Origin: a virus
Lineage: Duplodnaviria; Heunggongvirae; Uroviricota; Caudoviricetes
Virus record (IMG/VR): IMGVR_UViG_2802429219_000017
Location: 1-20,241 of that record
Length of the DNA stretch: 20,241 nt
Direction: 5' to 3' (one strand)
Part shown: piece by piece, positions 1 through 20,241 of the stretch
Layout: each line of letters starts with the position of its first letter
How positions within the stretch are numbered: position 1 is the stretch's first letter
Program-made: the position numbers and the translations under genes
The notes under the pieces: generated by a model
The model's input: the letters and a program-made list of their open reading frames with translations, nothing else
Databases searched by the model: none
What the model was told of the DNA's origin: nothing

Positions 1-342
1 ATGATGAAAAAAAGTATTCTGGCGTTTCTGTTACTCACCAGTTCGGCAGCGGCGTTGGCGGCTCCGCAGGTGATTACCGTCAGCCGTTTTGAAATGGGTA
101 AAGACAAATGGGCGTTTAATCGCGAAGAGGTGATGCTGACCTGTCGTCCGGGCAATGCTTTGTATGTCATTAACCCAAGTACCCTGGTACAGTATCCTTT
201 AAACGATATCGCACAAAAGGAAGTAGCCAGCGGGAAGACTAAAGCCCAGCCCATTTCGGTGATCCAGATTGATGATCCCAATAAACCAGGTGAAAAAGTG
301 AGTCTGGCACCGTTTATTGAAAGAGCTGAGAGACTCTGTTAA
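1..342 (+). CDS. yebY: Host periplasmic DUF2511-type protein (YebY-like), 113 aa with N-terminal signal peptide
   Basis: Complete ORF starting at window position 1 ([23 protein letters not shown]...). Signal-peptide-like N-terminus. Matches my memory of E. coli YebY; the adjacent SdsR/RyeA locus fits the known yebY neighbourhood. Identity is recalled, not searched. Confidence 0.7.
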
Positions 343-371
343 TTATCTATAGTAATTTTTTGATTTTAAAT

Positions 372-412
372 AAAAAACCGCCCGGGTGCTTTCACCAGAA
401 CGGGCGGTTTTT
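372..412. terminator. Bidirectional rho-independent terminator (A-run, CCGCCCG...CGGGCGG stem, T-run)
   Basis: Stem 378-384 pairs with 401-407, with an inner GGTG/CACC extension; A-run 372-377 and T-run 408-412, so it can terminate yebY on + and a minus-strand RNA (RyeA) on -. Confidence 0.7.
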
Positions 413-500
413 AACATTTTAGAGGATGATAAACGCGCTTTTTTTCTGACCACTTTACGCGCGGACTGGAAAACCTGGCGTCGTCATCTATTCTTAAAAG

Positions 501-603
501 GCAAGGCAACTAAGCCTGCATTAATGCCAACTTTTAGCGCACGGCTCTCTCCCAAGAGCCATTTCCCTGGACCGAATACAGGAATCGTATTCGGTCTCTT
601 TTT
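501..603 (+). ncRNA. sdsR: SdsR (RyeB) sigma-S-dependent small RNA
   Basis: Sequence GCAAGGCAACTAAGCCTGCATTAATGCC... ending in hairpin ACCGAATAC/GTATTCGGT (571-595) plus CTCTTTTT matches my memory of SdsR. A sigma-S-like -10 CTATTCT lies at 488-494, 7 nt upstream. Length ~103 nt fits. Confidence 0.6.
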
Positions 604-734
604 AATTGTATTTAAAATCAATTAGTTGCAAGCGCCTCCCCGAAATTCCCCGAAATTTACTCGAATTTCTGTATTCCGGTCTTTTTTGGTTATATCACAA
701 CCAATATACATTTAACAATCCATTTACGTAAAAA

Positions 735-1811
735 TCAGAGCAGTAAGTACGTTTTTTCTCTCTCATCAAGATACATTTTTGTTGTCTTCTCCGATGTGTG
801 GCCAAGTAGACGCTGAGCAAATTCTTCTCCACATGTTTCTTTGTATAATCGTCCAGCCAGGCTTCTGATCTCGTGAAAAGTTGGTGGGTTTTCACTGAAC
901 TGGATACCTGTTAATTTTCTGGCTGCAACAAATTTTTTTGTCAGGCCGTCCGGGTGAATGCTTCCGTCAGGGCTGTTTTTTCTAATCCCGGCACTGATTA
1001 GAAAATCTCCCCGGCTTACCAGGCGGCACCGTTCAACTACTGTACCAAGACGTAGACCAGCGACAGGAAGGCTGAGTGACAGGGGGATAGCAATCATCAT
1101 TCCTGTCTTAATTTGCCTGATGTGGAGACGATCATCATAAATATCACTGAACCGCATATTCGTTATGTCTTCGCGACGTTGTCCTGTTACAAGGGCTAAG
1201 TCCATAGCTAATGGGAACCATGTCGGAAGTTGATCTGCTGCCTCCCTGATGCAGTTGTATGTCTTTAGTTTCAGCCGTTCTCTTGTAACTACTATTTTCG
1301 GTGCTCTTGTTGGCGTTACTGGATTTTGAGATATACGCCCTTCAACAATGGCTTCGCGGAACATATCAGATAACACAGAACGCATTGATCCTGCCATCGT
1401 GTTTTTCCCTCCTTCAATCCACAAATCAAGAAACTCGGCAATATGGCGAGTGGTTATTTCTGTCAGTAAAATCCCTCCTAATTTTTCTTTTATTGTTTCC
1501 AGTTGATTTCCCCGAATTTTATAAGTATTTCTGGACACTTTTCTCCTTATAAGAATCGTTTTGTAACGTTCAATCCAGTCTGCCATAGTAAATGAGTCGA
1601 ACCCTTTAAGTTTTTCAATTAAGGCAGCAGGAGAGTAGTTTTTGTATATATAATGATTTGCTTCAATTGCCTGCGCGATTGCATCTCTTCTTGAAATTTT
1701 ACCTAGTGTAAATTCTTCTTTCGTCAGAGGGTTGCGCCAGTAATATGCTTTGTCCCTCCTTCGATATGTTAAGTTCCTAGGCAAATTGGGATCGTATTTT
1801 TTCCGCTGCAT
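735..1811 (-). CDS. int: Phage tyrosine integrase, lambda Int family (358 aa)
   Basis: Translation aligns by eye with lambda Int along its length (N-terminal arm-binding region NLPRNLTYRRR, C-terminal ...PTFHEIRSLAGRLY...LLGH... catalytic region). Confidence 0.9.
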   Translation of the reverse strand: MQRKKYDPNLPRNLTYRRRDKAYYWRNPLTKEEFTLGKISRRDAIAQAIEANHYIYKNYSPAALIEKLKGFDSFTMADWIERYKTILIRRKVSRNTYKIRGNQLETIKEKLGGILLTEITTRHIAEFLDLWIEGGKNTMAGSMRSVLSDMFREAIVEGRISQNPVTPTRAPKIVVTRERLKLKTYNCIREAADQLPTWFPLAMDLALVTGQRREDITNMRFSDIYDDRLHIRQIKTGMMIAIPLSLSLPVAGLRLGTVVERCRLVSRGDFLISAGIRKNSPDGSIHPDGLTKKFVAARKLTGIQFSENPPTFHEIRSLAGRLYKETCGEEFAQRLLGHTSEKTTKMYLDEREKTYLLL

Positions 1812-2058
1812 GTTTTAACTTCTCCAGTAACGGACTGTCTCTCCCTTGTCGCCCATTAGGCTGATGGTGTGTTATATCGGTATCAACCTTATTTGGGTTG
1901 ATATAGAAAGCCTCCGGAACCACCCTGTAACTCCTCCCGTGTAGTTCAGGTGCAGGATAAATGTTTCCATTCCTTGCCCATCGTCTCAGCGTTGATATTG
2001 ATGGTGGGTTATCCGGATATCTGAGTTTTCCCCACGTTTTGAGTGTCACAAGATTCAT
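1777..2058 (-). CDS. xis: Excisionase (Xis-like), overlapping the int start
   Basis: Small basic ORF immediately upstream of and overlapping int. SD AAGAGGT favours the second ATG (MNLVTLKTWGKL...) at 2058; the first ATG is at 2064. Confidence 0.65.
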   Translation of the reverse strand: MNLVTLKTWGKLRYPDNPPSISTLRRWARNGNIYPAPELHGRSYRVVPEAFYINPNKVDTDITHHQPNGRQGRDSPLLEKLKHAAEKIRSQFA

Positions 2059-2164
2059 TGCCATACCTCTTACGATATGACCGCCAGTAAATATACAGAA
2101 TACTGGCGGACGTGATTGATTTTTAATAATCAGCTATGAAGTTATAATTTGGATATAATGCAAC

Positions 2165-2353
2165 TCACGAGGGCAGAAGTTTCTCGCAATTAAAATTTAT
2201 CAGCTTTACTTTCTGCTCTCTGGAAACGCCTGCTTCTTTTTTTCCCGAGAGCATTTTTTCGCATTCCGATTTGGTTAACTTTGTTTTTGAGTACCTTGTC
2301 CAGTTAGTAGGAGTGCCACCTTCCTTTTCAATAGTGGCGGTAACTTTATACAT
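2165..2353 (-). CDS. ydaC: YdaC-like small protein (Rac prophage family)
   Basis: MYKVTATIEKEGGTPTNWTRYSKTKLTKSECEKMLSGKK... resembles Rac YdaC. GGAGG lies 5 nt before the ATG at 2353; upstream in-frame starts at 2365 and 2425 are possible. Confidence 0.6.
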   Translation of the reverse strand: MYKVTATIEKEGGTPTNWTRYSKTKLTKSECEKMLSGKKEAGVSREQKVKLINFNCEKLLPS

Positions 2354-2540
2354 GAACACCTCCATTATTATTTCCAGTGGTTCGTTTATTCCATCGTTCG
2401 AGTGCTTCTTTTTCACTTCCACCATAGCCGGTTCGGGATTCGCATCCGTTACACTTCGCGCGGTAATATCCTGAAATGGCTTTCACCGTTACTGATGGGC
2501 AACCACAAAAAGGGCATGGTTTGACTTTTTCATACCGCAT
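2346..2540 (-). CDS. ralR: RalR / Lar restriction-alleviation protein, type I toxin (64 aa)
   Basis: MRYEKVKPCPFCGCPSVTVKAISGYYRAKCNGCESRTGYGGSEKEALERWNKRTTGNNNGGVHV is near-identical to my memory of Rac RalR. Purine-rich SD precedes the ATG at 2540; the ORF is open back to 2555. Confidence 0.8.
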   Translation of the reverse strand: MRYEKVKPCPFCGCPSVTVKAISGYYRAKCNGCESRTGYGGSEKEALERWNKRTTGNNNGGVHV

Positions 2541-2603
2541 TGTCTTTTCTCTCATATAATAAAATTTTGTGATGGCGGTGAGGCTACACCGCCAAAGTCA
2601 ATA

Positions 2604-3692
2604 TCAGGAGCCGATATATTCTGGTTTCATATCTGTCAGTGTCGTTTTATACGCCTCATATAATTCACCCAGATGTGGCCGGGCAGCATTCAGCGTATTT
2701 TCCAGAGCAGTAAATTTTTGTTCTGCATCTGGATCACCGGATGAAGGAAGGTCATTTATCATCTTCTCGATACTGGCAATAGCATTGAGACGGTGATGAC
2801 GCCGAACCACTTTTCCTTTAAGCTCGGCAAAGAATTCGCCGATCTGGTTTTTCTGATCCTCTATCTCTTGGCGTAATGCAGTGGTTTCCTCAGTCGTGGC
2901 CGCGCTTTCGACACGCTGCCGGAATTCATCAATCCACGCTTCGTCAATACGCTGTTCGATGGTTTCTGTTCGCTGCTCGCTTACCTCGCTATAATTCTGT
3001 ACCGGCACAGGATTGATGATTTTTTCCTGTGGCTCTTCCAGTTCGTCCGGGGTATACACGCCCAGGATGACGTCAGGACAATAAAGGCGAGCCCAGTATT
3101 TCAACGCCAGATAGGCGAGCTGTTGTTTCGGGTTTGAGGTCCATAAAGGAGAATTACGCGTAATCACGCTGGAAAGAAACACCGGTTCTCCCCAGGTAAT
3201 CTCACTTTCACCGCGAAGAACTGCACCAACTCGAACTGAGAGACCATACTCATCTTCACTGGTCCAACATGGGATCGTTTCTTTTTTCTCATAGATTCCG
3301 CCTCCTTTGGCCGTTTTCTTAACGGTCTCCACTCGGGTGCGAGAGCATTTCTCCCAGTCTCCCTCGTACTTGTAATGGAAGCGGCCTACAATTGCACTTG
3401 AGCTAGAGATCACAGCGTTAACCAGTTGTGCTTCATAACCCAGAACTCCGTTTACCAGGTGTGTTTTCTGAGCCACAGCGTAGGGGTTCATGCCCCATTG
3501 CATGGCTTGCATGATGATTGCCATGCAGTCGGCAGGCTTTCCGCGAAGGTGATCGGGAACTGTGACGGTGGCCTGTGACATCAACCCGGCTACTTCCTGA
3601 AGTTGCGTCAACGCCTGAACGTTAAAAATAGTGTTACTGGCAGAAATGGTATTTGGTGTCTGCTCTGTCGTGATGATATTGGTATTTTGCAT
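2604..3692 (-). CDS. Single-strand annealing recombinase in the RecT position (divergent from K-12 RecT)
   Basis: Sits immediately downstream of recE with overlapping stop/start. GGAGAA SD favours the ATG at 3692 (MQNTNIIT...); the ORF is open to 3707. The RecT-family call rests on position and general resemblance only. Confidence 0.65.
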   Translation of the reverse strand: MQNTNIITTEQTPNTISASNTIFNVQALTQLQEVAGLMSQATVTVPDHLRGKPADCMAIIMQAMQWGMNPYAVAQKTHLVNGVLGYEAQLVNAVISSSSAIVGRFHYKYEGDWEKCSRTRVETVKKTAKGGGIYEKKETIPCWTSEDEYGLSVRVGAVLRGESEITWGEPVFLSSVITRNSPLWTSNPKQQLAYLALKYWARLYCPDVILGVYTPDELEEPQEKIINPVPVQNYSEVSEQRTETIEQRIDEAWIDEFRQRVESAATTEETTALRQEIEDQKNQIGEFFAELKGKVVRRHHRLNAIASIEKMINDLPSSGDPDAEQKFTALENTLNAARPHLGELYEAYKTTLTDMKPEYIGS

Positions 3693-3706
3693 GGTCAGGT
3701 TCTCCA

Positions 3707-6700
3707 TTAAGCCAGATGCAGTGCTTCAAGACGACGAAGATCAAAGTCGTTTAATTCGTCGGTATAACTTTCGGTTATCGGTGCTGGCCAATTGTTTGTC
3801 TCCAGGGCTTCGTTTATCTGGCGTAGCGTCCGGCGATATTCCTGTCGACCAAGTTCCAGGAGTTCCTGCGAGGCTTCCACGACAGCCACCCAGTGATAGC
3901 CAGCATCTTTGTTGACGAAGATCCAGAAAAATTTGTCCAGGTTTGCCACATCGCAATACATTGCGGCGCTGAGGTGATAATCACGCTCAATAATTTCACG
4001 GTGCAGGCGATCTTTAAGTCGTTCCTGCCGCACATAACCGAGGCTGACTGACTTCACGTCAGCGCAAATGCTTTCGTATGGCAGCCGGATTTCGATATCA
4101 GGACGGACCCTGATTTCCAGCCCGGTTTCTTCATCAAACCCGAAATAGCTGATTTCAGATTTGCGATCCGGGTGGTTGAGTAGCCTTGCTGCATCGGTAT
4201 TGTTTTGCAGTGCCGCGTGAATATTTTTTGCCTGTTCATACATATCCGGACTGATAAACGTTTTCCCGGCGTTTTCTTCTTGCTGGCGTTTTTGCCAGTC
4301 CTCCAGTGTCACCAGTTCCGGGCGAATTTTCCGTGCGATTTCGGTTAATTGCTCTTTTGTGCCACTGATGTTGTAAGGCAAAGATTTAGCACGTTCTTTT
4401 TTTGCCAGTTCTGGGTCTACAGTTTCAATTTGATCCAGAAGCTGCTCCCGTGCTCCACTGGTTTTCAACAGAGGAGGGAGGCTTGCGTTGTATTCTTTAA
4501 TACAGGCTTTCATTGCTGATGCTGTATGTTTTTCCCCCTCAGGAATACGCCGAAATTCCACCGGAAGCGAACCGTAAAGGATGCCTGTTTCTTCGGCCCC
4601 AGCACTTACAGACAGTGGCTGTATAAGAGTGCTGTTGTAGCTTTCGATCCACTCTTTCATCTGCTCTGGTGTCATCAGTGCTGGCAGACTGGCATTGTGT
4701 TTTTTAATGATGGCGATCAGTTCGTTAGAAGTAGTAACCACATATTCAGGAACCGGTACCGGAATGGCATATTCATCAGCGAATTTATCCGTTTCCAGAA
4801 CATAGCTGTGAATGATCCGCCCACGCAGCAGTGCATCACTTTCCTCGTTCGGAATAGTTCCGGCAATGTGCCGCCCGTGGTAATACATCAGGCTGATACG
4901 GGCATCCTTCAGCATCGTGCTGCTTATTCCGTTGGCGGAGTGATAAACCTCGTTCGGGAGGTTTTCATAGCGGCCTGGCTCGAAATATGACGGCCACATG
5001 ATTTCAGTTGCTACAGGAGCTGACGCTTCACCAGTTTCATCACTGCAATCACGATGCGGATCGCTGCCAGCATTCTCATTGTGCGGATGTTCAGCGCCTT
5101 CCATTTCCACCGGATCTTTTTCCTTAGCTTCAACCTGATTCTCTTCATCGAATGTTTCCTGGTATGTTGCGTCGCCCATTACCGCACCACAGTCAGGGCA
5201 GTTATCCCCGTCAGTCTGACCGCAGGCGGCGCAGACTTTTTCCGGTTCCTGTTGCGCTTCTGGTTCATTTTGTCGCGCATTTTGGCCGTTTTGTTCCGAT
5301 TTTCGGTCGTTCTGTTCCGTTTTTGGCTGATGCTGGTACACAGAATCGCGGGTCTGGATCCCCTTAACCCATTTCGGATCATTCGGGTCGCTAATCCCTT
5401 CAACAAATTCTCCGCGATAGGCAGCCAGTAATTTGTCTGCATCGACAGGATTTTTGGGCGGAATGTTTTTCCGGGCTTCATGGAGTTCTGCCCGCAGTTC
5501 TTGATATTTCGCATCAACAGAATTTACCTGTGACTGAGCATCCAGCGGCTGCGTGTCCTGATGATGTTCAGTTGCGTCCGGTTCCATTGTTTCAGCCTCT
5601 CCCTGTTCATCTGCCGTTGTTCCAGATGGTTGCGGTTTTTCTTCATCATCCTGTTTTCCTTCTTCTGTTACACGCTGCGGCATCGGGGCAGAGGAACGAC
5701 CGCAGGCAATATCCACGATTTCCGGATCAGGGTTGGCATGATCAGTTTCAGTCAGTACTTTGTTCAGATATTCAGTGACGTGCGCGGGGGTGACCTCGAT
5801 CCCAATTGGTGCTTCTTTCACGGACGCAACCACGATGGCGCGGGAATAATCCAGCCCGCCAGGCATGGTGATGAATTTGTCGCGGAAAACAGAAAAGGGC
5901 GGTTTATTTTCAGCGATAATTTCCTCAATGCGTTTAGCGTGTGCCGGATGAAGGTTATAAATGTCCACGTCCATTGAACGGGCCAGTACGCCAGTGGCTA
6001 CGTCGCGCGCCAGCGACGTCAGATCGTGGACGAAACCTTCGCCGCGATCGGTGAGGTTCCCGCCGCCAGCATTAGCACCGGAAGCCATGCGCGTGATGCG
6101 TGAAACACGATTCCCTTTTCGCCATTCTTTTGTCAGAAGACCGCGATCAATGTGTTCGGTATCCAGCCAGGCTGAAATGAAATTCTTAAATTCATAGGGC
6201 TGATGTTTTTTCGTGATAGAGAAAACCCCCTTAATTGCATCAGTCAGGCGGAGCAGGGCGGCATTATCCAGAGTTGTCGGTTCTGCCATGCCGCGTATGG
6301 CCAACAGCAGATTCTGGACATAGCTGTTTTCCTGATCCATCTCAAGAGCAGTAATGTGTTCGCGTTGTTCTCGGGTGGCATGATGCAGGTATTTCCGATC
6401 CCCGGCCGCATAGGTAAAAATGTGCAGAAGACGCTGTGTGAACCGCAAAGTGGCTACAGAGACTTCGCAATCCTGGCAATCCTCGTGGGCGTCTGCCTGC
6501 GTGTTTTCTTCCTGGCCTCCCGCCAGTTCTTTGGTTTCTTGAGCATTATCCTGGTGGTGAACGTCGTCTGGCGCTGCTCCCGGTTTTAGTTCCCAGGTCA
6601 TGGAGTCTTTGCTGAGTTGATAGCGTTCACTCCAGGTAAAATCGATCTCACCTTCAGGGGGCAGGTCATTAACGACAGGAAAATTCGTGGCAACAGCTTT

Positions 6701-6853
6701 AAAATAGCTGCTCAGTTTTTTACCTGACTTAACGATCAGGTAGTCCAGAGTGGCACAGGTCGATTCAAAATCGTCGCTTGCCCACAGGACGACGTCAGGT
6801 TCACCGGATGATTTTTTCGCTTTCCGTAACAGGAAGAGTGGTTTTGTGCTCAT
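3707..6853 (-). CDS. recE: Exodeoxyribonuclease VIII (RecE-like), 1048 aa, with a divergent C-terminal PD-(D/E)XK nuclease domain
   Basis: N-terminal ~590 aa closely match my memory of Rac RecE, including the CxxC...CPDC zinc motif. The C-terminal region has a RecE/YqaJ-like YH..GIS motif and a PD...(D/E)xK core (RPDIEI...ADVKS) but carries a large insertion with three related repeats. Confidence 0.85.
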
Positions 6854-6923
6854 TGTTTTTTAACCTCAACTCAGATTAAAATTACTGCGAGTGATGAATA
6901 AATGTCCCAGGTTCTTCACTCAG

Positions 6924-6952
6924 GCCTGCACGTTGTGCAGGCTTTCTTTTTT
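6924..6952 (+). terminator. Plus-strand rho-independent terminator between recE and racC, antisense to the leftward operon
   Basis: GCCTGCAC-GTT-GTGCAGGC stem-loop (6924-6942) followed by TTTCTTTTTT (6943-6952). On the minus strand the run is A-rich, so it does not terminate the operon. Confidence 0.5.
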
Positions 6953-7227
6953 CAGATTTCACCTTTTAATTTAATTGCAATCAGAGTTGCCAGAAATCCG
7001 GCTTTTTTTTCTACGGGCAGATTCTTTCCGATGTGAACCAGACTCATTTTTGTGACACCTTCATCAAGTGTTTTTACGTTGCCTGATGGGCCGTCAATAT
7101 CAACCACAGTGAATGGGGTTTCTTTATTTTCTGTTTTAATCACGTAGCCAATACGCTTTCCTTCCAGATTAACCTCGTGAACAATGTCATCGGTAGTTAC
7201 AACAGTGACTTCATAATTGGTAATCAT
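6952..7227 (-). CDS. racC: RacC (91 aa)
   Basis: MITNYEVTVVTTDDIVHEVNLEGKRIGYVIKTENKETPFTVVDIDGPSGNVKTL... is near-identical to my memory of Rac RacC. Confidence 0.85.
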   Translation of the reverse strand: MITNYEVTVVTTDDIVHEVNLEGKRIGYVIKTENKETPFTVVDIDGPSGNVKTLDEGVTKMSLVHIGKNLPVEKKAGFLATLIAIKLKGEI

Positions 7228-7300
7228 TTTTTCTCCTTAATTAAGGTTGAGCGAATCCCTGCCATTGCTGGCATAAATTCAGTTTCGCATAGTCAGTTAA

Positions 7301-7471
7301 TTAAAGTTCGTGTGCCATCTGGTCTTTTTCGGCACATATTTCACTACAATATTTTTTCATTTCCGTCGTTGGGATAACTCCACGCATGAAATGAAGTGGT
7401 TTTGTAATGCTTTTGCTTTTTTCAACTTCTTTATTGCAAAGGTGGTAAGCACATTTTATTTTCTTAGTCAT
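7301..7471 (-). CDS. ydaE: YdaE-like small zinc-binding protein (56 aa)
   Basis: Hand-translated from the minus strand (below the ORF-track size cutoff): [56 protein letters not shown]. Start overlaps the kilR stop (ATGGTGATGA). Cys pairs at both ends. Position matches Rac ydaE. Confidence 0.6.
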   Translation of the reverse strand: MTKKIKCAYHLCNKEVEKSKSITKPLHFMRGVIPTTEMKKYCSEICAEKDQMAHEL

Positions 7472-7692
7472 CACCATGACTCCGCCTTTACAGGTAAACC
7501 ATCACGACCGAGGAAGACTTTAATCATGCAGTCAGTAATGCATGTTTTTGTGGTCAGGTTACGAATATAAAGTTTTCGCTTTTTGATATTGTTTGCCGAG
7601 GCGATATATGTCCGACCTTCATGAAGAACATAATCGCCAGGGGTCACACACTGACGTGGTATTTCATCAGTTCCGAAGTGATGAGCAATCAT
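7471..7692 (-). CDS. kilR: KilR cell-division inhibitor (73 aa)
   Basis: [49 protein letters not shown]... matches my memory of Rac KilR. GGAG SD lies 6 nt before the ATG at 7692. Confidence 0.85.
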
Positions 7693-7858
7693 AATTATCT
7701 CCATTTTTACAAATGAATTTTGTCGATGCGGTGCCTGGTGCCTCCAGGTGACGTTAACCAGTTAACAATTAACGCCGGAGTATTTCACCCATAACTCTTA
7801 CGCTTTTAACTGTTCCGCGTGCGCTGAGCCGCATTCACCGCATCACAAAATTCACTTT

Positions 7859-7916
7859 AAAAAGGACGGACATCAGCCAGCAATGAAACTGATGCCGCCA
7901 AAAGGTAATCAACATG
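7859..7916 (-). ncRNA. Candidate DicF-like sRNA 3' module: minus-strand hairpin plus U-run upstream of kilR
   Basis: Minus strand reads ...UUUUGGCGGCAUCAGUUUCAUUGCUGGCUGAUGUCCGUCCUUUUU: an ~11-bp stem with two bulges followed by U5. It occupies the dicF position (immediately before the division inhibitor, in a dicA/dicC-controlled operon). Resemblance to DicF is from imperfect memory. Confidence 0.35.
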
Positions 7917-8149
7917 GGTTGTTGCAGCGGGGTTGTCACTCAAGCGTATGGTCAACCTGACAACCCGGTGCTCCACAGGGGGAGGGAGAATAGCACCCCT
8001 GCCATACTTACCGCCGCGCCATTTCGCGGATTGCCACAACCGGAAGCGCACGGTCGAAGAAATTTAACGACAAGCCTTCTAAGGGAAAAACATCACCTCC
8101 GTGCGCTTTCGTGTTGTGCGCCTGTCTTTTTTTACCACTTCAGGCTCGG

Positions 8150-8158
8150 TGGTATACT
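8150..8158 (+). promoter_or_regulatory. Extended -10 promoter element (TGgTATACT) for the downstream zinc-ribbon gene
   Basis: TG-n-TATACT at 8150-8158, about 33 nt upstream of the ATG at 8191, preceded by a T-run at 8124-8131. The -35 is weak. Confidence 0.4.
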
Positions 8159-8190
8159 GGAGTTCTCACACAACCAGTAAGGAATTTAGT

Positions 8191-8469
8191 ATGGTAATTA
8201 CTTCACTCTGCCCTGTTTGTTTGGCTACATCTTCTGTGCAGACTTTAGTTGAAGGGCAGCGCGAGTTTTTGAAAATTTATCATTGTCCAAATCATGGTAG
8301 TTTTGCCGTTCTTCCTGACCTTGATGTGAAATTGCAAGCAATGAGGTGTTCATCGGGTTATAAGATTGAACATTCGGAAGAGGCTATCAGGCTCGATGCA
8401 CGCTTACGTGAAAGCATACGCCCAGTAGATGGTCCTCAGTCGAAAATTCCAGTATTCCGCTCTGTCTAG
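8191..8469 (+). CDS. Small zinc-ribbon protein (92 aa), function unknown, in the sieB slot
   Basis: ORF MVITSLCPVCLATSSVQ...HCPNHGSF... with AAGGAA SD 6 nt upstream. CPxC...CPNH motif. Convergent to the leftward operon, the orientation of sieB in Rac. Confidence 0.6.
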   Translation: MVITSLCPVCLATSSVQTLVEGQREFLKIYHCPNHGSFAVLPDLDVKLQAMRCSSGYKIEHSEEAIRLDARLRESIRPVDGPQSKIPVFRSV

Positions 8470-8500
8470 TTTTCCCCTGACTGGCACCTTGTGGTGCCGG

Positions 8501-8800
8501 TCACATCTCCTCGATCATCGCATTTACTACGATTCGCAGATCTTCCAGTGCACTTTCAACTTTTAGATCATTTGCAGCTTCACTGACTTTTTTCATGGCA
8601 TCAGCCATTCTTTTAATCAGATCATTTGGAGTCTCTTTTGTGTTAGCAGAAACCCTGCTGGCCAGTTCCAGTGCGAGACGTGCATCTTTCGGTGTAATGC
8701 CTTTATCTTTTGCCATCTCTGCTGCCAGCTCAGAAAGCTCGGATGCAAGAGTGAGTACGCTTCTTCCCGTTTTTGACGGATATATATCGTGCGTGAACAT
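8501..8800 (-). CDS. First gene of the leftward early operon: 99-aa helical protein (YdfA/YdaF-YdaG-like position)
   Basis: ORF with AAGGAA SD, directly downstream of a sigma-70 promoter and operator-like palindromes. Acidic, helical composition. Homology to Qin YdfA/YdfB or Rac YdaF/YdaG is inferred from position only. Confidence 0.6.
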   Translation of the reverse strand: MFTHDIYPSKTGRSVLTLASELSELAAEMAKDKGITPKDARLALELASRVSANTKETPNDLIKRMADAMKKVSEAANDLKVESALEDLRIVVNAMIEEM

Positions 8801-8875
8801 TGTTTTCCTTTTCCCCTTAACGCCGGGTGGCAGAACTGTTTGCTGAGAACACCGTGCGGTGTCTTGATGGATTGT

Positions 8876-8904
8876 AATTTAGTTTTCTCATGAAAATTGG
8901 TCAA
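8876..8904 (-). promoter_or_regulatory. pL-like leftward early promoter (-35 TTGACC, 17-nt spacer, -10 TAAATT)
   Basis: On the minus strand: TTGACC (8899-8904), 17-nt spacer, TAAATT (8876-8881). An operator-like palindrome lies 10 bp upstream of the -35. Confidence 0.55.
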
Positions 8905-8913
8905 GCGTTTTTG

Positions 8914-8927
8914 GTGAGAAAACTCAA
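8914..8927. promoter_or_regulatory. Operator-like site OL (GTGAGAAAACTCAA), near-identical to the palindrome at OR
   Basis: 13/14 match to TTGAGAAAACTCAA at 9448-9461; the two copies flank the repressor gene. Confidence 0.55.
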
Positions 8928-8989
8928 TATTTAATGCAAAATAAAGCCAATACATTGAAATGTAAGGCTTTAAAATTTGTGAAGGGGGG

Positions 8990-9397
8990 TTATTGATGTT
9001 TGTTACGTTTGCGAGCTTCTAGTAGCTCGGTGAATAGGCGATTAAAATTCTCAACGCGGGCACGGAGTTCGCTGATTTGTGCTTGCTGCTCTGATTTTGG
9101 AAGTGCGCGATACAATCGCAACATCTCCAACTCATCTTCCGATAAGTCTAAGGCGCTGTTGAGTGCAACTGGTGGATCTGGTGTTTTATCCTCGTCACCA
9201 AACAGTATCCAAGTTGGTGAACATTGCAATACCTCAGCCAGGCGATGCAAATTTTGCCCGCGCGGGGCTGTATGGTCGCTTTCCCATAGTGAAATTGATG
9301 AGCCAGATACGCCAGCAGCTTTGCTTAAATCGTTTTGACTTAAACCAACCTGTTTGCGTCTTTCTCTAATTCGTTGACCTAAAGTTTTCTCGTTCAT
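8990..9397 (-). CDS. dicA: Prophage repressor, DicA-type XRE-family HTH protein (135 aa, no peptidase domain)
   Basis: HTH region LGQRIRERRKQVGLSQNDLSKAAGVS... and the ...LQCSPTWILFGDEDK... segment match my memory of Qin DicA, which is also 135 aa. Confidence 0.8.
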   Translation of the reverse strand: MNEKTLGQRIRERRKQVGLSQNDLSKAAGVSGSSISLWESDHTAPRGQNLHRLAEVLQCSPTWILFGDEDKTPDPPVALNSALDLSEDELEMLRLYRALPKSEQQAQISELRARVENFNRLFTELLEARKRNKHQ

Positions 9398-9418
9398 ATT
9401 TAGATATCTTAATAACCC

Positions 9419-9448
9419 TTGACTTGAGATTCCTTGAGTGATTACTAT
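9419..9448 (+). promoter_or_regulatory. PR-like rightward early promoter (-35 TTGACT, -10 TACTAT) with TTGAG repeats
   Basis: TTGACT at 9419-9424, 17-18 nt spacer, TTACTA/TACTAT at 9442-9448. Direct TTGAG repeats sit in the spacer. Confidence 0.5.
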
Positions 9449-9461
9449 TGAGAAAACTCAA
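9448..9461. promoter_or_regulatory. Operator OR: perfect 14-bp palindrome TTGAGAAAACTCAA at the PR start site
   Basis: Perfect inverted repeat immediately downstream of the PR -10, just upstream of the cro-like SD. Confidence 0.6.
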
Positions 9462-9474
9462 CTTTGGAGGGGTG

Positions 9475-9702
9475 ATGTTTAAATCAGACGTAATTAATTT
9501 TTATGGGACGAAAGCCAAAGTAGCGAAAGCTGCTGGTGTTGATCCATCCGCTGTTTCTCAATGGGGGGAACTGGTTCCTGAAGGTCGCGCGATGCGCCTG
9601 CAAGAGGCATCCGGCGGGGAACTTCAGTATGACCCCAAAGTTTATGACGAATATCGTAAGGCAAAGCGGGCGGGGAAGGTGATTCATGAAAATCAGGCAT
9701 GA
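9475..9702 (+). CDS. dicC: Cro-like regulator, DicC-type (75 aa)
   Basis: MFKSDVINFYGTKAKVAKAAGVDPSAVSQWGELVPEGRAMRLQEASGGELQYDPKVYDEYRK... resembles DicC. GGAGGGG SD precedes the ATG at 9475; the track ORF begins with TTG at 9448. Confidence 0.7.
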   Translation: MFKSDVINFYGTKAKVAKAAGVDPSAVSQWGELVPEGRAMRLQEASGGELQYDPKVYDEYRKAKRAGKVIHENQA

Positions 9703-10111
9703 GCACATCGAATCAGTGCTGTTAGCCCTGGCAGCCGAAAAAGGGCAGGCGTGGGTCGCTAACGCAATTACTGAAGAATATCTGCGCCAGGGGGGGGGCG
9801 GCGAATTACCCCTGGTACCAGGCAAGGACTGGAACAATCAGCAGAATATCTATCACCGCTGGTTGAAAGGTGAAACGGAAGCGCAAAGGGAAAAAATTCA
9901 GAAACTGATCCCTGCAATTCTGGCAATCCTTCCGCGCGAGCTGCGCCACCGATTCAGCATCTTCGATACCCTGGAACGCCGTGCATTACTGGCGGCGCAG
10001 GAAGCGTTGAGTACGGCAATTGATGCGCATGATGATGCAGTCCAAGCCGTTTACCGGAAAGCGCATTTCAGCGGTGGTGGGTCGTCCGACGATTCTGCTG
10101 TTGTTCATTAA
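9686..10111 (+). CDS. ydaT: YdaT (CII-like fold), 141 aa
   Basis: MKIRHEHIESVLLALAAEKGQAWVANAITEEYLRQGGGG... is near-identical to my memory of Rac YdaT. AAGGTGA SD; overlaps the cro-like stop. Confidence 0.85.
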   Translation: MKIRHEHIESVLLALAAEKGQAWVANAITEEYLRQGGGGELPLVPGKDWNNQQNIYHRWLKGETEAQREKIQKLIPAILAILPRELRHRFSIFDTLERRALLAAQEALSTAIDAHDDAVQAVYRKAHFSGGGSSDDSAVVH

Positions 10112-10130
10112 GTGAATAGGGTAACTAACA

Positions 10131-10544
10131 ATGAAAATCAAACCGTTTATCAATGCTGGAAATCTTACTCCCGGCGAACTACGAGACTGGATCCTGAAAC
10201 TTGCAAAAAATGCAGAAATTGCGGGTTGGGGTACAGAAACTTCGGTTCGGAAGCTTCAGAGCGCAGAACTTAGCCTGCGCTCAGTTATGGACGATTTATC
10301 CCCAAGAATTAATTTTCTGGGGTCAGAGCAAATAATTCGTTCGGAAGGTCACTCCAGCGAAGTTGCGGAAGTTCTGAATACTTTGAGGATAACTTTTGCT
10401 GCCGTTCGCGATATTCAACGAACCATTCTCTCATTGATTTCTCAGCTTCAAGAAATTGATAGTCGCATTCCTGATGGGGGTCATAGAGAGCGTCTTCCAG
10501 AATGTGAAGAGCAAGGACAGGAGAAACAGATAAGGGATCAGTAA
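10131..10544 (+). CDS. Hypothetical protein (137 aa) directly after ydaT; overlaps a convergent ORF
   Basis: Open frame starting 19 nt after the ydaT stop, with protein-like helical composition and a weak SD. Its 3' 236 nt overlap the minus-strand ORF 10309-10764. Confidence 0.4.
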   Translation: MKIKPFINAGNLTPGELRDWILKLAKNAEIAGWGTETSVRKLQSAELSLRSVMDDLSPRINFLGSEQIIRSEGHSSEVAEVLNTLRITFAAVRDIQRTILSLISQLQEIDSRIPDGGHRERLPECEEQGQEKQIRDQ

Positions 10545-10764
10545 TACGTTTTTCACTTGCCTGGTATAGCAATCTCGCCAGCGAATCATAGTTACTGGGA
10601 CTCAGGAGAGAATCTCGTGAGTGATTTGTAAGAAGTAGATGGAAGCGGGTGAGAACTATAGCCCTGCATGTTACCAGGTTAACCATGTCGTGGTCGTGCT
10701 GGTTAATTTTGTACACAGTGCGCATGTGATTTTTAATTTTTTGGCAAACAGCCATTAAAGACAT
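10309..10764 (-). CDS. Hypothetical protein (151 aa) with its own -10 and strong SD, divergent from the replication gene
   Basis: AAGGAGGT SD 5 nt before the ATG at 10764. Perfect minus-strand -10 TATAAT at 10804-10809, ~33 nt upstream of the ATG. No recognisable family. Confidence 0.5.
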   Translation of the reverse strand: MSLMAVCQKIKNHMRTVYKINQHDHDMVNLVTCRAIVLTRFHLLLTNHSRDSLLSPSNYDSLARLLYQASEKRITDPLSVSPVLALHILEDALYDPHQECDYQFLEAEKSMREWFVEYRERQQKLSSKYSELPQLRWSDLPNELFALTPEN

Positions 10765-10843
10765 GTCGAACCTCCTTTGGTTCTGTTGATTGGGGAATCA
10801 CAGATTATATCCGGAGGAAGGTTCGACACCAGATGAGGCAATT

Positions 10844-11968
10844 ATGGTTAAGGCTAAAAACATGCCAAATCCCATGCCAAAAACTAAGGCAAACAATGAG
10901 CCTTATCGCAAGGTAAAAATAACGATATGGGATGATCCCAAATTTAGGGCGTTATCTCCTCTGCCTCCAAGTGGACAGAGTTTGTTTATTTATCTGCTGA
11001 CCAGTCCATTTACCGGGATTATTCCTGGGTTGTTTAAAGCCGGGCGGGCAGCAATGGCTGAAGAGTTGGGGTGGGATATCGAAGCCTTTGACTTAGCCTT
11101 AGGCGAAGCCATGAATCTTGGCATGGTGAAAGCAGATATCAAAGCCAGAGTTTTTTGGCTCCCGAATGCTGCGAAACACAATCCGCCAAACTCGATAAAT
11201 GTCATTAAATCCTGGGCAAAGGCATTCGCTTTAATTCCTGACTGCCCTCTCAAATGGGAGGCCAGGGAATCGCTGAGAGCCGCGTCCTACGGGGTTTCTG
11301 AGGCTTTGGGGATGGCATTCGATAAGGCAATCCCTTTGCCTGAGGATAAGCCTAAGGATAAGGCTAACGCTTTGTCATGCGGTATCCAGATAACAGATAA
11401 CAGATATATAAACCCCACACATAACGCGCGCGTGCGCGAGAGTGCTCCGGCCAGTGAGGCAAATGGCGTGCCGTTGCAGACAGCGGAACCTGATTACCTG
11501 GAAGGCCTGAGCGAACCCATCGGGAAATTTCCGATGACCGATGGCTGGCATCCGTCGCCGGATTTTCGACGACGGGCTGCGCTGTGGGGCGTGGCTCTTC
11601 CTGAGCCGGAATTTACACCAGCTGAACTTGCCGCCTTCCGGGACTACTGGGCAGCGGAGGGGAAAGTATTTACGCAGATTCAGTGGGAGCAGAAATTCGC
11701 CCGTCACGTAAATCACGTCAGGGCGCAGGTTAAACCAGTCAGCAAGGGGGTGAGCCATGCAGCCGCACCAGGTGGCACCGCATCACGGGCAGTTCAGGAA
11801 ATTCGGGCAGCACGTGAGCAGTGGGAACGTGAAAACGGATTTATCAGCGACGGAAACGGCGTGGAAGCTGTGGGAACTCATGGGGGAGGTTTATTCGAAC
11901 CGCTGGACCCAGAAGAACGGGGCCGCACCTTCGAAGCTCTGGATTGCACAGATTGGCGCGATGACTGA
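10844..11968 (+). CDS. Putative replication initiation protein (O-like slot; YdaU/DnaT-like C-terminal motif)
   Basis: Large ORF in the lambda O position. C-terminal ...[31 protein letters not shown]... resembles phage replication/primosomal proteins. GAGG SD favours the ATG at 10844; the track ORF starts with TTG at 10790. The last ~70 codons overlap the next gene. Confidence 0.6.
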
Positions 11969-12422
11969 GCAGCAAATCCGTCAGGTCTGCCGCCAGTGCA
12001 TGGACCGCTGCCGGGCGGGTGAAACATGGCCTCCGGACCTGGCTGAGTTTGTGGCGCTGATTTCGGAGAGTGGGGCAAATCCATTTGGTCTGACGGTGGA
12101 TGCTGTGATGGAGGAGTACCGCCGCTGGCGCAATGAGTCCTGGCGATACGACGGAAGTGATAAGTACCCGTGGTCTCAGCCCGTGCTGTATCACATTTGC
12201 CTCGAGATGCGTTCAAAGGGGATTGAGCGCCAGATGACCGAAGGGGAGTTAAAACGGCTTGCAGAACGGCAACTGACGAAATGGGCAAAGCATGTTGGTA
12301 ATGGCCTCAGTGTTCCGCCCGTCCGGCGGCAACTGGCAGCACCAAAACGCCCGTCGGGGCCAACACCAATTGAGTTGCTGAAACAGGAATATGAACGCCG
12401 GAAAGCGGCTGGTTTTGTTTGA
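11757..12422 (+). CDS. Lambda P-like replication protein (helicase loader)
   Basis: ...[36 protein letters not shown]...YPW... aligns by eye with the central and C-terminal parts of lambda P. AAGGGGGTGAG SD precedes the ATG at 11757; alternative starts at 11880 and 11961. Confidence 0.65.
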
Positions 12423-12455
12423 GTTTAGAAGTATTTTTACCGGGAGGAAATTTTA

Positions 12456-13211
12456 ATGGAGACCGTTTTTGACGCACTGAAAGCGATGGGAAAGGCCACG
12501 TCGGCAGAACTGGCTGCGCGACTTGATATCAGTCGAGAAGAAGTGCTGAACGAACTATGGGAACTGAAAAAGGCTGGTTTCGTTGATAAAAGCGCGTACA
12601 CCTGGCGTGTGGCTGATAACAACGTTCAGCAGGAACAGCCAGCGCCGGCAGAACTGCCGGAAGAAACCACCACGGCGACAGTAGCGAAAATCTCAGAGTG
12701 CGATTTAACCGCGACGATTGAACAACGCGGACCACAAACGGCGGATGAGCTGGCTACATTGTTTGGTACCACATCACGCAAAGTGGCTTCAACGCTGGCA
12801 ATGGCAATCAGCAAAGGTCGTCTGATTCGCGTAAATCAGGGCGGTAAATTTCGTTACTGCATACCGGGCGATAATTTACCAGCAGAGCCGAAAGCAGCAT
12901 CGGTAGCGGAAACTGATGGTAAGGCCTTTCCTCAGCCCGCAGGTGTTGCGTTACCAGTACAGGAGGCTGCAACACAGGAAGAAATTAAAACAGAAACTGT
13001 GGCGGACATTGTGCAGTCGCTGCCATCGTTTACTGCAACGCGATCTGATGATTTGATTTTGCCATCGCTGCATTTGGCAAACCGCGAACTGCGTCGGGCG
13101 AAAAATCATGTCCGGAAGTGGGAGCGTGTCTGCGCCGCGCTGCGGGAGCTGAATAAATATCGCGATATTGTCGCCCAGCTTTGCCAGGAGGAAACCAGTG
13201 AGCAACATTAA
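12456..13211 (+). CDS. Hypothetical protein with two winged-helix-like domains (251 aa)
   Basis: GGGAGGAAA SD. N-terminal and central segments each look like a winged helix-turn-helix; the C-terminus is basic and helical. Confidence 0.6.
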
Positions 13212-13812
13212 TTACCAGGCACTGCGAATGGCGGCAGAAAATGCAACCCCTGGCGAATGGTGTTCTGATGATTATGGGTTAATTGCTGATGCCGGACTGA
13301 ACGCAAATTACTACATAGCATCATGCTCAGGACCAGATAATCGCGCCAATAAGCGATTCATAGCAGCAGCCAATCCGGCTACCGTGCTGGCACTGCTGGA
13401 TGAACGGGAAGCCCAAAGCAAACGCATTGCAGAGCTGGAGACTAATCTTGCTGCACTTGCGGCGGAGAATGCGGGGCTGAAGGTGATGTGTGAGGACCGC
13501 CGCAGGTTCATCATGAAAGGGGTGCAACTGGGGTATATCAAGGTGCCAAAAGCGGAAACAGATCCGGACCTTGAGACAATTCGTATTGCTATATCACCAC
13601 AAAAGCCCATTCCAGCCACCGATGCTTTTTTGGCTGAAGTAAGGGCGCAGGGGGTAGAGATGATGCGCGAACACCCATCAATCAAACTTTGCTCTTTGAC
13701 GCACATATGTGATGAGTTAGCCGCCCAGCTTCGAAAAGGAGAGCTGCATATGATGTTTGACGCTGGCATTCACATCAAAGGAGAAGAGCATGGAAATAAA
13801 ACCAGAAGATGA
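13198..13812 (+). CDS. Ead/Ea22-like protein (N-terminal Ea22-like domain, variable C-terminus)
   Basis: AGGAGG SD 6 nt before GTG at 13198. ...[47 protein letters not shown]... resembles the Ea22-like N-terminal domain of lambdoid prophage proteins. Confidence 0.55.
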
Positions 13813-14149
13813 GTTAAGTAATATTGTTTTATTTCCGGTAAAAGAGGATGACCCACGTAATCAGGTTAATTTTCTTTATGAACCATCGGAAAGACCATAT
13901 TGCCATCATGCCTCTGTCCGGGTTGATGAAAAAGAGCGTCAGGTCCGCTGTAAAATCTGCGGTGCAGTTGTGGAGCCATTTGACTGGATGCTCTCTGTTG
14001 CGAAAAGAGAAACCAGGCTGGCAGATGATGTAAAACTATTGCGCCAGGAGGAACAGGAAAGGCGAAAAAATATAGAAAAGCTAATTCAGATTGAGCGTAA
14101 CGCGAAAGCGCGGATACGCAGAGCGACAAAATCCAGAACTGAATATTAA
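13790..14149 (+). CDS. Hypothetical zinc-ribbon plus coiled-coil protein (119 aa)
   Basis: AAAGGAGAAG SD. CHH...CKICG motif followed by a basic/acidic coiled-coil tail. Confidence 0.55.
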   Translation: MEIKPEDELSNIVLFPVKEDDPRNQVNFLYEPSERPYCHHASVRVDEKERQVRCKICGAVVEPFDWMLSVAKRETRLADDVKLLRQEEQERRKNIEKLIQIERNAKARIRRATKSRTEY

Positions 14150-14194
14150 ATCAGCACTGTAAATAAAATTTAATCCTTAACCGGAGGTATATCT

Positions 14195-14407
14195 ATGTTA
14201 AATACACAGAAAACCATTAACGCGGAAAAATATAACGAGTGGGTAAAAAAATTCTCTGAGCAGATTTTTAAAATTACTGCTGACGAGAATGTAGCAAAAA
14301 ATGAATTAGAGCCGTGGACACCTGAAGGAACCGACCCAAATTATTGCTGGTGGGAGGTTGATCCGGTTGATGCTGCAAATGAAGCCATGAGTTACCACAA
14401 CGATTAA
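14195..14407 (+). CDS. Hypothetical small protein (70 aa)
   Basis: GGAGGT SD 5 nt upstream; acidic, Trp-rich C-terminus. Confidence 0.5.
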   Translation: MLNTQKTINAEKYNEWVKKFSEQIFKITADENVAKNELEPWTPEGTDPNYCWWEVDPVDAANEAMSYHND

Positions 14408-14719
14408 TGTCGGGATGCCGCCCGAAAGGGCGGTAATAAAAATGGCTGAACTAATCGGAGAACAAAACGATGAAAAACCGTAAGGCAAAGATGCTGATAG
14501 CAAAGCCCGGGCAGCGTATCCGTATCTCAAATCGGCTTGTTATTTACTATAGATATCTGGGTTTTAGGGGGTGTTCCTCTATTCGTTTTTACGGTGTCTG
14601 GCGGAGCAGAAGCGCGGCGCAAAACCGCTGGAAAAACCACTTGCGCACTAAAGGAGAGTGAGGTGCCTACACTATTCAGGAAGCTACACAATAAAATTAA
14701 CCCACATAAGGAAACAGAT

Positions 14720-15298
14720 ATGGCAACTATTACCAGAGAAAGCGCAGAGATTAAATCATTCATCACTGGCTTTCTGAGCGATGCGGCGCACGATAACCAA
14801 TCTTCAAACAGTCTGCTTGCTAATGTGTTTCGTATCGCGCTGGCATCGCTGGAAGCAAAACCAATAGGTGCATTCCACATTGCAGAACAGCAAGTTGACG
14901 GTACAAGTGACTACCTCAAGGATGGAGAATGGCCTATTGATAATGGAATTATTGAGGTCTACGCCGCTCCCCCCGTTCCCGTAATACAGGCTGATGTCGC
15001 GCAAGCAATTGAAAATCTCAAGCAGAAGTTAGTGGAATGCAATCGCTATAACTACTGCGCAGATGCAGTTAAAGGTGTTGAGGATGCCTGCCGCGCAGCC
15101 ATGCTTCAGGGGAAAGACGATGGTATCCTCACCAATGAGGATACCAAAGGGGACGTTCAGGTACGGGAATTAACAATGCTGATTAAACAACTGGTTAGCC
15201 AATTGAGGAAAGCGAAGCCGGACTGCAAATTACCGGAGAAGGCGATGGTCTACCTGAAGCGAAACGGACTGATAAGTGCAGAGGATGTTTTGCGATGA
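14720..15298 (+). CDS. Hypothetical protein (192 aa)
   Basis: AAGGAAA SD before the ATG at 14720; the track ORF extends to 14537 but that N-terminal part looks non-coding. Soluble, acidic. Confidence 0.6.
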   Translation: MATITRESAEIKSFITGFLSDAAHDNQSSNSLLANVFRIALASLEAKPIGAFHIAEQQVDGTSDYLKDGEWPIDNGIIEVYAAPPVPVIQADVAQAIENLKQKLVECNRYNYCADAVKGVEDACRAAMLQGKDDGILTNEDTKGDVQVRELTMLIKQLVSQLRKAKPDCKLPEKAMVYLKRNGLISAEDVLR

Positions 15299-15378
15299 CC
15301 TGGCCTGAAGCATTCACAACGGTAGGAATTGCAATGGCGGTGGCGCTGGTGGTGTATTCGATTTGCCGCTGGGGATAA
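15295..15378 (+). CDS. Candidate 27-aa hydrophobic peptide, start overlapping the preceding stop
   Basis: Hand-translated: MTWPEAFTTVGIAMAVALVVYSICRWG; ATGA overlap with the 14720-15298 stop. One predicted transmembrane helix. Confidence 0.3.
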   Translation: MTWPEAFTTVGIAMAVALVVYSICRWG

Positions 15379-15588
15379 AAACGATTTGCGGGAAAAGGAT
15401 AGTTAAGTAGAATTGCTGCGGGTGCTTGAGGCTATCTGTCTCAGGCATGAACACCAAAGGCAGATAGAGAAAAGCCCCAGTTAACATTACGCGTCCTGCA
15501 AGACGCTTAACATTAATCTGAGGCCAATTTCATGCTAGACACATGTAGGTTAGCCTCTTACGCGCCGAAAGGCAAGGAGAAGCAGGCT

Positions 15589-15744
15589 ATGAAGCAGCAA
15601 AAGGCGATGTTAATCGCCCTGATCGTCATCTGTTTAACCGTCATAGTGACGGCACTGGTAACGAGGAAAGACCTCTGCGAGGTACGAATCCGAACCGGGC
15701 AGACGGAGGTCGCTGTCTTCACAGCTTACGAACCTGAGGAGTAA
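15589..15744 (+). CDS. hok: Hok/Gef-family type I toxin (HokD/RelF-like, 51 aa)
   Basis: MKQQKAMLIALIVICLTVIVTALVTRKDLCEVRIRTGQTEVAVFTAYEPEE matches my memory of the Hok family. AAGGAGAAG SD. An in-frame upstream ATG at 15532 gives a mok-like leader. Confidence 0.85.
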   Translation: MKQQKAMLIALIVICLTVIVTALVTRKDLCEVRIRTGQTEVAVFTAYEPEE

Positions 15745-15810
15745 GAGACCAGGCGGGGTAAACCCCCGCCACCTCTGATGTGTCAGGCATCCTCAATGCA
15801 CCCACACTTA

Positions 15811-15836
15811 ACCCGCTTCGGCGGGTTTTTGTTTTT
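15811..15836 (+). terminator. Rho-independent terminator of the hok transcript
   Basis: ACCCGC-TTCG-GCGGGT followed by TTTTGTTTTT. An upstream hairpin GGCGGGG-TAAA-CCCCCGCC (15752-15770) resembles a hok fold-back element. Confidence 0.7.
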
Positions 15837-15961
15837 ATTTTCAACGCGTTTGAAGTTTTGGATAGTGCCGGAATAGAATCAAAAATACTTAAGTAGCGCG
15901 CAGGGAGAAGAGGGATGGACCCCGAACAGGGGAGTGCTATTTATCTGGAAGGATTCTGTTG

Positions 15962-16222
15962 ATGAAAATCGAAGAATTGCGTGAAATTTTTAGTGAAAAT
16001 GGCCTCTATACTGTGCGCGTTGAGAATGGCGCTATTGTCAGTCACTGCCGTATTAAATGTTTACAGTCTCAACAAAGGAAGAGTGGAGCTGCGTTATTTT
16101 ATTTTTGTAATGGACTTCTGACGGACGGTTTTATTTTGCGTGAGGACGAATTTGTCACATCATTAGGGGTTTTGAAAGAGATTGGTTTTAAGGCTGGTTT
16201 TTCTGCTTTTGCTGAAGAATAA
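15962..16222 (+). CDS. Hypothetical small protein (86 aa)
   Basis: GGAAGGA SD 8 nt before the ATG at 15962. Confidence 0.5.
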   Translation: MKIEELREIFSENGLYTVRVENGAIVSHCRIKCLQSQQRKSGAALFYFCNGLLTDGFILREDEFVTSLGVLKEIGFKAGFSAFAEE

Positions 16223-16288
16223 ACTCATCTACAATCTTGAGCAGGATTGAACTCCTGCTGAGTAACACCGTGCCACCGGAGAAAGCCG

Positions 16289-16888
16289 ATGGCACATATA
16301 CAACTGGTCAAACAAACCTCTTCCGGATTACTTCTCCCGGCGACGCCGGAGAGTTGTGATTTTCTGCATCAAATCAAAATAGGCGAGTGGATACACGCTG
16401 ATTTTAAGCGCGTTCGTAACTACGCATTCCATAAGCGTTTTTTCAAACTTCTGCAACTCGGATTCGATTACTGGACTCCGGTCGGTGGGGCGATCACTCC
16501 TCGCGAACGAAAACTGGTGTCCGGTTTCGTTGATTATCTGTGTGAATCAGTAGGCCGGGAACATACGCCAGCTCTGAGCGAAGCCGCAGAGCAATATCTG
16601 AATACAGTTGCGACACGCAGAACCCGGGATACAGCATTGCTAAAGTCGTTTGAGGCTTTCCGCGAGTGGGTAACCATTCAGGCCGGATTTTACACCGAGC
16701 ATATTTATCCGGACGGTAGCCGTGGGCGCAGGGCGAAATCCATCTCGTTTGCGAATATGGACGAAACCGAGTTTCAGCAGGTTTATAAATCTGTGCTGAA
16801 TGTACTGTGGAACTGGATCCTGTTCCGTAAATTTTCCTCTCCGGAACAAGTCGAAAATGTGGCCGCGCAGCTACTGGAGTTTGCGTAA
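16289..16888 (+). CDS. nin-region hypothetical protein (199 aa; possibly DUF1367-type)
   Basis: GGAGAAAG SD; stop overlaps the next start (TAATG). Family name is from vague memory only. Confidence 0.6.
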   Translation: MAHIQLVKQTSSGLLLPATPESCDFLHQIKIGEWIHADFKRVRNYAFHKRFFKLLQLGFDYWTPVGGAITPRERKLVSGFVDYLCESVGREHTPALSEAAEQYLNTVATRRTRDTALLKSFEAFREWVTIQAGFYTEHIYPDGSRGRRAKSISFANMDETEFQQVYKSVLNVLWNWILFRKFSSPEQVENVAAQLLEFA

Positions 16889-17178
16889 TGGTGGATTTAC
16901 GTAAAGCGGCGCGGGGGCAGATGTGCACCGTCAGAATTCCTGGCTACTGCAATCACGATCCGGAAACGTCTGTGCTGGCGCATTACAGGCTGGCGGGGAC
17001 GTGCGGAACAGCGACAAAACCACACGATATGCAGGCGGCGATTGCCTGTAACTCATGCCACGATTTAATCGACGGGAGAGTAAAAACCAGCGATTACACC
17101 AAAGAAGAATTGCGCCTGATGCATGCAGAAGGTGTTTTTCGCACACAAGAAATCTGGAGAAAGGAGGGATATTTATGA
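16888..17178 (+). CDS. YbcO-like DUF1364 protein (putative nuclease, 96 aa)
   Basis: MVDLRKAARGQMCTVRIPGYCNHDPETSVLAHYRLAGTCGTATKPHDMQAAIACNSCHDLIDGR... resembles DLP12 YbcO, including the conserved Cys/His pattern. Confidence 0.7.
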   Translation: MVDLRKAARGQMCTVRIPGYCNHDPETSVLAHYRLAGTCGTATKPHDMQAAIACNSCHDLIDGRVKTSDYTKEELRLMHAEGVFRTQEIWRKEGYL

Positions 17179-17723
17179 TTTACCCAACGAATACAGGAAA
17201 AAGCGGAGAACACCTTCGTCTCACCACGCTGGAAAGTGTCTGGATTCAGGGAAAACTACGTATGTGGGGGCGCTGGTCGTATATTGGCGGCGGCAGGTCA
17301 GGGAATATGTTTAACCAGTTGCTGGCATCCCAAAAAATGACAAAAACAGCCATCAATGAAGCCCTGCGCAGATTGAAAAAAGCGGGAATTGATAAACCAG
17401 AGTTGGAAGCATTTTTGCGAGAGATGATCAATGGTAAGCAAAAGAGCTGGCTGGCGCATTGTACTGATGCAGAGGCGTTATGTATTGATCGGGTTATAAG
17501 TGAGGTGCTGGCAGAACATCCGGGGTTGATTAGCATCCTCCGACAACGGTATGAGGGGCGGGGGATGAGTAAGCTAAAAATGGCAGAGGAGATAAATAAA
17601 ACGCACCCAGAATGGTCGCTAATTACTTGCCGGAGAAGAGTAGAACACTGGTTGACTGTGGCTGAATTCATGTTGTACCTCCCGATGAAAAATTCGTTTG
17701 GTGAAATGACAGATGGTTGGTGA
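17175..17723 (+). CDS. Putative late-gene antiterminator (Q-like, by position), 182 aa
   Basis: AAGGAGGG SD; ATGA overlap with the ybcO-like stop. Last gene before an AT-rich promoter-like region. Family not recognised with confidence. Confidence 0.5.
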   Translation: MIYPTNTGKSGEHLRLTTLESVWIQGKLRMWGRWSYIGGGRSGNMFNQLLASQKMTKTAINEALRRLKKAGIDKPELEAFLREMINGKQKSWLAHCTDAEALCIDRVISEVLAEHPGLISILRQRYEGRGMSKLKMAEEINKTHPEWSLITCRRRVEHWLTVAEFMLYLPMKNSFGEMTDGW

Positions 17724-17739
17724 AAACGAGTGAGACATA

Positions 17740-17766
17740 TTGAAGTGTGCTAAAATTATGTATAAT
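17740..17766 (+). promoter_or_regulatory. Candidate late promoter (TTGAAG ... TATAAT)
   Basis: TTGAAG (17740-17745) and a perfect TATAAT (17761-17766) with a short 15-nt spacer, in an AT-rich gap. Other -10-like hexamers lie nearby. Confidence 0.4.
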
Positions 17767-17851
17767 TTCAGTGATTTTCCAGAAGGATAGCTTAAAATTT
17801 GTTAGTACTTGGAATAATTTTTTCACATAGTATGTATGTTAAGGAGGGTAA

Positions 17852-18160
17852 ATGGTAACAAAATCAATGCATATTATTGAGATTGTTAAACTTTTCTTTC
17901 AACTTGTTAGAGATGACGAAAAAAAGTATGAGCCAGAAGTGTACGTACATACTATGCCGAAAAACGGTTTAGGCAGCATCAAGATTCATGGTCGTGGGGG
18001 ATTGGAGGTTTCTTCCTCTGAGATAAAAAAATCGCCGGAGTTTAAGGCAATGGTGGGCTATGCAAAGGAAAGAGTGAAACATGATTCATCTTTGAACGAC
18101 TTACCAAACGGGTATGAGCAACATCTGCCACACACGAAGTTTGAGGCAGAACACCGATGA
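17852..18160 (+). CDS. Hypothetical soluble protein (102 aa), first gene of the AT-rich cassette
   Basis: AAGGAGGG SD. AT-rich coding sequence. Stop overlaps the next start (ATGA). Confidence 0.6.
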   Translation: MVTKSMHIIEIVKLFFQLVRDDEKKYEPEVYVHTMPKNGLGSIKIHGRGGLEVSSSEIKKSPEFKAMVGYAKERVKHDSSLNDLPNGYEQHLPHTKFEAEHR

Positions 18161-18945
18161 TTGCTGTTTTGCTTGTGCCTCTTCTGATTAGCGGATTTAT
18201 CCTTTTGACCAAACATCCTTATCATTACTACAGGTTACACCGTTACTCTGGCCAGTTGCTTTACATGAAAGCGGCTGGCTATGGGTTTTATTGTGTCCTG
18301 ATAGCAGTAGGGAGTGCTGTCATCACTAAAGCTGTTTTTGCCGATATCCATCCGGTTATGGCGATCGCAGAGTGGGCTGATTTTACCGAGAGTGAGTCGC
18401 AAAATCGACTATGGGCTTGGTTCATTATTATATCTGTAACTTCGATTTCAATCGGCTATGTTTGGGCTTATTTAGCTAAAACTGTATATACAATTAAATT
18501 TCTCAAGGCGCTAATGGCAGAAAACGAAGGGCGTCAATCAATTGTACCGAGAGAGTTAATGAAGCATCTAAAGCTGTCAGTTATGGCTCCCTTAATGCAT
18601 GAAACCCCTATGAATTCATTGTTGTTTAACTCACTGCTTCATAAACGACATATTTTAATAACAATGGATTGTGGAAAAGTTTATGTTGGGGTGGTTTCTC
18701 GCATTACGGAACCGAACGAGACAGAGGCACCTACACAAGAAATCGCATTGACCCCGGTTATGTCTGGATATCGTAACAAGGACACTCGCAGGATATGTTT
18801 TATCAACGATTATTCTGCTCTGTCTGATGTCGATACCAATATTAACATTCCGCGCGAGAACATCACTCATGCATCGTGGTTTAATGAAGAGGTTCATAAA
18901 TCAGTAGACAATACATTCATTGGTCCGCCTGAGCCAGAGAGGTAG
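18157..18945 (+). CDS. Hypothetical membrane protein (262 aa): three N-terminal TM helices plus C-terminal soluble domain
   Basis: Translationally coupled to the preceding gene. Hydrophobic segments around residues 3-18, 42-57 and 85-107. Confidence 0.65.
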   Translation: MIAVLLVPLLISGFILLTKHPYHYYRLHRYSGQLLYMKAAGYGFYCVLIAVGSAVITKAVFADIHPVMAIAEWADFTESESQNRLWAWFIIISVTSISIGYVWAYLAKTVYTIKFLKALMAENEGRQSIVPRELMKHLKLSVMAPLMHETPMNSLLFNSLLHKRHILITMDCGKVYVGVVSRITEPNETEAPTQEIALTPVMSGYRNKDTRRICFINDYSALSDVDTNINIPRENITHASWFNEEVHKSVDNTFIGPPEPER

Positions 18946-19060
18946 TTGTTGGAGTGGCAGTATAAAACCATTGCAAAATGAGCAACAAACTGCTTTAATT
19001 CCGGTACGCTTCGCAAAGCTGTATCGCGAGGCGAACCAAGCGCAATTGAACTTTAATAGA

Positions 19061-19088
19061 ACCCGCCATCGAGCGGGTTTTGTTGTTT
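19061..19088 (+). terminator. Rho-independent terminator after the two-gene unit
   Basis: ACCCGC-CATCGA-GCGGGT followed by TTTGTTGTTT; same stem sequence as the hok terminator. Confidence 0.65.
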
Positions 19089-19164
19089 CTGGTGAACTTG
19101 GTGTTTCATCGTCAGGCGTTCAGGTAAAATTGAGCGTATTACAGATTACGTGGTTGGTGAAGGA

Positions 19165-19734
19165 ATGAAAAATCTACCCGGCGACTATTTTCTTGATGCG
19201 GATGATGACATTCTTGATTTTCTTGAAAAACAGGGAGAAGAGTGCATTCGGGAAATCCATTGCTCAAACAGCATCAACAAGGAAAATGGCTATAAATTAT
19301 TAAGCATTCTGATAGTTGGCATCGGTTCATCATTTTTACTATTAACGCAAAAAACTCATCTGGATTTTTTGGGCGCTGGACTGGCTGTTTTTGTCTTTTA
19401 CTGGTCCATTTGTGCTGTGTACCTTGTTGTTAATGTGCTGAAAGTGCATAAGCGTGCCATTATTCATGCGTCGCCAGATATTCTGTACACTCCGGCGATT
19501 AAGGGCATTACTGCGATGGATTACGCCAGGTTTAAAGAGCGAGGTTTTTCGGGGAAAGACAGCCGTTTGTCCATATTGAGAAGGTACAGATTGATGGCTT
19601 TGTGCAGAACTGCAAACGAATTATTGCAGGAAAATAAAAGACTGAGAGAAGGACTCGAGAAGGCAAGGATATCAGCTATCCTTGCCCCCGTTTATTCATT
19701 AATGGTTTCTGTTGTTATTTACTTTTTCTTCTGA
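19165..19734 (+). CDS. Hypothetical membrane protein (189 aa): two central TM helices and a hydrophobic C-terminal tail
   Basis: ATG at 19165; the track ORF starts with GTG at 19150. AT-rich. Acidic soluble N-terminus. No recognisable family. Confidence 0.55.
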   Translation: MKNLPGDYFLDADDDILDFLEKQGEECIREIHCSNSINKENGYKLLSILIVGIGSSFLLLTQKTHLDFLGAGLAVFVFYWSICAVYLVVNVLKVHKRAIIHASPDILYTPAIKGITAMDYARFKERGFSGKDSRLSILRRYRLMALCRTANELLQENKRLREGLEKARISAILAPVYSLMVSVVIYFFF

Positions 19735-19867
19735 TACCTCCCCAGGAATCACCAACGACCAATCTCTCTACGGAAAAAGGATCCTTCTTTGGTTCCTCTG
19801 TTGATTTGGGCTTTGGAGCTGACTTGGATTTGTCATTTTCATCTAATGGTTTGTTATTCTGACCCAT
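19715..19867 (-). CDS. Candidate 50-aa lysine-rich peptide, convergent with and overlapping the preceding gene
   Basis: Hand-translated: MGQNNKPLDENDKSKSAPKPKSTEEPKKDPFSVERLVVGDSWGGIRRKSK. GAGGT SD ~5 nt upstream. Overlaps the last 20 nt of 19165-19734. Confidence 0.3.
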   Translation of the reverse strand: MGQNNKPLDENDKSKSAPKPKSTEEPKKDPFSVERLVVGDSWGGIRRKSK

Positions 19868-19983
19868 TTCTTACCTCATTTGAGACATTGTTACTTTTGG
19901 CGATTTAACAATATCAAAAATCCGGGTATGTGGTGAATACAGCACTATGAATACGAGAGCAATTACCCACGCACTTTAATCTG

Positions 19984-20007
19984 AGGCTCGCTACGGCGGG
20001 CCTTTTT
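19984..20007 (+). terminator. Rho-independent terminator (8-bp stem AGGCTCGC/GCGGGCCT, UACG loop, T-run)
   Basis: Stem 19984-19991 pairs with 19996-20003 (one G-U pair), tetraloop TACG, then TTTT. Confidence 0.5.
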
Positions 20008-20145
20008 CATATCCGCGCCACGCCCGGCGCACATCAAAAACCACAGAGCCTTTCAGGGGTGAGCTTACGGGATGGTCAGTGTGACTTTCTCTGTGGGCTG
20101 GTCACCCCCCGGGCGGAGGCTCACCCACTAAAAGGAAAAGTCACG

Positions 20146-20241
20146 ATGTTTGGTATTTTCAAAAAGAAAACCCGCAAGGCCATTACTGAAGTAAAGAAAA
20201 TGGAGAACCGCGATGCAGTGGAGGCGACCGTCTGGGGCGCG
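20146..20241 (+). CDS. Partial CDS (N-terminal 32 codons), truncated by the window end
   Basis: AAGGAAAAG SD before the ATG at 20146; MFGIFKKKTRKAITEVKKMENRDAVEATVWGA...; not recognised. Confidence 0.4.
   Translation, partial: MFGIFKKKTRKAITEVKKMENRDAVEATVWGA

Follow-up and report, generated by a model that had tools for sequence, protein, structure and literature searches.

Oad2 (gp27) of phage HK446 directly inhibits the P2 OLD defence nuclease by binding the OLD tetramer and holding it inactive, and an HK75 homologue with 54% identity fails to inhibit OLD (10.64898/2026.07.10.737580). The paper describing Oad2 itself notes EaE-EaD/Ea22 fusions (10.64898/2026.07.10.737580), and Ea22 proteins consist of an N-domain, a coiled coil and a variable C-terminal domain (PMC10834534, PMC7093339). 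A second link to counter-defence comes from the Rac prophage of E. coli K-12, whose truncated ydaW is listed among screen hits as a blocker of the retron-Sen2 toxin RcaT (10.1101/2020.06.22.160242). The effect could be an indirect one, since YdaW as a DNA-binding protein was overexpressed.

Here, we examine a block of four genes in which relatives of both proteins stand side by side, in a window of 20,241 nucleotides (the whole stretch of DNA that was analysed) whose source is contig PTSA01000027.1 of Escherichia sp. MOD1-EC6163. The locus is a Rac-like (lambdoid) prophage, and the block lies in its rightward early operon, after the replication genes and ahead of the hok/nin/Q region. Two of the four genes have relatives tied to blocking anti-phage defence, one by biochemistry (Oad2) and one by a screen only (ydaW). 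We lean, by a modest margin over even, towards reading the block as a mosaic array of non-essential accessory cassettes that interact with the host or its defences and are shuffled at conserved boundary sequences. Its main features are as follows:

12456 to 13211, plus strand: gene 1, an intact ydaW (DUF1627 family), 251 aa (PF07789, E 1.5e-94; phrog_630, E 1e-126)
13198 to 13812, plus strand: gene 2, an Ead/Ea22::EaE(Oad2-like) chimera, 204 aa, GTG start
13761 to 13789, plus strand: conserved cassette boundary GCTGGCATTCACATCAAAGGAGAAGAGC, which includes the gene 3 Shine-Dalgarno site and reads ...AGIHIKGEE... in the gene 2 frame
13790 to 14149, plus strand: gene 3, 119 aa (phrog_1621, E 1e-56)
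14195 to 14407, plus strand: gene 4, an acidic protein of 70 aa (phrog_4659, E 1.7e-50 over 70 of 70 positions)
14416 to 14435, plus strand: a stable GC-rich hairpin that lacks a U-tract, just 3' of gene 4 (RNA fold −19.3 kcal/mol, z −3.3)

An earlier note on this DNA had described four closely packed genes that follow the replication genes and have good Shine-Dalgarno sites; the coordinates, the ribosome-binding sites and the DnaT-domain initiator and lambda-P-like genes directly 5' of the block all agree with that description. The four genes share one orientation and are closely spaced between 12456 and 14407; upstream lie the repressor, Cro, YdaT and replication genes, and downstream hok/sok, DUF1367, YbcO and DUF1133. 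NCBI gene calls on the contig, made independently, give products of 251, 204, 119 and 70 aa that match the four open reading frames. All four are real protein-coding genes and not chance reading frames, since each is under purifying selection (dN/dS against diverged alleles well below 1) and each matches a PHROG family at E ≤ 1e-33. Because they are packed or overlapping, they are probably co-transcribed and translationally coupled. Promoter and terminator scans of the region gave nothing above chance, the hairpin at 14416 to 14435 was left uncalled by the terminator scan, and an Rfam search placed no RNA family within 12456 to 14407.

The same note had called the genes unrecognised, which does not hold: each falls in an established family (Pfam DUF1627, Pfam Ead_Ea22, phrog_1621 and phrog_4659, respectively), and RefSeq contains proteins identical to all four products. 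None of the four proteins matches a core phage function, whereas the note would have been refuted by matches of all four to such functions. PADLOC and NCBIfam searches of the block proteins returned nothing specific.

Gene 1, preceded by the Shine-Dalgarno site GGGAGG (12442 to 12447, 8 nt ahead of its ATG), scores 314.4 bits against PF07789 (DUF1627; gathering cut-off 28.1), with residues 88 to 241 covering the full model. It comprises a first wHTH (aa 1–50), a second (about aa 85–137), a variable acidic linker (aa 138–199) and a conserved basic C-terminal helix (about aa 205–236). In the conservation map, drawn from alignment A7, the N-terminal winged helix is nearly invariant. The description of this product as a tandem winged-helix protein is borne out by matches in both halves: to Pfam HTH_20 at the N-terminus (28.5 bits against a cut-off of 27, aa 4–44, alongside many weaker wHTH families, the matches together spanning aa 4–46), to FeoC-like and archaeal wHTH families over aa 80–137, and, in a PDB profile search, to the archaeal wHTH regulator 2d1h over aa 80–131. 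The gene evolves under constraint (dN/dS 0.13–0.35 against diverged alleles).

Like gene 1, ydaW of the K-12 Rac prophage directly follows the replication genes, and the two proteins are 97% identical over aa 1–151. K-12 YdaW ends after the second winged helix because of the Rac deletion, whereas gene 1 is full length and keeps the linker and the conserved C-terminal helix. The loci also differ in what comes next: the usual successor of ydaW is a DUF977/LygF (Ren-like) gene, and here it is an Ea22-like gene.

That gene, gene 2, overlaps gene 1 by 14 nt and starts at the GTG at 13198 and not at the later ATG at 13228; its Shine-Dalgarno site AGGAGG (13186 to 13191) has a 6-nt spacer. P0241 is 100% identical to this 204-aa form, and NCBI names an identical protein 'ead/Ea22-like family protein'. 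The product divides into three parts:

13198 to 13404, plus strand: Ead/Ea22 N-domain, aa 1–69 (PF13935)
13405 to 13743, plus strand: coiled coil and EaE/Oad2 core, aa 70–182 (mosaic alignment A2, PHROG, hhalign)
13744 to 13809, plus strand: scar-like tail predicted to be disordered, aa 183–204 (AF2 pLDDT ~30)

The gene had been described as Ea22-like with a novel C-terminus. The first half of that description stands, as the protein scores 50.8 bits against PF13935 (Ead_Ea22; gathering cut-off 27), while the second does not, because aa 70–182 form a standard EaE/Oad2 core. An hhalign comparison of aa 70–182 with the EaE/Oad2 alignment A8 gave a probability of 99.1% (E 1.4e-18), the C-terminal 109 aa match phrog_492 (E 2.6e-23) and phrog_614 (E 1.9e-12), and BLASTP against Oad2 returned E 1e-6. 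The core is shared with Oad2 (HK446 gp27), P22 EaE and HK97 gp37 (phrog_614/492), and in HK639, too, the place after the replication genes is occupied by an eae-like gene. All three invariant motifs of the EaE/Oad2 family (LAAENAGx[15 protein letters not shown], LRKG) are present, the last as QLRKG, and two hypervariable inserts lie between the invariant motifs LAAENAGx[14 protein letters not shown] and QLRKG. Selection on the gene is purifying (dN/dS 0.41–0.46 against diverged alleles).

Gene 2 departs from the family at both ends. In place of the EaE-type N-terminus (MKQMSLIEMDGFLKGK...; MKQMSLIEMDGFLKGKC..., phrog_583) it has the Ead/Ea22 N-domain, and it gives no match to phrog_583. At the other end the usual ...GGNQ terminus gives way to a 23-aa tail; the last 22–23 residues are the only deviating part of the C-terminal region, are predicted to be disordered and look like a recombination scar. 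As in Ea22 of lambda and Stx phages, the N-terminal domain is followed by a coiled coil and then by a swappable C-terminal part. In the AF2 model, which is of low confidence overall (pLDDT 63), a helix spans aa 60–111, with pLDDT 81–92 over aa 61–100, giving a long coiled-coil helix after the N-domain. The C-terminal part differs in fold from the lambda Ea22 C-terminal domain as far as this low-confidence model goes: a phmmer comparison with PDB 8dsx gave E 0.92, and Foldseek of the model against the PDB gave no match, so that an assignment to the lambda-type domain was rejected as unsupported.

The biochemical activity of Oad2 cannot be carried over to gene 2. Identity between the two proteins is ~32–35% over the shared core and their variable inserts differ; since the HK75 homologue is inactive at 54% identity, transfer of the anti-OLD activity appears unlikely.

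Gene 3 overlaps gene 2 by 23 nt and is preceded by the Shine-Dalgarno site AAAGGAGAA (13777 to 13785). Its product has the following layout:

Gene 3, aa 1–35, plus strand: disordered N-terminus with a conserved ELSNxVxFP motif
13895 to 13975, plus strand: zinc ribbon, C38-x-H40...C54-x2-C57, aa 36–62
13976 to 14143, plus strand: long basic helix, aa 63–118, with the near-invariant LRxEExxRRxNIEKLIQIERNAKARIRR

An earlier assignment of this product as a zinc-ribbon/coiled-coil protein agrees with the ligands C38, H40, C54 and C57, which show little or no variation in sets of 47 and 66 sequences (among them alignment A1), and with the AF2 model (overall pLDDT 72.7), in which the long helix 63–118 reaches pLDDT 84–96 and the beta-hairpins of the ribbon are visible. 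The best Foldseek match is the TFIIB zinc ribbon 1pft (probability 0.96, 27 aa, rmsd 1.8 Å), and the score against PF08271 (TFIIB zinc ribbon) is 21.5 bits, below the gathering cut-off of 29. TFIIB- and ribosomal S27e-type zinc ribbons thus share a local fold and a weak sequence likeness with gene 3, but in gene 3 one ligand is His and not Cys, and its single long basic helix has no counterpart in them. Fold searches against the PDB and BFVD returned generic zinc-ribbon matches only, and sequence and profile searches found no informative homologue.

The family is large (1,622 representatives at E ≤ 1e-3 in a profile search), has no Pfam model and is strongly constrained, with a dN/dS of ~0.02 for gene 3 against diverged alleles. 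Gene 3 shares 99% identity with ArgO145 gp17 and 26–33% with 933W L0139 and Enterobacter phage Tyrion gp50 (phrog_1621/8538/4865). These three share the zinc-ribbon and helix layout and often lie just 3' of an Ea22-like gene; in Stx phages the relatives sit in the leftward arm, and none of the three is characterised. A literature search on L0139 and lygF found nothing useful. Lambda Ea8.5 is a zinc-binding protein encoded beside ea22; PDB sequence searches with the single protein and with the profile gave no match to the solved Ea8.5 homologues, and we rejected a relationship of gene 3 to Ea8.5.

Gene 4 follows after a 45-nt gap, with the Shine-Dalgarno site GGAGG (14183 to 14187), and encodes a protein with a pI of 4.4 and four Trp residues that has no match in Pfam, NCBIfam, PADLOC or the PDB. 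It is of narrow range, occurring in only eight phage records and always directly 3' of gene 3, which it follows in 34 of 104 loci (dN/dS 0.10–0.31 against diverged alleles).

Comparison across genomes indicates how such a block is put together. Of 5,426 complete E. coli genomes, 3,600 (about two thirds) contain parts of it, and yet 80% or more of the block is not found in any single phage or complete E. coli genome record. The 3' end of gene 2 together with genes 3 and 4 is 99–100% identical in a P1-like phage and a plasmid and ~93% identical in the leftward arm of Stx phages. The neighbours of gene 3 vary between loci, but the same boundary of ~28 nt stands 5' of it in 84 of 89 close loci regardless of the upstream gene, and close relatives nearly always keep either the 3' end of an Ea22-type gene or a vestigial mini-ORF. 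An obligate pair of Ea22 and gene 3, to which 933W, ArgO145, Tyrion, the P1-like phage and rare in-frame fusions had pointed, was rejected as a strict rule, as the upstream gene is DUF977 in 42 of 108 loci, Ead_Ea22 in 25, NinG in six, YbcO in four and RusA in two.

The four products would act early after induction or infection, and we infer that they do so by binding host or defence macromolecules and not by catalysis. Gene 2 may form a coiled-coil oligomer whose variable inserts bind a host defence or recombination-surveillance protein and hold it inactive, an action that can be likened to that of Oad2 on the OLD tetramer, with a target that is probably different here. YdaW may bind DNA or a DNA-containing partner, and the screen with the truncated K-12 copy suggests a blunting of the retron toxin. 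The helix of gene 3 would serve to bind either nucleic acid or a host protein that is conserved, and gene 4 is possibly a small acidic inhibitor. The cassettes themselves would be traded between phages by recombination at short conserved boundaries that include the Shine-Dalgarno site of the next gene.

The earlier suggestion of possible anti-defence roles thus has some support in the literature, from the K-12 ydaW screen against RcaT and from the EaE/Oad2-type core of gene 2, and the roles themselves we infer. A more specific proposal makes the block a small counter-defence island, with two or more of its four products dedicated to inhibiting bacterial immunity. YdaW would act against retron-type toxins; through its hypervariable inserts, the Ea22::EaE chimera would keep a defence nuclease of the OLD family, or another of the ABC-ATPase/TOPRIM kind, locked in its inactive oligomer; and the zinc-ribbon/basic-helix family would represent a new class of phage inhibitors whose host target is highly conserved. 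We regard this full version as unlikely.

The genes could instead regulate the development of the phage itself, with YdaW acting on prophage promoters, the Ea22-like protein biasing the choice between lysis and lysogeny, and the zinc-ribbon protein serving as a regulator that binds DNA or RNA polymerase. Ea22 of lambda and Stx phages favours lysogeny (PMC7093339, PMC10834534) and has been linked to the lysis-lysogeny decision and not to defence, YdaW is counted among the E. coli transcription factors of unknown function (PMC9308461) and has MarR/ArsR-like wHTH matches in Pfam, and the ribbon of gene 3 is similar to the one with which TFIIB contacts RNA polymerase. But gene 2 lacks the lambda-type Ea22 C-terminal domain by both phmmer and Foldseek, and it lies in the rightward early operon, whereas Ea22 of lambda and Stx phages is found in the exo-xis region. 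Prophages that are otherwise alike moreover swap the cassettes freely or lack them, an unusual pattern for core regulators, and we consider this explanation rather unlikely. A role as nin-type accessories to replication or recombination, with YdaW a Ren-like or replication-associated DNA-binding protein coupled to the replication module and gene 3 a nin-region DNA-binding protein that aids recombination or replication restart, would fit the position of YdaW, which in all annotated examples examined comes directly 3' of a replication module (three different kinds in all), and the distant gene 3 relatives that sit between NinG, RusA or YbcO and the antiterminator Q. YdaW and Ren are both MarR-like winged-helix proteins at the same map position, and the YdaW N-terminus weakly matches the Ren-like phrog_142 (E 9e-5, no single stretch passing alone). 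However, hhalign against lambda Ren was not significant (probability 0.2%), so that homology to Ren is doubtful, and the constancy of the YdaW position whichever replication module precedes it argues against a specific partnership. The only ydaW of K-12 Rac is truncated, and neither NinH, NinB nor any other known nin protein resembles gene 3; a nin-type role is in our judgement improbable.

Decay is the remaining explanation, in which some or all of the reading frames are remnants without a current function. Recombination scars are abundant, among them the 22–23-aa tail of the gene 2 product and, in related loci, vestigial Ea22 mini-ORFs; truncated and fused variants are common in databases, and the K-12 ydaW is itself truncated. 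Against this, selection is purifying on all four genes and strongest in gene 3, intact copies are present on hundreds to thousands of contigs, and the Shine-Dalgarno sites and reading frames are intact, making decay very improbable. We therefore retain, with the modest preference stated above, the mosaic array of accessory cassettes.

The region is ordinary in that lambdoid early operons as a rule contain such mosaic blocks of small accessory genes, and it is still a reasonable place to search for anti-defence functions. The gene 3 family is a sensible first target for functional study because it is large, strongly constrained and entirely uncharacterised. If the leads hold, a very common region of E. 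coli prophages would supply candidate anti-retron and anti-OLD-like inhibitors, and the gene 2 family would show how inhibitors diversify, with scaffold motifs kept while N-domains and variable inserts are swapped.

The window corresponds to the early region of a lambdoid prophage of the Rac-like type. A CI-type repressor gene faces a rightward operon, which includes P22-Cro-like, YdaT-like and lambda-P-like genes along with a replication initiator that has a DnaT domain; the presence of RalA, sok/hok and nin-type genes (DUF1367, YbcO, DUF1133) confirms the element type. The four genes under study (genes 1–4, together the block) lie directly 3' of the replication genes.

Features of the early region
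8990-9397, minus strand, CI-type repressor
12456-13211, plus strand, gene 1, 251 aa
13198-13812, plus strand, gene 2, 204 aa
13761-13789, conserved boundary containing the gene 3 Shine-Dalgarno site
13790-14149, plus strand, gene 3, 119 aa
14195-14407, plus strand, gene 4, 70 aa

The overlap is 14 nt between genes 1 and 2 and 23 nt between genes 2 and 3, whereas genes 3 and 4 are separated by 45 nt. Every gene is preceded by a good Shine-Dalgarno site, and gene 2 has a GTG start six bases after AGGAGG. An exact protein match identified the source contig as PTSA01000027.1 (Escherichia sp. MOD1-EC6163), on which independent gene calls are identical for all four. Coordinates, ribosome-binding sites and gene calls bear out the packed array that an earlier note had described. 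Comparison with diverged alleles gave dN/dS values of 0.13–0.35 for gene 1, 0.41–0.46 for gene 2, ~0.02 for gene 3 and 0.10–0.31 for gene 4, indicating that all are real genes under selection.

At the left end of the window, the SraC/RyeA and SdsR/RyeB sRNA pair (463-607 and 2169-2347) indicates that the prophage adjoins that chromosomal locus; the RalA antitoxin sRNA (214 bits) lies further inside, as in Rac. On the minus strand at 3707-7227, a 1,048-aa ORF and an adjoining 91-aa ORF occupy the recE/racC position of related prophages and are candidates for these genes, with kilR and ydaE adjoining them in the contig's gene calls. Downstream of the block, the interval 15420-15744 holds a hok-family toxin gene and a sok antisense RNA, at the position that hokD has in related E. 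coli prophages and hokW in 933W. A weak hairpin that resembles a terminator and has a tail rich in T (12397-12413) lies at the extreme end of the lambda-P-like gene, immediately 5' of gene 1, in a region where such sites are no more numerous than in shuffled sequence. Directly 3' of gene 4 is a stable GC-rich hairpin (14416-14435; -19.3 kcal/mol, z -3.3). The sequence behind it is rich in A, not in U, and the hairpin qualifies as a canonical intrinsic terminator on neither strand.

Gene 1 matches Pfam DUF1627 (314 bits) and shares 97% identity with YdaW of the K-12 Rac prophage across residues 1–151, after which the K-12 protein is cut off by the Rac deletion while gene 1 continues to residue 251. 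Comparing homologues down to 47% identity, we observed three conserved modules with variable, acidic linkers between them: a nearly invariant winged helix-turn-helix (wHTH1, aa 1–50, with the winged helix matched by Pfam HTH_20 and others at aa 4–46), a second one (wHTH2, ~aa 85–137) that aligned with an archaeal wHTH regulator in a PDB profile search, and a conserved basic helix at the C-terminus. The tandem winged-helix assignment made earlier was therefore correct. In all annotated examples examined, this family comes immediately behind the replication module, of which three types were represented. The usual next gene, DUF977/LygF ("Ren-like" in PHROG-based annotation), is absent from the window, and a direct comparison of gene 1 itself with lambda Ren was not significant.

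YdaW appears in a list of E. coli transcription factors whose function is unknown (PMC9308461), and the only functional data that we found in the literature for the family come from an overexpression screen in which truncated K-12 ydaW was among the prophage "blockers" of the retron-Sen2 toxin RcaT (10.1101/2020.06.22.160242). That report lists ydaW without giving a mechanism or naming any gene-specific validation, and RacC is the strongest blocker in the screen.

The N-terminal 69 residues of gene 2 form an Ead/Ea22 domain (PF13935, 50.8 bits), in agreement with its description as Ea22-like, followed by a long predicted helix (AF2 residues 60–111, pLDDT 81–92 over aa 61–100, in a model whose overall mean is only 63). 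The C-terminus, by contrast, is not novel as had been claimed. Residues 70–182 are an EaE/Oad2-type core carrying motifs (LAAENAGx... and QLRKG) common to P22 EaE, HK97 gp37 and HK446 gp27, and the alignment of homologues is strongly mosaic. Alone, the C-terminal 109 residues match phrog_492 (E 2.6e-23) and phrog_614 (E 1.9e-12), the latter being the best family for HK446 gp27 and EaE, and hhalign against five aligned EaE-type proteins returned a probability of 99.1% (E 1.4e-18). The lambda Ea22 C-terminal domain showed no resemblance.

HK446 gp27 is Oad2, which binds the P2 OLD tetramer and prevents activation of this defence nuclease, and some EaE relatives occur as fusions with EaD/Ea22 proteins (2026 preprint, 10.64898/2026.07.10.737580); gene 2 is a fusion of this type. 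An HK75 homologue with 54% identity does not inhibit OLD (10.64898/2026.07.10.737580), indicating that specificity is narrow, and gene 2 is only ~32–35% identical to Oad2. How Oad2 acts, as an oligomeric scaffold whose variable inserts bind the target, can be carried over to gene 2, but the target itself cannot. Only the last 22–23 residues depart from the usual ...GGNQ ending; this tail is predicted to be disordered and, since the conserved gene 3 leader encodes it, we read it as a recombination scar.

A ~28-nt sequence, GCTGGCATTCGCATCAAAGGAGAGGAGC, lies directly 5' of the gene 3 ATG in 84 of 89 close loci regardless of the upstream gene (loci L009–L093, around the start of gene 3). In these close loci an ORF in another frame runs over the gene 3 start and stops 23 nt inside the gene, its tail ending in R or G. 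This ORF is a mini-ORF of <40 codons in 35 loci, 30 of which start with the Ea22-type N-terminus VSEISYQA, identifying a gutted, vestigial Ea22 gene. We infer that the "K/RGE" motif described at the C-terminal end of Ea22 proteins (PMC7093339) is nothing more than the following gene's Shine-Dalgarno site in translation (AAA GGA GAR). Such conserved boundaries explain the cassette shuffling. Further downstream, at 14470-14719, a 63-aa ORF (phrog_1380) has the ending ...NHLRTKGE*, which falls on a second site resembling a boundary (14644-14658); the 58 nt that come next read ...LFRKLHNKINPHKETD, resemble the C-terminal end of DUF4014 proteins, and look like a further recombination scar before a 192-aa ORF (14720-15298, phrog_660).

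Gene 3 belongs to a family of 149 clusters across Enterobacterales by word-indexed search and 1,622 representatives at E <= 1e-3 by profile search, with no Pfam family of its own among 66 members scanned. Invariant C38, H40, C54 and C57 uphold the proposed zinc ribbon, and AF2 predicts a long helix behind it (63–118, pLDDT 84–96); the model (pLDDT 72.7) also has a disordered N-terminus and a small beta-hairpin ribbon. The nearly invariant C-terminal helix LRxEExxRRxNIEKLIQIERNAKARIRR is more conserved than the ribbon, and the sole matches in fold and profile searches were coiled coils and zinc ribbons of a generic kind (TFIIB 1pft, eS27). An obligate Ea22-gene 3 pairing, first suspected, was ruled out by the varied upstream genes at 108 loci (DUF977, Ea22-like, NinG, YbcO, RusA and others). 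In distant genomes a relative lies directly 5' of antiterminator Q, and this position and the varied neighbours identify gene 3 as an independent nin-type cassette. Rare in-frame fusions (proteins P0123, P0126 and P0162, from E. marmotae and others) join an Ead/Ea22 N-domain and coiled coil to the second or third residue of gene 3, which shows that the DNA from the conserved RIAELE segment to the start of gene 3 can be lost by deletion.

Gene 4 encodes an acidic protein of 70 residues (pI 4.4) that belongs to phrog_4659, which is present in eight phage records only, each time directly 3' of gene 3. Elsewhere this slot is filled by DUF7167 (small, very acidic), DUF4014 or DUF551; gene 4 had no match in the libraries or PDB searched.

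Parts of the block are present in 3,600 of 5,426 E. coli genomes, and none of the phage records or complete E. coli genomes searched covers >=80% of its 2 kb. Gene 1 has counterparts of 89–95% identity in Rac-like and PPompW prophages. The final 200 nt of gene 2 with genes 3 and 4 are 99–100% identical in a P1-like phage (MH160767.1 79596-80437, locus L002) and a 72-kb plasmid (NZ_CP027223.1 60161-60778), showing that the cassette moves between lambdoid prophages and phage-plasmids, and ~93% identical in Stx2a phages such as ArgO145, where they lie on the leftward arm. GC content is 0.52 and 0.50 in genes 1 and 2 (0.48–0.57 with the flanking genes) and 0.42 and 0.39 in genes 3 and 4 (13790-14407), which fits a separate cassette origin.

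The earlier note had regarded the four genes as unrecognised accessory genes with possible host-takeover or anti-defence functions. Unrecognised they are not: they match DUF1627, PF13935 and PHROG families, and RefSeq already contains the exact proteins (gene 1 as WP_105269208.1; genes 3 and 4 each on at least 1,000 contigs). Their accessory character stands, two have counter-defence-linked relatives, and their role is unproven. Decaying remnants would be a highly improbable reading, essentially excluded by the selection acting on all four genes. Roles in replication or recombination seem unlikely, and developmental regulation is a possible, if doubtful, alternative. We lean, with modest conviction, towards a mosaic array of accessory cassettes that interact with host or defence components. 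The block itself is a new combination of known modules.

Follow-up and report, generated by a model that had tools for sequence, protein, structure and literature searches.

A probable autonomous gene for a predicted 27-residue membrane peptide, carried as a mosaic module of accessory early-gene arrays in lambdoid coliphages

A 27-codon open reading frame (ORF) at nt 15295–15378 of the 20,241 nt stretch of virus DNA analysed here (the window) is probably a real and autonomous gene for a predicted membrane peptide, forming a mosaic module of phage 'ea' gene arrays. It runs from an ATG at nt 15295 to a TAA at nt 15376–15378, on the plus strand (as do all features described below unless stated otherwise), and specifies MTWPEAFTTVGIAMAVALVVYSICRWG, a predicted single-pass membrane peptide. 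The start codon overlaps the stop codon of a 192-aa gene (nt 14720–15298) in an ATGA motif (nt 15295–15298), the TGA of the upstream gene occupying nt 15296–15298. Judged from the DNA and its relatives, the product is most likely a translationally coupled, single-pass inner-membrane peptide of phage accessory 'ea' arrays. The original prediction had described the overlap with the 192-aa gene, which is confirmed, and had gone on to propose that the two genes might form a toxin–antitoxin or exclusion module; the comparisons given below speak against that pairing.

The window carries a Rac-like lambdoid prophage. Genes for an integrase, RecT, RecE, a cI-like repressor and YdaT come first in order, followed by those for a DnaT-like O protein, P and a DUF1627 protein, and then by an array of small accessory genes: an Ead/Ea22-like gene, a Zn-ribbon protein gene, a phrog_4659 member, the 192-aa gene, the small ORF and hok/sok. 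On the 3′ side of hok/sok lie genes for DUF1367, DUF1364 and a DUF1133 Q-like antiterminator. The position of the small ORF upstream of hok, also part of the original prediction, is borne out by a hok/sok locus that is intact from nt 15420. The hok mRNA leader and sok antisense region (nt 15420–15594) give a full-length match to Rfam RF01794 (117 bits, E = 1.7e-27), and mok (nt 15532–15744), with hok nested inside it (nt 15590–15744), matches Pfam HOK_GEF (E = 3e-23) and the MokW-like phrog_251. A terminator-like hairpin with a T-run (nt 15810–15837) is found 3′ of hok. A putative hok promoter was placed at nt 15386–15413, 7 nt past the peptide stop codon (−35 TTGCGG, nt 15386–15391; 16-nt spacer; −10 TAGAAT, nt 15408–15413), because this segment lies just upstream of the Rfam match at nt 15420 and is invariant among the aligned loci; a generic promoter scan made no call at nt 15386–15413. 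The hok gene was intact in all 85 of the related loci (85/85).

Homologous loci were gathered in four independent ways, using the hok leader, the hok promoter, the ORF core, and the upstream C-terminal module combined with a degenerate ORF pattern. Among the 155 homologous loci listed, which were retrieved by exact-match DNA patterns and so favour close relatives, the ATGA overlap with the preceding gene is kept in 152, whatever the upstream gene may be, and exactly 27 aa are encoded in 145. The stop codon in these 155 loci is TAA (137), TGA (17) or TAG (1), and the C-terminal RWG of the peptide is retained in the stop-variant contexts listed. A Shine–Dalgarno-like GAGG core (nt 15281–15284) lies 10 nt 5′ of the peptide ATG in the window, within the last codons of the 192-aa gene. 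Such a signal is present in every upstream context examined (CAGGAGGTGAATCAATGA is an example from the other contexts), and in the DUF551 and L0139 contexts the sequence AGGAGGT is found 7 nt before the ATG.

A short hydrophobic ORF by itself is weak evidence for a gene, and the original prediction had allowed that this one might have arisen by chance. That it is more than a chance ORF follows from the comparative data, which show conservation as a coding sequence. Five alleles were compared: that of the window, those of 933W (MTWPEAFANVGTVMAVVLVVYSICRWR) and BP-4795 (MNWPEAFTAVGVAIAVAFILYSLFRWG), that of the virulent rV5-like phage Av-05 (MTWPEAFTTVGVVMAVAFAVYSVCRWG), and the A2 allele (MNWPEAFAITGVAMAIAFLVYVICRWG), which was found in 45 viral contigs among those listed (contig frequencies being indicative only, and the genome-level BLAST counts given below more reliable). 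All five are exactly 27 codons long, and they differ from one another at 10–29 of 84 nt (12–35% of nucleotides). Synonymous and non-synonymous differences were estimated by the method of Nei and Gojobori (NG86). Across the alleles, pS ranged from 0.18 to 0.79, pN from 0.08 to 0.25 and omega from 0.09 to 0.57. The comparison of the window with A2 gave pS 0.68, pN 0.20 and omega 0.13, and that with Av-05 gave pS 0.55, pN 0.08 and omega 0.09, while the contrast with 933W was weaker (omega only ~0.56). The signal is specific to the peptide frame, the remaining two frames of the same sequences giving pN/pS values of 0.4–4.5.

Variation within the common allele points in the same direction. Sixty distinct mutations were recorded, comprising 27 synonymous changes, 32 non-synonymous changes and 1 stop, against an expected synonymous fraction of 0.28 (synonymous excess, P = 0.003), and 32 of the 60 fell at codon position 3 (P = 0.001). 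No synonymous excess was seen in the other two frames. The omega of the common allele (~0.47) matches the value that the established hok ORF gives across these loci (0.48). Taken together, the comparisons identify the 27-codon ORF as a genuine protein-coding gene, under purifying selection as a 27-residue peptide. The synonymous-site constraint that had been suggested as a check on this ORF is thus seen both between and within alleles, and in most relatives the ORF is conserved and in frame. Coding on the opposite strand was also considered, in the form of a 57-aa minus-strand ORF (nt 15314–15487), and was ruled out by the third-position excess, since the wobble positions of that ORF are the second codon positions of the plus strand.

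These data also bear on the view that the 84 nt have no function as a gene and represent either a conserved recombination 'linker' that joins phage modules or an ORF that arose by chance and persists because its block spread recently. The block does lie between modules that vary on both sides, and the junction motif AGGAGGTGAATCAATGA is reused, recurring in accessory arrays. Conservation of its 3′ third extends to the nucleotides themselves: the last 27 nt of the gene are constrained even at synonymous sites (11 of the 60 mutations), which may reflect nucleotide-level constraint or hitch-hiking with the adjacent promoter. The neglect of the ORF by RefSeq annotation and the presence of some broken copies (~5%) would fit as well. 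A linker would, however, not be expected to show a synonymous excess that is confined to one frame and persists at up to 35% DNA divergence, with no such signal in the other frames, nor to preserve start, stop and 27 codons exactly, nor to exchange TAA for TGA with the C-terminal RWG unchanged. On this evidence a non-functional origin is very improbable.

The boundaries of the conserved unit are sharp. Homology with other phages ends exactly at the start region of the peptide gene and at its stop codon, and at least eight different sequences directly follow the stop codon across the loci. They include the hok promoter, three kinds of terminator hairpin and a second small ORF; in BP-4795 the peptide gene is followed by the ORF4-ORF3-xis-int genes and in Av-05 by other genes. 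About 5% of the copies in the loci listed are disrupted, by a 1-nt deletion after the ATGA in five loci, by a stop at codon 3 in two (and also in POCJ13), and by a further truncation in one, so that the gene appears to be dispensable in some prophages. A fusion of the peptide to the upstream gene product by −1 programmed frameshifting was considered and ruled out, as a slippery heptamer is absent from all of the upstream contexts.

Of 5426 complete E. coli genomes searched by BLAST, 1371 carry the peptide gene, with 1897 occurrences between them, and 88 phage records contain it as well. The Stx-phage and lambdoid carriers include 933W, VT2-Sakai/Sp5 and BP-4795, so that medically important Stx phages carry an overlooked gene, and it is also present in the virulent Av-05. 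The ORF is not annotated in the GenBank records of 933W, BP-4795 and Av-05, nor in any of the five E. coli loci inspected in RefSeq/PGAP (5/5). The peptide has no match in Pfam, PHROGs or PADLOC. In NCBIfam, KdpF (TIGR02115) was the single, sub-threshold hit (14.7 bits against a cut-off of 26.85), and this similarity is compositional only. A gene present in ~25% of complete E. coli genomes is thus missing from the inspected RefSeq annotations and from Pfam, PHROGs and NCBIfam. A protein search with the 27-mer padded to 40 aa returned 70 clusters, all of 25–59 aa, the named ones being labelled 'hypothetical', 'bacteriophage protein' or 'DUF551 domain-containing protein, partial'. As only short proteins were matched, the ORF does not belong, as a fragment, to a family of longer proteins. 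A cluster look-up had suggested that the peptide forms part of 121-aa DUF551 proteins; this was rejected when inspection showed the peptide to be absent from them, and the link was traced to partial or alternative-start calls such as GGES-MTWPEAF. The peptide string was not found in the searchable literature or in the supplements of an EHEC Ribo-seq study of small genes, and the hokW, exo-xis, Ea22 and DUF551 literature searched makes no mention of the small ORF.

The gene that precedes the peptide ORF in the window codes for a mosaic, Ea22-like accessory early protein (phrog_660). It is read from an ATG at nt 14720, preceded by AAGGA, to the TGA at nt 15296–15298. A longer frame initiated by TTG from nt 14537 is also open. 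The ATG is preferred because homologues begin with MTTITRE or MATITRE and because the exact 192-aa protein exists as WP_105269213.1, from unclassified Escherichia. The original prediction had treated this protein as unrecognised, but it is no orphan, as the database contains 4490 homologues, many of them with a DUF551 C-terminus instead of the one found here. The N-terminal two-thirds recur in proteins that end in DUF551, while the last ~50 aa form a separate conserved module (QVRELTMLIKQLVSQLRKAKPDCKLPEKAMVYLKRNGLISAEDVLR). An alignment of homologues shows conserved blocks split by swapped segments, and separate PHROG matches fall on the N-terminal, middle and C-terminal modules. No Pfam family was matched at E ≤ 0.01 (including Ead_Ea22, PF13935, and DUF551, PF04448), and no match was found in NCBIfam or PADLOC. 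AlphaFold2, given a 27-sequence alignment, produced a low-confidence model (pLDDT 55, pTM 0.34) made up of helices and flexible linkers. The alignments indicate that the 192-aa gene represents a single recombinant within a very large mosaic family whose modules can be interchanged. This agrees with the published picture of Ea22-type proteins, in which exchangeable C-terminal domains follow a shared N-terminus (PMC10834534). Like the Ea22/Ead mosaics of the lambdoid exo-xis and nin regions, the 192-aa protein is modular, with a shared N-terminal segment, a helical middle and interchangeable C-termini; it differs from them in falling below the Pfam Ead_Ea22 and DUF551 thresholds and in its C-terminal module, which is a different unit of ~50 aa.

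The genes that precede the peptide gene belong to at least three unrelated families and have at least four unrelated C-termini. Mosaic Ea22-like genes with several different C-termini are among them, the type found in the window ending in ...RNGLISVEDILR and the DUF551 type in ...WMPLPEPPQEVNQ. The L0139 protein of 933W, a Zn-ribbon/coiled-coil protein related to the product of the window ORF at nt 13757–14149, ends in ...NDLKNIEQKVNQ, and a further C-terminus reads ...PWERGGHEEGDK. Another type of upstream gene codes for an 87-aa 'eaa' protein and is also ATGA-coupled. The converse comparison used 118 loci picked with a 17-mer inside the C-terminal module of the 192-aa protein. In ~85 of the 118 loci listed, the peptide ORF follows the module. 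The other 33, about a quarter, are without it, the module being complete and followed by unrelated sequence in 28 and truncated or rearranged in 5.

The distribution just described decides against the two-gene reading, in which the 192-aa protein and the peptide make up a toxin–antitoxin or exclusion module taking the place of relBE ahead of hok. What speaks for it is that the ATGA overlap is real and conserved and that the peptide is small and hydrophobic, as membrane toxins are. Yet the peptide gene is preceded by members of at least three unrelated families, about a quarter of the genes with the same C-terminal module are without the peptide, and the 192-aa gene is itself only one recombinant of a mosaic family. 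Moreover, neither protein matches a toxin–antitoxin or defence model in Pfam, NCBIfam or PADLOC, and PHROGs returned families of unknown function only. Because the two genes fail to co-occur, this reading is largely refuted and we consider it extremely unlikely. The pattern of neighbours instead marks the peptide gene as a stand-alone module that has no dedicated partner in the 192-aa gene.

The membrane character of the peptide rests on its composition and on the residues that are conserved. The best 17-residue stretch has a mean Kyte–Doolittle value of 2.11, and values of 2.0 or more are reached by only 3 of the 110 ATG-initiated ORFs of 20–40 aa in the six frames of the window. Residues W3-P-E-A-F7, G11, A13, A15, A17, Y21, R25, W26 and G27 are conserved in at least four of the five alleles, most of them in all five. 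One transmembrane helix is predicted from the hydropathy and the conserved aromatic and charged flanks. KdpF, AcrZ, MgtS and CydX, together with small proteins encoded by prophages, belong to a known class of single-pass membrane proteins of ≤50 aa, whose members are frequently regulators of transporters, of sensors or of membrane integrity. The peptide resembles them in its length, single predicted helix, aromatic flanks and C-terminal Arg, in having been missed by annotation pipelines and in being under purifying selection despite its tiny size. It differs in having no sequence relationship to any described member and in being encoded by a phage-borne gene that is ATGA-coupled to hypervariable accessory genes. 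It is most suitably classed with them, as a new member that has yet to be named.

A similar comparison can be made with the toxins of type I systems (Hok/Gef, TisB, Ibs, ShoB and Ldr), which the peptide resembles as a small, hydrophobic, helical product encoded beside hok/sok in a slot rich in toxin–antitoxin genes. Unlike them, it has no HOK_GEF match in Pfam, and its gene has no evident promoter of its own or long structured 5′ UTR, being probably a translationally coupled cistron at the distal end of an operon. Among described families, Rfam returned no antisense RNA or leader over the peptide ORF (nt 15295–15378); an undescribed antisense RNA may still exist.

The following scheme for the peptide is proposed. 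The module would belong to the 'ea' (Ea22/EaA/DUF551-type) early-gene arrays of lambdoid coliphages, and the peptide would be made from early phage transcripts by termination–reinitiation coupling; expression as part of an operon is favoured by the ATGA link to the preceding cistron. The product would insert into the inner membrane as a single-pass helix spanning about residues 8–24, flanked by putative aromatic belts (W3/F7 and Y21/W26). Following the positive-inside rule, its N-terminus (E5) would be out and its C-terminus (R25) in. A conserved face of small residues (G11xxxA15 and A13xxxA17) could let the helix pack against a second copy of the peptide or against another membrane protein, of the host or of the phage.

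Beyond this scheme, the peptide could be a constant membrane subunit that works with the hypervariable Ea22-like and DUF551 proteins, or else a new membrane-active effector (an exclusion factor or toxin); either role seems unlikely on present data. A shared functional relationship with the Ea22-like class is possible, because most of the upstream partners are Ea22-like and the ATGA is nearly invariant; a specific fit between proteins is made less likely by the Zn-ribbon and Eaa partners. Accessory arrays of the ea/exo-xis type influence the lysis–lysogeny decision and hence Stx production, and if the peptide were such a constant subunit, modulators of that decision would be tethered or coupled to the inner membrane. 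The position of the peptide gene at the end of an array of this type makes it a concrete and cheap target for tagging and knock-out.

The close association with hok raises another reading, in which the peptide gene is an accessory of hok/sok, acting as a co-toxin or a modulator of Hok, or through translation of the ORF insulating or tuning the hok promoter. In 933W, homology with the window begins exactly at the peptide ATGA and continues through hokW, at a different genome location, and in 1088 of the 1371 carrier genomes a copy lies directly against the hok leader. Unrelated small hydrophobic ORFs (types B/B′ and D) are also found at the same position before other prophage hok loci. The association is far from obligatory, however. 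At least 283 carrier genomes (21%) have only copies without an adjoining hok, and among the 136 listed loci that contain the ORF core, 44 lack a hok within 420 nt, terminators or other genes being found there instead. The copies in BP-4795 and Av-05 likewise have no adjoining hok in the stretch shown. Conversely, a hok leader of this type occurs in 4208 genomes, and only about a quarter of these have the peptide gene adjacent. The ORF, which ends at nt 15378, lies outside the Rfam-defined hok transcript and upstream of the putative −35 element. In its full leader, mok and hok, the window locus resembles hokW-sokW of Sp5/933W, and the Sp5 system is a functional type I toxin–antitoxin pair when cloned alone, aiding the release of Sp5 (PMC8621323). 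Differing from hok/sok in lying outside its transcript and in occurring also without it, the peptide gene is decidedly unlikely to be such an accessory. The counts point to a peptide gene and a hok gene that are frequent neighbours, with the peptide no component of hok/sok.

What lies next to the peptide gene also defines where the variable toxin–antitoxin cargo of these prophages begins. In K-12 Qin, relE and relB are directly upstream of hokD, as the original prediction stated, and hokD is only 71 nt downstream of relE, a gap with no room for a leader of the length found in the window. In strain AST19, a convergent ParD/RelE-ParE pair follows the peptide gene in place of hok; the variable slot therefore starts after the peptide stop codon. 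This slot holds hok/sok in the window, a ParDE-like pair in AST19 and relBE-hokD in Qin. Such a toxin–antitoxin hot spot close by is what lent the two-gene reading some of its appeal, but the cargo begins after the peptide gene and not before the 192-aa gene. The idea that the 192-aa and peptide genes occupy the relBE slot is accordingly abandoned: the two genes are the tail of an accessory early-gene array, not cargo that replaces relBE, and the pair should not be counted as a candidate toxin–antitoxin system. As a separate observation, the small hydrophobic ORFs of the B/B′ and D types are unrelated to the peptide gene although they sit at the corresponding place before hok in other prophages; within this second small-ORF family, a comparison of B with B′ gave a pN/pS of 0.50, against 0.64 and 0.75 in the other frames.

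The site directly after the 27-aa peptide gene is occupied by different toxin-antitoxin systems. E. coli AST19 carries a convergent pair of genes encoding a ParD antitoxin and a RelE-ParE toxin (locus L311, 3712-4274) directly 3' of the peptide gene, the same position that is taken by hok/sok in the window, and this replacement supports a hot spot for toxin-antitoxin cargo at the site.

The diverged 27-codon allele of the peptide gene, allele A2, is separated in L314 (minus strand, ~423-494 and downstream) by a gap of 34 nt from another small hydrophobic ORF, B' (MSDDISLAMEGALAVVAVVGVYCLVVFLMDRLGN), on its 3' side. B' has a strong SD of its own, and is followed on its 3' side by a hairpin and then the hok promoter. 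Among the matches listed, B' also follows allele A2 in L053, L099, L108, L231 and ~40 further viral contigs. Phage HannyBb and others have a related form of 29 aa, B ((M/V)LVLKCALAIAAVMAIYCLAVVLMDHLSD), on its own 5' of hok; it has been annotated once, as a 'membrane protein' (APK03751.1). The one comparison of the two forms gave a pN/pS of 0.50 (0.64 and 0.75 in the other two reading frames). In L006, L016, L017 and L299, the B-type ORF upstream of hok is reduced to its last seven codons (ATGGATCACCTTTCTGATTGA), which are fused to a different gene. This remnant is a recombination scar, and it shows that hok retains a working context where the small ORF 5' of it is no longer intact.

A third type of small hydrophobic ORF upstream of hok, MEK(V/I)DVLIL(I/M)FG(Y/H)INALFLGVFMAVMCIEYWR, stops 87 nt short of the hok leader and, among the matches listed, is carried by L028, L030 (Shigella flexneri), L303, L305 and ~20 viral contigs. 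Its likeness to the 27-aa peptide is faint (G-x-x-MAV ... Y-W-R). Small TM-like ORFs seem to recur directly 5' of prophage hok loci.

In protein clusters P0188, P0190, P0192, P0194 and P0197 of the 27-aa peptide, in-frame hexanucleotide repeats have expanded within the predicted transmembrane segment (reading AMAMAMAMAV or AVAVAVAL), giving peptides of 29-35 aa. An unannotated homologue is present in the virulent Vequintavirinae phage Av-05 (121 kb; L421, KM190144, ~1501-1584), where the gene ATGA-coupled to it shares the GWNACRAAML motif with the 192-aa family. Accessory modules of this kind therefore cross between temperate and virulent phages. The homologue in Shigella phage POCJ13 has a TAG at codon 3. 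The annotated gp73 (L420, 1506-1634, minus strand) lies antisense over it and has probably been called in error across a pseudogene.

In the window, a 312-nt gap with no convincing gene (14408-14719) precedes the 192-aa gene, and contains a GC hairpin (gccgcccgaaagggcgg, ~14418-14434) and a terminator-like hairpin with a T-run (14565-14581). Some gene callers prolong the 192-aa ORF into this gap, producing 211- and 275-aa versions. In the stretch described between hok and DUF1367 (15850-16222), a promoter-like site lies at 15850-15879. An ORF of 87 aa in the same stretch (15959-16222) belongs to phrog_340, of unknown function, and gave no match in searches of Pfam, NCBIfam and PADLOC.

The annotated N-terminus of the 933W Zn-ribbon/coiled-coil protein L0139 (VDNSWCVVETVTLDAATRTAAGGEL-MENEGD...; L003, 2034-2110) is the 3' end of DUF551 read out of frame. 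The junction AGGAGGTGAAT-N-AATG, which combines an SD with a stop/start, recurs between different genes of these accessory arrays, a reuse like that of a recombination linker.

Follow-up and report, generated by a model that had tools for sequence, protein, structure and literature searches.

The stretch of DNA analysed here, called the window, comprises 20,241 nucleotides of a viral record (IMG/VR IMGVR_UViG_2802429219_000017, positions 1 to 20,241). An initial annotation, made from the letters alone, proposed a complete hok-type type I toxin locus with characteristic RNA structures at 15379-15840, and implied a Sok-like antisense RNA on the minus strand that it could not place exactly. The locus thus raises the question whether an intact toxin-antitoxin module or a relic of one is present, where its antisense RNA would lie and what the module might do for the prophage that carries it.

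From its sequence, the segment 15386-15836 very probably represents a complete and intact hok/mok/sok type I toxin-antitoxin locus of the hokD/hokW clade. The locus appears functional as well as complete, but its family has been described thoroughly and it is already known: it is an ordinary copy of a module commonly carried by Escherichia lambdoid prophages.

Toxin gene and leader reading frame

The coding part of the locus comprises the following features.

15520-15523, plus strand: Shine-Dalgarno sequence of mok (GAGG), 8 nt upstream of the mok ATG and invariant in alignment A2
15532-15744, plus strand: mok leader open reading frame (ORF), 70 codons, in frame with hok and ending at the same stop codon
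15574-15579, plus strand: Shine-Dalgarno sequence of hok (AAGGAG), 9 nt upstream of the hok ATG and conserved in alignment A2
15589-15744, plus strand: hok toxin ORF, 51 aa, Pfam PF01848 (HOK_GEF)

The Hok identification, on which the initial annotation had made its proposal depend, held. The product was matched by the Pfam profile over the full profile length with 82.9 bits (cut-off 22, E = 1.2e-23). The NCBIfam Hok subfamily model gave 48.5 bits for the same protein, under its cut-off of 73. In the closest E. coli matches the corresponding gene is annotated hokD in RefSeq, and the window protein is identical to HokD/RelF of E. coli K-12, its gene carrying one synonymous DNA difference from MG1655 hokD. 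In the program-made list, 17 ORFs of at least 20 aa overlap the region.

The upstream leader ORF that had been described as in frame with the toxin (ATG at 15532, 70 aa) corresponds to mok. Its homologue in phage 933W is annotated mokW, and the mok Shine-Dalgarno sequence of plasmid R1 is the same GAGG motif (PMC9841398). The mok start lies at −57 relative to the hok ATG and, because the two are in frame, a full read of mok gives Hok with a 19-aa extension. This is the commonest arrangement (19 of 29 aligned loci); a start at −58 with a long out-of-frame overlap was found in five of the 29, and a start at −56, giving a 19-codon ORF that ends at the hok ATG, in two. In R1 numbering the mok AUG occupies 116-118 and the hok AUG 174-176, and the substitution G176T makes a mok stop codon (PMC9841398); given this numbering and this substitution, canonical R1 mok would be of the −58, out-of-frame type. 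One R1-type plasmid variant carries mok in frame. Such variability of frame fits the published view that translation of mok matters and its product does not. It is conceivable, if unlikely, that the in-frame arrangement gives rise to a Hok isoform extended at its N-terminus that has a separate function.

Transcript of the hok gene

The putative promoter, the transcript and the elements within it are as follows.

15386-15413, plus strand: hok promoter, −35 TTGCGG (15386-15391), 16-nt spacer, −10 TAGAAT (15408-15413)
15420-15836, plus strand: full-length mok-hok mRNA, about 417 nt, placed by the start of the RF01794 match at 15420, the GGGTGCTTGAGG box and the terminator
15420-15431, plus strand: tac (translational activator), at the mRNA 5′ end, pairing with 15791-15803 (full-length RNA) or 15472-15478 (truncated RNA)
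15432-15467, plus strand: 5′ hairpin CTATCTG...CAGATAG, in the Rfam consensus structure
15472-15478, plus strand: ucb, anti-Shine-Dalgarno box AGCCCCA, pairing with the mok Shine-Dalgarno region 15520-15524 or with tac 15420-15427
15553-15557, plus strand: dcb (downstream complementary box, GCCUC), inside the Sok promoter, pairing with 15520-15524 in the minimum free energy (MFE) fold of the truncated mRNA
15752-15770, plus strand: 3′ stem-loop GGCGGGG-UAAAC-CCCCGCC, by analogy the expected protective 3′ end of the processed mRNA
15791-15803, plus strand: fbi (fold-back inhibition element), CCTCAATGCACCC, complementary to tac with one bulged T
15810-15836, plus strand: intrinsic terminator of the hok mRNA, 7-bp stem (15810-15827) with 5 G-C pairs, 4-nt loop, T-run

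The span first proposed for the locus, 15379-15840, encloses both the start of the hok −35 and the transcript end near 15836. Comparison of complete chromosomal and prophage loci of six genera shows a TAnnAT −10 that lies 6 nt upstream of a GGG 5′ end, which supports a 5′ end of the window mRNA at 15420, where the conserved box is located. Sequence farther upstream of the hok −10 is unrelated among these loci, and the hok −35 is weak and without conservation. A consensus promoter scan reported an unrelated plus-strand site at 15850-15879 and the terminator alone; both the hok and the Sok promoter were below its threshold. It is thus conservation across genera, together with homology, that supports the two promoter assignments, and not agreement with the consensus.

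An Rfam search had been suggested as a check. Model RF01794, named 'sok antitoxin', matched 15420-15594 over the full model length with 117 bits (gathering score 59, E = 1.8e-26), and this match, together with that to Pfam HOK_GEF, bears out the hok-type type I toxin locus. The match is on the hok-sense strand, as it is in 933W (L001 1542-1716) and in an R1-type plasmid (L003 332-503); in 933W sokW is annotated antisense, yet the RF01794 match there is sense. The model is 157 nt long and extends from the mRNA 5′ end to the hok AUG. What RF01794 describes is therefore the open (tac/ucb) form of the hok leader. Being on the sense strand, its match confirms the leader and does not give the position of Sok, and a strand and length for Sok taken from it would be wrong.

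The elements that had been listed at first were all found at the places given for them; the 3′ fbi box, the most diagnostic element, had been missed. The inverted repeat CTATCTG (15432) and CAGATAG (15461) is the hairpin enclosed by the tac/ucb stem. The 3′ hairpin is made up of GGCGGGG at 15752 and CCCCCGCC at 15763, and the terminator behind it is intrinsic, its stem being followed by a T-run. The roles of ucb are those defined for R1, where dcb likewise lies within the Sok promoter and from which the role of the 3′ stem-loop as the end of the processed mRNA is taken (PMC9841398). The idea that the short variant of this stem-loop is unique to the window was rejected, since an identical one occurs in 16 complete E. 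coli genomes.

Predicted placement of the antisense RNA

The features assigned to Sok and to its target hairpin are the following.

~15540 to ~15466, minus strand: putative Sok antisense RNA, about 71-75 nt, placed by sokW transfer, conserved promoter and terminator, and fold
15547-15575, minus strand: putative Sok promoter, −35 TTGCCT (15575-15570), 17-nt spacer, −10 TAACCT (15552-15547)
15479-15517, plus strand: hairpin complementary to the Sok stem-loop, with an apical GCGTC/GACGC extension flanked by TTAACATTA
15491-15506, plus strand: GCGTC/GACGC apical extension, the tip of the hairpin common to Sok and its target, on opposite strands

The associated Sok-like RNA that had been left without a position can now be assigned one, with predicted ends good to within about 3 nt. 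The 933W sokW annotation was transferred by alignment and maps to window 15540-15470 on the minus strand; promoter and terminator conservation across genera and the predicted fold agree with this placement. The Sok promoter sits inside mok. Its hexamers are identical in the window and in hokW-sokW of 933W, and in hokW-sokW the sokW −10 was found by mutation to be required for antitoxin activity (PMC8621323). The −10 matches the consensus at 3 of 6 positions. Transcription would start about 7 nt past the −10, near 15540. The 5′ tail of the candidate is single-stranded and complementary to the mok AUG and to the spacer between Shine-Dalgarno sequence and AUG; the stem-loop that follows (15524-15474, GCCUCAG...CUGGGGC) has a 5′ arm complementary to the mok Shine-Dalgarno sequence, and UUUUCUCU at 15473-15466 provides the terminal U-run. 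The 75-nt candidate folded with −30.3 kcal/mol (z = −5.3), and none of 200 shuffles folded as well. The promoter hexamers, the GCCTC/GGGGC stem and the T-run keep their position in loci of Escherichia, Kluyvera, Photorhabdus, Pantoea and Erwinia.

The GCGTC/GACGC inverted repeat (15491 and 15502) and the flanking direct repeat TTAACATTA (15481 and 15507), both pointed out by the initial annotation, belong to an apical extension of about 17-18 nt. It is an insertion relative to the Rfam consensus, makes the Sok hairpin some 17 nt longer than that of R1 and is common to the 12 hokD/hokW-clade loci in alignment A2. Because TTAA is palindromic and two G·U pairs can form, the TTAACATTA repeats pair together in Sok; the mRNA strand has C·A mismatches at these positions, which make up an internal loop.

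Predicted structures and their conservation

Folding of the full-length RNA (15420-15836) without constraints gave an MFE structure in which tac (15420-15431) pairs with fbi (15791-15803) through 12 pairs and ucb (15474-15478) pairs with the mok Shine-Dalgarno region (15520-15524). This fold has −172.4 kcal/mol (z = −7.6), which none of 100 shuffles equalled. In the MFE structure of an RNA ending at 15773, directly behind the 3′ stem-loop, a fold that is sensitive to the chosen 3′ end, tac pairs instead with 15472-15478 (ucb), the mok Shine-Dalgarno sequence pairs with dcb (15553-15557), and the mok AUG is presented on a hairpin whose loop, CUAGACA (15535-15541), is complementary to the first bases of Sok. 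A YUNR U-turn motif is reported for antisense target loops, and the start of this loop, CUAG, fits it. The two predicted states reproduce the published switch of plasmid R1, with its closed form (tac/fbi and ucb/mok Shine-Dalgarno) and its open form (tac/ucb and mok Shine-Dalgarno/dcb) (PMC9841398).

When the RNA was ended at 15786, tac was paired with 15438-15455 rather than with ucb, and this fold was not taken as evidence; its 5′ hairpin resembles a metastable one known from R1 hok mRNA in its nascent state. A pairing of the mok start with 15771-15790 is not ucb/dcb by the definitions in PMC9841398.

For the comparison, 53 related loci were fetched and structure was counted on a MAFFT alignment of 29 distinct transcripts. 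Across these 29 loci, 85.7% of cells were paired in the full-length structure against 40-43% when partners were slid by 1-3 columns; as the tested structure is the MFE of the window itself, one member of the alignment, the paired percentage is inflated relative to the slid controls. Cells changed on both sides numbered 174 (42-68 when slid), and the covariation score was 0.171 (about 0.07 when slid), values that none of 500 shuffles reached. The 5′ hairpin (helix 2) was 92.8% paired, with three pairs changing on both sides, and the 3′ stem-loop (helix 19) was 96.1% paired over the same loci.

The long-range helix was also sought without bias. In each locus, every 13-mer from the stretch 100-260 nt ahead of the hok gene was compared with the 170 nt behind its stop codon, and the best duplex was taken. 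For most complete loci the search settled on one 5′ box, GGGYGCTTGAGR, and on a 3′ box located 45-57 nt past the stop. Compensation from U-A to C-G is seen in the tac/fbi helix: Escherichia has GGGTGC/GCACCC, Photorhabdus GGGCGC/GCGCCC. The apparent pairing of the distal half of this helix is reduced in Photorhabdus by a register shift of one base. Across the 29 related loci, which come from six genera, compensatory changes maintain the pairings of the switch.

Related loci

Relatives of the 462-bp span were found in 4942 of 5426 complete E. coli genomes, at a median of 2 and a maximum of 10 places per genome, and the gene under the span is annotated hokD among the matches listed. The span is also matched by 79 phage records, including 933W and VT2-Sakai (Sp5).

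The closest known system is hokW-mokW-sokW. Phage 933W, in which mokW, hokW and the antisense sokW are annotated, is 93% identical to the window at the nucleotide level over the locus, and VT2-Sakai has the same identity and bit score. Like the window locus, hokW-mokW-sokW of 933W/Sp5 has an in-frame mok of 70 codons and an apical extension of the Sok hairpin, and is carried by a lambdoid phage. It differs in the C-terminal residues of the toxin (FVDYESEK in HokW, FTAYEPEE in the window) and in its longer 3′ stem-loop; 933W moreover diverges after about 15808, whereas the window has a K-12-type terminator behind fbi. The differences between window and 933W preserve base pairing.

K-12 hokD (relF), in the Qin cryptic prophage, shares near-identical DNA with the window over a stretch that runs from the hok Shine-Dalgarno sequence to the terminator and takes in the 3′ stem-loop and fbi. 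In place of all that precedes about 15576 it has relE sequence, and it therefore lacks the promoter, tac, ucb, the mok start, and Sok with its −10, all of which the window has. Locus hok/mok/sok (parB) of R1 shows the same order of tac, ucb, mok Shine-Dalgarno sequence, dcb, hok, 3′ stem-loop and fbi, and the same predicted conformational switch; the Rfam leader model matches both. The Hok proteins of the two are only about 44% identical (PMC8621323). The R1 locus is a plasmid locus with a mok that appears to be out of frame, that of the window a prophage locus with mok in frame.

Broken copies were seen among the relatives: a chromosomal copy of E. coli ECMA0423 (L044) reads into an 89-aa frameshifted product, and in a Shigella flexneri copy (L048) the transmembrane segment is scrambled. 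Near-identical hok sequences also occur in very short contigs (L018, L023) labelled Acinetobacter idrijaensis (275 bp) and Xanthomonas pisi (431 bp), and a phage record (H28) labelled as an Actinobacillus pleuropneumoniae phage carries a hok that is 95% identical. These records are likely due to contamination or mislabelling.

Genomic context

The genes of the prophage follow the order lambda-type integrase, RecT, RecE, cI-like repressor, DnaT-like, P, DUF1627, hok locus, DUF1367 and DUF1133/Q-like. The prophage is lambdoid and Rac-like, and the locus is flanked by its replication genes on one side and its Q-like antiterminator on the other. As a whole the window is a mosaic, and none of the complete E. 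coli genomes reaches 80% coverage of it.

Positions 1-734 of the window are chromosomal flank from the yebY side, with SdsR/RyeB and SraC/RyeA at 463-607. The integrase gene (735-1811, minus strand) directly adjoins these small-RNA genes, which suggests SdsR/RyeA or its immediate vicinity as the integration site. Identity of the flank is 90-95% for 5404 of the 5426 complete E. coli genomes and 80-90% for the remaining 22, with 92.5% as the best value; to judge from this sequence, the host is therefore probably not E. coli but another species or clade of Escherichia.

The prophage contains another type I toxin-antitoxin RNA, RalA, the antitoxin of RalR, at 2169-2347 on the plus strand (Rfam, 214 bits); an 86-aa ORF lies on the opposite strand (region 2165-2425). 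Directly upstream of the hok locus, a 253-aa ORF (14537-15298) gave no Pfam match. Its stop codon is overlapped by the ATG (ATGA) of a hydrophobic 27-aa ORF, MTWPEAFTTVGIAMAVALVVYSICRWG, at 15295-15378, just upstream of the hok promoter. Two related loci conserve this small ORF fully (100%), a third does so to 96% and 933W to 81%; it has no annotation in the 933W/RefSeq records examined and no Pfam match.

Discussion

The mechanism can be assigned with high confidence from homology and structure prediction, on the basis of the window sequence and its homology to R1 hok/sok and hokW-sokW. A weak constitutive promoter would produce the mok-hok mRNA of about 417 nt. In this full-length RNA tac would pair with fbi and the mok ribosome-binding site would be held by ucb, so that, as proposed, the RNA is neither translated nor bound by Sok. 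Slow trimming of the 3′ end back to the GGCGGGG/CCCCGCC stem-loop would then remove fbi, upon which tac would pair with ucb and the mok start region would be presented on the hairpin with the CUAGACA loop. The short, unstable Sok would pair with this region and block translation of mok and, by coupling, of hok, and the duplex would decay. Once the supply of Sok stops, the pool of stable mRNA would be translated and the 51-aa Hok would damage the inner membrane. Processing of the 3′ end, RNase III cleavage of the duplex between Sok and mRNA, and membrane toxicity of Hok have been described for R1 and partly for hokW-sokW (PMC9841398, PMC8621323). For the window copy itself we infer the transcript ends, the 3′ processing, the expression of Sok and the toxicity.

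That the ORF and hairpins are chance features of prophage DNA can be dismissed: the general abundance of short ORFs is all that speaks for it, to be set against the Pfam (1.2e-23) and Rfam (1.8e-26) matches, fold z scores of −5 to −8 and covariation across six genera. A second rival is that the locus has decayed and lost its function, like several hok loci on the E. coli K-12 chromosome, so that homology would still reveal it although neither Hok nor Sok could be expressed. Decay is evident among the relatives: K-12 hokD is truncated, its homology with the window starting near 15576 at the hok Shine-Dalgarno sequence with relE upstream; a K-12-like copy (L007) gave no Rfam leader match; L044 and L048 are frameshifted or scrambled; and the promoters of the window match the consensus weakly. 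Yet in the window the hok −10, tac, ucb, the mok Shine-Dalgarno sequence and ATG, dcb, the Sok −35 and −10, the hok Shine-Dalgarno sequence, an uninterrupted hok ORF, the 3′ stem-loop, fbi and the terminator are all present and match intact relatives. In that comparison no element was missing or disrupted, and the inactivating changes that the initial annotation had considered were not found. As the Sok promoter hexamers are moreover those of the functional hokW-sokW and the differences from 933W keep base pairing, we consider a relic highly improbable.

The biological role is the least certain step. On the analogy of hokW-sokW, the most likely role of the intact module would be to speed up lysis and phage release on induction, an argument that draws on one study of one related prophage, Sp5. 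There, HokW was toxic and was located at the inner membrane; sokW under the control of its native promoter neutralised it, and mutation of the sokW −10 unleashed toxicity; sokW RNA was lost after mitomycin C in a RecA-dependent manner, and deletion of hokW-sokW halved the release of Sp5 phage (PMC8621323). Stabilisation of the prophage or exclusion of other phages is possible, additionally or instead. Were addiction or abortive-infection defence the main role of the intact module rather than aid to lysis, this would accord with R1, where hok/sok stabilises plasmids by post-segregational killing and is reported to reduce plating of T4 (PMC8621323, PMC9841398), the latter an effect in the opposite direction to aiding phage release (PMC8621323). 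It would also accord with the wide spread of the family, with relatives in 4942 of 5426 genomes and at up to 10 places per genome. The presence of several hok/sok copies per genome cuts the other way as well, since cross-acting Sok RNAs could weaken addiction, and in the sole direct test, for which the closest relative was used, the effect on phage release after induction was positive. We therefore hold addiction or defence as the main role to be doubtful, though it keeps appreciable weight, and prefer the reading in which Hok promotes phage release.

How induction might lead to release of Hok can be considered from the orientation of the locus. Since hok and the early-right operon (cro, the replication genes and the Q-like gene) share one strand, antiterminated read-through after induction might run head-on into the Sok promoter and shut off Sok, an idea that we regard as unlikely. 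If it were true, read-through would give 5′-extended hok transcripts in which tac is no longer at the 5′ end, the release of Hok would be hard-wired to prophage induction, and the RecA-dependent loss of sokW in Sp5 would be explained.

Beyond correct annotation the locus has little significance of its own, its nearest relative having already been characterised by experiment. Genome pipelines call the hok coding sequence alone here and miss mok, Sok and the long-range RNA elements. The window copy represents the complete ancestral form of the gene that is left in E. coli K-12 as the truncated hokD.

Follow-up and report, generated by a model that had tools for sequence, protein, structure and literature searches.

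Two apparent accessory gene modules on either side of a probable late promoter unit behind the Q-like gene of a lambdoid prophage

Introduction

The locus studied here raises the question of whether the AT-rich DNA that follows the Q-like antiterminator gene of a tailed-phage genome is one unit of cargo or several, and what such cargo might do for the prophage. In the window (the whole 20,241-nucleotide stretch analysed), the initial annotation had described 17724–19900 as a single three-gene membrane-protein cassette lying in the post-Q moron slot and bracketed by rho-independent terminators. The explanation we favour, tentatively and with its functional proposals included at somewhat less than an even chance, is that the region consists of two independently exchanged accessory modules separated by a probable late promoter/terminator unit. 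Both look like accessory, "moron"-type cargo of a lambdoid prophage, each built around a membrane protein: module A holds the genes g1 and g2, and module B holds g3 and a convergent gene, g4.

Results

An AT-rich region divided by a probable late promoter unit

The AT-richness claimed for the region was borne out, as 17724–19900 has a G+C content of 40.7%, the window averaging 47.0% (sd 3.1%, same-size windows), and is the lowest-G+C 2.2-kb stretch in the whole window. A sliding G+C check placed it clearly below its flanks (47.6% upstream, 55.8% downstream) rather than indistinguishable from them. Both modules (40.0% for A, 40.7% for B) differ in base composition from the flanking phage genes, and the spacer between Q and g1 falls to 28.9%. 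The three open reading frames are likewise real (17852–18160, 102 aa; 18157–18945, 262 aa; 19150/19165–19734), and all four proteins of the two modules carry the label "hypothetical" in annotation. A tRNA scan of the window returned zero tRNA genes, and Rfam returned no family within 17.7–20.2 kb. The features from the Q-like gene to the first terminator are as follows.

17175–17723, plus strand: Q-like antiterminator gene, 182 aa from ATG 17175, DUF1133 family
17724–18982, plus strand: module A, g1-g2 inserted behind the Q gene and ahead of the late promoter unit
17740–17766, plus strand: promoter-like sequences upstream of g1 from a motif scan, TTGAAG-15-TATAAT and also TGcTAAAAT (17748–17756)
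17852–18160, plus strand: g1, ORF for a 102-aa soluble small partner, AAGGAGG ribosome-binding site upstream
18157–18945, plus strand: g2, 262-aa inner-membrane protein with three N-terminal transmembrane (TM) segments
18971–19085, plus strand: probable late unit of about 115 bp (PR'-like promoter, short leader, tR' terminator), from conservation and fold
18971–18976, 18994–18999 and 19005–19010, plus strand: PR'-like promoter parts TTGCAA, TTTAAT (after a 17-nt spacer) and TACGCT
19054–19085, plus strand: tR'-like terminator, folding at -17.4 kcal/mol

The upstream gene had been taken for Q-like, and profile matches agree (Pfam DUF1133, E=4.9e-106; Phage_antitermQ, 29.4 bits with a cut-off of 26), as do the annotations of its counterparts in Escherichia coli A30 and phage 673R7 as DUF1133 or antitermination protein Q. 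Between g2 and g3 lies a segment with the pattern TTGCA(A/T)-17-TT(T/C)AAT and then a terminator about 55 nt downstream, which is 92–93% conserved in ETEC4090 and in phages 673R7 and 683R6, where it sits 10–20 nt past the Q stop codon. The hexamer TA(C/T)GCT is conserved at the expected start region, a possible sign of a sigma70-dependent proximal pause and Q-dependent read-through, and the -10 hexamer of the PR'-like promoter (TTTAAT) is without the canonical A at position 2. This anatomy is the same as that of the annotated P late/qut/tR' of P22 and follows the lambdoid PR'-qut-tR' layout, with a post-Q promoter and an intrinsic terminator within about 30–200 nt, ahead of lysis genes. On these grounds we read 18971–19085 as a probable PR'/tR'-type late promoter unit.

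Both rho-independent terminators noted earlier proved real (19054–19085, -17.4 kcal/mol, z -3.5; 19983–20004, -16.7 kcal/mol, z -3.9), but they do not bracket three genes: only g3 is enclosed, and the first of them falls between g2 and g3.

Independent exchange of the two modules

Comparison with related genomes showed both modules to be present or absent between collinear flanks that are 92–99% identical. Module A is 98.9% identical to E. coli A30, with the identity running through 19035, and is absent in ETEC4090 and phages 673R7 and 683R6, in which the promoter-terminator unit directly follows Q. U90 has an ORF6N gene at the insertion point of module A, followed by g3, and A30 has g1-g2 followed by tRNAs, without g3. 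The place of module B is taken in A30 by tRNA-Arg/Thr/Gly and in ETEC4090 by tRNA-Thr/Gly, and homology with both of these genomes resumes at 19982–19987. The pair g1-g2 thus occurs without g3 (A30, Salmonella Montevideo, phiES15, SEN5 and P2-like loci), as does g3 without g1-g2 (U90, 673R7, Serratia, Proteus and 80 IMG/VR loci).

These arrangements identify the interval between Q and PR' as a second insertion hotspot. The classical stx/tRNA slot is a different one, past tR', and it is there that g3 sits, with g4 as its constant partner. The post-Q moron slot of the initial annotation therefore stands insofar as AT-rich, horizontally exchanged cargo does lie downstream of a Q-like antiterminator gene; what falls is the notion of one unit in one slot, as the conserved promoter-leader-terminator unit splits g1-g2 from g3 and the modules occur independently. 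That g1, g2 and g3 nevertheless form one co-transcribed post-Q cassette, acting as one abortive-infection, exclusion or toxin-immunity system, would fit their adjacency, shared strand and common low G+C. With a strong terminator and a conserved promoter-like unit between g2 and g3, each module found without the other, and g4 rather than g1-g2 as the constant partner of g3, we regard this as very improbable.

Module A couples a small soluble protein to a membrane protein with a predicted Sm-like barrel

The translational coupling proposed for g1 and g2 is reflected in their overlap in ATGA, and the predicted topologies hold as well, g1 being soluble with zero TM segments and g2 having three (residues 1–19, 39–57 and 85–103). 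Promoter-like elements had also been reported upstream of g1; in this spacer of 28.9% G+C, consensus matches are no commoner than in shuffled sequence. Beyond its TM part, g2 has a conserved cytoplasmic loop (HPYHYYRLHRYxGQ) and a C-terminal cytoplasmic domain (about residues 150–245) that is modelled as an Sm/Hfq/WYL-like beta-barrel, with the N-terminal helix and strongly bent five-stranded antiparallel beta-sheet of the Sm/LSm/Hfq fold and the conserved motifs KVYVG, EPNE and SGYRxKD. The AF2 model is confident and the family deep, comprising about 2,460 clusters (50% identity), one homologue of which has a fused H-NS DNA-binding domain, the single hint that the barrel might bind nucleic acid.

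Close relatives of g1 are far fewer (only 3 clusters); a g1-homologous small ORF nevertheless lies directly 5' of the g2 relative in 39 of 42 closer loci, and distant g2 loci have a motif-sharing ORF of 53–84 aa upstream instead. These g1-type partners share an invariant Gly in a beta-hairpin-plus-helix core and a conserved junction, and are kept across gamma-proteobacteria. The pair is spread over transposons and phages: among 39 non-redundant loci it adjoins integrases in 10 and lies in the P2 gpA-gpQ (old/tin) hotspot, with gpA in 9 and portal in 7. One pair sits among housekeeping genes, without a mobile-element marker. The P2 hotspot and att-adjacent sites also host non-defence cargo.

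Module B is a convergent pair with its own conserved elements

The second module, and the terminator that follows it, contain the features below.

19094–19981, both strands: module B, the g3-g4 convergent pair, with homology breakpoints at 19035/19093 and 19982/19987
19125–19130, plus strand: -10-like TAAAAT (GGTAAAAT), past the terminator and ahead of the g3 start by about 33 nt
19165–19734, plus strand: g3, ORF for a 189-aa membrane protein, topology N-in with TM segments 42–60, 71–89 and 171–189
19661–19687, no strand assigned: covarying hairpin in the g3 3' end, about 25 nt beyond the g4 stop on the minus strand
19715–19867, minus strand: g4, ORF for a 50-aa hydrophilic Lys/Pro-rich protein (MGQNNKP...VVGDS...RRKSK), phrog_14506
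19887–19918, minus strand: conserved non-coding element upstream of g4 (TTGATATTGTTAAATCGCCAAAAGTAACAATG)
19983–20004, plus strand: intrinsic terminator of the conserved TerB-upstream flank, -16.7 kcal/mol

The g3 protein could start at GTG (19150, 194 aa) or ATG (19165, 189 aa), the latter giving the length of its family, which spans 141 clusters across Enterobacterales, nearly all of 189 aa (phrog_11870). Its multi-TM character is confirmed at three TM segments, and the roughly 120 cytoplasmic residues include long helices that form a three-helix bundle in the model (AF2 pLDDT 87.9). Upstream of g3, the terminator and a -10-like motif recur in 47 distinct loci, with TAAAAT, TATAAT or TAAGAT at that position in nearly all of these 47 upstream regions and no conserved -35 across them.

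Placement is equally constant. In lambdoid prophages of Escherichia, Salmonella, Klebsiella, Serratia, Yersinia, Proteus and Morganella, g3-g4 always lies just past tR' and before the holin. The Q proteins on its upstream side belong to four Pfam families, and its downstream neighbours are endolysins and holins, the latter of five families. Such constant adjacency to the holin is as compatible with a function in lysis as with one in toxicity or defence.

A fourth conserved gene, g4 (minus strand, 19867–19715), had been overlooked in the initial annotation and is not annotated by PGAP in RefSeq genomes. It converges on g3 and overlaps its last 20 nt, and a g4-like minus-strand ORF in the same geometry is found in 80 of 80 g3 loci, with an ORF overlap of 16–30 nt. 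Substitutions follow a coding pattern (codon position 3>1>2), and the other frames carry stops.

Two further elements accompany the pair. The hairpin at 19661–19687 folds at -15.5 kcal/mol, and strong hairpins occur at the same place in almost all loci; 83.9% of cells are paired, compared with 32–51% in slid controls, five pairs show compensatory changes, and 0 of 500 shuffles reach the covariation score. It sits in conserved coding sequence, such that its conservation is partly protein-driven, and the minus-strand tail after it is only moderately T-rich. We regard it as a candidate g4 terminator or RNA-duplex element. The non-coding element upstream of g4 shares 97% identity with phage 673R7, against about 72% for the sequence around it, and TGATAT(C/T)GTTAAATCGCCA(A/G)AA(G/A)TAAC hardly varies among Escherichia, Serratia and Proteus-type loci, which makes it a candidate promoter/operator.

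Searches for known relatives

The earlier remark that none of the three proteins was recognisable holds after profile, PDB and PADLOC searches, which found no resemblance to any annotated protein and no homology to a characterised defence, toxin, holin, lysis, structural or exclusion protein. Neither g1 nor g3 has a match in Pfam, NCBIfam or PADLOC-DB v2.0.0, and g2 has none in Pfam or NCBIfam and only Cas6 at E=0.026 in PADLOC-DB v2.0.0, where 150 g2 relatives gave only two stray matches (E>0.002). Relaxed Pfam scans (E<=10) of 7 g1 relatives, 22+150 g2 relatives and 120 g3 relatives returned scattered chance matches only, and the LSM, Hfq and WYL profiles matched none of the 22+150 g2 family members even at this threshold. 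PDB sequence-profile searches with g1, g2 and g3 gave no credible match, and a structure search with the g3 model returned nothing from BFVD and, from PDB, only helical bundles of a non-specific kind. For holin, antiholin and spanin families, g2 and g3 have no match in Pfam or NCBIfam, in searches with the same tool that finds the five holin families downstream.

Some specific candidates were set aside. An MscS-type channel was considered for g2, which shows neither an MS_channel profile match nor an MscS structural match. For g3, one PycTM match (E=0.016) and five STING_TM matches (best E=0.23) were judged non-significant. Finally, a literature search on both families, the 3-TM plus Sm-like architecture and the late-promoter hotspot found nothing, and none of the families' accessions is present in the DefensePredictor supplements.

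Discussion

Proposed functions

Anatomy, conservation, co-occurrence, context and folds set out the two modules as described above; from these we infer promoter activity, expression timing, toxicity and a defence or lysis phenotype along the following lines. Module A would be a candidate lysogen-expressed phage-exclusion or abortive-infection pair, a reading of g1-g2 that fits because the pair recurs at other prophage cargo sites (integrases, the P2 old/tin hotspot). Its place between Q and PR' would give it transcription along with the delayed-early genes, and a promoter in the AT-rich spacer, should there be one, would extend this to the lysogen; the transcript would stop at tR'. The g2 barrel, perhaps as a ring, would sense nucleic acid or another infection cue, the TM part would target either the membrane or DNA entry, and g1, as the obligate coupled cytoplasmic partner, would restrain g2 or give it specificity.

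Module B may be a self-regulated, toxin-antitoxin-like or lysis-linked membrane module. The small, presumably disordered g4 protein would be expressed from its own conserved promoter/operator on a transcript predicted to run about 70 nt antisense into the g3 3' end and to stop at the covarying hairpin. As antisense RNA, as peptide or as both, g4 could silence a potentially harmful g3 in the lysogen and so counter leak-through from PR'/tR' or from the -10-like element of g3 itself; g3 would then act once Q-driven late transcription, or infection, overrides g4 control.

A bolder version of these proposals, which we consider doubtful, is that g1-g2 founds a large new family of membrane-anchored Sm-ring phage sensors or effectors, a new class of defence system in prophages, transposons and the P2 hotspot, and g3-g4 a new hybrid of type I-like antisense control and peptide antitoxin. 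A 3-TM-tethered Sm-like ring at the membrane would then detect phage nucleic acid as it enters or replicates and would gate a pore or block DNA entry, and g3-g4 would guard a membrane effector of the late operon that lambdoid phages carry throughout Enterobacterales.

Alternative explanations

Among the alternatives, an unlikely though by no means negligible one is that g3, alone or together with g4, serves the lysis cassette as a membrane accessory expressed late in the lytic cycle, silenced by g4 during lysogeny and unrelated to defence or toxin-antitoxin function. Such an accessory might tune holin triggering or lysis timing, or block late superinfection or re-adsorption. The invariant position after tR' and before five holin families, on the same strand as the late operon, argues for it, as does the 3-TM nature of g3. 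Close relatives, however, dispense with g3-g4 and carry tRNAs instead, g3 is without similarity to holin, antiholin or spanin families, and neither its own -10-like element nor a dedicated convergent gene is expected of a simple late gene.

For g1-g2, the corresponding alternative is a selfish toxin-antitoxin addiction pair, or a host-physiology channel, such as a ligand-gated membrane pore with an MscS-like layout, in either case without an anti-phage role. Tight coupling with the small partner upstream of the membrane protein, the combination of three TM segments with an Sm-like barrel, the copy in a housekeeping neighbourhood and the spread of the pair over transposons and phages are all consistent with this, and we give it a minor share of the probability. 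Far less probable still is that some or all of the ORFs, especially g1 and g4 as chance ORFs in decaying prophage DNA, are non-functional. The three close clusters of g1, the omission of g4 by PGAP and the "hypothetical" status of all four proteins would be in keeping with such decay; against it stand the open g4 frame in 80 of 80 loci with its coding substitution pattern and PHROG family, the g1-type partners conserved across gamma-proteobacteria with their invariant Gly and junction, and the confident AF2 models and deep or wide families of g2 and g3.

Relation to known prophage systems

The region resembles the Q-PR'-tR'-(tRNA/stx)-lysis region of Stx phages, P22 and lambda in carrying cargo between the antiterminator gene and the lysis cassette, the annotation of P22 in its short, probably constitutive late leader ending at tR', and lambdoid morons in its G+C below the flanks and its exchange for tRNA genes in close relatives. 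Unlike stx-slot morons, module A lies upstream of the probable late promoter, at the very point taken by the ORF6N gene in U90; unlike lambdoid morons, module B comes with a convergent partner gene and with conserved regulatory elements of its own, and neither module encodes a known virulence or fitness factor.

Among exclusion systems, RexA/RexB of lambda, old/tin of P2 and SieB of P22/lambda are similarly prophage-borne, dispensable and patchy, with membrane and soluble proteins, and distant g1-g2 pairs even occupy the gpA-gpQ locus of old/tin itself. Unlike these systems, our modules resemble no defence or exclusion family of PADLOC or Pfam in sequence or profile, and the predicted 3-TM plus Sm-like barrel architecture of g2 was not found described in our literature search. 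Hfq and the WYL domains of DriD, BrxR and CapW have a small beta-barrel fold like that modelled for g2, which has no Pfam LSM, Hfq or WYL match and, unlike the Sm/Hfq/WYL proteins, would be tethered to the membrane by three TM helices.

For module B the closest parallel is with type I toxin-antitoxin systems that have convergent, 3'-overlapping transcripts, such as txpA/RatA and bsrG/SR4 of Bacillus subtilis. As in these, a prophage-borne membrane-protein gene faces a convergent partner with a structured element at the overlap, and the predicted g4 RNA would overlap the g3 3' end by tens of nucleotides; at the ORF level the convergent 3' overlap is present in all 80 loci, a geometry read from sequence. 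Unlike type I toxins, which are hydrophobic peptides of <60 aa, g3 has 189 aa and a large cytoplasmic domain, and unlike a non-coding antitoxin RNA, g4 is protein-coding and conserved as a peptide.

Significance

Both gene pairs are widely conserved yet were unstudied before this analysis. If they work as proposed, they would be two compact, previously unannotated prophage systems that are absent from Pfam, NCBIfam and PADLOC. The g2 family would then link a nucleic-acid-type Sm barrel to the membrane in a widespread family that recurs in the P2 old/tin hotspot, and g3-g4, always placed where the late switch meets the lysis genes, includes a small gene, g4, that standard annotation misses. Whether cargo lies in the Q-PR' hotspot or in the stx slot matters for predicting its expression, that is, in the lysogen or only after induction.

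Mosaic organization of the late-switch region

The initial annotation had described an AT-rich cassette of three genes (17724-19900) directly after a putative antiterminator, and our recheck found all three ORFs (g1, g2 and g3) present, g1 and g2 coupled through an ATGA overlap, g1 without a hydrophobic segment, and g2 and g3 with three such segments apiece. The three-gene count was incomplete in that it overlooked a conserved minus-strand gene, g4, and family length sets the start of g3 at ATG 19165, giving 189 aa. The elements of this region are:

17175-17723, plus strand: Q-like antiterminator gene (Q; DUF1133)
17852-18160, plus strand: g1, 102 aa
18157-18945, plus strand: g2, 262 aa
18971-19085: putative late promoter-leader-terminator unit (PR'/tR')
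19165-19734, plus strand: g3, 189 aa
19867-19715, minus strand: g4, 50 aa, converging on g3 and overlapping its last 20 nt

The low G+C content estimated earlier by hand is borne out, as 17724-19900 averages 40.7% against a window mean of 47.0% (sd 3.1% for equal-sized windows) and is the lowest stretch of its size in the window, with third-position G+C of 40-42% in its genes versus 50-55% in the three genes upstream. Both terminators noted around these genes form strong hairpins with T-runs (-17.4 and -16.7 kcal/mol, z about -3.5 to -3.9). Promoter-like matches 5' of g1 do exist, but shuffled sequence contains them at no lower frequency.

Evaluating the same region across E. coli genomes and phages refuted a single cassette, since its parts are exchanged as a mosaic at precise breakpoints, with the following arrangements after Q:

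Strain A30: g1-g2 (99% identical), then tRNA-Arg/Thr/Gly where g3 would stand
Strain U90: an ORF6N gene replacing g1-g2, then g3
Strain ETEC4090 and phage 683R6: tRNA-Thr/Gly directly
Phage 673R7: a g3 homologue directly, then a holin

The region holds two independent conserved gene pairs, each built around one protein with three transmembrane (TM) segments, and both are horizontally exchanged at defined points on either side of the late regulatory unit. Between Q and this unit lies an insertion hotspot, occupied by g1-g2 in the window and A30 and by the ORF6N gene in U90.

The regulatory unit itself is a block of ~115 bp (18971-19085) common to the window, A30, U90, ETEC4090, 683R6 and 673R7, comprising TTGCA(A/T), 17 nt, TT(T/C)AAT, a ~50-nt leader with a conserved TA(C/T)GCT and an intrinsic terminator. 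It starts 10-20 nt past the Q stop codon where there is no insertion, and equivalents directly follow DUF1133-type Q genes in three related loci (L006 3490-3607; L005 3785-3896; L017 3001-3105). Because this anatomy is that of a lambdoid late regulatory unit, as in annotated P22, where P late begins 43 nt after gene 23 with the transcript start next, tR' 30-58 nt downstream and about 300 nt between tR' and the holin, position and layout indicate that the block is probably the PR'/qut/tR' of the DUF1133-type Q. The -10 of this putative PR' lacks the canonical A at position 2. On this reading, the placement of all three genes in the post-Q moron slot holds only in part: g3 occupies the classical stx/tRNA slot 3' of tR', and g1-g2 lies at a distinct insertion point between Q and PR'.

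Prophage setting

The window is from a lambdoid (Rac/Gifsy-like) prophage in an Escherichia strain, with these flanking features:

463-607: chromosomal SraC/RyeA and SdsR/RyeB sRNA locus, at the left end
735-1811, minus strand: 358-aa, integrase-sized ORF, directly after that locus
2169-2347: RalA sRNA (RalR antitoxin), 214 bits
15420-15744: hok/sok (sok/hok 117 bits; Hok-like ORF 15532-15744)
from 20147: TerB-family gene, 3' of both pairs

Because the integrase-sized ORF adjoins the sRNA genes, ryeA/ryeB appears to be the integration site. Two long minus-strand ORFs (1048 and 367 aa; 2604-6853) lie near RalA in the early-left region and resemble Rac recE/recT-type recombination genes in size and position. 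The prophage thus carries two type I toxin-antitoxin loci (RalA; sok/hok) besides the two gene pairs. Upstream of the pairs are genes for DUF1367, YbcO/DUF1364 and DUF1133 (Pfam), and the label of putative antiterminator for the last is reasonable, as the protein matches Phage_antitermQ above the Pfam cut-off. After the TerB-family gene, related genomes have DUF3927, two holins and an endolysin; TerB-family and DUF3927 genes are conserved between cargo slot and holins in this phage group (window 20147-20241; L001, a related locus, 8188-8762). Identical g1, g2 and g3 proteins occur in public Escherichia assemblies, all named 'hypothetical protein'.

The g1-g2 pair

With a word-indexed search, g2 yielded only 23 clusters and g1 just 3; a profile of the g2 alignment raised the g2 family to 2,461 clusters (50% identity) at E<=1e-3, 937 of them at E<=1e-10. 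Almost all members are 250-300 aa long and align end to end. Scanning 150 sampled members against Pfam and PADLOC gave no family match besides single chance matches. In the AF2 model of g2 (pLDDT 78.8), three TM helices lead into one long and two short helices, after which come a helix and a six-strand barrel; the most conserved stretch is the TM1-TM2 loop (HPYHYYRLHRYxGQ). Charge distribution puts this loop and the barrel on the predicted cytoplasmic side. One 322-aa homologue carries, after its Sm-like barrel, a C-terminal H-NS-type DNA-binding motif (TWSGKGRRPKW; Pfam Histone_HNS, E=1.2e-9), which agrees with a cytoplasmic, nucleic-acid-facing C-terminus.

g2 invariably has a small ORF ahead of it. 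Contig ends cut three of the 42 closer viral loci; in the remaining 39, an HMM from seven small partner proteins finds a g1-type ORF directly 5' of the g2 relative. Distant g2 branches (22-26% identity) always have a 53-84-aa ORF ahead that shares the g1 core (hydrophobic strand, turn with invariant Gly, second strand, amphipathic helix). In 54 of the 57 distinct loci, g1 stop and g2 start are spaced by -4 to +16 nt.

Of 39 non-redundant viral loci, among them Salmonella phage SEN5 and one P2-like contig, 10 have an integrase as neighbour, 9 the P2 replication protein gpA and 7 a portal protein. Between gpA and gpQ, P2 has its old/tin hotspot, which has been described as a defence-system reservoir. 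Other copies adjoin int/attP in Cronobacter phiES15, lie in a Tn7-like element or, in Salmonella Montevideo, take the same Q-to-TerB position as in the window. One pair (64-aa g1-like, 296-aa g2; L177 7795-8891, an environmental gammaproteobacterial contig) stands among housekeeping genes, with lysyl-tRNA-synthetase-like/EF-P genes on one side, GDPD/EamA on the other and no mobile-element genes within 8 kb. The window's allele was found in 1 of 5,426 complete E. coli genomes.

The g3-g4 pair

The g3 family comprises 141 clusters, almost all of 189 aa, from Escherichia, Salmonella, Citrobacter, Klebsiella, Serratia, Yersinia, Morganella, Proteus, Providencia and Edwardsiella. Its AF2 model (pLDDT 87.9) consists of three long helices, the ends of which make up the TM segments, and puts ~120 residues in the cytoplasm; structure searches gave generic helical-bundle matches only, and none in BFVD.

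Although RefSeq/PGAP leaves g4 unannotated in both E. coli genomes with this allele, equivalent ORFs stand beside g3 in Serratia, Proteus and phage 673R7, match phrog_14506, and recur with the same geometry in 80 of 80 IMG/VR g3 loci (HMM). Substitutions rank third>first>second codon position, with stops in other frames. The peptide, which is hydrophilic, has MS(E/Q)xNKP, then a linker rich in Pro, Gln and Lys, then (F/L)xxxRxxVGDSA(D/E) and finally a basic tail. An almost invariant element of 27 nt, TGATAT(C/T)GTTAAATCGCCA(A/G)AA(G/A)TAAC, lies ~20 nt 5' of the g4 ribosome-binding site, is kept across genera in which g3 protein identity is only 50-60%, and is a candidate promoter/operator. 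Some 25 nt past the g4 stop, within g3 coding sequence, almost all loci have a 10-15-bp hairpin; in a 35-sequence alignment its pairing holds in 83.9% of cells versus 32-51% with slid partners, five pairs have compensatory changes (e.g., G-C 21/A-U 12; A-U 15/G-C 15), and 0 of 500 shuffles reached its covariation score.

In 47 distinct loci, g3 is preceded by an intrinsic terminator whose sequence varies and then by a conserved GGTAAAAT-type -10-like motif, ~33 nt ahead of the start codon; in one group this stretch is the annotated P late/qut/tR' of P22. Across 29 non-redundant loci, upstream neighbours belonged to four Q Pfam families (PF06530, 9; PF03589, 7; DUF1133, 6; PF06323, 2) and downstream neighbours were holins of five families and several endolysin types.

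Candidate functions

Being upstream of PR', g1-g2 would be transcribed with Q from PR by N-antiterminated transcription ending at tR', and may also be expressed in the lysogen from its own AT-rich promoter. The g2 model suggests a membrane-tethered Sm/WYL-like barrel, possibly assembling into a ring, that would sense RNA, ssDNA or a small ligand at the inner membrane face. Given this tethered barrel, the obligate small partner and the hotspot contexts, we tentatively read g1-g2 as a phage-exclusion or abortive-infection pair, at somewhat under even chance, with a plain addiction module or a channel as the alternatives. For g3-g4, a conserved g4 unit converging on g3, an antisense overlap of ~70 nt and a covarying hairpin suggest that g4 restrains g3 in the lysogen, so that g3 would act once late transcription or infection overrides this control. 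The role of g3 may be toxin-like or defensive, or else tied to lysis timing, with a lysis accessory as the less likely alternative.

The closest known kinds are lambdoid morons, two-gene prophage exclusion systems (RexAB, old/tin, SieB), Sm/Hfq/WYL barrels and 3'-overlap type I toxin-antitoxin systems. Membership failed wherever a sequence signature defines one of these families, and g3-g4, unlike type I systems, lacks both the small toxin peptide and the non-coding antitoxin that define them, so the resemblances are best taken as functional analogies rather than family assignments. The feature first noticed is real and more structured than reported, its two parts being prophage accessory modules with candidate functions; the late-switch map is corrected accordingly, and two clearly bounded candidate systems emerge that can be tested.

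Follow-up and report, generated by a model that had tools for sequence, protein, structure and literature searches.

A probable late-gene regulatory cassette of DUF1133-type Q antiterminators in lambdoid prophages of Escherichia coli

We analyzed a 20,241-nt stretch of DNA (hereafter, the window), which is a lambdoid prophage of Escherichia coli, and focused on the structured segment between its 262-aa and 189-aa cargo genes. This segment is most probably the late-gene regulatory cassette, PR′–QBE–SDPE–tR′, of a DUF1133 (Q21-related) antiterminator, in which a late promoter (PR′) is combined with a Q-binding element (QBE), a sigma-dependent pause element (SDPE) and an intrinsic terminator (tR′). 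It is a known kind of element, but one belonging to a Q family whose site has no prior description. We infer the promoter activity, the pausing and the Q-dependent read-through of the element, as well as its partnership with the DUF1133 Q protein, from sequence comparison. A full-text literature search for the sequence of the element returned nothing, and transcript, start-site or binding data for it were not found in the literature searched.

Results

Prophage setting

The features of the region are listed in Table 1. The prophage appears to be integrated beside the ryeA/sdsR locus. Full-length Rfam matches to SraC/RyeA on the minus strand and to SdsR/RyeB on the plus strand lie at 463–607, and are adjoined by a 358-aa minus-strand ORF at 735–1811 that encodes a putative integrase. 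The RalA antitoxin sRNA (full-length, 2169–2347, 214 bits) and the sok antitoxin RNA (15420–15594, 117 bits, with hokD annotated alongside in relatives) were also matched by Rfam models, and thus the prophage carries two toxin-antitoxin modules with RNA antitoxins. No Pfam or PADLOC match was obtained for the cargo genes, that is, the 102/262-aa pair and the 189-aa gene. Further downstream, a second terminator-like hairpin (19983–20004) is followed by a GC-rich leader of ~140 nt running up to the TerB gene (19983–20146 as a whole), which folds with a long-range helix, GGGGTGAGC/GCTCACCC, at a z-score of only −2.2. The stretch before the TerB gene is found directly 3′ of tR′ in the metagenome loci L507 and L521. 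A megablast search with 17700–20241 retrieved 1296 genomes, and most of the matches listed span only 19985–20241 (query 2286–2542).

Table 1. Features of the window around the predicted regulatory cassette
Feature	Position	Strand	Remarks
DUF1367 gene	16289–16888		upstream of YbcO
YbcO gene	16888–17178		
Q-like antiterminator gene	17175–17723	+	DUF1133, 182 aa; longest ORF from 17055
Cargo insert	17724–18960	+	AT-rich leader, 102-aa gene, 262-aa gene
102-aa cargo gene	17852–18160	+	
262-aa cargo gene	18157–18945	+	PHROG 3630, function unknown
−35, TTGCAA	18971–18976	+	only TTG kept
Upstream Q-binding subsite (QBE), AATGAGCA	18977–18984	+	predicted
Second subsite position, ACAAACTG	18985–18992	+	family consensus AnAAACTG
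−10, TTTAAT	18994–18999	+	TTCAAT, TTGAAT, TTAAAT in relatives
SDPE, TACGCT	19005–19010	+	predicted; predicted start A19006
Short terminated leader RNA	19006–19088	+	predicted from promoter and terminator positions; ~78–83 nt
5′ leader hairpin	19007–19033	+	8-bp stem, 11-nt loop AAAGCTGTATC
Intrinsic terminator (tR′ equivalent)	19054–19089	+	13-pair stem, GC core, T-run
189-aa cargo gene	19165–19734	+	PHROG 11870, function unknown; 3′ of terminator
TerB-family gene, start only	20147–20241	+	window ends inside gene

Structure and coding capacity of the segment

The local stem and the clean terminator (19061–19088) claimed in the initial annotation are both present. The stem is formed by CGCTTCGC (19007–19014) with GCGAGGCG (19026–19033) through eight pairs, one of them G-U, across an 11-nt loop. 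The terminator scan returned a stem at 19054–19085 with a GC core, CCCGC/GCGGG, at 19062–19066/19073–19077, followed by TTTTGTTGTTTC to 19089. RNA folding of 18946–19092 and of 19006–19089 yielded exactly these two hairpins, which make up both the MFE and the centroid structure (z = −3.5; 0 of 200 shuffles as stable).

The view that the segment holds no convincing ORF is borne out by our results. Only one ORF of 50 aa or more overlaps it, a TTG-started 82-aa frame (18920–19168), which has no Pfam match and could not be conserved because the sequence on either side of the conserved block varies among genomes; a coding region was therefore ruled out. We also rejected a tRNA remnant, since ARAGORN detects no tRNA in the window and, in the relatives that carry tRNAs, these are located downstream of the conserved block. 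A covariance-model search, proposed as a check in the initial annotation and carried out here with Rfam, brought no family to its gathering threshold on the segment: the best score was that of STnc370 (24.4 bits versus 54), the amino-acid-operon leader families scored 14–18 bits against thresholds of 41–55, and all of these scores rest on the terminator.

Predicted promoter, subsites and pause element

The initial annotation reported no convincing promoter, and the generic promoter scan did not list one. However, a conserved −35 (TTG) and a TG-extended −10 of the form TTyAAT, 17 bp apart, stand directly upstream of the stem and within the interval covered by that annotation. Following the second subsite position, the sequence continues with C, TTTAAT (18994–18999), TCCGG and TACGCT (19005–19010), and the final TG of ACAAACTG constitutes the extended −10 motif (TGn before the −10). 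The −10 carries T at its position 2, where A is nearly universal, which accounts for its being missed by the generic scan; the tet promoter of pBR322 has the same hexamer, TTTAAT. Given this −10, transcription is predicted to start at about A19006, so that the terminated RNA would be ~78–83 nt long. In relatives, the −10 is conserved in position and in the form yTnAAT, with TGn before it, and every true copy picked only by the leader 16-mer has a TTG separated from the −10 by 17 bp.

The annotated genome of phage 21 was used for comparison. Its late promoter region consists of the −35 TTGACA, QBEu (ATTGAGCA), QBEd (AATGAGCA), a −10 overlapping the end of QBEd, and the start site; 12 bp after QBEd comes the SDPE, TAAGCTG, and then a terminator, two tRNAs and the lysis genes. 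The QBE half-site of phage 21 is TGAGCA (PMC6606751). The 8-mer predicted as the upstream subsite in the window is identical to phage 21 QBEd and is placed at the offset of QBEu (SDPE−28 to SDPE−21). The second subsite position, which is conserved whatever the Q allele, falls at the offset of QBEd (SDPE−20 to SDPE−13). The TAnGCT at the start site matches phage 21 in both sequence and spacing, and the Sakai Sp10 copy reads TAAGCT, as does the phage 21 SDPE. A first candidate for the pause element, AAAGCT at +10 to +15, was dropped because TAnGCT at the start site proved invariant in distant relatives. The whole architecture was expressed as a pattern (TTG, 16–18 bp, yTnAA(T/C), 4–6 bp, TAnGCT(T/C)(C/G)G), which has a single match in the window, at 18971–19013.

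The DUF1133 protein as a Q antiterminator

The product of the gene at 17175–17723 matches Pfam DUF1133 with E = 5e-106, the Phage_antitermQ family PF06530 with 29.4 bits (cut-off 26) and PHROG 753, annotated as "anti-termination protein Q-like", with E = 3e-79. In a single-sequence search it is barely detectable as a relative of Q21 (E = 3e-4), and a profile of seven family members matches the 21Q structures 6P18 and 6JNX with E = 8e-8. Q21 contacts DNA through two helices, by S93/K94 in one and by T125/R127/R128 in the other, the recognition helix (PMC6606751). The S-K and T-C-R-R of the window protein align with these two sets of residues, and its recognition helix reads SLITCRRRVEHW. DUF1133 has also been assigned as a Q antiterminator by published HHpred analysis (PMC8136144). 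Judging from these matches, the DUF1133 protein is a Q antiterminator and a distant homologue of Q21.

Conservation of the element and covariation of subsite and recognition helix

The element was examined in two sets of loci chosen through the Q protein: 80 from IMG/VR, picked only by similarity of that protein, and 80 from metagenomes, for which a profile of distant Q relatives (51–79% identity) was used. The conserved block is present downstream of Q in 78 of the 80 IMG/VR loci, the other two running out of sequence. It starts no more than 25 nt from the Q stop codon in 67 of these 78 loci and 850–1264 nt away, behind cargo, in the remaining 11. The full architecture was found at the Q stop codon in 77/80 metagenome loci, and TAnGCT occurs in 77/80 loci of each Q-picked set. 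Among copies that match the pattern, the pause element is TA(T/C/G/A)GCT in every case; in a set picked by a 16-mer that lacks the pause element, 114 of 118 copies have TA ahead of the leader. The leader 16-mer stays the same even between loci whose Q proteins share only 46–50% identity. Scans of genome contigs with the 16-mer, and of viral contigs with an AT-rich pattern, gave almost only chance matches.

Pooling of the sets gave 277 copies with 163 distinct sequences, and the Q recognition helix was found upstream in 157 of the latter. Across these 157 distinct copies, seven classes of recognition helix pair with seven non-overlapping classes of subsite (Table 2). The Q gene abuts the element in 135 of them, and the pairing also survives the insertion of cargo in 22, the window among them. 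In the window itself, the TCRRR helix and the AATGAGCA subsite still belong to the same class in spite of the 1.25 kb between them. The helix lies only ~140 bp from the subsite in most copies, and co-inheritance alone could therefore produce the association. Against pure co-inheritance, the same pairing is seen in phage 21 (helix TCRRE, half-site TGAGCA), whose Q is barely recognizable as a relative.

Table 2. Recognition-helix classes and their subsites
Helix	Distinct copies	Subsite
TCRRR	78	nnTGAGCn; ACTGATCA in 4 copies
TCEKR	41	TyTTACGy
TCRNR	18	TTTT(A/G)(G/C)C(C/A)
TCERR	11	TTTGACGT; GTTGTCGC in one copy
TCCSR	5	TTTTGCAC
TCESR	3	nnTTGCGC
TCKNR	1	TTTTGCCC

The predicted leader RNA

Three types of leader were distinguished: type A, that of the window, reads ACGCTTCGC-AAAGCTGTATC-GCGAGGCG, type B AGGCTCGG-GACGTTAAAGCGAA-CTGAGC, and type C ATGCTTCGC-ACGATTGCATCC-GCAAGCA. 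Comparative folding, the second check proposed in the initial annotation, recovered the 5′ hairpin in all three types, extending from +2/+3 to +26/+28; the GCT of the pause element opens its 5′ arm. When the mixed leader types were aligned with MAFFT, RNAalifold found no consensus structure because the stems fall in different columns, and pair conservation was counted by a custom script instead. Counted inward from the G3 pair, pairs 0–5 are canonical in 77–100% of the 71 distinct leaders compared, and between leader types U-A is exchanged for C-G and C-G for G-U. These compensatory changes represent few independent events, and thus they lend moderate support to an RNA-level constraint on the hairpin. 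At the other end, a hairpin with a T-run is found in 139 of 141 distinct downstream stretches and ends 44–90 nt (median 75) from the predicted start. The terminators of relatives are built from several unrelated stems, so that the terminator is kept and its sequence is not.

The hairpin cannot form before the polymerase has passed about +40, and a role in the pause is therefore unlikely. It may instead protect the leader and the long late mRNA at their 5′ end, or function in trans. For the DUF1133 Q family, we hold it doubtful that the leader RNA acts in trans or that the hairpin takes part in Q loading or in stabilization of the late mRNA. By analogy, the ~80-nt RNA is predicted to be a terminated late leader, like StxS or the lambda 6S RNA. 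The 6S RNA of lambda is 194 nt long.

A different reading of the segment is that it is the gene of a trans-acting small regulatory RNA, which, with its 5′ hairpin, single-stranded linker and U-tailed terminator, pairs with host or phage mRNAs in the manner of StxS; the conservation would then be due to that role. We consider this unlikely, although it is compatible with the PR′ reading because StxS itself is a PR′ leader. The conservation of +2 to +31 goes beyond the needs of a 6-nt pause element, the hairpin is maintained via compensatory changes across the leader types, the length is held within the above range, and a terminator with a U-tail is the usual Hfq-binding module; moreover, PR′ leaders acting as sRNAs have a precedent (PMC7547250). 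On the other hand, no Rfam family scores above threshold, and the linker between hairpin and terminator, the usual place of a seed, is the least conserved part. The element is also absent from the list of orphan Hfq peaks in Sakai, which is weak evidence because peaks less than 100 nt from a feature were excluded from that list and the element lies within this distance. What stands of the small RNA suggested in the initial annotation is a predicted, discrete plus-strand RNA of ~80 nt, rather than a free-standing sRNA gene.

Two known prophage RNAs invite comparison. StxS (EcOnc15) is a PR′-derived sRNA of Stx phages, which is located directly after Q and tracks the Q phylogeny; it is 74 nt long, is released by RNase E from a leader of 258 nt, and has been shown to bind Hfq and to have targets (PMC7547250). 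Like StxS, the RNA predicted here would be a short product of a late transcript terminating just 3′ of PR′. Its sequence is unrelated to that of StxS. HnrS (EcOnc10-12), an sRNA of 66 nt, is encoded in multiple copies by prophages of EHEC/EPEC (PMC13502914), and our element resembles it in being multicopy and prophage-borne, in having an intrinsic terminator and in its similar size. Identity with HnrS/EcOnc10-12 was ruled out by the different place in the prophage and the different strand: the EcOnc10 peak of Sakai Sp12 lies between genes for an Rz-type endopeptidase and a DNase/terminase on the strand opposite the late genes, whereas our element lies between Q and the tRNAs.

Distribution and genomic context

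Far more often than by chance, BLAST detected the segment: it occurs at 2690 places in 1834 of 5426 complete E. coli genomes, and its conserved core spans 18987–19035. Its neighbors differ from strain to strain. In strain A30, the 102/262-aa cargo precedes the element and tRNA-Arg/Thr/Gly follow it; in ETEC4090, it lies directly after the DUF1133 gene and before tRNA-Thr/Gly; in U90, an ORF6N gene is found before it and the 189-aa gene after it. In CM2010-0578/1, the DUF1133 stop codon is on one side of the element and the holin-endolysin genes are on the other; in O157:H7, the element lies between DUF1133 and tRNA-Ile/Arg, followed by TerB, esterase and lysis genes. The element is thus the constant part of a variable region, with a cargo slot on each side, 3′ of DUF1133 and 5′ of the late genes.

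The slot after the terminator contains tRNA-Arg/Thr/Gly or tRNA-Ile/Arg in L001, L002, L246 and L580. In the window it is filled by the 189-aa gene, versions of which (53–66% identical) occupy the same slot in other loci. The TerB gene, at which the window ends, is in relatives the first conserved gene of the downstream block that leads into the lysis genes; the annotated order in L001–L003 is TerB, DUF3927, holin, endolysin. Holin and endolysin genes also lie downstream in L245 and L580. Placement of tRNAs directly 3′ of the late terminator is seen in phage 21 (L004) and in many DUF1133-type prophages. Unless such tRNAs are served by separate promoters, Q read-through would be needed for their expression. 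L002 has promoter-like hexamers within an AT-rich stretch (2620–2800) ahead of its tRNAs.

Since tRNA genes follow the element in many relatives, it could be proposed that the segment is the promoter and leader of a tRNA cluster, or else a conserved linker that serves as the crossover point for cargo exchange, as a constant block between two variable slots is the pattern expected of a recombination joint. We regard both as very improbable. The terminator always stands between the promoter and the tRNAs, and many copies have no tRNAs, with lysis genes (L245) or other cargo (the window, L003) in their place. In a passive linker, neither the constant distances among −35, −10, SDPE and terminator nor the matching of subsite variants to variants of the Q helix would be expected.

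Cargo between Q and the element

In the window, Q lies ~1.25 kb from the element on the same strand, with the two-gene cargo (~1.2 kb) between them. There is a 4-nt overlap between the 102-aa and 262-aa genes, and the pair is common only to the window and L001 (E. coli A30) among the loci examined. In the AT-rich leader ahead of the pair, TTGAAG...TATAAT is found at ~17740–17770. In L245, the Q stop codon marks the beginning of the homology to 18961–19100. Cargo-free loci align with the window from ~18961, the place of their Q stop codon and upstream of the −35, and therefore the cargo was inserted beside a pre-existing element. From these alignments, the 102/262-aa pair with its leader is an insertion between Q and PR′ that replaced the last few Q codons.

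The other possibility raised in the initial annotation, that the segment is merely the 3′ UTR and terminator of the 102/262-aa cargo with no function of its own, is scarcely credible: the segment does directly follow the 262-aa stop codon (18945), and its terminator would stop cargo transcripts, but 135/157 distinct copies abut Q, the element is present without this cargo almost everywhere else, and the cargo-free homology indicates that the cargo came next to an existing element.

A different arrangement was observed in L003 (2110–2240) and L086, in which an unrelated second promoter-leader-terminator module (TTGACT-N17-TATATT) directly follows the Q stop codon, in the order Q, second module, ORF6N gene, element.

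Discussion

Proposed mechanism of the cassette

If the segment is the PR′–QBE–SDPE–tR′ cassette, host σ70 RNA polymerase would start at about A19006 from TTGCAA-N17-(TG)nTTTAAT. Region 2 of sigma would then re-bind the −10-like TACGCT (19005–19010), with a pause ~15 nt downstream. Without Q, the polymerase would resume and terminate at 19054–19089, releasing an RNA of ~80 nt with a 5′ hairpin. The DUF1133 Q, made from the early operon, would bind AATGAGCA (18977–18984) in the promoter spacer and load onto the paused polymerase, which would then read through tR′ and later terminators into the 189-aa and TerB genes and on into those for lysis and morphogenesis.

Several observations count against the cassette. 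The −10 has the unusual T at position 2, only TTG of the −35 is kept, and the helix-subsite association could stem from close linkage. The second subsite position does not vary with the Q allele, and only a single TGAGCA is present. In the window, Q is located 1.25 kb upstream, and the window ends before the lysis genes. Lastly, the second module after Q in L003 and L086 may be a rival target for the Q of these loci.

Comparison with phage 21 and lambda

The closest parallel to the proposed cassette is phage 21. Both have a −35, two 8-bp positions, a 12-bp gap and an SDPE of the form TA(A)GCT in the same order and spacing; both combine the half-site TGAGCA with a T-C-R-R helix, and their Q proteins are homologous. 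In both, an intrinsic terminator follows, and then (in relatives of the window) tRNAs and lysis genes. The two also differ in a number of respects. One TGAGCA subsite is present here, versus two direct repeats in phage 21, and the second position is instead the allele-independent AnAAACTG. The −35 abuts the subsite here, whereas 2 bp lie between them in phage 21, and the −10, which overlaps QBEd in phage 21, here falls within the 12-bp gap. At ~80 nt, the predicted leader is longer than that of phage 21 (~50 nt), and it has an extra conserved 5′ hairpin. The protein here belongs to Pfam DUF1133, and cargo separates Q from its site in the window.

In lambda, a constitutive late promoter with a QBE between its −35 and −10, a −10-like pause element where the transcript begins and a near terminator lead to a short RNA in lysogens (PMC6606751; bioRxiv 10.1101/651190). 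The control logic of this PR′/qut/tR′/6S system is the same as that proposed for our element. In contrast, Q-lambda belongs to an unrelated family, its QBE and pause element (AACGAT) are different, and it needs a −35-like element.

Significance

Q antitermination is a textbook switch, and yet its DNA sites are defined for very few phages, of which lambda, 21 and 82 can be named. The Q proteins of the DUF1133 family are still annotated as "protein of unknown function", although prophages of E. coli, those of O157:H7 among them, commonly encode them. The placing of promoter, subsite, pause element and terminator provides an annotation rule for thousands of prophages, and it accounts for the insertion points of cargo and tRNAs on either side of the switch. 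The seven natural protein-DNA pairs offer material for testing how Q21-type proteins read DNA; conceivably, though with low probability, these pairs constitute a natural code by which antiterminators of the Q21 type recognize their sites. If the proposed reading is true, about one-third of E. coli genomes would constitutively make a leader RNA of ~75–80 nt, and our results point to an abundant, unstudied short RNA that lysogens are predicted to make all the time.

Follow-up and report, generated by a model that had tools for sequence, protein, structure and literature searches.

A 50-aa open reading frame (ORF) on the minus strand, running against the 3' end of a 189-aa membrane-protein gene, is on comparative evidence a genuine conserved small-protein gene of enteric-bacterial prophages. 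Together with its neighbour it makes up, as far as the aligned relatives tell, a conserved convergent small-protein/membrane-protein module that was previously uncharacterised, and by the same measure the gene is solidly real and widespread. The best explanation that we can offer, which we hold at a probability of about 55%, is that the minus-strand small gene and the membrane-protein gene form a tail-to-tail moron in which the peptide would restrain the membrane protein and the two genes would interfere with each other.

Conservation and coding character of the small gene

The window (the whole stretch of 20,241 nucleotides that was analysed) carries in its last 3 kb the late-regulatory region of a lambdoid E. 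coli prophage, in which the two genes are laid out as follows.

19165..19734, plus strand: gene of the 189-aa inner-membrane protein (phrog_11870), three predicted transmembrane helices
19715..19867, minus strand: small-protein gene, 50 aa (MGQNNKP, then a K/P-rich disordered region, the FSVERLVVGDSW motif and a basic tail RRKSK)
19873..19877, minus strand: Shine-Dalgarno sequence GAGGT, with the ATG 5 nt downstream

A sequence-only reading of the window had placed the small ORF at 19867 to 19715 on the minus strand behind a GAGGT Shine-Dalgarno (SD) sequence, with a 3' overlap of 20 nt with the 189-aa gene (19715-19734) and an inverted repeat upstream, and each of these coordinates matches exactly. 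Its statement that a transcript of the ORF would be antisense to the 189-aa gene also stands, necessarily so at the 3' end of that gene. The product, MGQNNKPLDENDKSKSAPKPKSTEEPKKDPFSVERLVVGDSWGGIRRKSK, contains nine lysines and three arginines and is hydrophilic, with no hydrophobic segment. It is predicted to be disordered (pLDDT 64), with neither secondary structure nor a predicted fold, and the pLDDT peak of 79 at residues 31-40 coincides with the conserved motif; no match to solved or viral folds was obtained. Neither the protein nor its family has a match in Pfam, NCBIfam or PADLOC, or among toxin-antitoxin and defence families. The only library match is phrog_14506 (PHROGs, function unknown; E = 2.8e-5), to which residues 1-50 align at profile positions 19-67 of 71.

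Relatives of the small ORF could be reached only via the partner gene, since a single-sequence search with the window peptide among 5.8 billion clusters returned one cluster, 98% identical; tblastn of the same peptide on phages gave low-complexity noise only. We fetched 120 loci with homologs of the partner, mostly 44-66% identical to the 189-aa protein of the window, which brings the set to 121 sequences with the window included. Conservation across related prophages, the check proposed in the sequence-only reading, is found: an intact convergent minus-strand ORF is present in 115 of the 121 loci, with its stop 20-35 nt inside the 3' end of the partner, and 46 distinct peptides of 47-64 aa are encoded. 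Disruption of the ORF beside a retained cassette, which that reading had set against itself, was looked for and encountered only as gains or losses of one or two nucleotides in a homopolymer run; three of the six exceptions are of this kind and the other three are contig ends.

All 46 distinct peptides begin at an ATG, and in all 46 representatives an SD-like 4-mer lies no more than 20 nt from it, at a median spacing of 5 nt. The divergence at codon positions 1, 2 and 3 is 0.41, 0.34 and 0.56, the third position varying most. For the part that does not overlap the partner, the median dN/dS is 0.32, an approximate value given that dS is saturated in about half of the pairs and that the P/Q/K-rich region aligns loosely, and dN is below dS in 99.8% of the 495 pairs with unsaturated dS. 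Moreover, indels within the family are always in frame, and the peptide motif is kept while the DNA diverges. The shared pattern reads M[SGT][EQ]xNKP, a P/Q/K-rich stretch, [DN][FL]xxxRxx[VI]GDSA[ED] and a basic tail, or in short form MSxxNKP, P/Q/K-rich disordered, hydrophobic-GDS-acidic and basic; the window peptide is the most divergent member (K-rich, with GDSW) and still aligns throughout. Taken across the aligned loci, these comparisons show that the ORF, its ATG, its SD sequence and the peptide motif are conserved under purifying selection.

The same architecture extends beyond the enteric bacteria. A Pasteurella multocida replicon, fetched separately from the 121-locus set, carries a partner homolog of 32% identity followed by a convergent 41-aa gene, MSNQKPSQPKPQPTPSKPQQPAYKKPVPVFIGDSVDIPKKK, and the two coding sequences (CDSs) of this pair do not overlap. 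One profile search with the small protein retrieved 50 clusters, and another, over 1.84 billion proteins, gave 31 representatives (50% identity level); all members are stand-alone proteins of 31-86 aa named 'hypothetical', and among those 1.84 billion proteins the family was never found as a domain of a larger one. A family of about 50 sequence clusters in Enterobacterales, with a Pasteurella member, is now defined with its start and motif and with a predicted promoter and terminator.

The sequence-only reading had offered two options, a small regulatory or antitoxin-like component, which is still a candidate role, or an ORF that was there by chance. Such a chance ORF in an A-rich antisense strand, an annotation artefact, would fit with the low complexity of the peptide, with the single cluster that it finds and with its absence from the PGAP annotation of the two near-identical E. 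coli genomes, although the phage deposit does annotate it. All the comparative evidence speaks against it, including the other five frames of the same interval, which contain a mean of 1.3-4.9 stops and are closed in 38-46 of the 46 representatives. We give this explanation a negligible weight and take chance to be excluded, because the ORF is a conserved coding gene under purifying selection that is accompanied by a promoter-like element, an SD sequence and a 3' stem-loop. Two plus-strand small ORFs of the interval (30 and 39 aa) were set aside, their frames being interrupted by stops in the majority of relatives.

In the commoner E. coli variant, PGAP annotates a protein of 71 aa from an upstream start (WP_152948782), to which the 71-position phrog_14506 profile corresponds. 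The alignment favours the internal ATG as the true start, giving 53 aa, because this codon is conserved family-wide; the 53-aa variant is found in ~250 E. coli. Small proteins are systematically overlooked: in this case a standard pipeline leaves out the gene in two genomes and chooses a start at odds with the comparison in the commoner variant.

The commoner E. coli variant has two homopolymer runs, an A7 run directly behind the start codon of the small gene (locus L005, ~3194-3200) and a T7 run in the partner overlap (L005, ~3050-3056). All the frameshift variants (L080, L067, L108, L125 (ST361) and P0190) are length changes in these A7/T7 runs, which could reflect sequencing error or a slippage-based on/off switching of one or both genes.

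Predicted promoter, leader and 3' stem-loop of the small gene

Around the coding sequence, the following elements were delimited.

19908..19916, minus strand: predicted extended -10 element TGATATTGT (TG at 19916-19915, hexamer TATTGT at 19913-19908)
19868..19901, minus strand: predicted 5' leader of ~34 nt with the conserved ATCGCCAAAAGTAAC block, from the alignment of upstream regions
19888-19911 (core), no strand assigned: inverted repeat TTGTTA-N12-TAACAA, with 10-bp arms and one mismatch over 19884-19915
19662..19686, minus strand: 3' stem-loop, putative terminator or stabiliser, in partner codons 166-174 and 28 nt past the small-ORF stop

Alignment of the upstream regions reveals a conserved minus-strand block, aTcTGATATyGTTAAATCGCCAAAAGTAAC, followed by GGAG and then by the ATG. 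Within this block the pattern TGnTAYnGT is conserved; in the form TGnTAYnNT it is found in 38 of the 46 representatives, 46-57 nt upstream of the ATG, and while the n positions vary, the TG, T-12, A-11 and T-7 are kept. From this pattern of conservation we infer that TGnTAYnGT behaves like an extended -10 promoter, and from the position of the -10 element a transcript start near 19901 is predicted. A sigma-70 consensus scan of the window returned no promoter on either strand, because the scanner requires a -35 element, whereas the extended -10 comes from the comparative alignment.

The inverted repeat spans the -10 element, the predicted start site and the leader of the small gene. Perfect 6-bp/N12 inverted repeats number 14 in the window, or 181 when spacers of 0-20 nt are allowed, so the repeat alone is not beyond chance, ~0.5 such repeats being expected per 60 nt. 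Among relatives only the core GTTA...TAAC is general, many arms are mismatched and one subgroup is devoid of the right arm. The sequence-only reading had suggested that this palindrome could bind a regulator; since the symmetry is poorly maintained in relatives, the block reads better as an extended -10 and leader of which the dyad is only loosely kept. The palindrome as an operator or an RNA hairpin was set aside on these grounds (inconsistent symmetry, the arm missing in one subgroup and a frequency equal to chance). An operator may overlap the small-gene promoter.

The 3' stem-loop lies within the coding sequence of the partner. Its 10-bp stem is paired in 93% of cells across 32 diverse sequences, with compensatory changes at five of the ten pairs; none of 500 shuffles scored as high and slid controls pair at 54% or less. 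The imperfections are distributed unequally between the strands, as a plus-strand reading gives 9 G.U and 80 mismatches while a minus-strand reading gives 46 G.U and 43 mismatches, and this asymmetry of G.U versus A.C assigns the stem-loop to the minus-strand RNA. Furthermore, the minus-strand fold is the more stable one in 41 of 44 cases, and the hairpin is present in both the MFE and the centroid structures of the predicted 252-nt small-gene transcript. The covariation and its controls show, at the level of the alignment, that selection acts on the stem-loop as a structure of the minus-strand RNA.

One pair of the stem couples residues 167 (A/V) and 174 (A/T) of the partner protein. The combinations A-A, V-T and A-T occur in 11, 11 and 10 sequences respectively and V-A in none, V-A being the sole combination that would break the minus-strand pair. 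Its absence indicates that the RNA structure of the small gene constrains the protein encoded on the opposite strand at these two residues; an RNA stem-loop of one gene is in this way written into, and constrains, the protein sequence of another. The element may be a weak terminator or a protective 3' hairpin, given the only moderate U content of the tail that follows the stem (TTCTC in the window, TTTTTT in some relatives).

These features of the RNA and DNA levels, i.e. the conserved stem-loop and promoter and a transcript complementary to the 3' end and 3' UTR of the partner, could also be taken to mean that the functional product is the antisense RNA, which would regulate the 189-aa mRNA in cis or in the manner of a type I antitoxin and whose reading frame would be secondary or incidental. 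A precedent is P22 sas/sieB, in which a membrane exclusion protein of a lambdoid phage is under antisense control (PMC12197685). It is at odds with the dN/dS of 0.32 and the third-position excess in the part that does not overlap the partner, with the invariant ATG and SD sequence, the in-frame indels and the peptide motif maintained over diverging DNA, and with the Pasteurella pair, which keeps the peptide without any CDS overlap. We regard an RNA-only function as quite improbable. A dual function of RNA and protein may exist and is folded into our best explanation.

The membrane-protein partner and the moron context

The 189-aa protein has three hydrophobic spans, and its AF2 model is all-helical (pLDDT 86) with helices at residues 14-61, 68-92 and 134-188. 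Its homologs form 141 clusters across Enterobacterales, nearly all of exactly 189 aa and all unnamed. No match was found in Pfam (E<=1), NCBIfam, PADLOC or the PDB sequences, and structure comparison returned a generic helical-bundle similarity only, with no viral-fold match. A search for publications on either gene by RefSeq accession or by topic found none. The signals around the gene are the following.

19054..19085, plus strand: intrinsic terminator upstream of the cassette (13-bp stem and T run, terminator scan)
19125..19130, plus strand: predicted -10 hexamer TAAAAT in the context cATTcAGGTAAAAT, about 35 nt upstream of the 189-aa ATG
19983..20004, plus strand: intrinsic terminator closing the cassette (terminator scan), the only plus-strand terminator of the 189-aa gene

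The -10 hexamer is conserved in an alignment of 30 diverse upstream regions, from which we infer that the 189-aa gene has its own promoter. A terminator stands at the place equivalent to 19054-19085 in most relatives, and by its predicted structure it isolates the cassette from upstream transcription unless this is antiterminated. The equivalent closing terminators of relatives lie 70-90 nt beyond the promoter block.

The cassette extends from about 19095 to 19984. Upstream of it are a DUF1133/Q-like gene (17175-17723) and two accessory ORFs, downstream a TerB-family gene starting at 20147. Its window form occurs in 2 of 5426 complete E. coli genomes, one deposited phage and one 47.7-kb circular 'plasmid' record, while its flanks are common to more than 900 genomes, the best-matching of which carry tRNA-Thr/Gly in this slot; similarity to these tRNA-carrying prophages resumes at the closing terminator. 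The cassette is consequently found in some prophages and absent from closely related ones. In the loci compared the gene pair is always located between the antiterminator Q gene and the lysis genes, and the genes on either side of it differ from locus to locus (three unrelated Q families, several holin types, tRNAs and TerB). A Mantel test on the pairwise distances of the two proteins gives r = 0.80 (0 of 2000 permutations, 0 discordant pairs). Since these distances correlate and the adjoining Q and lysis genes are exchanged, the pair is a unit of inheritance, and the comparison of loci shows it to be a two-gene moron. With a predicted -10 element for each gene and terminators on both sides, the pair would be transcriptionally autonomous, as a moron placed after the Q antiterminator and before the lysis genes.

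Co-inheritance is expected equally for two unrelated genes sharing one moron, which weighs against our main reading. The small protein could act on a target of the host or of a competing phage independently of the 189-aa protein, the two being merely lodged in a shared moron with a layout that is historical. In line with this, the small gene survives alone in strain E1 after removal of the partner by IS3, and there are known soluble small proteins of prophages that act on host machinery, e.g. DicB (PMC6832061). Yet from E. coli to Pasteurella the two genes stay paired and convergent, in spite of a partner identity of only 32% and a free shuffling of the flanks, and the 3' stem-loop of the small gene is built into the partner CDS, where it constrains two residues. 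An independent effector is, to our judgement, possible if doubtful.

Several observations on the surrounding region were made in the course of this comparison. The accessory ORFs between the Q-like gene and the cassette (17852-18945) encode 102 aa and 262 aa (phrog_3630, function unknown), and in the near-identical relatives U90 and pPE4 an ORF6N-domain gene replaces them, which indicates a second variable moron slot. The ~95-nt block at 19000-19094, aaactgctttaattccggtacgcttcgcaaagctgtatcgcgaggcgaaccaagcgca..., ends in the terminator and is 93-98% conserved in many prophages, whether the cassette or tRNA genes follow; against Rfam it has no match above noise (Leu_leader, E = 0.76), and possibly it marks where the Q-dependent late leader ends. 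In most relatives a conserved palindromic hairpin, GCCAGA-N7-TCTGGC, lies between the small-gene promoter and the plus-strand terminator (L005, 3262-3285), with some compensatory variants (CCAGT...ACTGG); in the window (19921-19982) and in locus L055 a different segment of ~60 nt replaces it.

Rfam STnc100 was considered as an explanation of the small ORF and rejected, genuine copies being located elsewhere in related late regions. The match in the window is weak and sub-threshold (E = 0.2, 19 bits, 19900-20014, over the terminator), whereas the elements in the Q-to-lysis regions of relatives score 52-85 bits (gathering score 47) and often stand beside tRNA genes (L009 2917-3139, L035 2194-2411, L036 4428-4634, L004 2271-2457, L038 1034-1161). 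STnc100 seems to belong to lambdoid late leaders as a modular element.

Among the records with this region, the 47.5-kb 'Actinobacillus phage vB_Apl-pPE4' (PP818812.1, L002) is 98% identical to this E. coli prophage region and its stated host looks doubtful; CP100067.1, a 47.7-kb non-mobilizable E. coli 'plasmid' record with the same cassette, is probably a circularised phage genome. Insertion sequences target the upstream edge of the cassette: in HNSQ2209 (L003 386-2974) an IS66 is found immediately upstream of the 189-aa gene, and in strain E1 (L126 1815-2977) an IS3 replaced most of this gene and the small gene is intact. In the phage with the commoner E. coli variant, trkG follows the Rz gene (L005 4820-5561; L126 4839-6296), which identifies this phage as an intact relative of Rac, the defective prophage of K-12. 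We take the K-12 Rac prophage to be devoid of the Q-to-endolysin segment, which would explain how the pair escaped K-12-based small-protein surveys.

Proposed action of the pair and its likeness to known systems

According to our best explanation, the minus-strand unit would consist of the extended -10, the leader of ~34 nt, the SD sequence, a CDS of 50 codons and the 3' stem-loop in the partner CDS. The small-gene stem-loop is inside the partner CDS and the partner terminator is beyond the small-gene promoter, so the 189-aa mRNA comes to its terminator only after traversing all of the small gene, and the predicted transcripts are complementary over about 240 nt. Given this full complementarity, each promoter should depress the other, presumably through transcriptional interference and duplex RNA. 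The disordered peptide would bind the membrane protein via the conserved hydrophobic-GDS-acidic motif and modulate it, most likely as a restraint. The small gene would be expressible in the lysogen; at induction, Q-antiterminated late transcription of the plus strand would silence it and the membrane protein would then dominate. A disordered peptide with a single motif, encoded beside a membrane protein and wired to it by mutual antisense transcription, is best understood as a partner or regulator of that protein, coupled to it by antisense transcription, and the pair may be a self-regulating phage accessory module.

A more specific version is that of a two-component prophage system in which an inner-membrane effector is held by the 50-aa protein, whose mRNA is itself cis-antisense to the effector mRNA. 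The effector would serve in superinfection exclusion, abortive infection or lysis control, following a hybrid type I/type II toxin-antitoxin logic in which Q-dependent late transcription flips the balance at induction. We consider this version rather unlikely. Two observations also stand against the main reading, namely the persistence of the small gene in strain E1 after IS3 removed the partner and the homopolymer frameshift variants of the small ORF beside an intact partner, which may be assembly errors; both speak against an essential antitoxin of the classical type, the variants only if they are real.

The txpA/RatA and bsrG/SR4 pairs of B. subtilis are prophage type I toxin-antitoxin loci with convergent, 3'-overlapping transcripts. 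Our pair resembles them in being prophage-borne and tail-to-tail with one membrane-protein partner and overlapping 3' ends (the CDSs overlap by 20 nt in the window and by 20-35 nt in enterobacterial relatives), and in that the other transcript is antisense to the partner 3' end and has its own, here predicted, promoter and stem-loop. Unlike a type I toxin, which is a small hydrophobic peptide of typically <60 aa, the membrane partner has 189 aa and three helices, and unlike a non-coding type I antitoxin RNA, the antisense transcript encodes a conserved hydrophilic protein (dN/dS 0.32). The pair differs from type II systems as well, the genes being convergent, each with its own predicted -10, instead of co-transcribed in one operon, and the peptide being without a predicted fold whereas a type II antitoxin autoregulates via a DNA-binding domain.

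SgrT acts on PtsG. In a similar manner DicB, a small soluble prophage protein, regulates a membrane protein by acting on ManYZ (PMC6832061). The small protein is like DicB and SgrT in being a hydrophilic protein of ~50 aa encoded next to or within a regulatory RNA, with a membrane protein as plausible target; it is unlike them in having no homology to either and in that its target, only presumed, is the adjacent phage-encoded protein. In the SieB-Esc-sas system of P22 and lambda, a membrane protein of ~190 aa is under the control of a short cis-antisense RNA and a protein antagonist (PMC12197685). Both are lambdoid prophage accessory modules with a membrane protein of similar size and antisense transcription, the control being in our case putative. 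However, the 189-aa protein has no sequence relationship to SieB (no SieB match in Pfam in any of 36 family members), the pair resides in the Q-lysis region while SieB is in the pL operon, and the candidate antagonist is a separate convergent gene and not an in-frame internal product as is Esc. The pair thus resembles type I toxin-antitoxin loci in layout and SieB-Esc-sas in logic but lacks defining features of both, its candidate 'toxin' being large, its antisense RNA coding and SieB homology absent.

Antisense-oriented accessory loci of prophages are expressed in lysogens (Owen et al. 2020, PMC7067206). One candidate from that work, STMMW_20121 of ST64B (PMC7067206), was set aside, ST64B being absent from the phage records with a partner homolog. 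Like other Q-to-lysis morons (stx, tRNA, TerB-like), the cassette is a predicted autonomous promoter-gene-terminator unit, variably present just upstream of the lysis genes; unlike them, it has two convergent genes whose transcripts would be antisense to each other. The slot that it occupies in lambdoid prophages otherwise carries Shiga toxin, tRNAs and other conversion genes. A role of the pair in phage exclusion, lysis timing or lysogen fitness, if true, would be broadly relevant, since the commoner variant of the cassette is present in about 5% of complete E. coli genomes.

Follow-up and report, generated by a model that had tools for sequence, protein, structure and literature searches.

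SAM-II and preQ1-II are leaders, and riboswitches, in which a pseudoknot sequesters the Shine-Dalgarno (SD) sequence. In virulent T4-like phages, PeSL cassettes of the T4 type reportedly consist of early promoters together with a simple stem-loop. The accessory genes known as morons are located in the Q-dependent late region, 3′ of pR′ and between tail genes, and are flanked by factor-independent terminators (Juhala et al. 2000, summarised in PMC4104026). The TerB gene has been given only as a neighbour of PasA/PasC, in a source where the leader is not described (bioRxiv 10.64898/2026.05.13.724894). No description of the leader was found in the literature on tciA, DUF3927, TerB, phi80/rha or HK639. 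Moreover, a search of positions 19700-20241 against Rfam 15 returned nothing that reached the gathering threshold, the only matches at E <= 10 being sub-threshold and driven by the terminator.

The window (the whole stretch of 20,241 nucleotides that was analysed) contains, in this order on the + strand, an intrinsic terminator, a structured GC-rich leader at 20015-20145 and the ATG of a TerB-family gene at 20146 (Table 1). An earlier note on this DNA had described a GC-rich structured stretch followed by a gene with a good SD. Both descriptions were borne out, as the G+C content is 0.55-0.57 across 19950-20149 compared with 0.35-0.47 in the flanks, folding is supported by covariation, and the SD (AAAGG, 20131-20135) precedes the ATG. 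Terminator, leader and gene form one module with its 5′ start at about 19982, and homology to prophages begins at about 19982-19985, i.e. at the terminator. The interval originally reported, 19901-20145, is thus retained from about 19982 onwards, while its first 80 nt (19901-19982) belong to another, unrelated module. A complete 141-aa homologue of the TerB-like protein is present in L001, and at homologous loci terB is followed by holins, these being late-type genes. ARAGORN found no tRNA or tRNA-like sequence in the window. Two repeated motifs had also been proposed. GAGGCTC (19983, 20116) occurs at chance level (2 found, 1.8 expected), and its second copy hinges on position 20116 being G, a minority variant; the majority of homologues have GCGCAGGCTC. 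A closer inspection of GGGTGAGC revealed no direct repeat; the + strand has a single copy at 20057, with the reverse complement at 20119-20126, and these are therefore the arms of one helix.

Table 1. Positions of the features in and around the terminator and leader.
Feature	Position	Strand	Description
Upstream conserved block	19886-19925		TTGTTAC-N-TTAACAATATCAAAAA, 6-bp inverted repeat; outside cassette
Intrinsic terminator (predicted)	19983-20007	+	9-bp stem, UACG loop, U5; 5′ boundary of conserved module
P1 hairpin	20015-20030	+	GCGCC-ACGCCC-GGCGC; 99% paired
PK1 5′ arm	20021-20025	+	P1 loop CGCCC, partner 20111-20115
P2 5′ arm	20041-20048	+	CCACAGAG, partner 20089-20096
P3 5′ strand	20049-20065	+	anti-SD CCUUU (20049-20053) plus GGGGUGAGC; RNAalifold consensus
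P5 (tentative)	20069-20109	+	GGGAUGGUC (20069-20077) with GGUCACCCC (20100-20109)
P4 hairpin	20074-20086	+	GGUCA-GUG-UGACU; 98% paired; mutually exclusive with P6
P6 5′ strand	20080-20088	+	UGUGACUUU, partner SD-AUG spacer 20137-20145
P2 3′ arm	20089-20096	+	CUCUGUGG, partner 20041-20048
PK1 3′ arm	20111-20115	+	GGGCG, partner P1 loop
P3 3′ strand	20118-20135	+	GGCUCACCCAC-UAAAAGG, SD AAAGG (20131-20135) included
P6 3′ strand	20137-20145	+	AAAGUCACG = SD-AUG spacer
TerB-family (tciA-like) gene start	20146-20241	+	truncated by window end; Pfam TerB and PHROG 632 matches

The UACG-loop terminator of the earlier note was confirmed. Its hairpin, GAGGCUCGC-UACG-GCGGGCCUU (19983-20004), has 9 bp including two G.U and 6-7 G:C pairs, with a U5 tract at 20003-20007 and a folding energy of -16.7 kcal/mol (z = -5.2 against shuffles). 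It is the sole terminator-like site on the + strand of the scanned region 19700-20241, where both strands together gave 2 sites compared with 0.7 ± 1.1 expected. A hairpin and T-run ending 10-23 nt (mostly 11-14) 5′ of P1 was present in 107/122 unique family members. At least 30 distinct stem sequences are found across the family and a recognisable terminator is absent in about 12% of its members. On the evidence of its stem, its U tract and compensatory change in homologues, this site is an intrinsic terminator. It lies inside the Q-dependent late region and late transcription therefore has to pass it. The earlier suggestion of a tR′-like site read through by Q holds only in part: the terminator is conserved and is in the late region, but it is 2.2 kb from the Q-proximal promoter-like site, two terminator-like hairpins (19054-19085, 19662-19686) lie between, and the cassette recurs elsewhere. 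It is not a lambda-type tR′, since the pR′ transcript meets other terminator-like sites before it.

The module was found in 1341/5426 complete E. coli genomes, at up to 6 copies per genome, and also in phages of Klebsiella, Enterobacter and Citrobacter. The leader is present in 3-5 copies per genome in O157:H7 prophages, and in phi80, HK639 and mEp phages; the K-12 cryptic prophages DLP12 and Qin contain no copy. In HK639 the copies are situated 3′ of the major tail gene and 3′ of Rz, and in phi80 between Rz and cos. Both phages are multi-copy, and every copy is right behind its own, different terminator in the late operon. Divergent relatives (types G-I) have the same architecture at other late-operon sites and with many unrelated genes, for example upstream of rha in HK639 and phi80. 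The leader family is widespread and apparently unannotated so far. The leader is also independent of the identity of the gene downstream. Between types A and B it is about 85% identical, compared with 43% identity of their TerB proteins; it is also found 5′ of a gene for an NMT1-like (solute-binding-like) protein, and the type G leader is found 5′ of more than 15 unrelated ORFs. Some TerB homologues (L009-L012) have leaders unrelated to this one. Searches for loci based on TerB returned mostly close relatives. In phi80 and HK639 the start annotated for rha lies within the leader. A type G copy is also present in DH5alpha, which owes it to phi80.

Covariation was found in P1, PK1, P2, P3 and P6. 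P1 has the compensatory variants GCGUC/GACGC, CCGCC/GGCGG and ACGCC/GGCGU. A column pair of PK1 is C:G in 31 and U:A in 22 of the 53-representative alignment, with zero exceptions, and on a wider alignment, built from a model that left PK1 out, PK1 is 99.7% paired (A:U 52 / U:A 9 / C:G 4, and G:C 62 / U:A 2). P2 is an 8-bp helix which crosses P3 and therefore forms a pseudoknot. It exists in at least 12 complementary versions in the superfamily, among them CCUGCAGA/UCUGCAGG, CCGCAGA/UCUGCGG, CCACAA/UUGUGG, GAAAG/CUUUC, GAGAG/CUCUC and CUCAGAA/UUCUGAG. P3 (about 16 bp, 99% paired) has CCUUU at its base, paired with the SD. Its pair 61:138 is A:U in 33 and G:C in 17, a coordinated indel joins CACCC with GGGG and CACC with GGG, and compensated variants are present in types H and I. 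However, the anti-SD/SD pairs themselves are almost invariant and are supported by conservation, not covariation. Type F has GACG...CGUC in place of P4. P6 co-varies in five lineages, with the versions GTGACTGT/ACAGTCAC, ATTACGTC/GACGTAAT, TTCGTC/GACGAA, TTGCGTC/GACGTAA and, in type H, UCGGAGC/GCUCCGA; it is 84% paired on A1 (0/500 shuffles as high) and absent from type G. P2, P3 and P6 cannot be drawn jointly without pseudoknots. P5 shows complementarity type by type (GGAGUGGUC/GAUCGCUCC, AGGGA/UCCCU, AGUGG/CCACU, GGCAAA/UUUGCC), but its long version was not above shuffles on the MAFFT alignment and it is kept as tentative. Near-invariant positions that are unpaired or non-canonical include a C.A opposition in the SD helix and the CUUUCAG / CUAAAAGG strands. 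A 19-codon ORF within the leader (ATG 20072) was considered and rejected; it is lost in types B-F and its frame is broken by indels.

For the 53 representatives, 98.0% of cells were paired compared with 37-48% in slid controls, and the covariation score was 0.179 compared with 0.124 ± 0.004 in shuffles (0/500 as high). In an alignment of 70 sequences from types A-I, 93.3% were paired (34-55% in controls) and two-sided changes affected 21 pairs compared with 8.1 ± 1.4 (0/500 shuffles), although the sequences represent few lineages (about 9 types) and such shuffle statistics overstate independence. Folding of the single 186-nt stretch gave -70.2 kcal/mol (z = -2.5), a modest gain over shuffles, and the structural argument is carried by the comparative data rather than by single-sequence folding. 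The SD is paired in both the MFE and the partition function of types D, F, G, H and I, and its GG bases are unpaired with a probability of at most about 0.2 in partition-function folds of types G-I. An RNA from the minus strand was rejected: its folding is weaker (z = -1.9), the covariance model gives it no more than 15 bits compared with 157 bits for the + strand, and the G.U pairs are compatible with the + strand only. A long nested hairpin termed 'Alt' (about 31 bp, about -54 kcal/mol), in which the SD is free, is the MFE for types A-C, including the window. It is 89.5% pair-compatible across the family, but has many broken cells and covariation not above shuffles; it was therefore rejected as a conserved structure and retained only as a possible alternative conformer. 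As 'Alt' is preferred thermodynamically in types A-C, the resting state of the window copy could be 'on'. Judged by covariation, P1, PK1, P2, P3 and P4/P6 are real helices. The SD and the SD-AUG spacer both take part in helices.

The riboregulatory leader, which the earlier note had offered as an option, is supported by this conserved fold with its strong covariation and by helices that take in the SD and the spacer. We consider it reasonably likely, on comparative sequence evidence, that the locus represents a portable cassette of lambdoid late operons, consisting of a terminator and a pseudoknotted leader, and that the leader gates translation of the accessory gene. The terminator would stop unmodified RNA polymerase arriving from upstream, and presumably only Q-modified late polymerase would read through it. 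The leader (about 130 nt, + strand) would then belong to the mRNA of the TerB/tciA-like gene. Within it, pairing of CCUUU with the SD at the base of P3 may hide the ribosome-binding site, the apical segment could pair with the SD-AUG spacer (P6), and the P1 loop with GGGCG (PK1) and CCACAGAG with CUCUGUGG (P2) would act as 5′ clamps on the fold. Translation initiation would probably be shut off or much reduced while the leader is folded, and the leader may open if P4 replaces P6 and/or the alternative long hairpin is adopted, or if the clamps are broken by some factor. We infer that the effect is exerted at the level of translation; as the folded leader includes the SD and spacer in helices, it most likely gates translation initiation. 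A bolder possibility, which we hold only tentatively, is that this is a new class of regulatory RNA specific to temperate-phage late operons, namely a pseudoknotted switch responsive to a ligand, a protein or the state of the polymerase, or a small ribozyme. It would move together with a terminator as a plug-in unit and determine when accessory genes for defence, exclusion or toxicity, such as rha and terB, are translated. If so, accessory genes might for example be silent on Q-driven late transcripts and expressed in the lysogen, or the reverse. The accessory genes of lambdoid phages, which are among the best-studied genetic systems, carry toxins, defence systems and exclusion functions, and gating of this kind would subject lysogenic-conversion genes in general to control after transcription. 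The leader is also of use for the annotation of gene starts (e.g. rha in phi80/HK639), for locating the borders between modules in mosaic phage genomes, and as a compact natural part for gating ribosome-binding sites that is found with many coding sequences.

Several other explanations were weighed against translational gating. The earlier note had suggested, as one option, that the hairpin could be a tR′-like site, which would put the true late promoter nearer 19890-19920 and make the upstream cassette (the 17.8-19.9 kb cargo) an insertion between Q and that promoter. Such an arrangement would agree with the presence of late-type genes behind the terminator (terB and, in homologues, holins after it), with a conserved AT-rich block at 19886-19925 bearing weak -35/-10-like hexamers, and with an STnc100-like match at 19900-20014 (18.7 bits, E 0.079) that could hint at a short terminated transcript. 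However, that score is far under the gathering score of 47, and a promoter scan of 19700-20241 returned no promoter-like (sigma-70) site, either at 19890-19920 or between terminator and gene. Moreover, conservation of the 40-bp block is confined to L225 and L001, and in the L225 prophage it adjoins a minus-strand gene. A single further genome, that of strain A30, shares both the 3′ end of Q and ORF102/ORF262; it has tRNA genes in place of the block and yet keeps terminator, leader and terB. Nearly all other family members lack the block. A promoter-like TTGAAG-N15-TATAAT is found directly 3′ of the Q gene, and the tail and post-lysis regions, at a distance from Q, contain identical cassettes. 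This placement of the late promoter is therefore extremely unlikely, and the block is probably the promoter/operator region of a divergent small ORF (19867-19715). A promoter between the terminator and the ATG was likewise rejected, as the scan was empty, hexamers compared by hand around the T-run and P1 matched at 3-4/6 positions and the presumed -10 was unconserved; the linker 3′ of P1 is variable across the family. Also most improbable is a put-like RNA for processive antitermination, acting in cis on its own polymerase so that downstream terminators (after tciB, before the lysis genes) are ignored. The leader is indeed a structured nascent RNA between terminators in lambdoid phages, and HK639, with two copies, is known for RNA-mediated antitermination according to its record annotation. 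However, the putL-like RNA of HK639 (34187-34312) is unrelated and away from both leader copies, the leader sits 3′ of terminators and not just 3′ of a promoter, several types of Q protein are found in these phages, and antitermination leaves the pairing of SD and spacer unexplained.

The element could instead be a linker for recombination with no RNA function, a conserved DNA 'boundary sequence' for module exchange among mosaic phages. The breaks in homology coincide exactly with its ends, it is joined to a wide range of genes, and deletion and IS-insertion variants occur. A pure substrate should keep its sequence, however, and here it is the helices that are kept, by compensatory double changes in at least 9 types and with a strand-specific G.U pattern, which makes this explanation very unlikely, although a recombination role may well exist alongside the RNA function. 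That the P1/PK1/P2/P3/P5 core is an aptamer, in which a small molecule or ion selects between SD-sequestered and open folds, is unlikely but has more in its favour: the architecture (about 130 nt, at least 5 helices, 2 pseudoknots) is as complex as that of riboswitches, the aptamer-like fold is conserved with covariation, nearly invariant positions are unpaired or non-canonical, two competing folds are both largely compatible with the sequences, and the expression platform overlaps the SD. Against a riboswitch, the downstream genes (TerB-like, NMT1/SBP-like, Rha and more than 15 others) are unrelated and, unlike those of known classes, have no common metabolite or pathway; the element is limited to phage late operons, and no Rfam riboswitch was matched even at E = 10. 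A processing element seems distinctly unlikely. It would be a self-cleaving ribozyme or a site for RNase III, RNase E or RNase P at which the accessory mRNA is cut from the late transcript, the terminator hairpin protecting the 3′ end and P1 the 5′ end. The long irregular helices here (P3 and 'Alt') resemble phage sites for RNase III, such as those known from the lambda N leader and the R sites of T7. A double-pseudoknot topology is frequent in small ribozymes, the element is always at a gene boundary right behind a stable hairpin, and it behaves as a cassette regardless of the following gene. However, no Rfam ribozyme family was matched at E <= 10, no conserved candidate cleavage dinucleotide was identified, and processing alone leaves the covariation of SD and spacer with leader segments unexplained.

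Comparison with described elements places the locus as follows. The STnc100 / PasD prophage sRNAs (RF02076) are likewise encoded between Q and the lysis genes in prophages of E. coli and Salmonella, and gave a weak best match that ends on the terminator; that match leaves the leader outside. A link to the Pas, AgvB or AsxR prophage sRNAs was rejected, as those are found 3′ of cargo genes and not at 19982-20145. The put RNAs of HK022/HK639 are likewise structured nascent RNAs of lambdoid phages, and HK639 has both put and leader. However, put lies just 3′ of early promoters and comprises two simple stem-loops with no SD, so that sequence and location differ. As with the lambda tR′ / 6S RNA terminator and StxS-type pR′-tR′ transcripts, an intrinsic terminator of the late region must be passed by Q-modified polymerase; unlike tR′, the present one is not the first after pR′, being 2.2 kb on behind terminator-like sites, and the cassette is found at several late-operon positions. 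SAM-II and preQ1-II are similar in being cis-acting 5′ leaders with the ribosome-binding site in a helix of a pseudoknotted fold and with helices kept by covariation. The leader here is about 130 nt, has two long-range pairings plus a hairpin-loop pseudoknot, precedes unrelated genes, is multi-copy per phage genome and has no Rfam match. Morons share the position of an accessory gene between conserved late genes, followed by a terminator. A classical moron has its own sigma-70 promoter, whereas none was found here and a terminator and structured leader are present instead. PeSL cassettes, finally, are also short conserved stem-loop regulatory sequences that repeatedly flank hypervariable accessory ORFs and mark the boundaries of module exchange, but the element described here is a promoterless, complex pseudoknotted RNA of temperate lambdoid late operons.

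The earlier note had described a terminator, then a GC-rich structured stretch, then a gene with a Shine-Dalgarno (SD) sequence, and this arrangement was present as described. A hairpin at 19983-20004 (9 bp, UACG loop, then a U5 tract) is the sole terminator-like site on the + strand of 19700-20241, with an energy of -16.7 kcal/mol (z = -5.2). G+C is 0.55-0.57 in the stretch after the terminator versus 0.35-0.47 in the flanks, and the SD (AAAGG, 20131-20135) precedes a gene that starts with an ATG at 20146 and runs off the end of the window. A megablast search of 5426 complete E. coli genomes revealed that homology with other prophages starts where the hairpin does (19982-19985) and extends into the gene. 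From these alignments, 19901-19982, which was part of the interval originally reported, belongs to something other than the module of terminator, leader and gene. The hairpin and T-run are retained in 107/122 unique instances, with 10-23 nt (mostly 11-14) separating their end from the first leader hairpin, and at least 30 different stem sequences were found among unique instances. The terminator is real and is part of the module. A deletion variant (locus L227, 2501-2560) retains the terminator and the first leader helix, P1; the remaining leader and tciA-tciB are missing and a holin gene comes next. The cassette is therefore dispensable for the phage.

Sensitive blastn searches found the terminator and leader in 1341 of the 5426 E. 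coli genomes, at up to six places per genome, with O157:H7 genomes carrying 3-5 copies each. Escherichia phages, Klebsiella phages and further genera of enterobacteria also carry copies, and two IMG/VR pattern scans contributed more than 200 further loci. The 104 distinct core sequences form six sequence types, A-F, the window being type A. The upstream neighbours of the module vary, and include tRNA arrays, methylase genes and other ORFs. One prophage (L006) contains a second, divergent leader copy (6472-6602, 44.5 bits with the covariance model), located between the Rz gene and an unrelated ORF; its P1 sequence recurs in at least 120 contigs from the IMG/VR scan. These divergent leaders, type G, are present in 226 of the 5426 genomes and annotated in none, whilst types H and I are rarer. 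In PPompW-type phages (H88-H98), the IS110-family element ISEc20 lies inside the leader, right after a sequence ending in CCTTTCGGGGGG (L019, 4069-5527). The same insertion is seen in 11 related phage records, and the leader may therefore hold a preferred target of ISEc20.

Features of the window, with P1-P4 and PK1 taken from an RNAalifold consensus and inspection of the types
Feature	Position	Strand	Description
Q-like antiterminator gene	17055-17723		DUF1133 and weak antitermQ match
Promoter-like TTGAAG-N15-TATAAT	directly 3′ of Q-like gene		
Cargo ORFs	17852-18160, 18157-18945, 19150-19734	+	function not assigned
Cargo ORF	19715-19867	-	function not assigned
P1 hairpin	20015-20030	+	GCGCC-ACGCCC-GGCGC
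PK1 (P1-loop pseudoknot)	20021-25 with 20111-15	+	P1 loop CGCCC : GGGCG
P2	20041-48 with 20089-96	+	CCACAGAG : CUCUGUGG
P3	20049-65 with 20118-35	+	lower part CCUUU : AAAGG (SD)
P4 hairpin	20074-86	+	GGUCA-GUG-UGACU
P6	20080-88 with 20137-45	+	UGUGACUUU : SD-AUG spacer AAAGUCACG; 5′ strand shares nucleotides with P4 3′ arm

All leader comparisons draw on a limited number of independent lineages (~9 types); within them, 53 representatives form standard pairs in 98.0% of cells versus 37-48% with slid partners. Changes on both sides of a pair occur in 80 cells, against 27.5 ± 4.7 in shuffles, and the covariation score is 0.179 against 0.124 ± 0.004 (0/500 shuffles reaching the observed value in each case). 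C:G (31 sequences) and U:A (22) are the only pairs at a PK1 position. P2 also occurs as CCUGCAGA/UCUGCAGG, CCGCAGA/UCUGCGG and CCACAA/UUGUGG, and at P3 pair 61:138 there are 33 sequences with A:U and 17 with G:C. The length of P3 is coordinated, GGGG types lying opposite CACCC and GGG types opposite CACC. P6 co-varies (GTGACTGT/ACAGTCAC, ATTACGTC/GACGTAAT, TTCGTC/GACGAA, TTGCGTC/GACGTAA) and is 84% paired on the alignment, which 0/500 shuffles reach. The G.U pairs fit the + strand only, and the covariance model scores 157 bits on this strand versus at most 15 on the other. A further helix, P5, is suggested per type but does not reach significance on the MAFFT alignment. P4 and P6 cannot form at the same time. 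Moreover, P2, P3 and P6 meet at one point with non-nested connectivity, and there must therefore be either a pseudoknotted junction or alternation. The repeats noticed earlier take on a different meaning: GAGGCTC, with two copies, is at chance expectation, and GGGTGAGC and its reverse complement are two arms of one helix. Midway along the anti-SD/SD helix, nearly all types keep a C facing an A (20054 and 20130; A5 alignment), which could serve as a deliberate weakness or as a feature for recognition. A 19-codon uORF in the leader (20072-20131, MVSVTFSVGWSPPGRRLTH and stop) was rejected as a leader feature, being specific to type A and not conserved.

Types G-I differ in sequence but share this architecture. 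PK1 reads UCGCAC:GUGCGA or UCUCAC:GUGAGA; P2 is GAAAG:CUUUC, GAGAG:CUCUC or CUCAGAA:UUCUGAG; P5 is GGCAAA:UUUGCC. Type H has GGAUGACC:GGUUCAUC as P3 and UCGGAGC:GCUCCGA as P6, and type I has GAAG...:...CUUU as P3. In a 70-sequence alignment of all types, 93.3% of cells pair (34-55% in slid controls) and 21 pairs show changes on both sides versus 8.1 ± 1.4 (0/500 shuffles). PK1 is 99.7% paired there, though it lies outside the aligning model, with one position A:U in 52, U:A in 9 and C:G in 4 sequences. At least 12 complementary versions of P2 exist across types.

In homologues the gene at 20146 encodes a 141-aa TerB-family protein ('TciA'), followed by the DUF3927/TciB gene and then holins. 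Leader homology stops at the SD, and more than 15 unrelated ORFs can come next. Types A-F precede TerB-like proteins of two kinds (43% identical, their leaders ~85% identical) or, alternatively, an NMT1-like periplasmic binding protein. Phage HK639 has two leader copies, each just behind a different annotated terminator, in the major tail gene/gene 13 and lysis region/rha intervals; phi80 also has two, before rha and before orf66. The annotated rha starts inside the leader in both phi80 (43739; L427, 892-1043) and HK639 (47343; L430, 47240-47387), and the ATG after the SD at the leader end (MNNPSVIP...) is the more likely start. Just beyond the position of the window end, 3′ of the DUF3927 gene (L001, 5983-6075), are two hairpins with T-runs and a CA-rich stretch (CACCACACAAAAGG), at the position given in the literature for convergent anti-sRNA genes of the AgvB/PasA type.

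No promoter was detected between the terminator and the gene, and the linker that follows P1 varies; the mRNA of the gene must therefore originate upstream and run through the terminator. In late operons, Q-modified polymerase is expected to pass terminators, as with lambda Q, and would here carry late transcription through the terminator into the leader and gene. The proposed tR′-like site holds only in the sense of a real terminator that late transcription must pass. The late promoter suggested at 19890-19920 is not supported, since the block at 19886-19925 recurs only in L001 and L225, where it adjoins a minus-strand gene. Strain A30, which alone among the other genomes shares the Q 3′ end and ORF102/262, has tRNA genes instead of the block and retains the terminator, leader and terB.

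The riboregulatory reading, by contrast, was supported. The SD forms the 3′ strand at the base of P3 in the conserved fold and the spacer is also pairable in most types, and the leader is therefore read as most likely a cis-acting gate on translation initiation, with P2 and PK1 as its clamp. Partition-function folding of types G, H and I leaves the SD G residues unpaired with a probability no higher than 0.2, and P3 is present in the MFE structures of types D and F. For the window and the other members of types A-C, nested folding favours an alternative long hairpin with the SD free; this is 89.5% compatible across the family, with covariation not above shuffles. It may represent the open state, to which P4, sequestering the anti-spacer, would belong. 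Possible triggers are ligand or protein binding, processing, temperature and co-transcriptional kinetics. A riboswitch is less likely given that the downstream genes are unrelated, and a processing site or ribozyme is an alternative for which, on the ribozyme side, there was no Rfam ribozyme match. Alternatively, the leader might be a put-like antiterminator, but the put of HK639 is at another place than its leader copies. That it is a mere recombination linker is contradicted by the compensatory changes in its helices.

The window represents a lambdoid prophage of E. coli. Its RyeA/SdsR, RalA and sok RNAs (463-607, 2169-2347 and 15420-15594) all exceed Rfam gathering thresholds; the prophage therefore adjoins the ryeA/sdsR locus, with a Rac-like ralR/RalA module and a hok/sok module. 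At 17617-18945, the Q-like gene's 3′ end and the promoter-like region behind it combine with a pair of overlapping ORFs (102 and 262 aa; PHROG 3630, without a Pfam match) into a rare unit, present in only 1/5426 complete E. coli genomes (A30). A minus-strand 50-aa ORF within 19715-19925 has a strong SD (GAGGTAAG) and belongs to PHROG 14506. The adjoining 40-bp block (19886-19925) has a perfect 6-bp inverted repeat (TTGTTA...TAACAA) and looks like a divergent promoter/operator; in L225 an ECs1072-family gene replaces the 50-aa ORF beside it. A weak STnc100-like Rfam match (19900-20014, 18.7 bits, E 0.079) ends on the terminator. A short transcript of ~80 nt (~19927-20007) is conceivable but unsupported.

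A literature search returned no description of the leader element; the nearest paper (bioRxiv 10.64898/2026.05.13.724894) mentions the TerB gene solely as lying next to the PasA/PasC sRNAs. By their tested membership criteria, the element belongs to none of the Rfam families, tR′ or put. We rate the leader, from comparative sequence evidence, as a new and widespread structured-leader family with unusual cassette behaviour. It differs from a classical promoter-bearing moron in that no promoter of its own was detected. By analogy, it would work like SD-sequestering pseudoknot leaders, and the cassette travels as a moron boundary or a T4 PeSL cassette does.
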